This document shows positions 1 to 64,000 of a DNA stretch of 64,000 nt, piece after piece. The translations under genes and the position numbers were made by a program. A model generated the notes under the pieces. It was not told where the DNA came from and did no database searches. It worked only from the letters and a program-made list of their open reading frames with translations. How positions within the stretch are numbered: the first letter of the stretch is position 1; the number at the start of each line of letters is the position of its first letter. This DNA comes from Botryllus schlosseri (Eukaryota): assembly GCA_051294905.1 (NCBI GenBank), contig CM119371.1:27034001-27098000 (forward strand). The letters run 5' to 3'.

Positions 1-21
1 GCCGCGGGTTGAGAACCCCTG
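1..21. mobile_element. Right end of a hAT (Charlie/Buster-like) MITE, truncated by the window edge
   Basis: Ends GGTTGAGAACCCCTG, the same terminus type as other CAGGGG/CAGTGG MITEs in the window. Confidence 0.5.
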
Positions 22-1176
22 CCCTATAGCATTCAGAACGTCACCTATATATTACAGCTTGAGCCTACTAAGATCACACAAAGTATGGTATCGTGTCATT
101 GTTAAGCTTTATATTTGCAATCACTAATGATGGATCCCTTCTGAAACAGGGAATTCGTTCACAACTTGCATAAGGTCCTTTGCTTTCCCTCGATGAAAAC
201 ACGGCATGTAGGCTACAGCCGTTTCCTTCCAATAAAGCAGTCATGCATTAAACGTTTCTGTGAAGCAGCTGTTGTTTGTTCCTTTGTTCATAATGTATTT
301 CATACCTCAACATGTCCTGAATTAATCTTAAATCACCATCTGCCAACCTACCAACAATGCTCTTTCAGAATCTCCGCCGGTAACAGACTCCTTGAACACC
401 TAATCAACAAGCTGCTGCTGTCGTGATCATTGAAGCATAGCCGATTTGCCAATCAAGAGCCGTAGTTATTTGATTACTAGTCTTGTCGCCGTTCTATGGT
501 CAGTGGCACGCCTATTCTTGGGCAGCTACTTTCAAACGCTTAGCCCGAAATCTTAACGGCTTTCCCGTGAGCTTTTTTCAGGCTCATGGTTGTTTTTTAT
601 CAATAATCTATAGAATGAGACACAATCACGGGGTATTTTTAGGATTTTGCAATTTTTGGACAACCCTAATGTACACTCTAAATTCACAGCGCTGAGTGAC
701 ACACAACATTGTGCATGGGTATATACAATATTTGGCTGACACATATTATTGGCTGAGATCTGACATCTGGAATCCGCCATGTTTGGTGCACGTCCACACA
801 TCATCAGGGAATGTTATAAGATGTGGGTTCATGCTCATATGATGTGTCTATGAGCTCACATGCATATCAGTAGTCATTCCGAACGAATTTTATGCGGTGT
901 CAAACATTCATACCAGATATCAATTGGGAGGGAGTTCGAAAAGCCTCGCAAAATGTGATTTGATCGGTATGGTTAATAACCCTAAGCTATAGATTTTTCA
1001 TCAGGCGTCATTGTTTAATAACTAATATTATTACTGATATAACTAACCAAGGTTGTAATCGACGGTGGTGCCGGGTTTGAAGCAAATAGGTAGTTGATCA
1101 GATATTATGGTCGTGCTGTACCAATACTTGACTGACGACTCGCTTTCCTGAGGTTTGCTATGATCTGACTTTACAT

Positions 1177-2075
1177 CAGACTCGAGTCAACTTTTTCGTG
1201 TGACTTGACTTGACTCGAGTCACTTTGCAAAAATTACTTGACTTGACTTGACTCGACGCTTCAGAAATGTGGATTGACTCGTGACTCGGAGCAAAATTTA
1301 CGAGTCAATTTCAAGTCATCAAGCAAACGGTGTCGATTAAATCTCTATATCTTGTTTATGTTCGGATTATTCGCGATACGCCGGCTTGACTTCTGAGAGA
1401 AATTTATCATACACTGATTGTACCTTTCACTGATCCCCCTTGTTACATCACAAATAAATTGATCGAAAACGAAATGATGGCAGCTTACGTTTATGTGCTA
1501 GCAGAAAAATAATCTAATAGCAACGTATCTGTTTCTTAGGCGGCTCAGTGCTTACATCGCGCAGTGCCCACCTTAACCAATCATCTCCTTGTATGATTTG
1601 AATCGAACGAATAAAGTTTATGCGCTCATATTCTCACGGATGGGTAGTGTATTATGCCATATCAACTTGTTTCAACTTCTCGACGCTTCGTATTCGATCC
1701 TCTATTTTGGTTCGCGTATTTTATTAGCTGCTCTACGTCTGTGAGAGCGATACAACGCCTTTTTGCATATATATTTGACTTGATACTTAGTATTTTATTC
1801 AAGATATATGACCAATACATCTGTCTTTCACACATCCAGTAAAATGTAATGACTTACTCATAATTCGAAATTTCAAGTTGACTTGAATTGTGACTTGACT
1901 CGTGACTTGACTTGACTTGACTCGACTTGACTCGAGTCACCTCTAAAAATCGAGTGACTTGACTTGACTCGAGTCACCTTCGAAAATCAATTGACTTGAC
2001 TTGACTCGAGTCAGAATGTGCAATGACTCGAAATGACTCGTGACTCGAAGGTATAGTGACTTGATCCCAACACTG
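1177..2075. mobile_element. hAT-type non-autonomous element rich in GACTT/GACTCGAGTC subterminal repeats; left end partly deleted
   Basis: 8-bp direct repeat CTTTACAT at 1169-1176 and 2076-2083; right end ...CCCAACACTG; dense GACTTGACTCGAGTC arrays at both ends. Confidence 0.75.
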
Positions 2076-2762
2076 CTTTACATACCTACGATACTCACGT
2101 TACTCCTGGATGTTAGTGTTGCTTTCTTAAATGTGCTTATAGTTAATCGCTTGTTTCTCACCATAATTATTAAACCCCCTCAGAAAGCTCCCCAGAACAA
2201 GGTTTGATGTTCGAAACGGTGAAAAATTACGCAGAATTCAGTACAAGTAAACTTCTGATGTTCTGGCAGAATTTATGACTGTATTTCCCACTCGGAAAAT
2301 ATCTGGAAATAACCACTTTTTTCGGCATTCGTATTTTCGTCCGAAGTCCTCATGTATGATTGTCGGTACTAGAAAATTGTCATGCCTTATGCCTTGAAAT
2401 TAGGTATTATATAAATCAGAAGATAGCTGGCTTTCCATAGAAACCAAAAGCAGCCCGCTACGACATATATCTTTGGAGAAATTGAGAGATGTGACCCCCC
2501 CCCCCCCATTAAAAGGGTTAAAGGTGCTAGAATTCGGTGGCGTTGCTGAAATTTTGAAGAGCTTTCCAATGCTGCAAGATATTAGACTGATGAGTTCTTT
2601 CATTCCTTACAGATGACTTCGAGTTGCCGTCATAGCTTCGAAAATCAGTAAAATGAAACTGTTTGCTTGCATCGCCAAATTAAAAATTATATTGCCTATG
2701 TATTTTCCTATTGCATTAATATACACTGTTTTCCTATAAAACGACATGTGTACACTGTACAG

Positions 2763-3610
2763 CAGGGGTCGCAAACTCAAAACGGGTCGCGGGCCACCTT
2801 TCAACTTTCGTAGCGGTCGCGGGCCGCATGAATTCAATATCGATATAAAGTAGGCAACCACGTTTTAAAACTATATGTCAGTACAACGCTGTGCTACCCA
2901 ACACAGTCGATGGGCATAGTGATCACAAAAGAAGTAACATTTCATTAAAGGAATAAAAATACAACAGAATATCACCGTCATCAATTTCATTTTATTTTGA
3001 GCTCTGAGCTGTGCACGATACCTTGAAACGCTTTTTGGGGCTAGCGATATACGCTACTAGATGAAAGACCATCTCCACGTAAAGCTTGATCCTGTGAAGA
3101 AGCCCTAAGCCAGTGGTTCTGAAACCTTTTTAGACATGTCCCGCTTTATGATACTGAAAATTGTCGTCCCACCTTATTGTCACATCACAAAATGCATCCA
3201 TAGAGCTAGCAATCCGAACGGATAGTTTAATGGCATGGATGGTTATGAATGTTGAAGACAGAATTCCATAATATGAACCCGGGACTATACACAGAGCAAT
3301 TACTATAACTATGAACTCGAGGTAAATCGCGCGGAGTGCGAAAATTTTTTCAGTTGACTGCAGCTCCGCGCCCCCTTCATATGCTTTCACGCCCCCACAA
3401 GGCGACACGCCCCACAGTTTCAGAACCACTGCCCTAAGCCGTTTTCTAAGCGTCTCGGTCTTGGCAGTATTTCGGCCATGGCAGGTCAATCTCTGCATTT
3501 GCAAAATGTTTTCTTAGCTTTCTTCCGAAATCTCAAATCAAGTCGCGGGCCGCAAAATATGACCTCGTGGGCCGCATGCGGCCCACGGGCCGCGTGGTGG
3601 TGAGCCCCTG
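2763..3610. mobile_element. hAT (Charlie/Buster-like) MITE with CAGGGG...CCCCTG ends, hosting a nested MITE
   Basis: Termini CAGGGGTCGC / GAGCCCCTG; GCGGGCCG subterminal motifs; flanks CTGTACAG / ATGTACAG (8-bp TSD with one mismatch). Confidence 0.8.
3111..3431. mobile_element. Nested hAT MITE (CAGTGGTTCTGAAAC TIR)
   Basis: TIRs CAGTGGTTCTGAAAC / GTTTCAGAACCACTG; perfect 8-bp TSD CCCTAAGC (3103-3110, 3432-3439). Confidence 0.9.
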
Positions 3611-5116
3611 ATGTACAGTGTACACTGTACCAGGCTTGGACAACTAGAAAATTTTAAGCTCCTCCAAATTGAATTAGATAAGAATTAAAGCGCAGTTTTT
3701 TTCCAAATTAGATAACTATTAGAATTACTCAACTTGCAAAAACTTGAAAATTGACAGAAAATTATGACAAGGGAATCCAGCAAAATTCAAGTTTAGTTCA
3801 TGGGAAGGAGCATGAGATTGGTTAGCGTCTGTGCACCATAACTGAAAAGTTGGACGTGATGTTGCACGAGGCGGATATTTTTGTTAGCTCACTACGAAAT
3901 TCCATAGTCAATTAGGCATTTTCAGATGAACAATGAATATGATGAGAATTAAAAGTGTATAGAAACATTGCACTGATTAGGTTGGAATTAGATTAATGAG
4001 ATCTCGTACTACTTGAGTGAAATTAGACAACTAGAATTATTTATTTGTCAAAGTCTTCATGGTATAGTGATACCATATGCTAAAAATAATTAAATTATTG
4101 TGATGAATAAATAAAGATAATCTAATTATGTTCGTATCAAGATACGTTAGTGAATAAGTATGTATAATAAAAAGAATATGGATGAATTTACTTACTCTTA
4201 GCTAACCTGTTCAACTGATGTGCATATTCATGACTTAACAGCTCTGAGTAAAGCGTTGTTATTCTCAATAGATCAGACATGGGTTTCAACTGCTTGTTGA
4301 TAGAAGTGTTGAAGAAATGCATGAGAAGTACATGGAAATGCTTCTCACTCTTGATAAAATTTTTGGAGAGCAGACTGATCAAGAGGTTGGTATTATGTTT
4401 GATAATTAACAGTGCTACAGTTATACGCACCGACTTTTATTTTTGCATGAGGTGGCGGCAGGCGCCTAGCCAGGGGGTGTCTAGATCCCTCTTTTTGAAA
4501 CGCAAAACCCCGTCCTTTTGAAATGAGCATTCTGACTCTAATATTCGACAAGTCGTATTATCAGTGTTACGCTGGGTCGCGATCAATTAGCGAGATTCGT
4601 CTGTGCAGTGTGCACGCATATCGCATCGCCCGATGCTACGCGTCTCGATTTCCAGCTGAAATATTTTAAACGCGGCTTGCGGCCCTCATCGATGCGAATA
4701 ATGCAGTTTAATTTGTAGAAGGCGGAAGTATATTTGTTCGTCACATCGCGATAAGAGATGGTGTTTCTCAGAGCGCGCGATGAAATCGACGTTTCTAACG
4801 ATGAGGTCGAATTTGTACATCTAATAAGGATCGTTACTTTGATGAAATCAGCACGCTCTGCGAAATACATAGTAGTGATCAATTTTATCGGACTGGACAA
4901 TCAACCGGCAAAGTTATGCTGGTAAATGCTGCAAACCCGCAATAGTTACAATTACAGGGTGCGCTTGTCATACCTAAATACCCAGATTCGTACACGCGAT
5001 GTCGTACACGCCCTATGTCCTAAAGAAATAGAATACACTCTGCCCGATTTTGACATAAATCTCCTGACTGAACATCTTCCGTTGAACGTCGCATCTAAAC
5101 CACCTTGGCGTGTACG

Positions 5117-5317
5117 ACATATTTCCTTCATAACATCGGGTGACAACGATATAAAGTTCGATCTCTGCGTGACTGCTGGAGCGTGGTGTTCTTGTGGAAA
5201 TTTCAATAAATTGAAGCTCCATTGTGGTGACGTTCTGAAGAAAATGGCTGCGGCCTAAAATTTTTCTCGTTTGCCCTTCAATTTGAGACGACATCATTTT
5301 TAGAGTGCAGTGCCCCT
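5117..5317. mobile_element. Terminal fragment of the Kolobok-like family also seen at 23322-23811
   Basis: Clear similarity to the 23322-23811 element, ending ...GAGTGCAGTGCCCCT followed by TTAG; left boundary not found. Confidence 0.6.
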
Positions 5318-5365
5318 TTAGACTATTCGTCGATTCAACTACATTTATATCTTTAGTATGAGAAG

Positions 5366-5905
5366 CAGGATCGCAACCAAGTCGCAAGGCTCTGAGTCAC
5401 AACTCAATCTCACTTTTATAGGATTGACTCGTGTCAAGTTGAGTCATTTTCAATTCACCACCGAGTCAAGTCCGAGTTCAAGTCAACAAGTAGAGGCTCG
5501 AGTCCGAGTCATGGTGTTATGACTCGAGTACGAGTCCAAGTCATTGTGTTGACTGCTCAGTTTCCAGTTGAAGTCCTGTTAAATCGACTTTTTACCACTG
5601 TTTAATGATATCGAATGGTTCGCATTTATATTACTCTAATTTTCCTTACTTTTAGTGGTTTCTGGTCGCATTTTCAAGTGCCATTACCAATAGAAGAAAT
5701 GCCAATACTGTGGTTATTTTAGTATTCTTCGAAATTACGATGAAATGTCTTTGTTGGCCGTCTGAGTCTCGAGTCATATGACTTGGTTCGAGTCATGCGC
5801 GATGACTCAAGTCCAACTCGAGTTGAGTCAGTTTTGTGTTTTGAGAAAATGCCTCGAGTCAAGTCGAGTCATCAGAAAGTCGTGACTCAAGTCATTACAA
5901 CCCTG
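5366..5905. mobile_element. hAT-type MITE, GACTCGAGTC-rich family
   Basis: 8-bp TSD ATGAGAAG (5358-5365, 5906-5913); ends CAGGATCGCAAC / TTACAACCCTG; same family as 10758-12281. Confidence 0.85.
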
Positions 5906-6026
5906 ATGAGAAGTCTCATAAAAGCATTTCTGCTCTGGATTCGCACGTGAATATTTAGCAATATAATTTAAAGCTAACATATTGTTTTAATTCCAAGCAC
6001 ATACAGTCGATTTAACGACTTCAAAG

Positions 6027-6326
6027 TTGACTCCTCCTCATCTTTTCATTGCACGTCATGAGAATGGAGATGAAGAATCGTGGATATCGGCTAATAGCAT
6101 CACCGACAAGCGCAGATCCGAAAACGAAAGAAGACCGTTTGAGAGGATATTTGATCTCGTAGCATGCTATTACGCATGGGATCTTAGTTATCCTGATGTC
6201 TTTCAAATAATGTCATTCATTCAACGTGTCCTTGTTGGTGATAAAAATACGCGATTGCAGTCGAATAAGTTATTTTTGGAAAAGATATCAAAATGTCCAG
6301 AAATCGATTGGACAAATGTAGGTTAA
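6027..6326 (+). pseudogene. Isolated C-terminal exon of an EnSpm/CACTA accessory (TnpA-like) protein
   Basis: Motif LVACYYAWDLSYP...SFIQRVL parallels the terminal exon of the accessory gene at 17515-17778 (LAIYWVFNIKFAP...SFVANFL); no upstream exons found. Confidence 0.5.
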
Positions 6327-6976
6327 TTAATATCCCTTGCTCCAAGTACTTGTACTGTGAGTACTGCTTTCTAGGGCTGGGCAAAATCGAGTACCCGAGT
6401 GACTCGATTCTGGATCACGTAAAACGCATGTATCAATCATTATGACGTAATATGTCAAAGCTCAAGTGTGGTGTGCTGCGATAGTTCTCAAACTCGCACT
6501 ACTAGTGACACCTCACTTCAATGCCTTGCATCAACATCCAGAGAAACGCATAATATTCGGGGAATAGTAGGGCGCAATGCGGGACTCCCAGGTGGCACAA
6601 ACACTCGCGGTAATCGAGATACTGATAGCTTTGTTACCGACGTACCAAATCTATGTTACCGACATACCAAAACTAACATTCCACCTCTTATCGTAATGCT
6701 CCTGGTTCGTTTAGTTATTGCTAAAAGACCCGTAGTATTAGCTGTAGTGTCTCACACACCTTCCGCGAAATAGCATTAACTGGAGTGGGCCTAAAAATCC
6801 TTCCGCATAATACTGATATTTATCACCGTCCGTGAATCTTTCGGATTTTGATCAAGATGCTACTCGAGTTGTCGAAAACCGAAAACTCAAAACGATATAT
6901 GGCAAAAACTCAAAACGATAAATTCACACATATAGTTTTTATTTGCAAACGGATCTTGTCTTTCGAAACGAACGAA

Positions 6977-8823
6977 TCAAACAGAAATTTCGCAAATCAC
7001 GCTTTCAGCACGATCGGAAAGGGCGTGATTGGAATACCCTTGATTGAGGTCGCTCCATCGCAAAGTCGTCTGGACGGAAACGCAATGATCATGCACCGCG
7101 ATTGGGTAACCCTCGCGCCACGACGTGTACGGCGCCGGGCTGCCGTCAGAAAGTAGAGTCGTCGTGGTCTGAAAATTCGAAATCGCTATCGAGCAACTGT
7201 ACAGCTGAACAACCTCAGAACATACCTCGTCGCTGTAACGCATTCCGGTCCAACTGGACACGGCTGGATTAGGGTTCTCATTCTGCCGAACTATCAACGT
7301 CCTCACGTAGCCTTGCAAGATCTCCAAATGCTTTTCCGAGTAGATGTTAGCCAGCCGGCCTCCGTTGGATTTGCAGATGTGACCGGCTACGCCACACGTT
7401 ATCCCACCGTCGTAGTGGAAGTCAATCCAGAAGCACTTTCCTTGATATTTGACGAGACAAAATCCTTCCCTTCCCTCGAGAGCTTTCAGCCTTTTCTCCG
7501 CGACGAGGTATTCTAACAAAACATTTCATCTCGAGTGACACTCGGTATAAGGAATCGGATGATCGAGCGACATTCTTTTCATAGTTGTAAAATTATGCTC
7601 CTATTTTCAGGAGCTATAGGGATACTAGGCAATAATTAGAGTGTAGATACACCAAATTGGAGAATACTAATGAGGACAATTTCTTGTCACATACAAACCT
7701 CGATAGTTCTATCACACCAACCGAAACATGTAGCATGAAAGGCTACGCATGTCTCCAGTGTTAACATGGTGCATCGGAACGTCGGTCGTATCACACTACC
7801 GGAACCATGTAGCTACGAACGTAGGTGGCAACGAGATTTGTGGAACCGCCAACCGAAAGTATATATTCTCAATAGTGCGCGAAGTCGTGATAGAAACAAA
7901 ATCACGCTTTTATACCTATTTTCGCCACGTATGAACTTGTTTTATCACATCACAATCAACCGTTCCGCTTTCTACGATTGCTTTCGAGGCTTTGCTTCCG
8001 CTATCTCAACAACTTTCAATCAATAATACCTTTGCTCAAAGCAGCAATATCCATAGCGGTTAGGTCCCCAACGATAAACGAATAATCTACAGAAAAAGAA
8101 AACATTAACTTGGGAATTATGGGGAAATCAATCTTCGCTTACTTCGCCACAGGCGCGAAACCAGTTCCTCTTGTACACCGGACCACTCGCGCCACAGCAC
8201 ATGTTCCAATTCCTGTGACGCTTCGTCCGGTGCTAAAATTGAACCGAGCGGTTAGTCCTGATTAAACTTGAAGCGGAGCAATAGAATTAAAGAGAGAATC
8301 AACTTACGGATATTATTATCATCGGCTATCCTCTGCAGTCGGTCGCTGATAACTGAAAAATCGAGGATAAGCGCTAAATTGTCGGGTATCGACGCCGTGA
8401 CGAACACCCAAGTTTTCACGTTGACAGGGCAATACCTTGGCTGGCTATTTCATGGACTTCGGATTCCGCATCGCCCAGTTGCTTGAACAGTAACGAGTCT
8501 TCTGGATCACTACCGTGTCCTTCGACTGAAGATATACAATATAAAAACCAGTTCACCACGTCCTCTAGTGTTAGGAAGTTTGTACGATACCTGCGACGAT
8601 CTGCGGATCCACGAGTGCGTCTGCGATTTCTTCTGGTGGCGTCTCAGGTTCAGTACCTAGGCATCGAAAAGTTATCATTCTTTCGCCAGTCTGTCAAAAT
8701 CGTTGGCTACCCAGTACCTTCTGCTCCTTGACCAATGTCATCTGGATCTGCTACCGCCGATGCCAGCAGAAACAACAGGAACAAAACACATGCCATCTTC
8801 AAGCTAGAGAGATGATTTAACAT
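6977..8823 (-). CDS. Secreted C-type lectin domain protein, paralog 1 (multi-exon)
   Basis: Signal-peptide exon MLNHLSSLKMACVLFLLFLLASAVA from ATG 8823; several short exons; CTLD exons GFCLVKYQGKCFW...ICKSNGGRLA...SWTG and WREGYP...HCVSV...ESVICEISV-stop; internal exon boundaries not all resolved. Confidence 0.8.
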
Positions 8824-10757
8824 ACAACTATTTATTGTGAAACAGATACATTAAAACCAAGCCAACAAGAAATATCGATCACCGGGTTCACCGCCGCACG
8901 CACCATCAGCAGTGGAAGACTACTACAACAGCACTCGCATGCACAGACTTTATCCGATCTCCTGAATCGGGATCCGCAAACTGTAATGACTACGCGATGT
9001 TATAATCAACGGGGTGATTACGAGGACGACTTTACCGTCAGTGACGCAAGGTGATCCTTAGCATCTGCGTCAACTGATCCTTATATGCGTGATGTGGTTT
9101 TATCTGCCGCTGTGATGCCATTGTCAACTTGGCTAGTAATCAAAAACTAGGTGTATACGTTTACCATCAATCAACCATCAAAGTTCCATATACATACGTA
9201 CATCGCAATCTGTATGACTGGCTAAGGACATGTATTTTGCTTCGTATTCAAATTTTACGAATGCGAATTTGTTACGGAATCTCGCATCCTTCACATATAG
9301 AATCGCCGTGTTCTACTATTCATCTGATCCATTCCACTTTTAACTTCTGGCGATACGCAGATAGTTATCCGTATTCAGTGTATCGATGCGTCAGTATGCC
9401 ACAGTCATGTCTATGGTCACGTGCGTATATTTGACTTGGAATGAGTGCAATAGTTCGTCGTTGAAATAATATGCTGGTATATGTACAACATACAAATTAA
9501 CTGAGTGCAATAAGAGTCCCAACTAAACTACCTCTGGAACTAAGCTACTTCATCGTATATTTGTGTAGACCGGGGGTTCCCAAACTTTTTGTGGTCGTGA
9601 CCCCAAATTTTGATTTGAGAATCTTCCGCGAGCCCACATCTAAATTTGTGCAATACGTTTTAGGAGTTCTTACGCACAATTGATCTAAAAAATTGTGTTC
9701 AGTGGAAGATTAAGTCAGCTACCCGTGAAACTCAGCTACTTATATGTCTGTATTTGCTTGATTACCTCTTATTGTCATATTAACACTGCTGGCCTACCTC
9801 GCCGAGGCATTGATTCAATGATTTGCTAATATATTTTAATTTTCTTGTAGCGAACATTCTTTACAGTCATATTGTGCAGGGACGATGTACCTGTTTGGTG
9901 CGGGTGTGAATGGACTAGCTTACGTCCAAGATCGTATCGATCAGTCCTATCTAGTACCAAATACTGTACATAGGTATTTTTCTGTATCATCATTGGTACC
10001 GTCTGTTTGTTCTATATTTCGGTTGGTTATAAACAAAGATACTATCTAAATATATATAGGAATATCGATATTTTTTTCTTTTACTGGAGAAGCAATGCTG
10101 ATTACTTTGACCACCTCTGGCCCATGTCATTGGAATAAGTGGTCTCACAGTTGGCCTACTTACAATGCCTGGTGTTTCCACAAATTTTGATGCATAATTT
10201 TGTCAAATAATGCGCTGTAACAAAAACTTTGTAATCATTCTAAACTCATTGCTTATATCTCAAATTTGGCGGATACACCATTAGGTGGAATGGGGCATTC
10301 GTACGTATGAGAATCGATTTGTAACTAACTAAAATGTAGACGGTACCATGAACGTTTATTCTGTCGGAACAGGACCCGAATGGTGTTCAGGTATAGATTG
10401 TATTCCTGAAATGAATTGTAGTCCAGACGAAACAGGGTCAATGTACTCATCGTTGATTGAAGTAGCAGTGAGAGTGACGTCGTAGATTCCTAAATATGTA
10501 TGGGTAGAAGTCGCGATTTCTAAGAAGTTTTGTGATGGTAGCATAGATTTACCCACATTCGGAAGACCCCCTTATTCTCTCGAACAGTCTTAATGCCTTG
10601 GTGGCAATCGCAAATGGCCATACAAAAATCGATATAATTCGGGGAATTGTGGGAAGATTTGTTGTATTATCTCCCAATGCACGATTCGCATTACACGACT
10701 TCAGACTTCACACGGAAATAAGGCTGATCAGGTTGCGGGAACCCGAAATATACGAGG

Positions 10758-12281
10758 CAGGGTTGTAATGACTCGAGTCATGACTCGACTCGAGTCAGAC
10801 TCGAGTCACGATTTTTTTGTGACTCGACTTGACTCGAGTCATTTTCTTGAAATGGGAAAATGACTCGACTCGAGTCAATATTTGGATTGACTCGACTTGT
10901 ACTCGAGTCATTACGCATGACTCGACCCAAGTCATTGACTCGGCTTATTTTATATGACTTGAAGATGAAGAAATTTGCGAATCGTAATGGCTAGATCAAC
11001 GCATCTGACGAATTCTGCCGACATCGCTATTTGTCGCCACTGCTTTCGTGGCACTCGTCTGATATCAGATATGTCACCGTAAAAACAACAGACAATGGTA
11101 CATAGAGTAGCAATGCATTGTAAAAAATCATCACGTGGTGAAGAGGTAATAGATCCTCCGCAATCAAAGTACTCAAGACTTTTCAATTATACAAACAATC
11201 GCAGCAAAGTTCAATTAGAGCCAATGAAATTACTCAGATGGTCAAGTACTTGGAAGAGACTGATAAGCTTATGTGTAGATTTGACGGCGATGATAATTTG
11301 CATTTTTGGGCGACTAGAAAGAATGAGTATCGAATGCCCTTCAATGTGGTTCAAAAATGCTTGTCAATTCCTGTATCTAGTGCACCAGTGGATATATGAG
11401 GATCTCGTTTCCACCTTAGTATTTTTGAAGTGTAACTCAATGATTTGATCTGCTGTCTGTGAAAACACACAATACCCTCCCTCCATTTGACGTTTTGTTA
11501 GGTATGTGCATTGTGCACGTGAGTAATAATGAATGGCTAATGTAGTGTGATGTTTGTACAATAGGGCTGTTCAAAAATAATTTCATTTTTATGTTACTGG
11601 GTGGCTACTTGATAAAATTGTCATGTTGCATAAAAAGAACACTGAATCTGGCTTAATTTTAAAAAGTTGAATCAATGATATGAGAGGAGAAAATTTTAGA
11701 TTTGAAAATAAATGGAGTGTTTTTAGTGAGACATTCTTTCATATAATATAATTACATACTAGTAGTAAGAGGACTATTTTTTCATATCCAAAATATTCCA
11801 CTCTAACAAATTCGCTTTTTCTAGTTGTAATTGAGCCAATTTTGCTATGAATCATATTTTTACACAATATAACAATATCATGAGATAGCCGGTAAAATTC
11901 GAACATCTCAACCACCTGATAATGTGAAAGAAAAACTGTACCTCTACATAAACATGCATCTGTTGATTCTCTATCAGCTGGTATCTAGACGTGAATTCGA
12001 TGGTTCTACATCAGATAGTATATAGACGTGAATTGGTTGATTATCTGTAAGCTATAAGATAATTCAGGATTGAAAACATGAGTTGAGCATGACTTCAATG
12101 CAGTGACTTGGACTCGGACTCGAGTCATAACATTATGACTCGGACTTGACCCTTTCAACGGTGACTTGGACTCGGACTCGACTCGGTGATAAATTGAAAA
12201 TGACTCGACTTGACTCGATTCAATACCAAAAAAGTAAGATCGACTCGTGACTCGGAACCATGTGACTTGGTTACAACCCTG
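10758..12281. mobile_element. hAT-type non-autonomous element, GACTCGAGTC-rich family
   Basis: TIRs CAGGGTTGTAA / TTACAACCCTG; perfect 8-bp TSD ATACGAGG (10750-10757, 12282-12289). Confidence 0.9.
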
Positions 12282-12640
12282 ATACGAGGCAATACCAAGT
12301 ATATCTCATTAGTATGGTAAGTTTTTTTAACTTTTGAAACCTAACTTTTTACAGCTTCCTAAATAGGCAAGAGTTAAGTATGATGTTTAATGCTGTTTGT
12401 AGGAATTTTATATTGCAATATTTTGCACATTTTTTAAATTTTAAGTAGACGTGCTACTTTTACCGAGTATTACGCTGAATGTGAAGGAGTGCTTCAAAAA
12501 CAAGCTACAAAACTATATATAGTAAGGTGCTATTGATCTCCTTTGTAAAACAGACGGCTAAGTGATAGATCAGCTACATCTCAATGTCATCTATGGATTG
12601 CAAACCATCGTCGCGTGATGTTTCTCACCATAATCCAACC

Positions 12641-13491
12641 CAGGGGTGTCAAACATACGCCAGGCCATTTCAACGGGCCCGCGTAACAATTCTGAGTAGA
12701 TTGGAGACTATATTTATATTATCCAGCACATTTCTAACAAATTCTGGATTTTATAGTAAGTAATACTCTCAATAAATAATCCCTCAAGAGAACAAATTTC
12801 GAGTATGTACCACAATATAAACACGTGACACCGATTTTCTGGTCTCACTATAGTCAGTTACGGGTAAGTTGGTGACATTAGATTAGAACCCAATTCTGAG
12901 AAGGAAAAAAGTGCAGTTTCATGGAATAATGGACCGAAAAGTAGTTATCCACAGAAGGAAAATCGCCATGCGAAACCGTCCTATGCAGGTTACATATATA
13001 ATATAGACTAATATTTACACGAAATATAATGCAAATATATTTAAAAAGGCACTCTGCGTTCAGATAAACCCTGCTGGTGGTTTAATAATAATGCATCAAA
13101 TTCCAAATTTATCTCCTAAATATAAAATCACTGGTATACCTCACAAATTATACGGAGGCGGGATAGAAATATGCCAACTCAACTCGTCGTTACAGTCACT
13201 GCTTGAGTTTTATAATTGTAGTCAAACCGGCCAACCACCGTATTTTTGCTAAATCCATTGCATGCGAATGAAGTTGTCGCTGGAAGAGAACCCCTGTGGT
13301 TCGTACTATGTAATATACTATTCTGTTTATGACTTGGTAATATATAACGTATTCAAGGTGATGTAACGTATTCAAGTGGAAGAAAATAAATTGCTGTGCT
13401 TTGAGGTAACATTTTGGAATCATTTGAACGGTCCGGCCCGCGAGCAATCTTCGAGGTTTGAATCCGGTCCACGAGGCATTTGACATCCCTG
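12641..13491. mobile_element. Old hAT (Charlie-like) MITE, CAGGGGTGTCAAAC family
   Basis: TIRs CAGGGGTGTCAAA / TTTGACATCCCTG; internal similarity to 47550-48433 and 44639 onward; TSD not preserved. Confidence 0.75.
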
Positions 13492-13778
13492 GTAAGCCTG
13501 CTCTGTGTGACATTACGCGAAGGATACGATGGAACAAGCAGCCTTTGCATGCACAAGGTTTCATGTAGCAGCTCAATGCTAAGTAAGTTTGCAACGAGTA
13601 TGCTAGTAGGCAAAACCTGCATGAGCACTCCTGAAGTAGTGTACGTTGCTGACGAATAAAATAGCCTCTGTGGACCATGCTTACTCGAAACTGCGGGACA
13701 TGCTCTACTCAAACTCGGGAAACCCGCTATCAAACCAAAGAGCATGGTATCAACATTTATTGCGACAACACATGCTTC

Positions 13779-15223
13779 TCAAAAGCCAGGGTGCGAATGC
13801 GCTGCTTGACCCAACGGTCGGTGCATCATACACAGAACCCCTCTCGCGACGTGACCTGCCGGTGGGTTGAATATGAACTGATGAATATCCGTCCATTGAG
13901 CTGTCGTCTTCATCGCAGTGCAGCAGCAATTGGTCGGATCGGGATAGCCTTCTCCCCATTTCACGTAAGTCGCTTCCGTTCCATCATCATTCAGAAGTCG
14001 ACCAGTCTGCAAAGTATAAGATATTTTAAGAATTGTTGCTGGATCGATAATATACGGCAACTCACCGCTCTGTCGTATGTCCAGTCCAACCAGCTATCGA
14101 TGTAATTCTGATGGTCGTCATTAGACAAAGGCAAGATGAGAGTGCGAACATGTTCTTCGATCATGTTGTAGAGCTTCTCGCTGTTGACGACGGCAGGTTC
14201 CCCACCGCGGGCGTGGCAAGTGCTGTGAATCTCCGCGCAAGTCACTTGATCGCGAAGCTCGACCCAGTAGCAGATGTCCCCGTATCTGATGTGGCAAATA
14301 TCTGCGATACAAAGTGAACAAGGTCACTGTTGAATTCAACCTCACCTCAAAAAAGGGAAACACGCGATTGTAAGTTCACAACATCATACCGACAATCCGA
14401 GTGTCAAACATGACACAATGCTCGCGAGTATGACACATGCTCGTGTGTATTAGGTCGATGCTTACCCTCTGCCTTCTCCAGTAGGCCGATTCGCATCTTC
14501 ATTTCAGACAGACCTATAACGAGTGTACAAGGAATAATTATATCCCTGTAATTATTTGCCATGCCTAATCGAAGACTCACTTGCGTTCAGCGCATCCCTC
14601 TCGAGTCGTATGTCCTCAACGTCCGCGATCATGCTTTCGAAAACTGTATAAAGAAAAGACATGAACGAAACGGCGCCAGCGCAACATAACGGAAACAAAC
14701 CCACATTCTCTAGACTCAGGCGACTCTAAAAACTTGACTAGTACTTTCTTGAATATCACAGAGAGTCGTTGCTGAAATCGCTCGAATTGGGCAGATAGCG
14801 CTGAAAATGAGGCAAGTTTTAGTAACGGCGAGCGTTGAAAGTAACAGATTCACTTCTCACTTCTATTTCCTGCCTCGAGTTCACCCAAATGCGAGACCAA
14901 TTTCTCCCTATTCACTTCTGAGAAAATACAGTGATAAAGGGCAGAAGTAATGCTTCATTGACACTGACTACTGCATCATATCTTAGCATACGTACTCAAA
15001 AACGCGGACAACGTATCGTACTCTTCCGTAAGCTTGTCGGTCTTCTGTAACAACGTTGCGTGATCATCGCCTGTAATTTTGAGATCGTGTTGAGATAGCA
15101 ATAAAGAGCTGCTAGCGTATAGGTCTTGCCGATAACATGATCACTGGCCGGAGAAGTTTCATCGGGATCCTGTGCTCGAACGGAAGCCGACAGCAAGAAA
15201 CATATGCATAGAACGAAAATCAT
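13779..15223 (-). CDS. Secreted C-type lectin domain protein, paralog 2 (multi-exon)
   Basis: Signal peptide MIFVLCICFLLSASVRAQ from ATG 15223; short stalk exons; CTLD ICHIRYGDICYWVE...TCAEIHSTCHARGGEPA...DSWLD and last exon KWGEGYP...CCCTAM...RGVLC, stop at 13779. Confidence 0.8.
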
Positions 15224-16489
15224 GTCGACGAAATTACCATTAAACACCTAATAACTCTGTTGTACATACGGAACCTGTGTTGACAATCCTTAAAGTTACT
15301 GAAGACTACATCATCCAGACCGCCCTTGTTATAGATTAGATTTGCACTGCGAGGTCAGATCTGTAACCTTATCCTCCTTCAGCGCACAAACGCGATGGCA
15401 CTGCAACTTCGATTTAAATAGCACAATCCTAATTGAAGCGGGCGACTCGCTTAACTCAATAATTATGGGCAATTTAGATCTGCGCACGACAATTGGATAG
15501 GAACCCCAGGATTCACGTTAAAAACTTCATCTGTGCTTTGAGCGCATTGCTATTCTCATTATAGTCTTTCCAGTTGCACTCACGACGCACATTGGTTGCT
15601 CGCTGTATGTCACAAAATTGGTGTTTACGCGTATGTTTTCGTCTAGCTATAGAGTAAGAGTAAATTTCGAACTGTGTCCTGACTTTTTACTGAATGAAAT
15701 GTCATAATCTGAAGACCATGCAATCAACATTTTCAGTTGCAAAGCTCAACAATCTATATCAGGTGCTGTTCAGCCATACCCAAGTTTATTTGAAGTGTAG
15801 GCTAAGAATCTGTACATCTAGCTGTCTGGTACCAATGCTACAGCGCCAAATGTTTCAAGATTCCTTCTTAAAATATATATAAATAGCTGGTTCGTGGTAC
15901 AGAACTTGAATATAGCTTTCAATACAATATCCATTGTAAAATAATATTTATTGAACTCGAAGACTTTTCGGGTGCCTCTTTTCAAGAGTTAACGGCACAC
16001 TAAAGGGATTTAAACAGATTTAAAAGCAAAACCAAAAAGGCAAAGTATGACGTAACAATCAAAATCACAGACCATGAAATTCGCATCGTAACAATGGCAA
16101 CAATAACAAACTATGAAGTATTCGGACATACGGTACTATAGTAGCAACGCAATTCATAAATAAACAGTTATACACGCACGAGACAACACGCACTACACTG
16201 TAAAAAATAAAGGTGTCCATAGACATGTTTACACCTGGTACCTCTTAATACATGTCCGTCATGTAAAACCATACAACAGGTTTAGTTCCACCTGTTGCCT
16301 AACATGTTTCTGCCCGTCATGTAATCTCGAAAACACGTCTGACCTGAGACTTCAATTGACCTTTCACCTTTGACCGACTGGCACAAAATCTGTAGCCAGG
16401 ATATGAATCAAAATAACCAATTCAGATTCGGGTCAATAATGCATATTGACAACAAAGGCAACGAAACATGAAATATTATTGAATGAAAC

Positions 16490-17600
16490 ATGAAATATTG
16501 AAAACATGTAATGAAACAAAAATTATTTCAACAGTGTGAGCCACAGAAGTAGGATATCCTAAGATTAATAAGCTTCAGAAAATATGTAATGAAGCAAGGA
16601 TTATTAAGCCGGCTGAAATATCACTCCGTCCTTGAATAACCAAAATGTACCACAAACAGCTCAAGTCTCTGAAGTTAAAAAGTTTCGGAAGGTTTCGGAA
16701 TGCATGTACAAAACAAGAATTAGGACAACGGCTAATAGTATTGACCCGTCCTTATTGAATTAAACAACTACAAAGATATACACAGTGTATCTAACGTTAG
16801 ACAGTTTCGGAATCTATGTAATGAAACAATAATTAATATAATGGCTAAAAATATTGACTGGCCCTCCATGAATTAATTTAATACGAATTGCCACACAGTA
16901 AGCTGCCGAGCACATGATGTTTTGAAATTTTGGACATATGTGATGAAACAATAATTATTATACAGGCTAAATAATTGACCAGTCCTTAAAAATTCAATCA
17001 CATTAATTTACTACAAACAGCACAAGTCCCCAGCGTAAGAAAGTTTCGTAGCGCATGTACGAAAAAAAGAATTACAACAACAGATAAGAGTATTGATTCG
17101 CCCTTAATGAATCGATCAACTACAAACAGATAAAGTGTACCTAACGTTAGAAAGTATGTAATGAAACAATAATTTTTATAACGGCTAAAAACATTTACCC
17201 ATCCTCAATGATTCAATAGCCAGTAATGTAGCCAGCACATGATGGGCGCTCATGACAACTTTTAAATCTTCGCTGCAAACTACAAACAGCTGCTGATTAC
17301 ATAACGTTTGGAAGTTTTGGTACACTTGCAATGAAATAAGAATTATTACAGCTAGAAGTATTGAACTGTCCTCAACGAAATAATTTACTATAAACAGCCA
17401 CAGTGAACCTAACCTTGGACAGTTTCGGCCGTTCTAAGGAAACAAGATTCATAAAGGCTAAAAATATCAACAAGTCAATATTATAGCAATGGCTAAAAAT
17501 GTATCTGCCACTGATCAATCCACAAGCAAATTCAATTTGCTACGAACAGCCGCAGTGCACTTAACGTTCGGAAGTCTTGAAAGAAAGTTTGCAACGAAGG
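16490..17600. repeat. Degenerate tandem array of about ten units of roughly 110-120 bp inside the EnSpm element
   Basis: Recurring ATGTAATGAAACAA...GGCTAAAA..ATTGAC...CTACAAACAGC...CTAACGTT.GAAAGTTTCG pattern. Confidence 0.75.
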
Positions 17601-20600
17601 ACCAGGAGTTCGAGGCTGACGGAGCGAACTTGATGTTAAACACCCAGTATATTGCGAGTATTATAGCCATCGCATGATGAAAGCTCAAGACCCCTTTGAT
17701 GACTTTGCCATCGAAGTGAACTTTCCACTCATTCAGGATCGTGTTGAACTCGATCGTCGGGTATACATTCTTTGGCTCCTGATAAATAAAAATGTTATTA
17801 ACTCGGTACTACAGGTGTGGGTCTCAAATTGAGATAGATCGAATATTAGACATAACAAGTCATGACAGCACGTGTCGAGCTCATGCAAAGAGGTACGAAA
17901 ACGATCATACGTGATCGTTGCATTGGTAGCTTTAAGTCCAGGGGCGGGCAGCTTTTGCAGTCCGCAGGCCGGATATAGGAATATAGGTCGGATTGGTGAA
18001 TCGATACAATATTTGCCCATTTATCCATATATACAAGTAATAAATCGCATTTATTAAATGTCTTTTATCGACAGCAATGTCACATCACAGCCATTTCTTG
18101 CCGATAATGACGAAGACACTGTAGATTTGAGAATAACATTGTTATAGAGTCGCCACCATGTTTGGTTCTCTGTGATCAATCAACACACGGTGCAATCCTT
18201 CATTAAGATTTCAAGACGTTCGATAAGTCCAGTACCTCAAATTTACAAAGATATCAATTCATGAGGGTTGAGTAGGTGACGAGATAGCGTCGCGTTCAAC
18301 TGTGTGGTCTAATTTATCTCGATATAAATTCATGCGGCCTGCGGCCTATAAGAAATTTGAATAGTGGCCCGCGACCTATTTTGAGTGGGCAACCACTGGC
18401 ATAAGCGGTGCCTTACAAAAGCCTGTAAGTGTGCCGTGCTACATGTCGGCAATTTCGGAATCAAAAATTAGAAATATCAGCCTGGTGTAAATGACCATTG
18501 CCGTCGACAAACACCATGATCACCACAAGGCCTAAGTCGTCCGTCTCCGACCGTGGCTCCCAATGTGGGGGAGTTGTCGGTCCAGGGGGGCGGAAACGGA
18601 CAGTGGGGCGATAGCGCGTTGAAATGGCTACATTGGCGTCCATGACAGTAACTGCCACACCCAAGCCCCTAATTGAGATGGGGGGAGCGAACTCGAACGG
18701 GTCCCACAATTTTTCGTGAATTAACATCAATTATAGAGCATTATTTTGAAAATTTAGAACACTTTTTCAAAAAAATTAATGCTGCGCGCCATTTCGTGGT
18801 TGCATTTCTATTGCTTATTGGATGCCCTTCCTCCAAGAAATAATACGCATGAGTTATAGAAATGGACATCTCGGCGTCAGCCATTATCACATCATGACGC
18901 ACCAAGACATATTAAGTTTCAGGCCATGTAACATGCGACTCCGAGAAGTGTGACGGAACGAGAAAACCTTGGCGGAAAAGGACTGCCTTTATGCTGACCG
19001 ACTTCGATATATATACGATATGCAACATATTTAATTGTCCATACGCGCCTAAATGCCTGACTCCAAATGTTCTTGAGCTGTCCAATAGGAACCCCACAAA
19101 AAATGATATCTTGCAGAGATTAATTAATTGCCAGTGCTGAAATACCAATTTGAAATCGTGGGCTTTTTTTAGTTTAGTACGTATGGACGATTTGAATATC
19201 TTTTGAGCAGACAGGCCACGAAATGTCAGTACGTAGCGAAGTCATTTTACCCACGGGTCCGCCCGAATATGTTCAATTATTATTTACGGGCCCTACATTT
19301 TCAAAGACACGTCACTCAGCTTCACCGGTAAATCTGAATACATGAGCTGAAAGAGGATGAAAAATTGGCAGCAATATTTACACGCATATAATAACATACA
19401 GTCACTAAAATTGAACCTAGTAAACAAGTAGTATGGAATCTCGGAGGACAAGGGCCGCGGGCCACTTTATGATGCAAGACGTAAAACAGTCCACGGGCCG
19501 GAAAATTTTTTTGCGCCCCTGTTCTAGTTGACACCAATTGATGATGTAACCCGATCGCAGTGGGTCATGTGATTTGCTTGTGTCCACAAGACAGGACATC
19601 ATGCTTTCACATACACCATTAACTTACTTTGTCCACAATCAGGAAGTTGTCATAGCCGTCATTGAAGATTGTTGGGATCCCGACCATCCACCCCAGTTTT
19701 TGACGACCTGAATGAGAAGTGCCAGAAATCAACTCAACGTCAAAAAATAGATTAGCAGCATTGAAACCTTGAGCGGGCCACTCTACTGCTGACAACGATT
19801 TTCAGTCACCTTGCCAGTCGGAACACGTTTGGGCAATGGTGAAAACACAACAAATATTACTACGCAGGAAATTCAATGAAAATTGTGTTGATAAAAGCAC
19901 GTGTGCAGTCATGTCCAGCGTGAAATAGCGGGTTGCCTCATTATGCCGCTAAGCTAATTTGACAAGGATTAATCCACGCTTGGACAAATGAATATCAAAG
20001 ACTACGGCAAATCTGTGTCTATGACCGCTGATGGTCTTTCTGCGAGTACCAATAAATTCGATGTTTCCTAATTTCGAGAACACCTAGCTAGAACACCTTG
20101 CTAGCCGCCCCAATAGCAATGGAAGAAATGACTACAACTGGGAGTATGTGCGACGAAGTCATCCCCCTCAATAAGTGTAAAACATAAATTACTCACTCAT
20201 AATCTTTTGGATCGGGATCGGAATCTTCTGCGGTTGTAAGAGGCATAACGCAGAGCTGCAACTTTTTTCAATTATATTTGCAGTGATATCCATATCAGAC
20301 AAGCCTTGTTTCTGGCAAATCATTTGCATTTCTTCCAAAATCTAAACATTTAGAAATGTTTACAACCGAGCAATTTAAAAAACTTATGTGCGCTATGGGC
20401 CTATCACATGAGCGTGTAAGGCAGGGGTTGACAACCTTTTGTATGCAGCGTGCCAAAACTTGAGGTTCCCACATTATAAACGAGAAATCGGGTTCCGATA
20501 AGCCGCGTGAGCTTCGAGAAAAAATCAAAATAACTAAAATCTGCTCAAATAGAATAAATATGGTAGTTTTGGAAACATGTTTGGTTCGCTTATTAAATTA

Positions 20601-23600
20601 TACATTTCAAAAACTTGATCTCGCGTGCCATAAACGCCGACGGATTGATGTCGTCATGACTCGATCCTGACACTGCTTCATACCTACCCAATGCGCATCA
20701 ATCAGAAGCGGATAAATCTCCAACAGATCCTGTGTGGACATCCCATTCAGGATGGCCTTGCGACGCGATTGAAATGTTCTTCTCATCCGATCTTTTATTG
20801 TTATATTGTCAGGTACTCTTTTGACGCATTCGGCTCTCATTGCTTTTTGGTGCACCTCAATGCTGCACTCGTCTTCTGGAGGGTATAATTTCTGAATCTG
20901 TAAGGAAAAATAGATCTTTATTAAAACATGACCGGTTATCGGTGTATCGGTACTACTTCTTGGCAATCTATCTTCTGAACCTTAAGCATGTACACTGCCA
21001 AGAAAGACTGCGTGCACAGAAAAATGTGTGGCACAGACTTGTGAAAAATTATGGGGAACCTTGCTCCTCGGTGTTGTCGGTATCGGATCAAAAACTTCAT
21101 GTCGAGGATATCTAAATGAAGGATGCAAGATACTAAATGCTCACATTGCATGTTGAGTCTCGAGAATTCTTGCACCGTTTACTGGCTTTTTCCACAACAA
21201 GGTCCTGAGATTTCCGTTTGCCGTGGCGTCCATGCTTTTGCTTTTTTAAATCTAGGATGGGATCTTCTTTTTCGAGGCGCCTTCGCCATTCCCTGTACTT
21301 GGTTTGGAGCTTGTCCTTCCATGATCCCTGCAATGTGGAATAGTTAGAGAAGGCTTCAGATTAAGTTTCGACAAACTTCTCACATATCTGTCACCACCAT
21401 CGAATAATAAACGATCTTGCAGCACCGGATACGTTGTCACCAATGCACTCAATGAGCAGTTGTATTCATGATGCGTGGGATATAACCTAGGAACATATAT
21501 ATTGAACACTAATTCAACTGCAATATTTGGTAATCTAAGAATTGCTGCGTACCCCGTGTAATTCCGTAGGTCATAAAACAGGTGATTTACGATTTCCTTC
21601 TTAATTTTGTTTGGAATTTCCAATATCTCTTTAAATTGCTGCAGCTCATGCACCAAGGCTTTTGGTAAAGAAATTTGATACCCCGTTTCTGGCCATTTCA
21701 ACGACTGGTACTTATCTCGAAATCCGCTTGAAGTAGACTCTTGGGAGCACGAGGTTGACAAGGTGCTGCTCATAACACCTTCATCTGAAGACGATACAAC
21801 AAATAAGGAAAATAATATGAATTTGATGAAGAAGTGCTTACCATCACATTCAAAATATTCAACAGGGGTGTCATGAGTGTCACTGGCATTCGTATCACTG
21901 AATGCTTCAATATTCAATGTGTCTAGGTCATTCATGCTTCCAGAAACTATGTCGGTGTCATCGGCGTCATCAGCAGAAACGTTGGCTTCGGCTATGGTTT
22001 CCTCTGCATAATTACAAGAGAGTGAAGGCGCGTATAGCATTGTCATGGAAATGTGCAGCCATAAAGGTAACCAGTGGACTCGCGGCCTATGGCGAATTCG
22101 AGCCATTGAATTCAGTCTTCGGTAAACTAGAGCCATGGTGAATTCGTAAAATAAAAATGATTATAAACGTTGGGGAATGTAATAATTATTGGAGTCTGAT
22201 CCTTGATGTTATGGCTTCATCAAAATTACACAGCTCCGTATACGGGGCATATATGCATAATATAACAGTTCATGTCTATGTGTTATTTACCATGGGCCGA
22301 GTTCACTGGTAATGGGCAAAGATATATCAGGCATCATAGGCGCCGATCCTGGGTATGCAAGGTATGCCAACCATACCTAGACATTTTCTTAGGTGTGCGG
22401 CATACCTAGAATTCGGTTTGGCATGTAGCGGCATAAACCCGGGATTGTGTGATTTAGAACAAATCACAATGTATTTCCGTTTACGATATTACCTGCTGCC
22501 GCTATGTGAGTGAGTTAACCCTTTGCACGAGGCCAATTAGCGAAAAGCGCAAATTAGCGATATTCTTCTGTGCACACTGCACAATGTAACGCGACGCGAT
22601 TTCCCGCTGAGATGATCGCGAAATTATGTCATTGATTGCCGTGCGCTAGGCAATCGTCGCATTGGACGCTTGCCTGATTTATCGAGTCTCCAACAAGCCT
22701 AGGTTCACTGGCTTGAACAATCACATTCAGCAGTAGGCCAGGTGCGCACTATACCATCGCTAGCCTGCAGTATCGCATATGCATTGGCGCGCACAATATC
22801 ATCGCTTACCTACACAATCGCATCTGCAACAGGTCTGGTACGAAAGAAAGACCTATCATTGGTGGCCATGGCCATTGGCCAACTATCGCGTCTCGAGCCT
22901 AGCATACGTTGGCTCCTATCTCTCGATGGCTTGGAGACAATAACCTTGGGTGTATGCTAATTATTAGCGATTAGCACCAAACTGAATGACATCGAATGCC
23001 CACTGACATATGCGATTGTGCGTGCGCCATGCAGGCGTAATTGAATTCCGCTAATACTTAAACATAACCATCAGAAGATGTTTGTCAAGGCGCGAGTTTA
23101 AAAATACGAGCAAGGTTTGAACATGAAATATGTGCGACTCGGACATTTTGCCTCGCGGATATCGTCGCCGAGGTTACGTAATACGTGTTGATAAGCGGCG
23201 TATTTAACTGTTCGCTAGCGATCACGCTAATTGACCGCGTTGAATAGCGTATACGCGCAAGTTCGTTAACACGAGGAGATTTGTACAATAGGGCTGTCCA
23301 AAAATAACCTTTTTTCCTTAAAGGGGCACTGCGCTCTAAAAATGATGTGGTCTCAAATTGAAGGTAAAAACGAACGAAAATTTTTGGCCGCAGCCATTTT
23401 CGTCAGAACGCCACCGTAATGGAGCTGCAATTTATTGAAATTTCTACAAGACCAGCTGCCGCGGCTGCTTAACCCGTTACATGGCACGATGTCTTCATCG
23501 TCGCACTTGCTCGACGCGATAAGGCAGTCACGCAGACAACGAATTTTAGATAGTTGTCAGCCGATGTTATGAAGGAAATGTGTCCAAGTTTCGATCTCTG

Positions 23601-24829
23601 CGTGACTGCCTTATCGCGTCGAGCAAGTGCGACGATGAAGACATCGTGCCATGTAACGGGTTAACCAGCCGCGGCAGCTGGTCTTGTAGAAATTTCAATA
23701 AATTACAGCTCCATTACGGTGGCGTTCTGAAGAAAATGGCTGCGGCCAAAAATTTTTGTTCGTTTTTACCTTCATTCTAAGACCACATCATTTTTAGAGC
23801 GCAGTGCCCCTTTAATAATGCTGGCAACGTGAATAAATCGTTATGTTGCCTTGAAAAACGACACACACCAAATTTTCTAATTCATTCCAACCAATATTCG
23901 CGGGTTTCATAGAGTTTGAAATGAATTTGCTCAAAAACGCCAAAAAAAAATTTGCTAATTTTTCTGCCAACCCCATGAAATGGTTGAGCTGTCTCCAAAA
24001 ACTATGCAAAACCAATTTGCCTCAATTCCAAGCTGTAGAAGCGGAGTTTGGTTTTATTTGTCATAACCAGCTGTAGCACTTGTCAGCTTCTGGTTTTTGC
24101 TGAAGAAACTATACAGCTCAATATTGCATTTGAAATTCGGAAAGCGAATTCTCGCAGACTACCGTACCAACTTCAAGCAGATGGATATACCGTCATATAA
24201 CGATATATATATCATATTTTAGTAGCAATATACCTTCATAGATTGTGACTGTGAATTGTTGTTACCCACATAATTCTGAATAACAGCTTTTTTCGAATAT
24301 TTCGAAAATGGCAGCCGGTGGTAAACGGTTAAGGATGCGTATTATACATGGTGGCGTACTAAACTTGGAAAATTACAGTACTATTTTTGGCAGTTCCAGC
24401 ATCGCCATGAGACATTCAATTACATGAATCAATTACTGTAACACTTTTCCCTAAAAATCTATACCGGTATCAGTTTCTATTGCAGACATCGAGCAAGATA
24501 ACACACAAGATAATTCTAGTATGGTATAATCATCATTTGAAGGCGTGATCACCGCTTTTACGGCACCAATTCTCTTTTTATGAAAATAGAATAATAAATC
24601 ACTCACTTTCTTCGTCACTCATAACAAGACGTATTTGACCCATATCTTCGATAGCTGACGGCTTATAAAGGTCGACGTACAAGTTGAATGACTTATCGTA
24701 ATATTCCATCTTGAACGTTTTTTCACCGATGGTACTACGAAATGTACTTGCGATAGCACTGTGAATCTCGGAATGGTGATTAACCGTGATCACTCTTTTG
24801 ATATCGCCATATATGATTAAAAGTTTCAT
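17515..24829 (-). CDS. Spliced EnSpm accessory (TnpA-like) gene; coding integrity uncertain
   Basis: Exon 1 MKLLIIYGDIKRV...FNLYVDL (24829 to about 24607, GTGAGT donor); exons near 22005-21113; exon IQKLYPPED...MRRTFQSRRKAI...YPLLIDAHW near 20900-20690; exon near 19707-19628; last exon 17778-17515 EPKNVYPTIEF...LAIYWVFNIKFAP...LLVD-stop. Confidence 0.65.
18690..19380. repeat. Dispersed repeat, diverged copy of about 45660-46325
   Basis: Collinear similarity by eye (e.g. TTTCGTGAA.TAACAT, CACCAAGACAT, CCATGTAACATGCGA, TTAA.TGTCCATA) in the same orientation. Confidence 0.7.
23322..23811. mobile_element. Kolobok-like palindromic MITE
   Basis: TTAA on both sides (23318-23321, 23812-23815); AGGGGCACTG...CAGTGCCCCT termini; about 220-bp near-perfect arms; inserted 33 bp inside a TAGGGCTG hAT-like end starting at 23289. 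Confidence 0.8.
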
Positions 24830-25108
24830 GTTAAACACCGGTAACACGGTAGCAACAGATGAGTAACCAGTCTGAAAAATAGAACGACCACATTCAAAAT
24901 GACGAAACTTGAATAAATCATGAATTGTAACTACTTTTCTCAATCGAAATAGTTCATTACAAATTTTACGATACAGTTGAAAGTACAAAAATTTACCAAT
25001 ACAGTACACATCATGGGTCTGTGCTAAAATGAAAGCAACATAAAACTCAAATTATTCATATATCAATTTCAACCAAATACATTTCTCGATCGACTGTTCA
25101 TCGACTGT

Positions 25109-27460
25109 TCACTGTTCATCTTTGAAACATATTCGATGATGTAGCCTAATGTACCTAAATTCACCAATGCAGTGTACATCATGGGGTCTCTGGTAATATA
25201 TTTCGCAAGGATGTAATACACATACGGAACCGGTTTCCGTCACAGAATAGCAGTGTAAATGTCGCACAAAGCTCGACTTGAGCAATTTACCACAAATGTG
25301 CCACTTACCATTGAAATGTAAAATATATTCTATGCAGCAAAATATCGGACCATTAGCATCCTGATTTACAACATAAATTTTTTCCCTCTCATATCTTTCA
25401 TGTCCATTATCATAACATTTTGCAGAACAAACTTGTTCCTCAACATCCTGCATCCCAAAAAAAGCCACATATTGGCTTGGTACATCGCCCCATAATATGT
25501 TGACTGTCTCAACATTCATAGGTTCCTCATGTAAACAGTTGAGTGTAGACATTTCCCAACATTTTCTGAACTGTAATCGAGAGGCTACCGTGTGAGCAAT
25601 ATTTTTGAAGTTGCCAGAAATTCTGGATATTTTTTTGACGATCTGATGATAGCTCTCAAAGCGCATCGACCAAACAAGATTAATGGGGCCACAGAGTTTT
25701 GTCAATCTTGCGTAGTGTAGTAAGTAGTGGAACTTTGGCTTGATTATCTCTGGTGCAATATTCAACACCTCACGATAAAAATCGACAACTAGCACATCAA
25801 GCGAAAGAATCATCTCATTTGTGACACGTTTTGCAAATACAATGTCACATATATCTGACAAGAGCAAATACAATTCCCATATCTCATTTTCGTCATCGAT
25901 GCTATCACCGACAATGAAACTAAGATGGTTGAAAAAACACCAACATTGAGTTGCCGTCAATGAGGAAACTTTACCTCTGTAGCGGGGCTTATTGCGAATT
26001 TCATTCTTTCCATAGGGGAATTGCTCCACGAGTTCAATAAATGCAGATTTTGTCACGTTGAGAGCACGGAGGATCAGGTTATTTATAATATATTCCATGG
26101 TAACAACGAGGACGCCTTCTAGGAGATCATGCATACAGTCGGGAACCATACAATTAATCATTTCAAATGACAAAAGATCCGAAAATGGATTGCTCATTCT
26201 CACTCCGTACGCGCTTGCGAGAGACGGGTTTTCCGATACATCTCGGACATGAAGCACATGGTTCGATGGACACCGTAATTCGAACATTGTTTCAGAAAAT
26301 TTTGTAGTTAATTCGGAATAATCACACATGCAGAATCGACAAATACGCCCATTACTAAATGAACGACGGAACCCAGATAGATCATGACTTGCTAAATTAT
26401 CAGCAGTAATAGTCGCCTAACTACCTTTGAAATGCCTCGTCATACCATTTCAAAGGGCGACATCTATTCCGGATGTTTCCAGAGTTTTGAAGTCTTCTAT
26501 CAATGGTTCAAGTATCGCATGATATCCCATATTCTTGACAGTTGCGGTTCTAACAATCAGTACTGGATGAATGTTTCTCAAGTTCGACTGAAACTTAACG
26601 TCGATATTTCCCAGTATAAAATAGAAGCATGTAAGCTTATGTATCGTTTTCGAACTTCCCAGAGCATTGCAAACTTCCACATCATCTACATATAAATGTA
26701 TGCGCAGCAAACTTCGATCACCATTGAAAAAACTATTTGCTTTGAATAAATCACCATCACAAAAGTTACTAAGAAACCCATCAGCAGAAGTACAGGACGA
26801 ATTGCTATCAACACTTTCAATAACATCCTTGTGGGATAAGTATTTTTTCAGAGTACTCAATATGGGAATATATTGATATTGTTGATCCTCAACACCGTCA
26901 AAACACTTTTTTACAGGCTCAACTAATCCAATGTTAGTCAAACATTTTCTAAATTGATGGTCACTTTGCGTTTGATTCATCATGCGAGTCAGATCTGGCA
27001 TACTATCGCCAACACAGGCATCTTTAAACATTTCTAAAAGTTCTACCACTCCGAATAAAATGTCACGAGATACGGATATTGGCAGAAGGTATTTCTCCCT
27101 GCATTTTAAAGCAAACTTGAAAAATTCATCATTGAAGTTTTGTACTCCGGGTAGACCGACATTGCTTTGACCAATCTCTTGCTGTGACTGATCCGTCTGC
27201 TCTGTCGCGAAAACCTGAAGGTCTGTTTCTGATCCTGGATTATTCACTACTGGTTGTGGTTGGCCATGTGTGCGGTAAAGATGCACTCTGAAGCTATGGT
27301 AAGTGCTGAACGTCATCGGTGGATTGCTGTCTCCACACGGTACCATACTACAGGTGAATGCGGTACACCAACGATGCACATAACGTACATGATTTAGCAA
27401 GACTTTCCGGGATGAAAACTGACCACAAACGCATCTTTTAACTGGGCAAGCCCAATCCAT
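25109..27460 (-). pseudogene. EnSpm/CACTA DDE transposase, 783 codons, with two in-frame stops
   Basis: ORFs 26450-27460 and 25109-26329 share one frame, linked by IDVAL*NGMTRHFKGS*ATITADNLASH...CRFC; N-terminal C2H2-like fingers; motifs LYVDDVE, ADNL, PDCMHDLLEG, KPKFHYLLHY, WSMRFES. Confidence 0.88.
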
Positions 27461-27540
27461 AACAGTCAGTCAGCGTCGACAATAAATTCTGTTCTCAGTG
27501 CGGTTGGCTTGCTGGCGGCTTCCCGGCAATACAAGATTCT

Positions 27541-27705
27541 CAACCAATCATGGCGCATACTGAAATCACGTGTGCCGTGAACTTTTTCAACCAATAACAA
27601 CGGATACTAAAATCTTGTGAGCCGTAAACTAATAGATTACAGCCATTTTTTCAACCAATCACGACGGATACTGAAATCGTGTAAGGTGTGAACTAATAAA
27701 TTACG
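27541..27705. repeat. Three tandem units carrying CAACCAAT, just upstream of the transposase
   Basis: CAACCAAT...ATACT(G/A)AAATC...GT(G/A)AACT repeated three times, 80-245 bp before ATG 27460. Confidence 0.6.
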
Positions 27706-27859
27706 ACGAATACTCACATGTTTTATAATACATAGCTAACCTATAAGGATAGATTCGCCACAGCTATCGTCACGCTTGCTTGCTCAGCAATATGAACGTT
27801 ACATAATTTCATATCCCATAGCTTCAGACCCGAGCGCTCAAATTAGATATAGATGATTT

Positions 27860-28540
27860 CATTTGAAAGCAACATTCTGAAAATATACATTAAAATTTCA
27901 ATAGAGCAATAGAATTACCCCGAAGTAGCCTTCAAAATCTGAAAATCAGCATTGTTCCAAACAATCGCAGCGACGCAGCACAATGGCCCTAACGGTGTCC
28001 GGTCAATACCGAGAAAACCATTACCGAGAATGCCATTACAGAGAATGGACACAACCGAGAATGGACATTACCGAGAATGGACACCACCGAGAATGGACAT
28101 TACCGAGAATGCAATATATGCAATGCAGGCATGCTATGCATATGAGCAGGTCGTGTGTGTGCATGTGCATCAGGGCGTTGCCACATTCGGTATCGATGCT
28201 CAGGTATTAATTTCTCGACAAAATCAGTCCCAGTAAGCTATATTATTGACATTGGCCATTCTCGGTAATGCCCATTCTCGGTGGTGTCCATTCTCGGTAA
28301 TGACTATTCTCGGTATTTTCGATTCTCGGTAATGTCCATTCTCGGTAATGGCATTCTCGGTAATGTCCATTCTCGGTTTTTCTCGGTATTGGTATAGAAC
28401 CGGCCCATAACGCGTGGTTGCGAATGTTCGGAACAATGCCGAATTTCATACTTTGGGGTGTATTTCGAAGGCGTTCCATTGCCCTGATTAGATTTTAATG
28501 CATATTTTCGGAATCAGTGCGACAGTAGCTTTCAAATCAG
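27860..28540. mobile_element. Old foldback element with a central ACCGAGAATG-repeat MITE (27993-28402)
   Basis: Outer diverged inverted arms (CATTGTTCCAAACAATCGCAGC / GGTTGCGAATGTTCGGAACAATG); inner element has about 15-bp ACCGAGAATGGAC tandem repeats in inverted orientation at its two ends. Confidence 0.7.
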
Positions 28541-30650
28541 AGCAACGTTATTCCAAACTGAAACGCAACATGTTTTTTACATAACATGTTACGTTTCAGT
28601 TTTGAACTTGATTAATTGGAAAACACGTCGCGTTTTCGGTTCTAAACTTGTTTATTTCGAAAACACGTCGGCGATTTTTGTTATTAAACGTGTTTTTGGA
28701 AAAAACATGCAAAAAACACGTTGAATACACGGTATATTTTTTACAGTGTAATGGGAAATTTGTAGGTTATAGAGGAAATCTTTTTGTCTACATAAAATAG
28801 GTTTGTTCAACTGAATAATAGTAGACTGAAGCACTTTTAGATGAAACAAAGACCTACCACGCGCAATGACAGTGAACATATTGTCATCCTAGTGCTGTGC
28901 ACAGGCAAGGTTTTCACTCAAATGCTGACCAATTGACGAAGCATATGCTTGATAATCGTCATAGAAATCTGTTTTGGCAGCCAATTTGCACTGACGTGCA
29001 AGCTCCGTGCGATCATTTGCGCATGTTTTTGACCGAATCAATTTTGGAATGTGTTGCTTAATACGCTCTACTACTATTCTACTACTCTACTATTATTCAG
29101 TTGAACAAACCTATTTTATGTAGACAAAAAGATTTCCTCTATAACCTACAAATTTCCCATTAGTGCGTGTTGTCTCGTGCGTGTATAACTGTTTATTTAT
29201 GAATTGCGTTGCTACTATAGTACCGTATGTCCGAATACTTCATAGTTTGTTATTGTTGCCATTGTTACGATGCGAATTTCATGGTCTGTGATTTTGATTG
29301 TTACGTCATACTTTGCCTTTTTGGTTTTGCTTTTAAATCTGTTTAAATCCCTTTAGTGTGCCGTTAACTCTTGAAAAGAGGCACCCGAAAAGTCTTCGAG
29401 TTCAATAAATATTATTTTACAATGGATATTGTATTGAAAGCTATATTAAAATATACAGTTGTATCTTGGTCGTGGATCAATTTAGAGACATTTTCATCTG
29501 GTTACCCGGACCTATACATAGCATAAAAGTGGATTTGCTGGGCAGTACACTTCAATACGCATGAAATGACTGGTATGATATGTCAGCATTGTTTGACTCA
29601 ATGATACGTTTTAGGCGGGGATAGTTTATGATTAAATCGGTGCGTGTGCAATAGTGCACTGAACGCTGGTCCGGCTCAACGAAGGGTAGGCCTAGTTTAC
29701 GTGGACTTTTTCCGCCCTACATATGAGCTTATTGATTCAACGGAATGTACTTAGTATCACGCATGGCGCGAAATAATCACTTCAATTATACGTACATGAA
29801 AGCAGTATTGTCAGTAGCGAATTACTGTCGCCTTTTTGTGAATATTACTATTTGCGTCCCCGTTGGTTGTTATTTTAGCCTACACCCACTTTAACGTGAA
29901 AAGTTTTATGCACAATGTCTGACTAAGCTTACTATTTACAATTTGAATTTTCTTGAAAGCAGTTTCGGGACGAGTTCGAATCCCTTTTATGTGCGAAGTT
30001 ATCATGAAAACCTCAACATGCAACCATCACGGCAACTGCTAAATATACTTGCGAAGATCGATCCTATTTGTTGTTTCATCAATCATCTTGAGTTGGTCGC
30101 GAATTTCGAAAGTAGCAACGTCCGATATCTGCCAACAGCATGGGAAGTAGTGCTGGGTAGATCGACAAATTCCTTAGTACGACTCCGAGACTATATTCTT
30201 TTCAAGACGGAATCCGGTTCCGACCCAACTCCATCTGTATAAGAAAAAGTATGAATCCTGCTCCAACCTTTCTCCGGCCCAAATAAAAATATCCGATCAA
30301 TATACACAAGGAATCCGGTGGATATCCAGTCCATGGAGTAACCTTACACGGTCTAATGGTGACTTTCGATGATTACCTTTCCTTTTGCAATTGCACTTCG
30401 ATGTAGTTTCGCATGTCATGTCTTGGAAATTGATAATTCTAGTTTTAATAAGTGAGAATTCACGGCATTATTTCTTTTTCCACTTGGGCACCAATGCTGG
30501 CGACTTATACCGCCTTTGTGATTGAATTTGCCCATACCAGCAGCAGCAAGAGAACCAAGCCGATCGAGTATATCCCGATAGACTCTCGCTCAACTCGGAC
30601 GCATAATTGGTTCTTGATGCAAGAGTCTATTCGTGTGTATTTTCCATAGC

Positions 30651-31256
30651 GTCGTGCAATGGTATGGACACAAGCTACTCTCACCGATCACTGCGATTGG
30701 TCTACGTCACAATTTCCATTAGGCTAAAGGCAATTTGAACGTATTTTTGACCGGCTTGCCGAGCGCTAAATTTGATAAAATTTGTTATCAATGGAAAGCT
30801 ACCGGCGTACTGATTGCGATAATATAAAAAAATCAGCTTCGAATTTTGATTGTAATTGAATTTGGCATGGTGAAGCAAGAATGCCGTCTGGAAGCAAGTG
30901 AGGAGCAGCGCAACCCGCAAGCGGTTAAGCATTCACACTCTCACTCTCACTGCACACTTGCTCCAAGCTGCGGTCGCTTATTCCAGACGGCATTGTTGCG
31001 CCACAAGACAAAATTCTGTTACAATACGAAATGCAATGCTAATTTTGAGGCATTCCAGGACTACGAGCAAAACAATATTTATATTATCGTCATCGGTACC
31101 CCGATAGCATTTGATTGATACTAATTTTATCCGATTTGTCGCTCGGCAGGCCGGTCAAAAATTACCGTAAAATTGGCTTTAGCCAAATGGGAAGTGGGAC
31201 GTACACCAACTGCAGTGAGCCGTGAGATTTGCTTGTGTCCGCACCATTGTGGGACA
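30651..31256. repeat. Diverged hairpin (foldback MITE) of about 600 bp
   Basis: Arms pair along their length, e.g. TTTTTGACCGGCTTGCCGAGCG with CGCTCGGCAGGCCGGTCAAAAA and AATGCCGTCTGGAA with TTCCAGACGGCATT. Confidence 0.75.
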
Positions 31257-32503
31257 TTATGATATTTCCAAATATTTTGTAATACCCTTATTTCATGCTG
31301 AACGTTATACTGTAGTTAATGAGCTAGCATCACTCGTGACCTGACCAGTCACGAGCCGTTTCTGGAGCACGATCGGTTTTTAACTCAGCCGGAATGTGTC
31401 CAGGATTTTAATCCGATTTGAAAGTCGGATTTAAGCAGGCTTGTTCTACTGATACATGACAAAATAACCGTTATTTTAACCGAGTTTTAGACGACTGTAA
31501 TTTTTAAATTGAACAATGGATTCTTTGGGGACTCCGGATTTTAAATTGCCGACCGGATCCAGGTGGACACGACTTCCGAAATTTGGGAATTGGCTGATTT
31601 CTACCCTTGACTGGTAACCTTCAATTCGAACTGACCCATTCTTTTAACGATGCCACAATCCTAGGTAATTGTTTTGTATTCATAATCTAGAACAGAATAC
31701 GGGGCTCTATGTCAGGATGAATCTTGTAATGACATAACCTCTGTTGTGTGTGTCGGCCCTAATCGAAATACTAATATCTTTTTACGGTGTATACATTAGT
31801 AATAATTTCTATCCTGCTACATACAAGAGTACGAACCGAATAGTAAAACAAAGATAAAGATAGCAGCGTCTTGAAAGTCAGTGTTTCTCAATAACTTGGC
31901 AGGAACTATGCCGTGCTATGCCTGTCGACTCTACTCCGTTAACTGCTAATTGTTTCGACAGAAAACTGGTTTGTTTCAGTGCGTCTGACGATTTAATATA
32001 TTACCGACGACGCAACAGACGATATTAGGTCATCAATGACTGAGTGTTTCCCGGCTCAGAATATTCGGAACAGTTCCGCAATATTCCAAGCGAAAAATGT
32101 TGTTTCTGAATGCTACGAATTCAAAATCTTTCACAACCTAACCATCGTTTCAAGATGAGACTTCGCTCGTGTCATCAGCTTTGCTTGACGTCTCGCGTAT
32201 AAAACTGGACGTAGCACCCTACTCGATTACTTCATCTACATTTATATAACCAACGCAGATGGGAAGGCAAGAAGTGCTTCCATTCCGAATTCGCAGTTGA
32301 CCTTCACAGAAAACCAGTCGATTGAGAACCATCAACTAGGATTCTTGCAATCTGCAAACGGCTTCCTAGTGTCGGGCTACCAAACACGCTGAGCCACTAA
32401 CGAACCTAGCCATTTCTAGCGTTATACGACATCGAGAGACATCAATACGTTGAGCGTTTGTATTTCAACAGGAACACAACAAATTAATATCACAACTACT
32501 CAT

Positions 32504-34735
32504 TCATTTCTCGCAAATAACGCTTTTAGCTTGATGCCCATGCGGGGGATTGAACATATCCTGATACACGGCGTCCCACTGCGACGAAACCTTGATAGCC
32601 ATGCAGCAGCAAGCGGAATGACGAGGATGGCCGGGCATCCATTTGACGAAACGCGCACGACCACCGTCGGGGAGCACTACGTGGTTTCTCTAAAATGAAG
32701 GATTCATTTCACATGAAATTCTAAGCGTACGCCACTAACTGTAAGCAAACCCGTGGATGGTAGGATGAGGCGATCCAGCTGTCCAGGTAATTTTCGCGGG
32801 GTGAAGAAGGTTTGATGACTACGACGGAGCGGATGAAGCGGACGAGCTCGTTGTAGTGAAGTTGTGAGTAGACCGACGCCGGTTTGCCGCCGCCTTCAGA
32901 ACAAATGTCCGCTATTTCGTCGCAGCCGATCTTCTCTCCTTCCCGAATTTCAAGCCAGAAGCATTTTCCGTTGTACTTCACCGAACAGAATCCTGGGAAT
33001 GGATACGCATTATTGGAAAATTTGCGAATTACCGCCACCTCAGCCTACCATCTAGTAACCGTCACTATCCAATGGGTCAGGTCAAATCGAGCCGCACACC
33101 TTAAATTCCTACTACATAATGTAACTGGGGTACAGCGGATTTATAGCACCACAAACAGTTCTTAGTATGGTACAGAATAAGAGAACGCCATCCAATGCTC
33201 GATATGAACGCACAAAACTTGTGTGGAAGATGAAGTGCTATTCCCCTGTAGCGTTCTTTTTTGCGCTTTATCGAGGATGGTAGACGAAAGCAATGGACCA
33301 AGCCGATCTCTGGGGTGCTCCATAGAAATATAACATACATTGAACTTGCATTCACCGATTTGAACATTTTAAACCATAAACGAAACTACTGTATGGTTAT
33401 GGCTCATACCGTCACGCATGACTTGTGTTCATGCTGACAACGAGCTTTGTGTCAACTCACGGGAGTTGAGAAGGTAGTGACAAGTGCAAGTTGAGGTTAA
33501 GTCCTTCGTAGTTCTAGTTACAGCTTAATCATTTATTCGAGTAGAAAACTCGCTAATAAATGCATAATTGTACATGATTAAGCTTAATACAACCAAATAC
33601 AAATGCATAATGTACACCTACCTTACGCTATAGTGGAAATCAGCAAAATGAACTTTAGAGTTTAACAAGTGGAAATCAGCAAAATGAAAGAGTCGAGTTT
33701 ACAGTGTACTAACGTTGTTATAATCACCTTGTTTCTCCCCGACTCTTAGTATCCCCTCGTTCAGGTTTTGAGCACCTGGAAAATAAAACGATGGTACAGA
33801 ATACAACGCGGTGACGAAAACGACCTTCACTCACGTGATCTCAAGTCTCGCAGTAGCGTTTTGGCTTGGACCACTATGACGTCATGAGACTCGAGCACTG
33901 AAAAATGATGTGTAATTACTGCACAATACCGCCTATTGACGTTTGAACGCTTCGATAATCACTGGTCAAATTTGTATCCGCCTCAATTGCCCAGCTGTAA
34001 ACCGACTTCGCGGTCAGAGGTAGGATTTTCGCCATGCCTTCCTCGATGTGTGCAGTCGTGTGATCTGTGAATGGGGAAATTACATCAACAAGCTAGAACG
34101 GAGTCGTGACCGTTCGAATACACGCCATTCGAACAGGCAGAGTTTTGTAGGGCTTCGTTGGGAACAGTACACGGGCCGATGAAGTGACATGCTCGAAGTG
34201 TTGTATTTAAGAAGTTTTGATGCTCGGGGTCGTTTTTCATCGAGTCGCATGCTTCATAGCGTCTTGACAACTGCTAAAATGGGATCAGCCCTAAACTTAC
34301 CCAGGTCTTCGTCCAAGTAGAACTTTTGCAAGTCCTCATTCAACTCTGTTAAATGAATGATCGGCAGTCACGTTTTGAACGGTACTTGAATACTCGGACC
34401 TTTGAATAGAGATCTACACTCGTACCTGCAAGCTTTTTCAAATCCGCCAATCCCTCTTCAGTCGCGTTGATCTTACTATGGAGTCGAGAATGCAGACCGG
34501 CTGAGTCTATAAAAAGCGAAACACGCAGGTTGAAACCTATCCGCAAAGAGCTCGGTAAATGATTACCGTCGACATCAGTCGATCTTTCCACTCGCTCAAC
34601 TGGGCCATCTTCACTCGCTACATCGGAACTTTTCGGTATTACGTGCGCGACATCCGACTCAACAATTAGAGCGTTCGATACGAGCAATTGCTGAGACAAC
34701 AGAGTCCAAAAGAAAAGCGAACTGACTACGTCCAT
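32504..34735 (-). CDS. Secreted C-type lectin domain protein, paralog 3 (multi-exon)
   Basis: First exon MDVVSSLFFWTLLSQQLLVSNA from ATG 34735; stalk exons to about 33720; CTLD GFCSVKYNGKCFWLE...IGCDEIADICSEGGGKPA...DSWIA; last exon KWMPGHP...CCCMAI...AKSVICEK-stop at 32504. Confidence 0.8.
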
Positions 34736-36256
34736 ACTGCTAACGTTTGCAACTGAAGAGTCGATGAAATTCACTAATGTATGGTGACTCCTCTCACCGT
34801 TGTCGCACAGACATGTAATGTCGCCTTGCTGATAGTGAGGTACATATCTACTCCGTCAATAAATTCGCCCGCTGATTTAATCAACGTTTGTTGATCACTT
34901 CGCTCATGTGGCGGTTCTGTTATAATTTCTACAGTTAGGAGTCGAAATCGTTGATGCCATGTCTAGCTTCACTATACGAAGACACCTTCTCTCGGATAAC
35001 ACTCGTGTTACTCGTCATCAAAACCCTTATAAGTTTGCTTACTTGTCAATGACATTGAATTTGCCAGTTGTGGGTGATATCAGATGGGATTTACCAGTTA
35101 AGCAGGCCTGTCGGAATTAGCCTTTCCAATTGGGCGGTGATTTAAAATAACTACGAAATGACTGAGGGCACTGCAATAGGGATAGATTTATGAAAATATA
35201 TTCAGACGCATGGGCTATTGCTCTCAGTAATATATCTTACAAAAGTCAAAACATAAAAAATATGTAGTACGAAAATCTTATCACTTGACCAAGTAGTCTA
35301 TAGTGCTAGTAGGACCTACTTGAGTACTCCGAAATGACAGAAGTTATTCGTTACTGAACACCCCTCGTTATCAGCCACTATAGATTTACCATAAATACCA
35401 TTTTAACAAATCCAACACCTCTACAGACACGCAAGGTCACGAAATACTATTGGACCGAAGCGTAATACGTAAATTTGGTAGCTGACTATCCCGATAGGCG
35501 AAATTGCTGCTATATGGCGATGGAAACATCCGCTCGCGGACGGATATTGAACAGTTCATGTTCAACGCGCGGGTCGGTCACCTAGCGAAATGGGTTTGTG
35601 TATGATGCACAGTTCACTGACCCAAGAAGGCCATTCACATCCTGGCGTTTGAATCGTTTATTGATTAAATCAACCATTTATATAATAATCTGCGTTCGCG
35701 ATTTGGAAGCGTTGCTTTGTGGGTAGCCTGCAATTTATGGGAGCCTGCACTTACGTGCTGTTAACAGGACACTTAGGATACAGCCGTTCTGAACGTCATT
35801 CTGTTACGATGTTGTCGTTGTTGTTGACGTTGATTAGGTTTTTATTTCGCGATTACGTCAAAGTGTCTTCGCCATATCCTAGTAGTCTTATGCATTTGTT
35901 TGCATATATATATGGTGGTTGGCAAACAATACAAATCCAAAGACTCAAAATATCGTTTCGTCATGAGGTCAAATTCTAGAGCGCAAAGCAAATCGTTTCC
36001 GTCGATGCATATTATACTTTTCGTAGTCAATGAAATCCAAATTGTATCAAAGTAAGTGAATTTACTTCTAGAAGTAGTATATGAAGTTGCTTAAAACAGT
36101 GGTTTTTACCCATTCTGTACTCAGGCTCCGGTAACCCTCAAAGCAGATGTTGCGGGCCGGTGAACCTTCCTGAATCAAAAGTAACCCCATTGCTATGGGT
36201 TTAACGAGTACGACACATGAGAGACAGTTAATGATCTCCTACCGCAATCGACGTCT

Positions 36257-36329
36257 GCCTCGATGGCGCAGTAGGCAGCGCGTGAGTCTCATAATCTCAA
36301 GGTCGTGAGTTCGATCCTCACTCGGGGCA
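36257..36329 (+). tRNA. trnM: tRNA-Met (CAU), elongator type
   Basis: 73-nt cloverleaf GCCTCGA...CTCATAA...GTTCGATCC...TCGGGGCA; anticodon CAT; T-run Pol III terminator just downstream. Confidence 0.95.
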
Positions 36330-37904
36330 TGAATTTTTTATTTACTTTTCATAAAGCCTATAGACCAGAATATGTACCATTGTACCTCTGCTATTGCTTT
36401 TCCACGTCATAATAAGACACAAGGAGACGTTCACGCCGTATGCAAGTATTCTTCTCGCTTATATATTCTTTCCTTCATCAACGTGATACTACTTCAAAGT
36501 TATATAATAATCGTCTTTTAATCATAAATCGAAACTTACATCAACAATAGATGGTCCGAAAGTTGATAGCCTGATTCTGTAGCCCATATTGAGTCAACAA
36601 AGTAGTGCAAACCATCATCATTCATCAACCGTGTGGTAATTCGGACCAATATTTTCCAAAATTGCAGCCTTCAAAAACCAAAGATTACAAGGAAGCTTTT
36701 GGTTTAACTAGCTCAAACCTAACTGTCGCGCAGCATTACCAGCATCATTTGGAAAAGTTTGACAAGCTGGAGGAATTTTGTTGTAGTATAAAGTTTTGGT
36801 ATACTAACTCAACGATGATCACTACATTCTATATTATAGAGATATCAGAGTTTTGTGGTTCGTTATTCAGGAATATAATACTCGGCAAGCAGATTGAATA
36901 TATTTCAAGGTTATACACCCCATGACCGACAAATCTTTGGATGCTCAGCAAGGTATCTGAGTTCGGGAACAATTTGGCACCACCGAGAGCGTATATACCT
37001 CTGAAACATCGATGTGGACATGCAGTACTCGAGCGCGAACAGAACGTTCGCACGAATAATCCTTTCCGTATTAAGGTAACTCTTTTGCAGCAAAATTTGT
37101 TCAATATATTGCTTGGCTTGACGTGGATGTGTCATCGCAGTGACGTGCGAGCATGGGAGGCAAGTGAGGCATTGACTCATCTGTCGCCAGGATGAGTAAA
37201 GACAAATTGTCAAAACGTCTAGGATTATTGATATTTACCGCCGATGTTCATGAATAACTAAGTTGGAATATTTTTTTTCATGCAACATCACCAATTTTCA
37301 TATTTATTATTCAAAAATACCGCGTGAAAAGAGAAGTGAGGTGAGGAACGGGCGGGACGGAAATGCAATTCATCATAAAGAGCTCAGAATTCGTAATAAC
37401 CGGTATCAATCAAATGCTATTGTCACGCTGATTTCGGAAATCCGAATATTAACAACCGCAGAGCACTGGAACCATCACCCGAAATCACCAAGGAATGTGA
37501 AATTCGGCATTATTACATACAATGGCAGCGCAGAGAAACAATAGCCAGGCGAGGCACAATCGAACCTGCCTCAATCACAATTCGCTAACAAGCGGACAAT
37601 CGCAGCAGAGTGAAAGGCGCTATCGCTTTCGGAAACCGACAGTACAGTGCTATATGAATTATATATAGCGACGGCCAATACCTAATCCGGAGAAAATGCA
37701 TTCCCTTACTGATGTAGTTTTTACGTGTTTCCTCCATGCCTACCTTAAATTGTGGTATGTGTTAGCTAGTAGCTACTTACATAGTCGACGCTGTCGTTGT
37801 TTGCGGCCTTCACAGTGTATGCGACTGCAATAGTCATTTAGCCTACAGGCCCGACACTGGGTTTACCATATTTTTGTGGCTCAAATTCCGGACACTCTTT
37901 AGAG

Positions 37905-38990
37905 CAGGGGTGGGCAAACTACGGCCCGCGGGCCGCATGCGGCGCTCCATACCGTCTTGTGCGGCCCGCGAGAGTCTAAAGAAACTTTTTTTAAATATTG
38001 ATAAAATGCGTACTAAAAATCGAATTAATGCTGGGACTTGATCAAACTTTTTCTCAATATATTTCACCATGATAATTTTAAGGAAGTGGTTCTCAAACTG
38101 GGGGTGCACCCCCTTTGGGGGCGTGAAAGTATCTGAAGGGGGCTCGAAGCTGAGCTCAACTGAGAAATTTTTTCGCGCTTCGCGCGATCTACGTCCCGTT
38201 CATTATTATTGCTATACGTTTCACATTTCAAAATCTCTCATCCACAGTCGAACCTTCCATTCTATCTAACTATCTTTTAGGTTTGCTAGCATCCTGGTTG
38301 CGTTTTGTGATATGACGATAAGGGGGCGCGAACTCTTTTACCATAACGATTGGGGGGGGGGTCATGTCTTGAAAATTTTACAACCATTGTTCTAAGGTAT
38401 ATACTTCCCATGTCATTTATTATTTTAATTTATGGCGCGACAGCCCGATCTCAAGGCCCACGCAGTGTGAAAGATTTCAACTGGTAAAACAATACAGGAA
38501 TCATAAGCGAGATTGACATATTTCTGGTCACTAGTCTGATTTCAGATTGGGCACTCCCGTTTTAATTACTTCAGTGATGTGCTTATAAAAAACGATTCGC
38601 GCGTGTCTTAGGTAGATTCGTTCTCTGTATGCGTAGAATTAGGGTATTTATATTTTATCTACAGACAGTAGAAACGTGTCTGAAGCTAACATGGTTATGG
38701 TGCTGTCAGGATTTTGTGTCCTGGAACTTTATAGTTTTAACAAATTGGTTTTTGAGGTCGACCAGCCTATGAAATCTCGCCACTAGCTCTTTCTGACGCG
38801 TGTACGATATCATCAAAGCAATGTTTGTATTGTTTTAAATATGCATATATATCTTATCTTGATGTCCTTACTATATAATCAAATACCAATATTGCATTTT
38901 GGTTTATAATCACAATTTTATATAGTGCGGCCCGCGAATGGATTCAGATGATGAATGCGGCCCGCGAGCTCAAAAGTTTGCCCACCCCTG
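37905..38990. mobile_element. hAT (Charlie/Buster-like) MITE hosting a nested MITE
   Basis: TIR CAGGGGTGGGCAAACT / AGTTTGCCCACCCCTG; perfect TSD CTTTAGAG (37897-37904, 38991-38998). Confidence 0.92.
38084..38389. mobile_element. Nested hAT MITE, same family as 3111-3431 in opposite orientation
   Basis: Ends AAGTGGTTCTCAAA / TTTTACAACCATTG; TSD TTTTAAGG / TTCTAAGG; similar to the reverse complement of 3111-3431. Confidence 0.8.
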
Positions 38991-39032
38991 CTTTAGAGCC
39001 TACTATGGTGGCTTATATATTGAGGTACGAAC

Positions 39033-39990
39033 TAGGGATGGTGTGAACGTGATGTTCACGTTCGCGTTCTGTGTGTGAACCTCGGAAATTTTGAGGTTCA
39101 CGTTCACAACAGAACCTTGGTAGGTTCTGCACTGTGAACCTTTTTCATATATTGCAATTTTCACTTAATTATAACATTTCTGGTTTGAGTTTATGGAGTT
39201 ACAATTGCGGGCCACTTTATGCATGGAGCTGGCCTCATAAACATTCTACACTAAACGAGTATGCCCTTGACAATCTCAAAAAATATGGTTACAAAAGTTT
39301 GCTCGAAATACCCAGCTTTCCGTTTGTACATATTTAGTGTCTCTGTGCTGTGAGCTTGACCCGCAATCACATGACATCAAGAGCAAAATACACTGTATTT
39401 TGTCAGCAAATGATCCTAATTCAACCAATCAATGAGATTGATATCGTCTTCTGATGTAAAAATATAGCAGGCGTACGGGGTCAATCTTGACTACATATGT
39501 ATATACTGTATCATAAAAACCAAATCCGTGCGTCTGGGGTGTTGGCTATACTGCTGTATAACTTGTTAATGGGGTAATATCGGTAGCAAGTATAGAAACT
39601 TATTTTACACTATGCTTAATATCCATGTGGCAATACTCAGACGCCGAATACATTGTCCGATCAGGTCGAAATATATGGCAAAGCGACGCAAGATACTGAT
39701 TTTATGGGATTATTATTTATATCATTTGATTGCCTCAGTTGATACATTTGGCGACGTTTAAAACGTCAATATGTATACTTAAGTACTGAGCTATTATGTG
39801 GCCCGAGTCGTCGCTCGGTATCGTGTACAGCAGATTAATATTGGCAATCACCTAATTGAAATATGGTGTTAAAATTAGCAATATGACATCACGTGACGTC
39901 ATGAGGTTCACGTTCGTGTTCACACAGAACCTTTCAAAAAGGTTCACGTTCACACGAACCTGAACCTTTCAGAGGTTCACACCATCCCTA
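39033..39990. mobile_element. hAT-type MITE with GTGAAC/GTTCAC subterminal repeats
   Basis: TIR TAGGGATGGTGTGAAC / GTTCACACCATCCCTA; perfect TSD GTACGAAC (39025-39032, 39991-39998); partial inverted copy at about 44319-44620. Confidence 0.92.
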
Positions 39991-40456
39991 GTACGAACAC
40001 ATTTTCAGTCAATATGACGTCACATTAGCAAAGCTTCGCCTATCGACTGTAGGAGTGGAGTGGAACATAAGTTCTGAATTTGGCCGTCTCTAATTTGAGC
40101 TCAGGTGATTCCTTGGGTCTGCAACTTCTTGGGGGCTTACTTACTACATGCATCTGGTTGTTAAATTTTTCGAATGAATTCTGTCAATAATATTTGTTCT
40201 TCAATATATTAGGCCTACTATAAAATGCACCAGCAGGTTGCACATGTGGTAGTTTCCAACTTTCTATGGTGGCGACCTCACTTCCAATTTGAAAATATTC
40301 CGTGGTCCAGCTTAAAAATTGATAAGCTGATCACTAAAAAGGGTCAGCTTTCCCAGACTTACGGCCTATTTCGGAATCTGATAACGTCCAATGTCTTCGC
40401 GATCCCCAGAATAAAGGCAAATGACCCCTAGGTTTAGAACAGCTGGCTTTGATATA

Positions 40457-41046
40457 CAATTGAATAGTATATTCATATTGAAATGAACCCGAATATTTTC
40501 GGCTGACACTCGTCAGGGGTAATCGTCAGCAACTAGTAGAGAATTCAAAAGAACAGCGTATATCAACAATCGTAACACAAAATATGACGTCATCAGTACG
40601 AAATGTCGAATACGAGAGCGTTCAATGTACTATTTTTAGATGATACACGAACTCTTTTTGTTGACACAGCCTTGGCTGGTGCATTTTGATAAAAGTCGAC
40701 TCCAAGGCACACAAATGTAAGTGTGCGCGACCCTTTCCGAGTTATGCGAAATCTGTCGTCTCGATAATCTTCGCACATGCGGGATTATCCAACAAGTGTT
40801 TGCCAATTGCAGGATTTATGGCCTTTGATTGTCCGCATCAATCTTGAGCGGATGAGTTAAGGGTGAGCTTTTCACCGAGCGTGTTCTAATGAATCTAGAG
40901 GGACATGCAGATTTATGCGTTCCTGTGTTACGATTGTTGATATACGCTGTTCTTTTGAATTCTCTACTAGTTGCTAACGATTACCCCTGACGAGTGTCAG
41001 CCGAAGATATTCGGGTTCATTTCAATATGAATATACTATTCAATTG
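40457..41046. mobile_element. MITE with about 120-bp TIRs in a TA context (Tc1/mariner-like target)
   Basis: CAATTGAATAGTATATTC... arms at 40457-40578 and 40925-41046 flanked by TATA; a lone arm fragment at about 43608-43672. Confidence 0.85.
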
Positions 41047-41890
41047 TATAGTGAAGTTTTGTACCTCCAAGAAGCTGTTCAACTGAATATTTCGGAACGG
41101 AAAAATTCAAATATGTAATGTAGAATTTCAACAGGGTGCGGGGATAATCGTCTCGCCTACCCACTTTCTCTTGCTGCTGTCATTATTCACATCTCAGTAT
41201 AACTTTATCAGGTAGCCTACTATACTGTTTCTGTATGTGTGAGAGGTGGTGGAGAGGTAAGTGCTTCACCAGGTACGGGTCTCACCGCACGCCACTGCGT
41301 CATCGACATAACACATGACTGTATTACAAAAAAAAAACATTGAGGTGATTAACGTCCAAGCAAGGATATTATTAAATAAAATAATTTATGTCCTCGTGAA
41401 CTACTATACGATTACACATCCTACACTGGCCAGTTTCCAGCTTCTTCATGCCCAGCACCACACACTTACAACTCCGACACAACGTTATTTGCAGCCCAAA
41501 CTCAATTGATATGAAGGATCTATATTCTCTTACATTAACTATAATAAAAATATGGCCTGCAAACATGTCGATGTGTCGATCACCACTCTTGCTGATCGTT
41601 GCGATCCCACTGTTGGCTGGCTTGGCGTTCTACCTTATTTGTTAGTCGTGGATTAAATGATTTCTCTCATTATAGCCTACAAATCACGCGTCGTGGAATT
41701 AAGCGAAATGGATTCGTGCAAGAGCCGTGTCAGTAGATGTGCAGACAGGGGTAATAGGCTCACATCGTCGTTATCTGCGTATTCTTGAGGCAGCATAATC
41801 TGTGATCGTTTGTAATGTTGTGATATACATTGCCTAACGAAAGCAGTTACATTACAGTGATGTAATAGGTGATTTTATTATAGTATAAAT

Positions 41891-43271
41891 ATGTTTTCTG
41901 TTACGTTTCTGTTATTTTTACTTTCTATATCATTGTCGGTTCCAAGTGTCCTCGGTCAAGACGCTACTGGTGACGTATAATGAACAATTTTCGAAGATAA
42001 TACGACGTAAAAATCCACTCTTTTAAGGTGCGCATGATGATAGAACACCAGAAGAAACAGCTGAAGAAGAAACCATCGACCCACAGGTTATATCAGGTAT
42101 TGAGAACACCCTTTCGCATTAGTTGACAGAGTTCATTGGGGTCGGTATTGTGCTTCATCAGTTGAAGAGTGGAATGTTGATGCAGTCGACTTGCAGCTGT
42201 CCGAACGGTTTGGCGAAACCTCTATGAAAATTAGGAAACTACTCAGACAAGGTACTGCCATAGTGATAAAATCGGTTGTAGGCTATTGACAATTACGACG
42301 CTACAATTCCTACTCTGTAAATTAGTATAAGGCGTTTCGTATTTCACTTACCTGTTATTGCAGCAGTTTCTGAACTCCTTCAGAGGGTCGCGCAGAGGAT
42401 TGCGGATGTCTTTAATTTGAGTAAGGACTTTTGTTGAGTTTCAGTACATTTATGTAACTACTTATATCGGAGACTTTTAGCACCTTCAGAAGCGACCGCC
42501 AAACTGCATCAAGCGCTCCAGTACAATGCGGAGGAAAAAGTTGTGAGATACCGGTGGGACAGTGAGTGCAGATAGACTTCTAAATTTTCCAAGGCTATAG
42601 ACGTAAACACTCTGGTCATTTGCACCTAGATTCTACAACCAGTTCCGATAACTGGAATATCCTGGATGTTCCACCTATTGGCAGATGTAAGACTTTTACG
42701 CATTTCTGAAGTAAACGAATTTTGATTATGTACGACTTCTTCAAGTTATCGCGAACGCGCAGAAGAGGGTAACCGCTCTCAAGACGTGGGCGGAGTTTTG
42801 TCGTGTAAAGTACCAGGAAAAGTGCTTCTGGATGGAATTCCGACACGGGTTGGGGATGACATGTGGAGAAGCCCGTCATATCTGCGCATCGAACGGGGGC
42901 CGGTTGGCTTACGTCTATTCGCCGGAACATCTGGAGACTTTGCAGTTTTACTTGAGGACTTTGATGGTACGAGTGAATCATCACAAGAATCCAGGTGTCT
43001 ATAATAGCTGGATTGGATGTCGTTACAGTTCGGAGGTATCTTGCATGTCGCGCTTGATAGCTCTCATATTTACTGATTTTTCTCGGCTTTTAAGATTATG
43101 ACGGTGTTTGCTGACGGCAGTCCGGCGCCTTACTCGATCTGGGAACCTGTGGAGCACAACCAGTGCGTGGTAGTCCGGACGACACTGCGATGGAGCGATG
43201 AAGGTCAAGGGTTTTATACTCGCGGCCATACGGACACTGCCGAGAGCGTGATTTGCGAGGTCGTCCTGTGA
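41891..43271 (+). CDS. Secreted C-type lectin domain protein, paralog 4 (multi-exon)
   Basis: Signal peptide MFSVTFLLFLLSISLSVPSVLG from ATG 41891; short stalk exons; CTLD EFCRVKYQEKCFWME...TCGEARHICASNGGRLA...SWIG; last exon DGSPAPYSIWE...QCVVVRTTLRWSD...AESVICEVVL-stop; closest to paralog 1. Confidence 0.8.
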
Positions 43272-43857
43272 TCGGAATCCATAGCAGGCCTGCACTGTAT
43301 AAATCCTTTGACGAATAGATTGATATTGTGAATCACGATTTCACTGGGATTTGCCATTTTTGAAAGAAGCACGAAGTGCCCGATTATGACAGACTTTCGA
43401 CTGGCAGCCGCGGGCGTCAAGATTCTAATAGTGCTGGTCAAATATTGACTTTTAATTTCTATGCCTCTGTTACATGATTTTGAATTCGTCCGTTATCTTG
43501 TTAATATTTAATACTAAACGGTATACAGCATGAATATATGAGAATTAAACCAGCTTTTAGACATAAAATGGAATGAAGAGCTTCTTGTAGGTACAGAACT
43601 ACAATACACAATTGAATAAGATATTCGTATTGAAATGAACCTGAATATTTTCGGCTAACACTCGTCAGGGGTATGTGGGGAAAACTAAAAATACGATATC
43701 AAGTAAGTAGCCTATTCCAAGTTTTGTGATCAAACATGCGTAGTGCAGCAGTTGTAAGCCTTACCTAGGAATACTAGCACTAATTTGCAAAACCCCGAGC
43801 AACCTCACAAATCGGCATTTCATTTGTATATTACACACCTCGTACATTACACATATC

Positions 43858-44262
43858 TAGGCTTACCACATTTTGGAAATCTAAAAAGAGGACAACTTTT
43901 CAGAAATTTGAGGCTTGCAAAACCGGAGAAGAATTTTCAAAAATAGGTGAATTTTTCCCACTTTGTACAAAAAAAGGTCAACTTGCCGTTCAGAGCTCAA
44001 AATACCGTTTTCTCTCCACATTGCTTGGTGGATGACTCGACTCAAATCCACGTTTTACGTTTTTAATTCCGAAATACCCGCCGGAGCGTCACTTCTGTGC
44101 TAATTTTCGGCATATCACTCGCATTTTGCTCTAAACGTGACCTAAATTTTCAAAAAAGAGGACAAAATCTAAAAAAAGGACAAAAGGGCGTCCTCCGAGG
44201 ACACTTTCAAAAAAGTCAAAAAAGAGGAAAATCCTCTTAAAAGAGGACGTATGGTAACCTTA
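43858..44262. mobile_element. hAT (Tip100-like) MITE with AAAAGAGGAC motifs
   Basis: Ends TAGGCTTACCA / TGGTAACCTTA; perfect TSD CACATATC (43850-43857, 44263-44270). Confidence 0.85.
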
Positions 44263-46326
44263 CACATATCAAGTATTGCATTTGGAGTATTTGGAGCTGC
44301 CGACAGAAGGCTGGAATGTAGGGATGGTGTGAACCTCTGAAGGGTTCAGGTTCGTGCGAGCGCGAACCTTTTTTATAGGTTCTGTCTCAACGCAAACGTG
44401 AGCCTATGACGTGACGTGACGTCAAATTGCTCATCCCATTCCGACCCTACATTTTAGTGAAGTGATATATTTATGAACAGCGACGATTCAGGCCACATTT
44501 TCGTCACAATCCTGAAGAGCATGCTCACTTTTTAAAGGTCGCTAAATCTATCAACTGGAGCAATAAAATGATATAATAATCCCATAAAATCAATATCTTC
44601 AGTCGCTTTGCCAACAATTTCCACGAGTACTTGTAAGACAGGGGTGTCAAACTCATGCAACTTGTGTCGCGGCCGGATTCAAACCTTCAGATCGCTCGCG
44701 GGCTGCACCAAAATGTTACTTTAAAAACCACGCCCTTGTTCTTTATTATCAAGTCTATATCAGTATATTATGGACCAATTGTACCAGCACCTTTATTCGC
44801 AAAGAAACGAATTGCCAAAGGAAATACGGTGATTGACCATTTGAATAGCGTTATGTATTATCCTATAGAGATTCTGGATTCTCTGGAGGGAGTGGGCCTT
44901 CTGAGTCAGAAGTGATACAGCACCACAGACACTTCTATGTAAATAATATATTCTCTATACATCCTGCATGAAACGGTTTCGCAGTGGCTTCTGGGAATAA
45001 CTAGTTTTGGTCCATTTGTCCACAACATTCTGAACTCTGAACAGTACATGCACTTTTTGCAGTCTCGGAATTGTATGTATATGTCAGCGACTTCTTCCTA
45101 ATAGCGACTAGAGAGAAACCGGAAGACCGCTATCGGATGGTTACAGTTATAATGGCGCATATGAATATTGTCGACATTTGCTGTCTTGAAGATTATTTGA
45201 TGGAAGTATATCTTACTAAAATGTAATGTGGTTTTCAACCTTTTATGGTCGCGACTTCATTTCTAATTTGAAAAGCTTCTGAGTCCCAGCTGAAACTTTG
45301 ATAACCTGATCACTAAAAAACGGTCAGAACCTTTGCCCAGACTTTCTCAATGCCTATTTATGAAGCTCATTACGGTAAAAACCTTCGCGAACCCCACAAT
45401 AAAGGCAAACGGCCCTCAGGCTTAGGAACACTATCGTTGACTCAAGCATCTAAATTAGGTGTACCATATTTTGGAAGCCCGACAAAGGACACTTTTTAAA
45501 AATGATAAAAGTCCGCTTTAGGAAATTGAAAACAACTTATTTTAAAATATTTACTGCAAATCCTGTTAACAAAAGGTCATCACTATATGATTCGACTCCC
45601 GGATGACCGACCATATCCATGCTACTGCCTCACCCCAAACCGTCCCATTTGGGCGCGAGCTCGGGCTGGGCCCAAAATTATTTCGTGAACTAACATAAAT
45701 CATAGAGTATTTTTTGGAAATTTATACAACTTTGTCAATAAAAAAATTCGCGCTGCGTCCGATTCATTGTGCTCAACTATCTTGATTATTGGCTACCGCT
45801 TCCCCAACAAAAAATATGCATGATTTATAAAAATGGGCACTTCGGCGTCGGTCATTGCCGCGCCACGACGCACCAAGACATATGAAGTTATAGACCATGT
45901 AACATGCGATTCCGCGAAGTGTGCCAGAACGATCATCAGCAAGAAGACCTTAATCGAAATGGTCTGCCCTTGTTCTGACGAAATACTTCAATATTTATAC
46001 ATTATAGATGTATATTAAATTGTCCATAGGCACCTAAATGGCAGGCGCCGAATGTTCTTGTCCTGGCGATTTGAGCCCGACAAGACAAATGCCATCTCCA
46101 GGTAACGTTATTTGCCAGTAACGAAGTACGTTAAGGCGATTTCAATATATTTTGACGTAGCAGGTAGGAGGTCACGAAATAGCATCCTGTAATGCAGTCG
46201 TTGTACAAACTGGTTCGTCCGAAGATGTTTAATTATTATTTAGGAGTCATACATTTTCCAACACACCTTATACCCAGCTCTACCGGTAACTCTGATTATG
46301 TGAGCAGAGAGAATGAAAATTGATTA

Positions 46327-47540
46327 CAATGGTCAACACAATTTTTATTGACTTTGATCAGACAATTGATATTGACTAACTTTTGGGCGCTGAATTAAAA
46401 AATGGCTTCCGTTTTTTTCTCTATCTCGTCAAGTTTTTGGATCAGGCACCCACCACATTGTCTCATAACCCACAAAAAAGTACTATTTTTAATAATTTAT
46501 GTATATTGTATAAAACGTTTCGAAAACCTCAAGCAGCCGAAAGTAAATCAATAGACTTCAAATAAACATTTGGACTGCTTTATTTTGTTGATTTAAACTG
46601 ATATTGCTTCTGCAAGACAAATAAAGTGCGAGTTTCAGAATCCGAATTCACGCTAATAACTCATAATTCTGTGGATTGTCTCGTTTGACACTGGAGCAAT
46701 AGTCAACTAACACATGTAAGCTCCAATCTACTCTGGTATCTTACCACCATCATCTCCATATCTTGGGGTGATGCTTTATAAATCGGGGGTCTATACGTAA
46801 ATTCCAATTGTATGTCGACGGCCGCCACCACATACTAATTGAAATACGTGTCCACGGCTGCTTCACTTGATTTGTAAATAAGGATTTCTAACTTCTCCAG
46901 CAACCAATGGTAACAGTATGATGCCAATGCCAGTATCACGGCCAATATTCCCTCTAAGCTGCGCACGTGAGCAAATGCGCGGTTCTGACGTGATCTCTGC
47001 GCACAGAAAATCTAAGTTGCGCACAACAAATAAGCAGTGATCACTTTTTTAGTCGTTACGCACTGCTGTCCAAGGATCTACGCAGTAAGTTGGTGAGTGT
47101 GCGCAGACTCGTCAAAAATTAGAGGGAACATTGATCACGGCAATAGATAAAGCTACCGAAAGTAGCCCTATGATGATAACGCCGTTTCTCATGAGATATC
47201 TTCTCTCTTTTTCCAAGTAATCTTTTCTCAATTCGCACGGATAGTTTCGAATGTTTCTATCCCAAGCCTTGAAGCCTATGTAAGATCATTTATCTTGTGT
47301 TGATGGACTACTCTGCGGTCGGAATCATCTTCGATTTCAAATTTTTCATCAGCAGGACTGCTATCCCTAATATCTTCATCTTGATCCCAATTATCAGGCG
47401 TGTGGGAGTTTCAAGTTACACTGGATAAGCTGAATGGGACATTGTACCTATAGCTGATAGTTGATGTATTGGTTATTTTTCTTGCCATATCCTGCAGTTT
47501 GCATCAACTATATGTCTGAAATATCATCGGATGATTGCAT
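46327..47540 (-). pseudogene. Heavily decayed Chapaev3-like (CMC) transposon remnant
   Basis: Minus strand near 46780-46670 reads, across frameshifts, HxQDMEMMVVRYQSR/WSLHVLVDYCSSVKRDNP, resembling the Chapaev3 C-terminal HQD...RYQGRW...DYCW.LKRD motif as recalled; terminus-like CAATGGTCAACA at 46327. Confidence 0.55.
46943..47133. mobile_element. 191-bp hAT-type MITE nested in the Chapaev3-like remnant
   Basis: TIR CAATATTCCCTCTAA / TTAGAGGGAACATTG; perfect TSD ATCACGGC (46935-46942, 47134-47141). Confidence 0.88.
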
Positions 47541-47549
47541 CCTTTAACT

Positions 47550-48433
47550 CAGGGGTGTCAAACATACGGCCCGCGGACCGCATCCGGCGCGTCAGACGAT
47601 TTCATCCCCGGGCGGCGAAGCAATTCTTATTAGACTGAAAAATTGTTATATTGTCCAGCATATTTGTAGTAAATGTTGATATTTATTGCAGGAAAATCTT
47701 TCAATATTATTCCCTCAAGACACCAAATGTCGGGCATGTTCGTTCATAGGCCACATTATAACTACTCGACTACGGCGTTGTGGTTTTACTCTCTCTAATG
47801 GTCTAATACGAGAAGGCAAAAGTGCACACTGAGTTCAGAGTTTTTTGGGAAGATGGACCAACGAGAAGCGAAACGCCAATGCGGTGACGTTATATATGCA
47901 GTTTTCATGGAAAATATATTATAGTTACACAAATATATAATTCAAATATATATATGATAGCACTGTTATGTCATTTCCCACGCACTATAGGTCCCCGCAC
48001 TTAAGAGAAACCCGACTTGCGATTTAATTATTTTAATCCAAATTCCAACGTCCTCGTTTACACTTAAATATCTTGTATTCCAAACAGCGTATACGACGGG
48101 CTAACGCCACATTAGCACTACATCAAAGGGAGCATAGAAATATGGCAACTTATATCGTCGTCAACGCCAATGTTTTATCGTTTCATAACTGTATTCAAAC
48201 GGCCAATCTACGTATTTTGCCAATTCCATTGTTCGCGAATGAAGGTTGTGCGACTTGCTAAAATAAATCCTCTATGAGTCGTGTAATATTATCTATATAT
48301 GCTTGATAATAAAGTATTCAAGTGAAAACCAAGGGCTCAAGGTAACATTTCAGAATCAGTTGACTGGTACGGCCCTCGGCCAATTTGAAGGCTTGATTTC
48401 GGCCCGTGACGCAATTAGAGTTTGACACCCCTG
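47550..48433. mobile_element. Old hAT (Charlie-like) MITE, CAGGGGTGTCAAAC family
   Basis: TIR CAGGGGTGTCAAAC / GTTTGACACCCCTG; TSD not conserved. Confidence 0.8.
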
Positions 48434-49030
48434 CGCTATGCGGTACATTTACCAATTATGACAATGAAAGTAAATCATCTGCTACCATTTCAGATGCTGT
48501 CGTGTCTTGCTCTAAGTATACTTTTAGGATTCGAGGATGCATGGACTCCTACTCGGTTGCAACCACGGTCAATAATAACGCGTTCATATTAATATTATGA
48601 GCTGTGGTCGATCGTGATAATCACTGACAATTTCCTCGTCTTCCAGCTGTGCGGATTCCACATGCACATTTCGCAGTATGTATACGGTAATTGTCGTGCC
48701 GTTGACGTATGGCAAAATTCGATTCGCACATTAACGACTCGTGATTAGTAGAGCTGGGCGAAATAGAGTACCAATATGTCGTATCTTGGCCACAAGAACA
48801 ATTAGTAGTGGCAATATTTATATATGCCAAATCAAACGGTGGCAGTTGCTGTTTGTGGCCGCCTATTCAAGGAGATTTTCGAGTACAATGGTCATTCACA
48901 CCAGACCGATATTATTTATTGGGATACCGTATCATCCGACAGCATGTATCAACTTTAGGCTTTTTGATACACCAAGCTCACTCGCGTCAGATGGGGAAGA
49001 GCCATCTAACACGTAAGAAGGGATTCTGCA

Positions 49031-49105
49031 GTCGACCTTGATCGGAATCGAACGCGCAACCTATTGGTGTTGCAGCTGTGGATCATACCACTACGCCATC
49101 CCGCC
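49031..49105 (-). pseudogene. tRNA-derived sequence (SINE head or tRNA pseudogene)
   Basis: Minus strand GGCGGGATGGCGTAGTGGTA...GTTCGATTCC has A and B boxes at tRNA spacing but poor stem pairing. Confidence 0.55.
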
Positions 49106-49152
49106 ACCGGAAACGGAGGGAATTCTATACCTTCCGAAGGAAAATTGGACAT

Positions 49153-49815
49153 TAGGGCTCTTCAAAAATGACTTTTTTCTCAAATCGTACTGGTTACTTG
49201 ATAAAATTGTTAGGTTACCTAATTCAAGCCTACACACAAAATTTGGTTCAATTCCAGCCAGTAACCGCTTTGCTACAGGAGAAAAAAGTTTCTATTTATT
49301 ATTATATAAAAATAAATAATAAAAAATTACAAAATTTTCTGTTCACCCCATGAAAGTGTTAGGCTGTCTATAGAGACGATGCTGACCAAATTTGGTTCAA
49401 TTCTAACCGGTGGAAGCGGAGTTATTGCCGTCGAAAAATTTGGATTTGAATAAAATAGTATTTACGGTGACCGATTCTTTGTTTATTTATTATAGTTGTG
49501 CTCACCGTGAATACTATTTTATTTAAATCCAAATTTTTCGACGGCAATAACTCCGCTTCCACTGATTGGAATTGAACCAAATTTGGTGAGCATCGTTTCT
49601 ATAGAAAGCCCAACACTTTCATGGGGTGTACAGAAAATTTTCAAATTTTTTAATATTTATTTTTATATAATAAATATAAACTTACTTTTCCTGTGGCAAA
49701 GCGGTTACTGGCTGGAATTGAACCAAATTTTGTGTGTAGGCTTAAATTAGGTAACCAACAATTTTATCAAGTAGCCAGTACGATTTGAGAAAAAAGTCAT
49801 TTCTGAAGAGCGCTA
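49153..49815. mobile_element. Fully palindromic hAT-type MITE
   Basis: About 320-bp inverted arms TAGGGCTCTTCAAAAATGAC... / ...GTCATTTCTGAAGAGCGCTA; perfect TSD TTGGACAT (49145-49152, 49816-49823). Confidence 0.92.
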
Positions 49816-50376
49816 TTGGACATACTGGCTCTCTGAGATGCATCTGCTTCACTACGCCTCACGAATGCATGTGTCCATTGCAATTAGCAACTATTCGTCG
49901 TCTCAAGACTATGGAGACATAGATTATACAAGCGAAACATTCCACACATCCCATTGGCACATAACAAATCGTCTCAAAACGGTTGACCGTCGCGGGGCTC
50001 CTGTACGGAGACCAATCATAATAGTCGGTAATATGTGAATTAGAACTTGCGATACGGGAATACCGAGCGGATTGGCCGTAATAACTGTGCAAGTGTGAAT
50101 ATCGACAGCTCCAAGTAGTGGGAATTGCCAGCGAATATTACGACCGGCGACAAGCTCATATCAATAAGCGCGTTAACACTTACGGAGGTCGCTACGTTGC
50201 TGGAGTTGCGAGATGGGGCAGAATCGATTTTCAAACGCATAATTATAGCAATATACGAAAGGCTCTTTAATATTAAAGAGTGATTTGCCTTTACTGTTAT
50301 ACGGAATTTGTAAATGTGCTGCACAGTGTGTTTAGCAGAGTTATTTGGGTAATTGTCTGGAAAGGTTTCCTGTGCA

Positions 50377-50609
50377 ATGATTTTCTATATGTTATGTTCT
50401 CTGGTACTATCTTCCGTTCAAGCACAGAGCCGTGAAAGTACCGTTGCCGCATGTGAGATGTTACATGTCGAGACTTCGATGCTACACCATTTTGAACGCC
50501 TTCATATCATGTTTTATCATTTCAGGCAATCAAAGCGATGAACACGCGTACATGCAGAGGGAGTTAGCAGACCTTAAAATCAAGATTCACAATCTATCGT
50601 TGTTCGTCG
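50377..50609 (+). CDS. First two exons of a probable fifth lectin-family paralog, interrupted in intron 2
   Basis: MIFYMLCSLVLSSVQAQSRESTVAA (GTGAG donor) resembles exon 1 of paralog 2; exon 2 50526-50609 NQSDEHAYMQRELADLKIKIHNLSLFV with GTAAGT donor; CTLD exons are not in the window. Confidence 0.6.
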
Positions 50610-50799
50610 GTAAGTACAGACGTGTGGGATTCATCCGCGAATGCTGCAAGTAGTATAGTAGATCGGTCGCACGCGGCTATGGGGTTCTTATGGGCCCGCT
50701 CGCACGGTGCCTCGAAACTCGTGTTGGCACGGTGACCCTTTTGACCCCCCCTATCTCTCGCACGGTGCCATTGTGTCTTATGGAGCCTCTCACACGGTA

Positions 50800-50950
50800 A
50801 CCCTTTTCGGTATAGGCATCTCTCGCACATCGCATGGAAAACTCGTGGTGGCACATCGCCCTTTCGGGTATTGGCATCTCTCGCACATCGCATGGAAAAC
50901 TCGTGGTGGCACATCGCCCTTTCGGGTATTGACATCTCTCGCACATCGTA
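50800..50950. repeat. 58-bp subterminal tandem repeat (mirrored at the window end)
   Basis: CATCTCTCGCACATCGCATGGAAAACTCGTGGTGGCACATCGCCCTTTCGGGTATTG(G/A) in about 2.5 copies; GCACGGTG motifs at 50700-50800. Confidence 0.9.
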
Positions 50951-53900
50951 CTTTCGCATGTCGTGCTTTCGCGTATAGGTTGTGTTGGTGATTCGCCATG
51001 CGTTCTTATGGGTGTGGCGGTGATTCGTACTTTCGGGTATATACATCTCTCGACCGGTGTTGAATATGTATCAAGTAAATAGTCATGTGAATGAATCTTT
51101 GTTAATGTGTATATCGTGCCGCACAAACGGAAACGCGGCTTGTTGTGAGGATTAAGCAGTGCGACCTATATTTCGAATGACCTGTGTGTGGAATTGTTTC
51201 ACGGCCAGCCGCGTGCTACTATCGATTATTACACTAATCCAGTCAGCACTATTACATTCAGGAGTATTCAGTATTCAGCAGCGACACGAAAAGCGATCAA
51301 CAAATAACCGCGTTCACAAACTAACACTTCAAAAATGTGTGAAATAGTTTGCAAAACCCCGCGATCGCTGACAAGATAATGTCTCGGGCATAACCATTTT
51401 AGTGACTTGGTGTTAAAGACATACCGATCGCTCACAAGGTAATATTTCGGTAATTAGTTTGTCACAGAGCCGTCGCAAACGGTGATTCGAAAACCAACAA
51501 TTTGACACTTTCTGGTGCTTGCTATATGTTTTGACACTTCGGAACGTGGTTGACTTTAGTTGTATAATAAGAATCATGTGAATATACAAGTAATGTGTCA
51601 ATTTGTCAACTTGAAATGAAACTTACTGCACAAACCAAGTTGATTCGTATCTGAATGTGTTAATTCGGTACAATTCTAATTATTTTGAGAAATCTTTTGA
51701 TTCGACCGTAACCGAATATTACTGACGCCGACTTTCAGCCGCATCGAATTATTCGCACATTCCGCGCCGCTGTTTTCGCACTTATAGAATCAATACAATT
51801 ATAACTCTACAAGAATCAAGAATCACAAGTATGTGTATTATACAGTTATTGTCTTTATCAACACGAAATCAAACTCTTAACAAAAACACGCAACTAATCA
51901 TTTGCCAGCTCTAACATTATCAAAAAATTCCAGTATTGTTGATTGAAAATCCTCGAGTCCTTATTATCAAAAACGTTATAGTACGGTGTCGGAATCCATT
52001 CGCGGGGTGTACTAAAGCTAAATCCAGATAATCCAAAATGAAATATTTGGACTTTGACATAGTGTGAATTGAAATAGGATTGACAACATGACTACCAACT
52101 TCCCCCACAGTCCCGTTTCGATATTATACACACATTGATTTGAAACAAGTAATGAAACATCACAACTCTATTCACGGTCTGGCTTTCCGTTTGTCAAAGA
52201 GATATTTTTACATCTTACCATACTCAAAAGAATTATTCACAACATTACCAATTGTTAAAAATCTAGTTTTCAATTACTTGATTATATCACTGCAACTCAT
52301 GAATTTGAATTAATTCATCCTGGTTGTATTCGTATGCTCGGTCTTTTTTTATTCGATTGTAAAGGTTGTTACTATTCTGAAGACAAAGTATTTACTAATC
52401 GGTGCATATACGTTTTGACTTGGACATATTATATTTTGAGTATACGAGATTTGAATGTCTGAACAATAACTGAGAAATAATTTATCACAATTAAATCCGT
52501 ATATTACAGCGTAATAGATATTTGAATGTCAGCAACTCGGTAACTCGACCAACTCGTCATGAGCATTCCCGAAATCAACACAAACATGACTACTGACTTG
52601 AGTTAACCACAAAACAGCATCAAGTTTTAAATCCACTTGTAGCTTACGGATTATTTGAATGCGGGTTATGTTTTGTTGTAATTGAGTGTACGGAAATAGT
52701 ATTACGTCTTGACATCTTACCATCGTACGATATTCAAAGAGTCAACCACGAAAACATTGTCAAGTAAATCCGTTACCCGACCAACTCAAACAGTATCAGT
52801 ACGAAAAACAGCCAAACATACACGAGTCCATACAATCACTAAAACCTAAAATCCATAACAAGTTCGGTTGTATTCATATCCCTACACATCTTTTTTTTTT
52901 TTATTCAACTTGAAAAGTCGTTACTATTCTGTAAGATATAGAGGAATTACTACGCGGTATATTCTGCAAGACAAACTAATTACTACTCGGTATATTTTGT
53001 AAGACAAAAGTAATTACTACTCGGTGCGCGCAACTTGAGATTAACATATGTTTGAATATACGAGATTTGAAAGTCTGATCAACGTAGTTGCGACTTCATT
53101 TCTTACAATCGAACGCTGGTGTTATATTCAAAGTTATGATATCAGAAAATATTTTACAAATGTAATTGTTTCCAGTACCCAAGACTAAAGATGTAATAGT
53201 TCCAGTATTCATACATTGAACAACCGATGCAAAATGCTTTATTAACCCAATTCCCAACGGGATAATTGGAACGACTAAGTGTAGAGTCAGTATATCACAA
53301 TATCGTTACTATTGAATCCAGCAATTGATACGATTTATTGTCGGAATTTGTGACAGAGAATTGAAACATATGCACTTTACAGAGTGTGAAAATATCACTT
53401 TGAGTATCGAGTACCGTTCGAAGCTGGCGATCAATTCTTAATCATTTCAGTAACTCCCCATTGTGCGTGCTAAATGTGAAATATCGCGAGGTTATACACT
53501 CTAAGACTTTGATCATTACAAAAGTAAATTGTGATATGTTTGTTAGATGCATCCAATTCAACTAGAAGTGTCTAGTGCCCAACACTCGTAATATCAAAAA
53601 AGTACTTGCTACACTGTAATTCACTAAACGTGTTTTGTATTGTTGTTCATTTGTAGTATTGATTGAAATTGTTTTTGAACCCTCAAATAATAATTCCCGA
53701 CATGAAACTAAGCCACCGAAAGTCGTTACCATCACAAAGAAACAATTTGCATGATGTTTACTAAATGTGTCCTATAGTTAGGTGTGCTGGAATTATTTGT
53801 AAAACACACACACACACAGGATCAGAGAAATTGGAAATTTTTCCGTTGTTATTATCTAAAGTAAATGTCATCACAATACTCTGCCACTAAAAGACGTTAC

Positions 53901-55689
53901 TTGTATGTGATTGAATCCCTAACAATTAACCCACTATTCCAAAGAAATTTTACTCACTCGACAGATATGAAACAGCGTCACTTAATCGGTCTATCGTTTT
54001 TCTAAAGGTAAATCATATCCATCCAATAGAAAACAATTTTCACTAGCTTGGTAATGAAACCGAAGTCTCCATTCGATATTTTGTTTGTGTCAAATACTTT
54101 ACAATGAACACATTTGAGTGGTTGAGCTTTACATCATCAAGCTGTTATTTGTAAATCAAGATTTCGGTAAACTTGTAAATGTATCGTTTAACTAACCGAC
54201 ATTTAGTGATTGCTGAACATACCACTTCGAAATACTGCGTTGATCTCAATTCCCTTTATCCTGATAATCGAAGTACTTTTGTTTTGAATTCATAACAATC
54301 GGCTTTTCTATGACATGATAAATTATTGACAAGTTCTGCTTAGAAGATTGGTTGCATATCACGAAAAATAATATACCACACATATTATTACTGTTACTCC
54401 ATTCATCGGTATTTTTTCCGTTGTCGATTTTCAAACGAGTAAAATTTATTACTTGAGTTGCTCTGCTTACTATATTTAAATGTAAACTCGCCCGTCTTTC
54501 AACAACAAACAATGTTAAAAAAGTATGCAATCAAACACAACAAGTTTTACGATACTAATTATTATCCCACATAACCCATTTCTTACCGATGACATATGAA
54601 ATATATTCATGTTACACGAAAATATTCGCTCATGCTACAAACCTGTACAATGATTGGTGGTGCTTTCAAACTGTTTCGATACCTCAAGAACTTTATTGTC
54701 TGAATGGTTGTTCATGTATCGTAATAATCAAGTAGTTCAACACAGAACTAGTATTAACAGAAACACCAGAGTTGTTTACACAAAAGTTTGTATGTGTACA
54801 GTATACGAATACCATGTGTAAGTCCAGCACAATTGTGGTATCCATACGAGTTTAGTTAACACAATTTACGACACCGAGGTCGCGTCATCTTTCGTAAGAC
54901 AACAAACCAAGGCTTCAGGATATGTCCATGTCATAGCAATAAATCAGCTACTCCAACAACAGAGTGCATATGTTTTCTAGTTACGGTGCTTACATCTTAC
55001 ACACAAATCAATCTACTTTGCTAACGAAAAGTGGTGAGTCATCATATGGTTGTCCTCACAACTAAAACATACTATCATACAAAATGGTCGTTATAGTTTG
55101 CACACCAACGGTACATCGTACAAGTAACAAGTCTCGAGAATCCAGTTATTCAAAAAACGTGAAAGTATTTCTACACCAAGTCGTTATGTTGACGAAAGCG
55201 TATATTGTAATATCATGATCGATTTGCATTCGTTGGTCACAAACTGTCACTACTCTAAATAATTCTTTTTCACTCAAACACAAACGCATACTTGTCACCA
55301 TTCGTTTTCATCAAGCACGAGTTCAAGAAACTTACTTACTACGACATGAATTTTTATTTTTATGTTGTGTAAATAGGTAATAATTAATTCAAGTAACACT
55401 ATATCAACATCATCGAGTTGTGCGAATAGATTTACATATGATCTTGTGGTTTTAATCGAAGTATACAGCACGGTCTAACGTAGAGTCATCTCTGTTGTAC
55501 AGCTACTCGGTAATCGAAATGTATTAACATGTAAACAACGATCTTGTTTCGTCACACCAAAAATATGTTCACTGTCGCGATACTCCGCACAAGACGTGCA
55601 TAGCCTTTTCACACTCGTAATAGTATACCAACGTCAAGCGATAACGTTTAACAAGACCAACGACACTGAACCCACAACGTTTACCTATG

Positions 55690-56290
55690 TAAAATTACCA
55701 CTTTCACTTGCCAGTCCATCGTTTACCTGACTAAACATATTATTTTCCTTTCGAGATCTGACGTTTACCCAGAGTAAGAAACCATTTTCACTTGTAAATA
55801 TTTTTTTCCTCGGCTAACAAACCTTTTTTCACTTGGAAATATATTTTTTCTCTGGGTAACAAACCTTTTTCACTTGGAAATATATTTTTTCTCTGGTTAA
55901 CAAACCTTTTTCACTTGGAAATATATTTTTTCTCTGGTTAACAAACCTTTTTTCACTTGGAAATATCTTTTTTCTCTGGGCAACAAACCTTTTTTCACTT
56001 GGAAATATATTTTTTCCCCGGGTAACAAGCCTTTTTCCCTGAGCAACAAACCATTTTCACTTGGTGGTCCGTCGTTTTCCCGAGTAAAAATATCATTTTC
56101 CTTTGGAGATCCGGCGTTTACCCAGTGTAACAATACATTTTCACCTGGAAAAATACTTTTACCTAGAGTAACTAATCATTTTCTCCTGGGTAACAAACCC
56201 ATTTCGTCTGGAAACTATCATTTAACTGAGTACCAATACCGTTTTCACTTGGAAATACATTTTTTCCCTGGGTAACAATACCATTTTCGT
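55690..56290. repeat. Minisatellite of about 40-bp units (mirrored at about 58570-59170)
   Basis: GG(G/T)TAACAAACCTTTTTTCACTTGGAAATATATTTTTTCTCT core, homogeneous centrally and degenerate at the edges. Confidence 0.9.
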
Positions 56291-59200
56291 TTTGAAAACT
56301 GACAACCACACCGGCCAATTTGATATTTTTGTATATTGTTACAACGGACAGTGACAAAATATACACCAACAACGACTCCGATACATTTGTGTAATCGCAT
56401 ACTCACTTGCTCTGGCGCATCCCATCAAAATCGACGGTTAGCCACACACACACACAAACACAATAACAATGTGCTATTTCGATATGACTGCGATGTCCGG
56501 GTTCGTGCTTTAGATTTTCCAGAACCAATCCGTCTAAAGTTGTAATCCCCCACCTTTGTTAACTGGTTGATACACGGATAACAATCTTCGGAAAATGTAG
56601 GAACGCATACTACCCATCGTGCTAACGATTCCGGGTTACTTGCGATTGATTTCCTTGCTCACCCTATACAGATTATACGTACAGCGATATGTAGCGGTAA
56701 TCGGTTTGGTCAATACATATCACCCCATTCAGTATGGAATTACAAACCCAATACAGGTCAGTTCATAACCGGATCCGGATATTCAATGCAAAGCGATAAA
56801 GCAGAACCAATGACCAAATGTAATTAAACATGTAGATTCACAACCCTTGATTTTTTTTTCGTGAAAAATGACAATACATATCGAATATATATTTTACGAT
56901 GGTTCAATCCTACCAAGTATTCACGTAAATGTGGTTTATGACATTACATACAATGTATCAGTGTATCAATGTTGGGTGTTTATGCACACATCGGTATGAC
57001 CCATAGACAACATCATCATACCCTCCAGGACTTCGTTATTACATAGTGAGGTCAATAAAATCAATCGGAGGCATAGACGACAGAAGGCTTGGAGATCCAA
57101 TGTAAAATTCAGACAAACAAACGGATATATTTGTCCATCTTGGTTATTTACTCAACTACCATTGGTGCTCTCGATACAGCGAACGGTACAGTATGCAACG
57201 CATATCATTAGAGTGATATATCCAGAGGTAAATATGGGGCCTGGCCACAATAATTGTACGACGCCGACAAATCGATGCACGCAAGGTGTGGTTGATAATA
57301 ATTGTTTCATGTGTCAAAGAGACAGCACTCTCTCGTAAAGGTTAGCAGATCCCACAGAAACACACCTTGGATTACATTATCAAATCGATTTTAAACTTAA
57401 ACCGAATCACTGGTGTTGAGAGTAGTGATATCCGATTTTTCGAATATTCATATCGACTTAGTGAACGATCGGTAACGACACTTATCATAAACATTATGAA
57501 TATTAGTAATTCCAGTCGTATCTATCTTGTGTTGTTACAAGTTGCTAAAACCATCGAGTGAATCAGTGAACGGATAGTAATCTGGGTTAAATCTCGATAC
57601 AATTATTGTGGCCAGGCCCCATATTTACCTGTGGATATATCACTCTAATGATATGCGTTGCATACTGTACCGTTCGCTGTATCGAGAGCACCAATGGTAG
57701 TTGAGTAAATAACCAAGATGGACAAATATATCCGTTTGTTTGTCTGAATTTTACATTGGATCTCCAAGCCTTCTGTCGTCTATGCCTCCGATTGATTTTA
57801 TTGACCTCACTATGTAATAACGAAGTCCTGGAGGGTATGATGATGTTGTCTATGGGTCATACCGATGTGTGCATAAACACCCAACATTGATACACTGATA
57901 CATTGTATGTAATGTCATAAACCACATTTACGTGAATACTTGGTAGGATTGAACCATCGTAAAATATATATTCGATATGTATTGTCATTTTTCACGAAAA
58001 AAAAATCAAGGGTTGTGAATCTACATGTTTAATTACATTTGGTCATTGGTTCTGCTTTATCGCTTTGCATTGAATATCCGGATCCGGTTATGAACTGACC
58101 TGTATTGGGTTTGTAATTCCATACTGAATGGGGTGATATGTATTGACCAAACCGATTACCGCTACATATCGCTGTACGTATAATCTGTATAGGGTGAGCA
58201 AGGAAATCAATCGCAAGTAACCCGGAATCGTTAGCACGATGGGTAGTATGCGTTCCTACATTTTCCGAAGATTGTTATCCGTGTATCAACCAGTTAACAA
58301 AGGTGGGGGATTACAACTTTAGACGGATTGGTTCTGGAAAATCTAAAGCACGAACCCGGACATCGCAGTCATATCGAAATAGCACATTGTTATTGTGTTT
58401 GTGTGTGTGTGTGGCTAACCGTCGATTTTGATGGGATGCGCCAGAGCAAGTGAGTATGCGATTACACAAATGTATCGGAGTCGTTGTTGGTGTATATTTT
58501 GTCACTGTCCGTTGTAACAATATACAAAAATATCAAATTGGCCGGTGTGGTTGTCAGTTTTCAAAACGAAAATGGTATTGTTACCCAGGGAAAAAATGTA
58601 TTTCCAAGTGAAAACGGTATTGGTACTCAGTTAAATGATAGTTTCCAGACGAAATGGGTTTGTTACCCAGGAGAAAATGATTAGTTACTCTAGGTAAAAG
58701 TATTTTTCCAGGTGAAAATGTATTGTTACACTGGGTAAACGCCGGATCTCCAAAGGAAAATGATATTTTCACTCGGGAAAACGACGGACCACCAAGTGAA
58801 AATGGTTTGTTGCTCAGGGAAAAAGGCTTGTTACCCGGGGAAAAAATATATTTCCAAGTGAAAAAAGGTTTGTTGCCCAGAGAAAAAAGATATTTCCAAG
58901 TGAAAAAAGGTTTGTTAACCAGAGAAAAAATATATTTCCAAGTGAAAAAGGTTTGTTAACCAGAGAAAAAATATATTTCCAAGTGAAAAAGGTTTGTTAC
59001 CCAGAGAAAAAATATATTTCCAAGTGAAAAAAGGTTTGTTAGCCGAGGAAAAAAATATTTACAAGTGAAAATGGTTTCTTACTCTGGGTAAACGTCAGAT
59101 CTCGAAAGGAAAATAATATGTTTAGTCAGGTAAACGATGGACTGGCAAGTGAAAGTGGTAATTTTACATAGGTAAACGTTGTGGGTTCAGTGTCGTTGGT

Positions 59201-62200
59201 CTTGTTAAACGTTATCGCTTGACGTTGGTATACTATTACGAGTGTGAAAAGGCTATGCACGTCTTGTGCGGAGTATCGCGACAGTGAACATATTTTTGGT
59301 GTGACGAAACAAGATCGTTGTTTACATGTTAATACATTTCGATTACCGAGTAGCTGTACAACAGAGATGACTCTACGTTAGACCGTGCTGTATACTTCGA
59401 TTAAAACCACAAGATCATATGTAAATCTATTCGCACAACTCGATGATGTTGATATAGTGTTACTTGAATTAATTATTACCTATTTACACAACATAAAAAT
59501 AAAAATTCATGTCGTAGTAAGTAAGTTTCTTGAACTCGTGCTTGATGAAAACGAATGGTGACAAGTATGCGTTTGTGTTTGAGTGAAAAAGAATTATTTA
59601 GAGTAGTGACAGTTTGTGACCAACGAATGCAAATCGATCATGATATTACAATATACGCTTTCGTCAACATAACGACTTGGTGTAGAAATACTTTCACGTT
59701 TTTTGAATAACTGGATTCTCGAGACTTGTTACTTGTACGATGTACCGTTGGTGTGCAAACTATAACGACCATTTTGTATGATAGTATGTTTTAGTTGTGA
59801 GGACAACCATATGATGACTCACCACTTTTCGTTAGCAAAGTAGATTGATTTGTGTGTAAGATGTAAGCACCGTAACTAGAAAACATATGCACTCTGTTGT
59901 TGGAGTAGCTGATTTATTGCTATGACATGGACATATCCTGAAGCCTTGGTTTGTTGTCTTACGAAAGATGACGCGACCTCGGTGTCGTAAATTGTGTTAA
60001 CTAAACTCGTATGGATACCACAATTGTGCTGGACTTACACATGGTATTCGTATACTGTACACATACAAACTTTTGTGTAAACAACTCTGGTGTTTCTGTT
60101 AATACTAGTTCTGTGTTGAACTACTTGATTATTACGATACATGAACAACCATTCAGACAATAAAGTTCTTGAGGTATCGAAACAGTTTGAAAGCACCACC
60201 AATCATTGTACAGGTTTGTAGCATGAGCGAATATTTTCGTGTAACATGAATATATTTCATATGTCATCGGTAAGAAATGGGTTATGTGGGATAATAATTA
60301 GTATCGTAAAACTTGTTGTGTTTGATTGCATACTTTTTTAACATTGTTTGTTGTTGAAAGACGGGCGAGTTTACATTTAAATATAGTAAGCAGAGCAACT
60401 CAAGTAATAAATTTTACTCGTTTGAAAATCGACAACGGAAAAAATACCGATGAATGGAGTAACAGTAATAATATGTGTGGTATATTATTTTTCGTGATAT
60501 GCAACCAATCTTCTAAGCAGAACTTGTCAATAATTTATCATGTCATAGAAAAGCCGATTGTTATGAATTCAAAACAAAAGTACTTCGATTATCAGGATAA
60601 AGGGAATTGAGATCAACGCAGTATTTCGAAGTGGTATGTTCAGCAATCACTAAATGTCGGTTAGTTAAACGATACATTTACAAGTTTACCGAAATCTTGA
60701 TTTACAAATAACAGCTTGATGATGTAAAGCTCAACCACTCAAATGTGTTCATTGTAAAGTATTTGACACAAACAAAATATCGAATGGAGACTTCGGTTTC
60801 ATTACCAAGCTAGTGAAAATTGTTTTCTATTGGATGGATATGATTTACCTTTAGAAAAACGATAGACCGATTAAGTGACGCTGTTTCATATCTGTCGAGT
60901 GAGTAAAATTTCTTTGGAATAGTGGGTTAATTGTTAGGGATTCAATCACATACAAGTAACGTCTTTTAGTGGCAGAGTATTGTGATGACATTTACTTTAG
61001 ATAATAACAACGGAAAAATTTCCAATTTCTCTGATCCTGTGTGTGTGTGTGTTTTACAAATAATTCCAGCACACCTAACTATAGGACACATTTAGTAAAC
61101 ATCATGCAAATTGTTTCTTTGTGATGGTAACGACTTTCGGTGGCTTAGTTTCATGTCGGGAATTATTATTTGAGGGTTCAAAAACAATTTCAATCAATAC
61201 TACAAATGAACAACAATACAAAACACGTTTAGTGAATTACAGTGTAGCAAGTACTTTTTTGATATTACGAGTGTTGGGCACTAGACACTTCTAGTTGAAT
61301 TGGATGCATCTAACAAACATATCACAATTTACTTTTGTAATGATCAAAGTCTTAGAGTGTATAACCTCGCGATATTTCACATTTAGCACGCACAATGGGG
61401 AGTTACTGAAATGATTAAGAATTGATCGCCAGCTTCGAACGGTACTCGATACTCAAAGTGATATTTTCACACTCTGTAAAGTGCATATGTTTCAATTCTC
61501 TGTCACAAATTCCGACAATAAATCGTATCAATTGCTGGATTCAATAGTAACGATATTGTGATATACTGACTCTACACTTAGTCGTTCCAATTATCCCGTT
61601 GGGAATCGGGTTAATAAAGCATTTTGCATCGGTTGTTCAATGTATGAATACTGGAACTATTACATCTTTAGTCTTGGGTACTGGAAACAATTACATTTGT
61701 AAAATATTTTCTGATATCATAACTTTGAATATAACACCAGCGTTCGATTGTAAGAAATGAAGTCGCAACTACGTTGATCAGACTTTCAAATCTCGTATAT
61801 TCAAACATATGTTAATCTCAAGTTGCGCGCACCGAGTAGTAATTACTTTTGTCTTACAAAATATACCGAGTAGTAATTAGTTTGTCTTGCAGAATATACC
61901 GCGTAGTAATTCCTCTATATCTTACAGAATAGTAACGACTTTTCAAGTTGAATAAAAAAAAAAAGATGTGTAGGGATATGAATACAACCGAACTTGTTAT
62001 GGATTTTAGGTTTTAGTGATTGTATGGACTCGTGTATGTTTGGCTGTTTTTCGTACTGATACTGTTTGAGTTGGTCGGGTAACGGATTTACTTGACAATG
62101 TTTTCGTGGTTGACTCTTTGAATATCGTACGATGGTAAGATGTCAAGACGTAATACTATTTCCGTACACTCAATTACAACAAAACATAACCCGCATTCAA

Positions 62201-64000
62201 ATAATCCGTAAGCTACAAGTGGATTTAAAACTTGATGCTGTTTTGTGGTTAACTCAAGTCAGTAGTCATGTTTGTGTTGATTTCGGGAATGCTCATGACG
62301 AGTTGGTCGAGTTACCGAGTTGCTGACATTCAAATATCTATTACGCTGTAATATACGGATTTAATTGTGATAAATTATTTCTCAGTTATTGTTCAGACAT
62401 TCAAATCTCGTATACTCAAAATATAATATGTCCAAGTCAAAACGTATATGCACCGATTAGTAAATACTTTGTCTTCAGAATAGTAACAACCTTTACAATC
62501 GAATAAAAAAAGACCGAGCATACGAATACAACCAGGATGAATTAATTCAAATTCATGAGTTGCAGTGATATAATCAAGTAATTGAAAACTAGATTTTTAA
62601 CAATTGGTAATGTTGTGAATAATTCTTTTGAGTATGGTAAGATGTAAAAATATCTCTTTGACAAACGGAAAGCCAGACCGTGAATAGAGTTGTGATGTTT
62701 CATTACTTGTTTCAAATCAATGTGTGTATAATATCGAAACGGGACTGTGGGGGAAGTTGGTAGTCATGTTGTCAATCCTATTTCAATTCACACTATGTCA
62801 AAGTCCAAATATTTCATTTTGGATTATCTGGATTTAGCTTTAGTACACCCCGCGAATGGATTCCGACACCGTACTATAACGTTTTTGATAATAAGGACTC
62901 GAGGATTTTCAATCAACAATACTGGAATTTTTTGATAATGTTAGAGCTGGCAAATGATTAGTTGCGTGTTTTTGTTAAGAGTTTGATTTCGTGTTGATAA
63001 AGACAATAACTGTATAATACACATACTTGTGATTCTTGATTCTTGTAGAGTTATAATTGTATTGATTCTATAAGTGCGAAAACAGCGGCGCGGAATGTGC
63101 GAATAATTCGATGCGGCTGAAAGTCGGCGTCAGTAATATTCGGTTACGGTCGAATCAAAAGATTTCTCAAAATAATTAGAATTGTACCGAATTAACACAT
63201 TCAGATACGAATCAACTTGGTTTGTGCAGTAAGTTTCATTTCAAGTTGACAAATTGACACATTACTTGTATATTCACATGATTCTTATTATACAACTAAA
63301 GTCAACCACGTTCCGAAGTGTCAAAACATATAGCAAGCACCAGAAAGTGTCAAATTGTTGGTTTTCGAATCACCGTTTGCGACGGCTCTGTGACAAACTA
63401 ATTACCGAAATATTACCTTGTGAGCGATCGGTATGTCTTTAACACCAAGTCACTAAAATGGTTATGCCCGAGACATTATCTTGTCAGCGATCGCGGGGTT
63501 TTGCAAACTATTTCACACATTTTTGAAGTGTTAGTTTGTGAACGCGGTTATTTGTTGATCGCTTTTCGTGTCGCTGCTGAATACTGAATACTCCTGAATG
63601 TAATAGTGCTGACTGGATTAGTGTAATAATCGATAGTAGCACGCGGCTGGCCGTGAAACAATTCCACACACAGGTCATTCGAAATATAGGTCGCACTGCT
63701 TAATCCTCACAACAAGCCGCGTTTCCGTTTGTGCGGCACGATATACACATTAACAAAGATTCATTCACATGACTATTTACTTGATACATATTCAACACCG
63801 GTCGAGAGATGTATATACCCGAAAGTACGAATCACCGCCACACCCATAAGAACGCATGGCGAATCACCAACACAACCTATACGCGAAAGCACGACATGCG
63901 AAAGTACGATGTGCGAGAGATGTCAATACCCGAAAGGGCGATGTGCCACCACGAGTTTTCCATGCGATGTGCGAGAGATGCCAATACCCGAAAGGGCGAT

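Follow-up and report, generated by a model that had tools for sequence, protein, structure and literature searches.

A giant palindromic element of Botryllus schlosseri that probably belongs to a family of helper-dependent Polinton satellites

The window analysed here, a stretch of 64,000 nucleotides (G000:C1:27034001-27098000) from the 495-Mb genome of Botryllus schlosseri, ends in a very long and almost perfect palindrome, which raises the question of what kind of element is built in this way and how its two halves are kept alike. Self-comparison of the window disclosed one dominant inverted repeat, in which positions 50855-57258 mirror positions 57598-64000 with 99.94% identity over 6,404 columns, as determined by BLAST and global alignment. 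This palindrome and its 339-bp spacer had been described in a first-pass annotation made from the letters of the window, and the differences listed there, namely substitutions at 53249/61607, 56086/58770 and 57225/57631 and a homopolymer indel at 52891, were exactly those found. The mirror had been expected to extend to about 64206, and the right terminus was located beyond the window edge at C1:27098206, which is window position 64206. The whole element is 13,558 bp long, 97% of it palindrome, and its full arms of 6,610 and 6,609 bp differ at four sites in total (three substitutions and one indel). The features are given below; helper denotes the gene-bearing Polinton family described further on.

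50643..50648, forward strand: left copy of the target-site duplication; the right copy lies directly after window 64206
50649..57258, forward strand: left arm, 6,610 bp
50649..51246, forward strand: Polinton-type end with (AGT)2 motif and a G+C-richer cap with tandem repeat, 77.7% identical to the Polinton terminal repeat at G000:C2:20634793
50801-50948: 58-bp tandem repeat inside the cap
51743..51981, forward strand: old relic, 68-70% identical, of the unique helper sequence that adjoins the terminal repeat on the side of the protease gene
52925..53025, forward strand: 33-bp tandem repeat in 3 copies, mirrored at 61831-61931
55774..56149, forward strand: tandem array with 41/42-bp units close to the inner arm end, mirrored at 58714-59082, with diverged versions in other copies
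57111..57279, reverse strand: what is left of the 3' end of the family's 91-aa gene and of the sequence following it, 73% over 111 bp (DNA profile E 1e-3)
57259..57597, no strand: unique loop, 339 bp, from which a deletion of about 310 bp has removed the 91-aa gene
57284..57414, reverse strand: conserved sequence that precedes the 91-aa gene elsewhere in the family, with a 33-bp block 94% alike at 57355-57387
57598..64000 and on to 64206 (G000:C1:27098206), reverse strand: right arm, 6,609 bp in all

The 6-bp target-site duplication predicted for the right end was also present, as an exact copy of 50643-50648 in which 6 bp match and 7 bp do not. All three sequence predictions of the first-pass annotation held. 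Outside both termini the mirror is at chance level (3, 1, 5, 2, 2 and 6 matches per 10 bases), and the continuation into the flank that the first-pass annotation had named as counting against its reading was not found. Amplified or chimeric reads are an established source of long perfect palindromes, and no single read or contig was seen to span the element, so that a fold-back assembly artefact, or a local inverted duplication, had to be considered. However, the mirror has a definite terminus marked by a direct duplication of 6 bp, the arms differ at four sites, the same build recurs at dozens of unrelated loci with differing duplications, and a loop of the identical 339-bp type occurs at 40 loci; the probability of this explanation is regarded as negligible. 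In public contigs from three runs, coverage of the whole half-element was much deeper than that of the flank. The left junction is spanned by one contig that shows no differences but reaches only 29 letters into the element, and a 2,933-bp contig from another individual follows the left flank until the match ends 10 bases before the element, which is compatible with an empty allele. A paralogous empty site for the left flank was not found in the genome, where its one match was itself.

The ends point to Polintons. According to PMC8097293, Polintons/Mavericks are marked by ends that carry (AG)3 or (AGT)2, by terminal inverted repeats and by a 6-bp target duplication, and the window element carries the (AGT)2 motif at both termini together with the 6-bp duplication, in agreement with the Polinton-type ends proposed at first reading. 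A genome check for a Polinton with the same terminus disclosed a gene-bearing family with integrase and pPolB domains, 78% identical over positions 1-598 of the arm (77.7% over 598 bp for the copy at G000:C2:20634793). Its members are 15.6-16.2 kb long, with terminal repeats of 551-887 bp and the Polinton gene set, features that match those given for Mavericks in PMC8097293 and PMC6431247.

The helper integrase has rve and chromodomain matches (E 4e-16 and 1e-8, respectively), and pPolB was recognised by hmmscan, with PF03175 above the cut-off in two frames; a blank PF03175 profile search of the genome was accordingly set aside as a false negative. The ATPase gave weak library matches. The frames that we take to be capsid and protease had no library match, and these putative labels follow from known gene order and motifs. 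The polymerase-sized frame was unbroken in two of four translated copies and split in the other two, while 82 near-full integrase matches at 93% identity or more were counted among 114 scored. Ends of the palindrome family scored 42-406 against three ends of the helper family and 32-49 against one further end of it, compared with 15-20 for two other Polinton families; on these alignment scores the end similarity is specific to one of three Polinton families. None of the helper proteins had a counterpart in the window copy (tblastn), where no ORF longer than 162 aa from stop to stop occurs in 50600-58000. The view of the element as non-autonomous and almost wholly inverted repeat, with arms of 6.6 kb, was borne out.

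The 16-letter terminus was found at 245/257 occurrences in the genome (control 1/1), and a wider pattern, built from observed ends, at 1,107/1,103 (control 1/4). Pairing of the 16-letter termini on C1 and C2 gave 35 pairs, of which 29 were analysed, three being treated elsewhere and three being long nested. An exact 6-bp duplication was present in 27 of these 29 loci. Twenty are mirrored over at least 4 kb, three are gene-bearing Polintons with the same ends, and six are shortened, old or nested. Among loci chosen by terminus likeness, multi-kb inverted arms occurred in 16 of 18 and 714-bp repeats in two, with exact 6-bp duplications in 14 of the 16 tested by script. When 10 of the 150 best matches of the 91-aa loop gene were taken as the starting point, the gene was central in arms of 2.8-6.8 kb at all ten, and six of them yielded both termini together with matching duplications. 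Typical members are 13-15 kb long. The family is estimated at about 1,000 copies, roughly ten times as numerous as its helper by the same kind of estimate, and at 14 kb per copy it may occupy about 3% of the 495-Mb genome. All 40 scored 339-bp loops were 98-100% alike, and this loop marks a young subfamily that includes the window copy.

The arms of different copies are 66-99% identical (median 79%, 300 pairs of 25 arms), and the nearest neighbour of an arm changes along its length in a patchwork manner (25 arms); by this comparison the family is old and mosaic. Within one copy the arms are mostly 99.3-100% alike. Older copies have arms down to 89-98% identity and insertions in one arm left uncorrected. 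Helper genes have entered the arms as well: two copies carry in each arm a 211-aa gene from one unique helper end (96-98% identity), helper protease fragments are found in both arms of two further copies, and segments exceeding 1 kb that were captured from a single helper end have an exact mirror in the other arm. Because these genes come from a single end of the helper, one arm was likely copied from the other during replication; chance recombination could not mirror a single-end segment twice, and the simplest reading is one capture followed by arm copying. The fold point shifts between copies, such that the loop sequence of most of them is arm in the window copy; the remnant at 57111..57279 is partly arm here and loop sequence in the gene-bearing copies.

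These arm data bear on the alternative of a foldback-type non-autonomous transposon that uses the Polinton integrase only and whose arms are kept alike by chromosomal gene conversion or cruciform repair. The ends and the 6-bp duplication would need an integrase alone, the element is known from integrated copies only, and long inverted repeats are well established to recombine. However, resident copies retain one-arm insertions and drift to 89-98% arm identity, so that chromosomal conversion does not seem to keep the arms alike, and exact mirroring of captures exceeding 1 kb also argues against it. The (AGT)2 motif is, moreover, linked to protein-primed initiation (PMC8097293). The foldback explanation is considered unlikely.

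In the first-pass annotation the element had been likened to a copy-back (snap-back) defective genome of a protein-primed replicon, and a different origin would be that of a simple deletion product of this kind derived from the present helper. In its favour, the arm resembles the protease end of the helper over its outer 1.3 kb, past the terminal repeat, with arm positions 1095-1333 matching unique helper sequence in 21 of 29 copies, and snapback genomes are known for AAV (PMC10924063). However, this stretch is only 68-70% identical, helper-like sequence is confined to arm positions 1-1333 (68-78%), about 1.3 of the 6.6 kb per arm, and the remaining 5.3 kb or so had no match in 12 Polinton loci of three families. 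Together with the age and mosaic nature of the family and its own selected gene, which a second palindrome family also has and the 12 Polinton loci do not, this largely refutes the copy-back origin for the present helper, and we hold it to be quite improbable; origin from an extinct Polinton is possible.

The gene in question is a frame of 91-93 aa located in loops of 0.65-1 kb and seen in 21 of 29 halves. The first-pass statement that no recognisable genes are present holds for the window copy, as far as selection tests of weak power can tell, and fails for the family. In eight pairs the frame has no gaps and is stop-free only in its own frame, with dN/dS of 0.10-0.41 in seven pairs and 0.71 in one, and between subfamilies no other part of the loop is so well conserved (70-72% vs 43-52% upstream). 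The frame is also stop-free in 148 of the 150 best-scoring genomic matches, a set biased to the best. These values indicate purifying selection on the 91-aa gene, as judged from substitution patterns. In the window copy both its upstream and downstream flanks are kept, 77 bases apart vs about 390. Among the 12 Polinton loci, some of which may be incomplete in the third family, the gene was not detected (best E 1.4).

The 91-aa protein had no sequence match in Pfam, PHROG or PDB and no relative among longer proteins; six unnamed near relatives were the only matches, and a single representative cluster was found. A 19-residue match on a viral contig was rejected. A model built from 20 sequences has a pLDDT of 84.5 and nine strands. 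Fold searches overall gave no hit with E <0.001 and Z of at most 5.2. This model had no clear fold match (best Z 4.8), and its best comparison with the alpha-crystallin domain (small heat-shock fold), Z 4.8 with an rmsd of 3.7 over 61 aligned residues, is below the level that the tool treats as meaningful. RNA reads over the element and the 91-aa gene are at trace level (109-285 reads per 13-22 million in three 2026 runs). Within the arms, a scan of the synonymous fraction gave its best p of 0.006 among 299 scan windows, located in the terminal repeats, with a positive control reaching only p 0.011, and no gene was called; two 56-aa arm frames have a pN/pS of 0.49.

A search with a distant relative of the 91-aa gene gave matches in inverted pairs, which disclosed a second palindrome family. 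All ten of its loci examined are palindromic, with arms unlike those of the window family; each arm carries the small gene, and six of seven translated arms contain a Bcl-2 frame. Across the two families the small gene is 48-60% identical, and dN/dS was 0.14-0.43 in the 13 computable pairs of the 15 tested. The ends of the second family score 37-40 against a third Polinton family (shuffle maximum 27, one terminus), and this Polinton family is tentatively taken as its helper on the basis of end similarity. Two palindrome families, apparently tied to different helpers, share a satellite-only gene, the assignment of the second helper being tentative.

Taken from genomic sequence, the findings are best explained if the family consists of helper-dependent Polinton satellites replicated as a hairpin, a reading that we consider probable. 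From the ends, the duplication and the captured helper genes we infer movement in trans by helper enzymes, with copying likely by the protein-primed polymerase of the helper and insertion by its integrase. In this mechanism strand displacement would free a single strand, which would fold into a 6.6-kb stem with a short loop, the open end of the stem providing a ready duplex origin. Copying from the hairpin, or its repair, would let one arm template the other, so that changes, recombination patches and captured helper ends would become fixed in both arms before insertion, and the arms would diverge only afterwards. A length of 13-15 kb, just below the 15.6-16.2 kb of the helper, would suit packaging in the helper capsid. 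The window copy, as a member of a young subfamily that lost the small gene, would need the helper and sister copies for all proteins. That a displaced strand forms a panhandle is the generally held model of replication and end repair in protein-primed replicons, although PMC11886824 itself states that direct evidence is lacking; the step from panhandle and snapback models to the window element is ours.

Several known systems share part of this organisation. With Polintons/Mavericks (Barreat and Katzourakis 2021, PMC8097293; Arkhipova and Yushenova 2019, PMC6431247; Starrett et al. 2021, PMC8502044) the element has in common the (AGT)2 ends, terminal inverted repeats, the 6-bp duplication and a size of about 15 kb, and its DNA is similar to the ends of a resident family. 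Unlike an autonomous Polinton, the window element is devoid of polymerase, integrase, ATPase, protease and capsid genes; its inverted repeats make up 97% of its length, whereas those of Polintons measure 0.3-0.9 kb round a gene-bearing interior, and its family has a small gene of its own and an estimated tenfold excess over the helper. As expected of a non-autonomous Polinton derivative, the ends are common with an autonomous family of the same genome. Non-autonomous Polintons described by Kapitonov and Jurka in 2006 are reported to lack genes, to be moved in trans and to have an internal deletion or unrelated filler sequence, flanked by terminal repeats of the usual kind.

Hairpin or palindromic derivatives are known for yeast linear plasmids, adenovirus and phi29. 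Copy-back or snapback genomes resemble the element in being palindromes with a replicon origin at both ends and in depending on a helper, but they are short-lived deletion products collinear with their parent, whereas this family is old, mosaic, integrated in the germ line and mostly non-collinear with the helper. Very long arms are likewise seen in foldback transposons, for example FB of Drosophila and TU of sea urchins, which also have internal tandem repeats and a variable loop. FB and TU elements make 7-9-bp duplications, rely on cut-and-paste transposases and have arms of 0.3-1.5 kb; the window element differs in its duplication of 6 bp, not 7, and in ends that match Polintons. Phage satellites and virophages are also helper-dependent lineages with their own genes and several families tied to different helpers, but the palindrome family has no integrase or replication gene of its own, carries one small gene and resides in an animal germ line.

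Giant palindromic dependants of Polintons were not encountered in the main text of the open-access papers searched, and none is described in the text available from PMC8502044 or bioRxiv 2024.01.15.575659. The element is real, and it is probably a form of non-autonomous Polinton that works like a helper-dependent satellite. A broader proposal is put forward tentatively, its chances being judged slightly short of even: these elements may form a class of animal virus satellites not described before, hairpin replicons of giant size whose hallmark is a small all-beta protein without a known family. One genome would hold several lineages, each adapted to its own Polinton through acquisition of that Polinton's ends; helper or host-type genes (an OB-like gene, Bcl-2) would be captured into both arms, and germ-line copies would exceed the helpers about tenfold.

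Short-read assemblies would collapse such palindromes or drop them as artefacts. Polinton replication has been modelled but barely observed, and about 1,000 integrated hairpin dependants, with their mirrored recombination patches and captured helper ends, would amount to a fossil record of panhandle copying, through which this copying could be tested with population long-read data alone. The palindromic dependants would also define the minimal cis signals that a Polinton needs and would give a clock in the divergence of their arms. A selected, satellite-only gene in two unrelated palindrome families suggests that these are real satellites, and the 91-aa protein may act on the helper or on the host.

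Judged by eye, the 13,558 bp palindromic element (window 50649-64206) lies inside a putative host intron of about 82 bp, which it has stretched to 13.6 kb. The window also carries three smaller self-inverted elements, probably ordinary miniature transposons.

Features of the window
50610 to about 64255: putative host intron, by eye; donor at 50610, acceptor 49 bases past the element's right end
49150-49818: smaller self-inverted element (89%)
23318-23815: smaller self-inverted element (91%)
30657-31249: smaller self-inverted element (68%)
51920-52060, minus strand: short arm frame, in 21/29 copies
53562-53732, minus strand: short arm frame, in 10/29 copies

In the RNA runs searched, no reads fell over the host exons flanking the element. 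Both short arm frames (46-56 aa; pN/pS 0.49) were without support in an arm-wide scan of the synonymous fraction, a weak test. Two single-cell runs showed an RNA peak on one strand of the inner arm (L045:7175-7384), reaching depths of 57 and 27.

Elsewhere in the same genome (G000; C numbers are its contigs), the copy at C10:12094767-12109481 shows that the fold point moves: the 320 bp at its centre, into which the arms run, form a further palindrome (92%), and the family's small gene is duplicated, being carried by both arms. Family members are nested in each other at C1:16768420-16810257, with three terminus pairs in 42 kb, and nested termini also occur at C7:26020536-26048226. Genes of the gene-bearing helper Polinton have been captured as well: at C2:16138245 and C2:34729697, and at C1:31832043 and C1:1963401, both arms carry its 211-aa gene, for which an OB-fold hint is weak (E 0.08), or protease fragments.

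A second giant-palindrome family was represented by C4:14690769-14707348, C8:26394167-26410717, C5:16620383-16637934 and 7 further loci (sequences L155-L174), all ten with inverted arms of 2.4-8.3 kb. Both arms hold the same small gene, with 55-56% identity to that of the window's family, and six of seven translated arms contain a Bcl-2 frame (Pfam E 4e-21). The ends of this second family resemble those of a third Polinton family, at one terminus only, with a score of 37-40 against a maximum of 27 for shuffled sequence.

Three unnamed proteins in public data (P0004, P0005 and P0010), on contigs of 0.6-4 kb, are related to the small protein. None of the copies scored in G000 is more than 80% like P0005, so the palindromic family may also exist in other populations or species.
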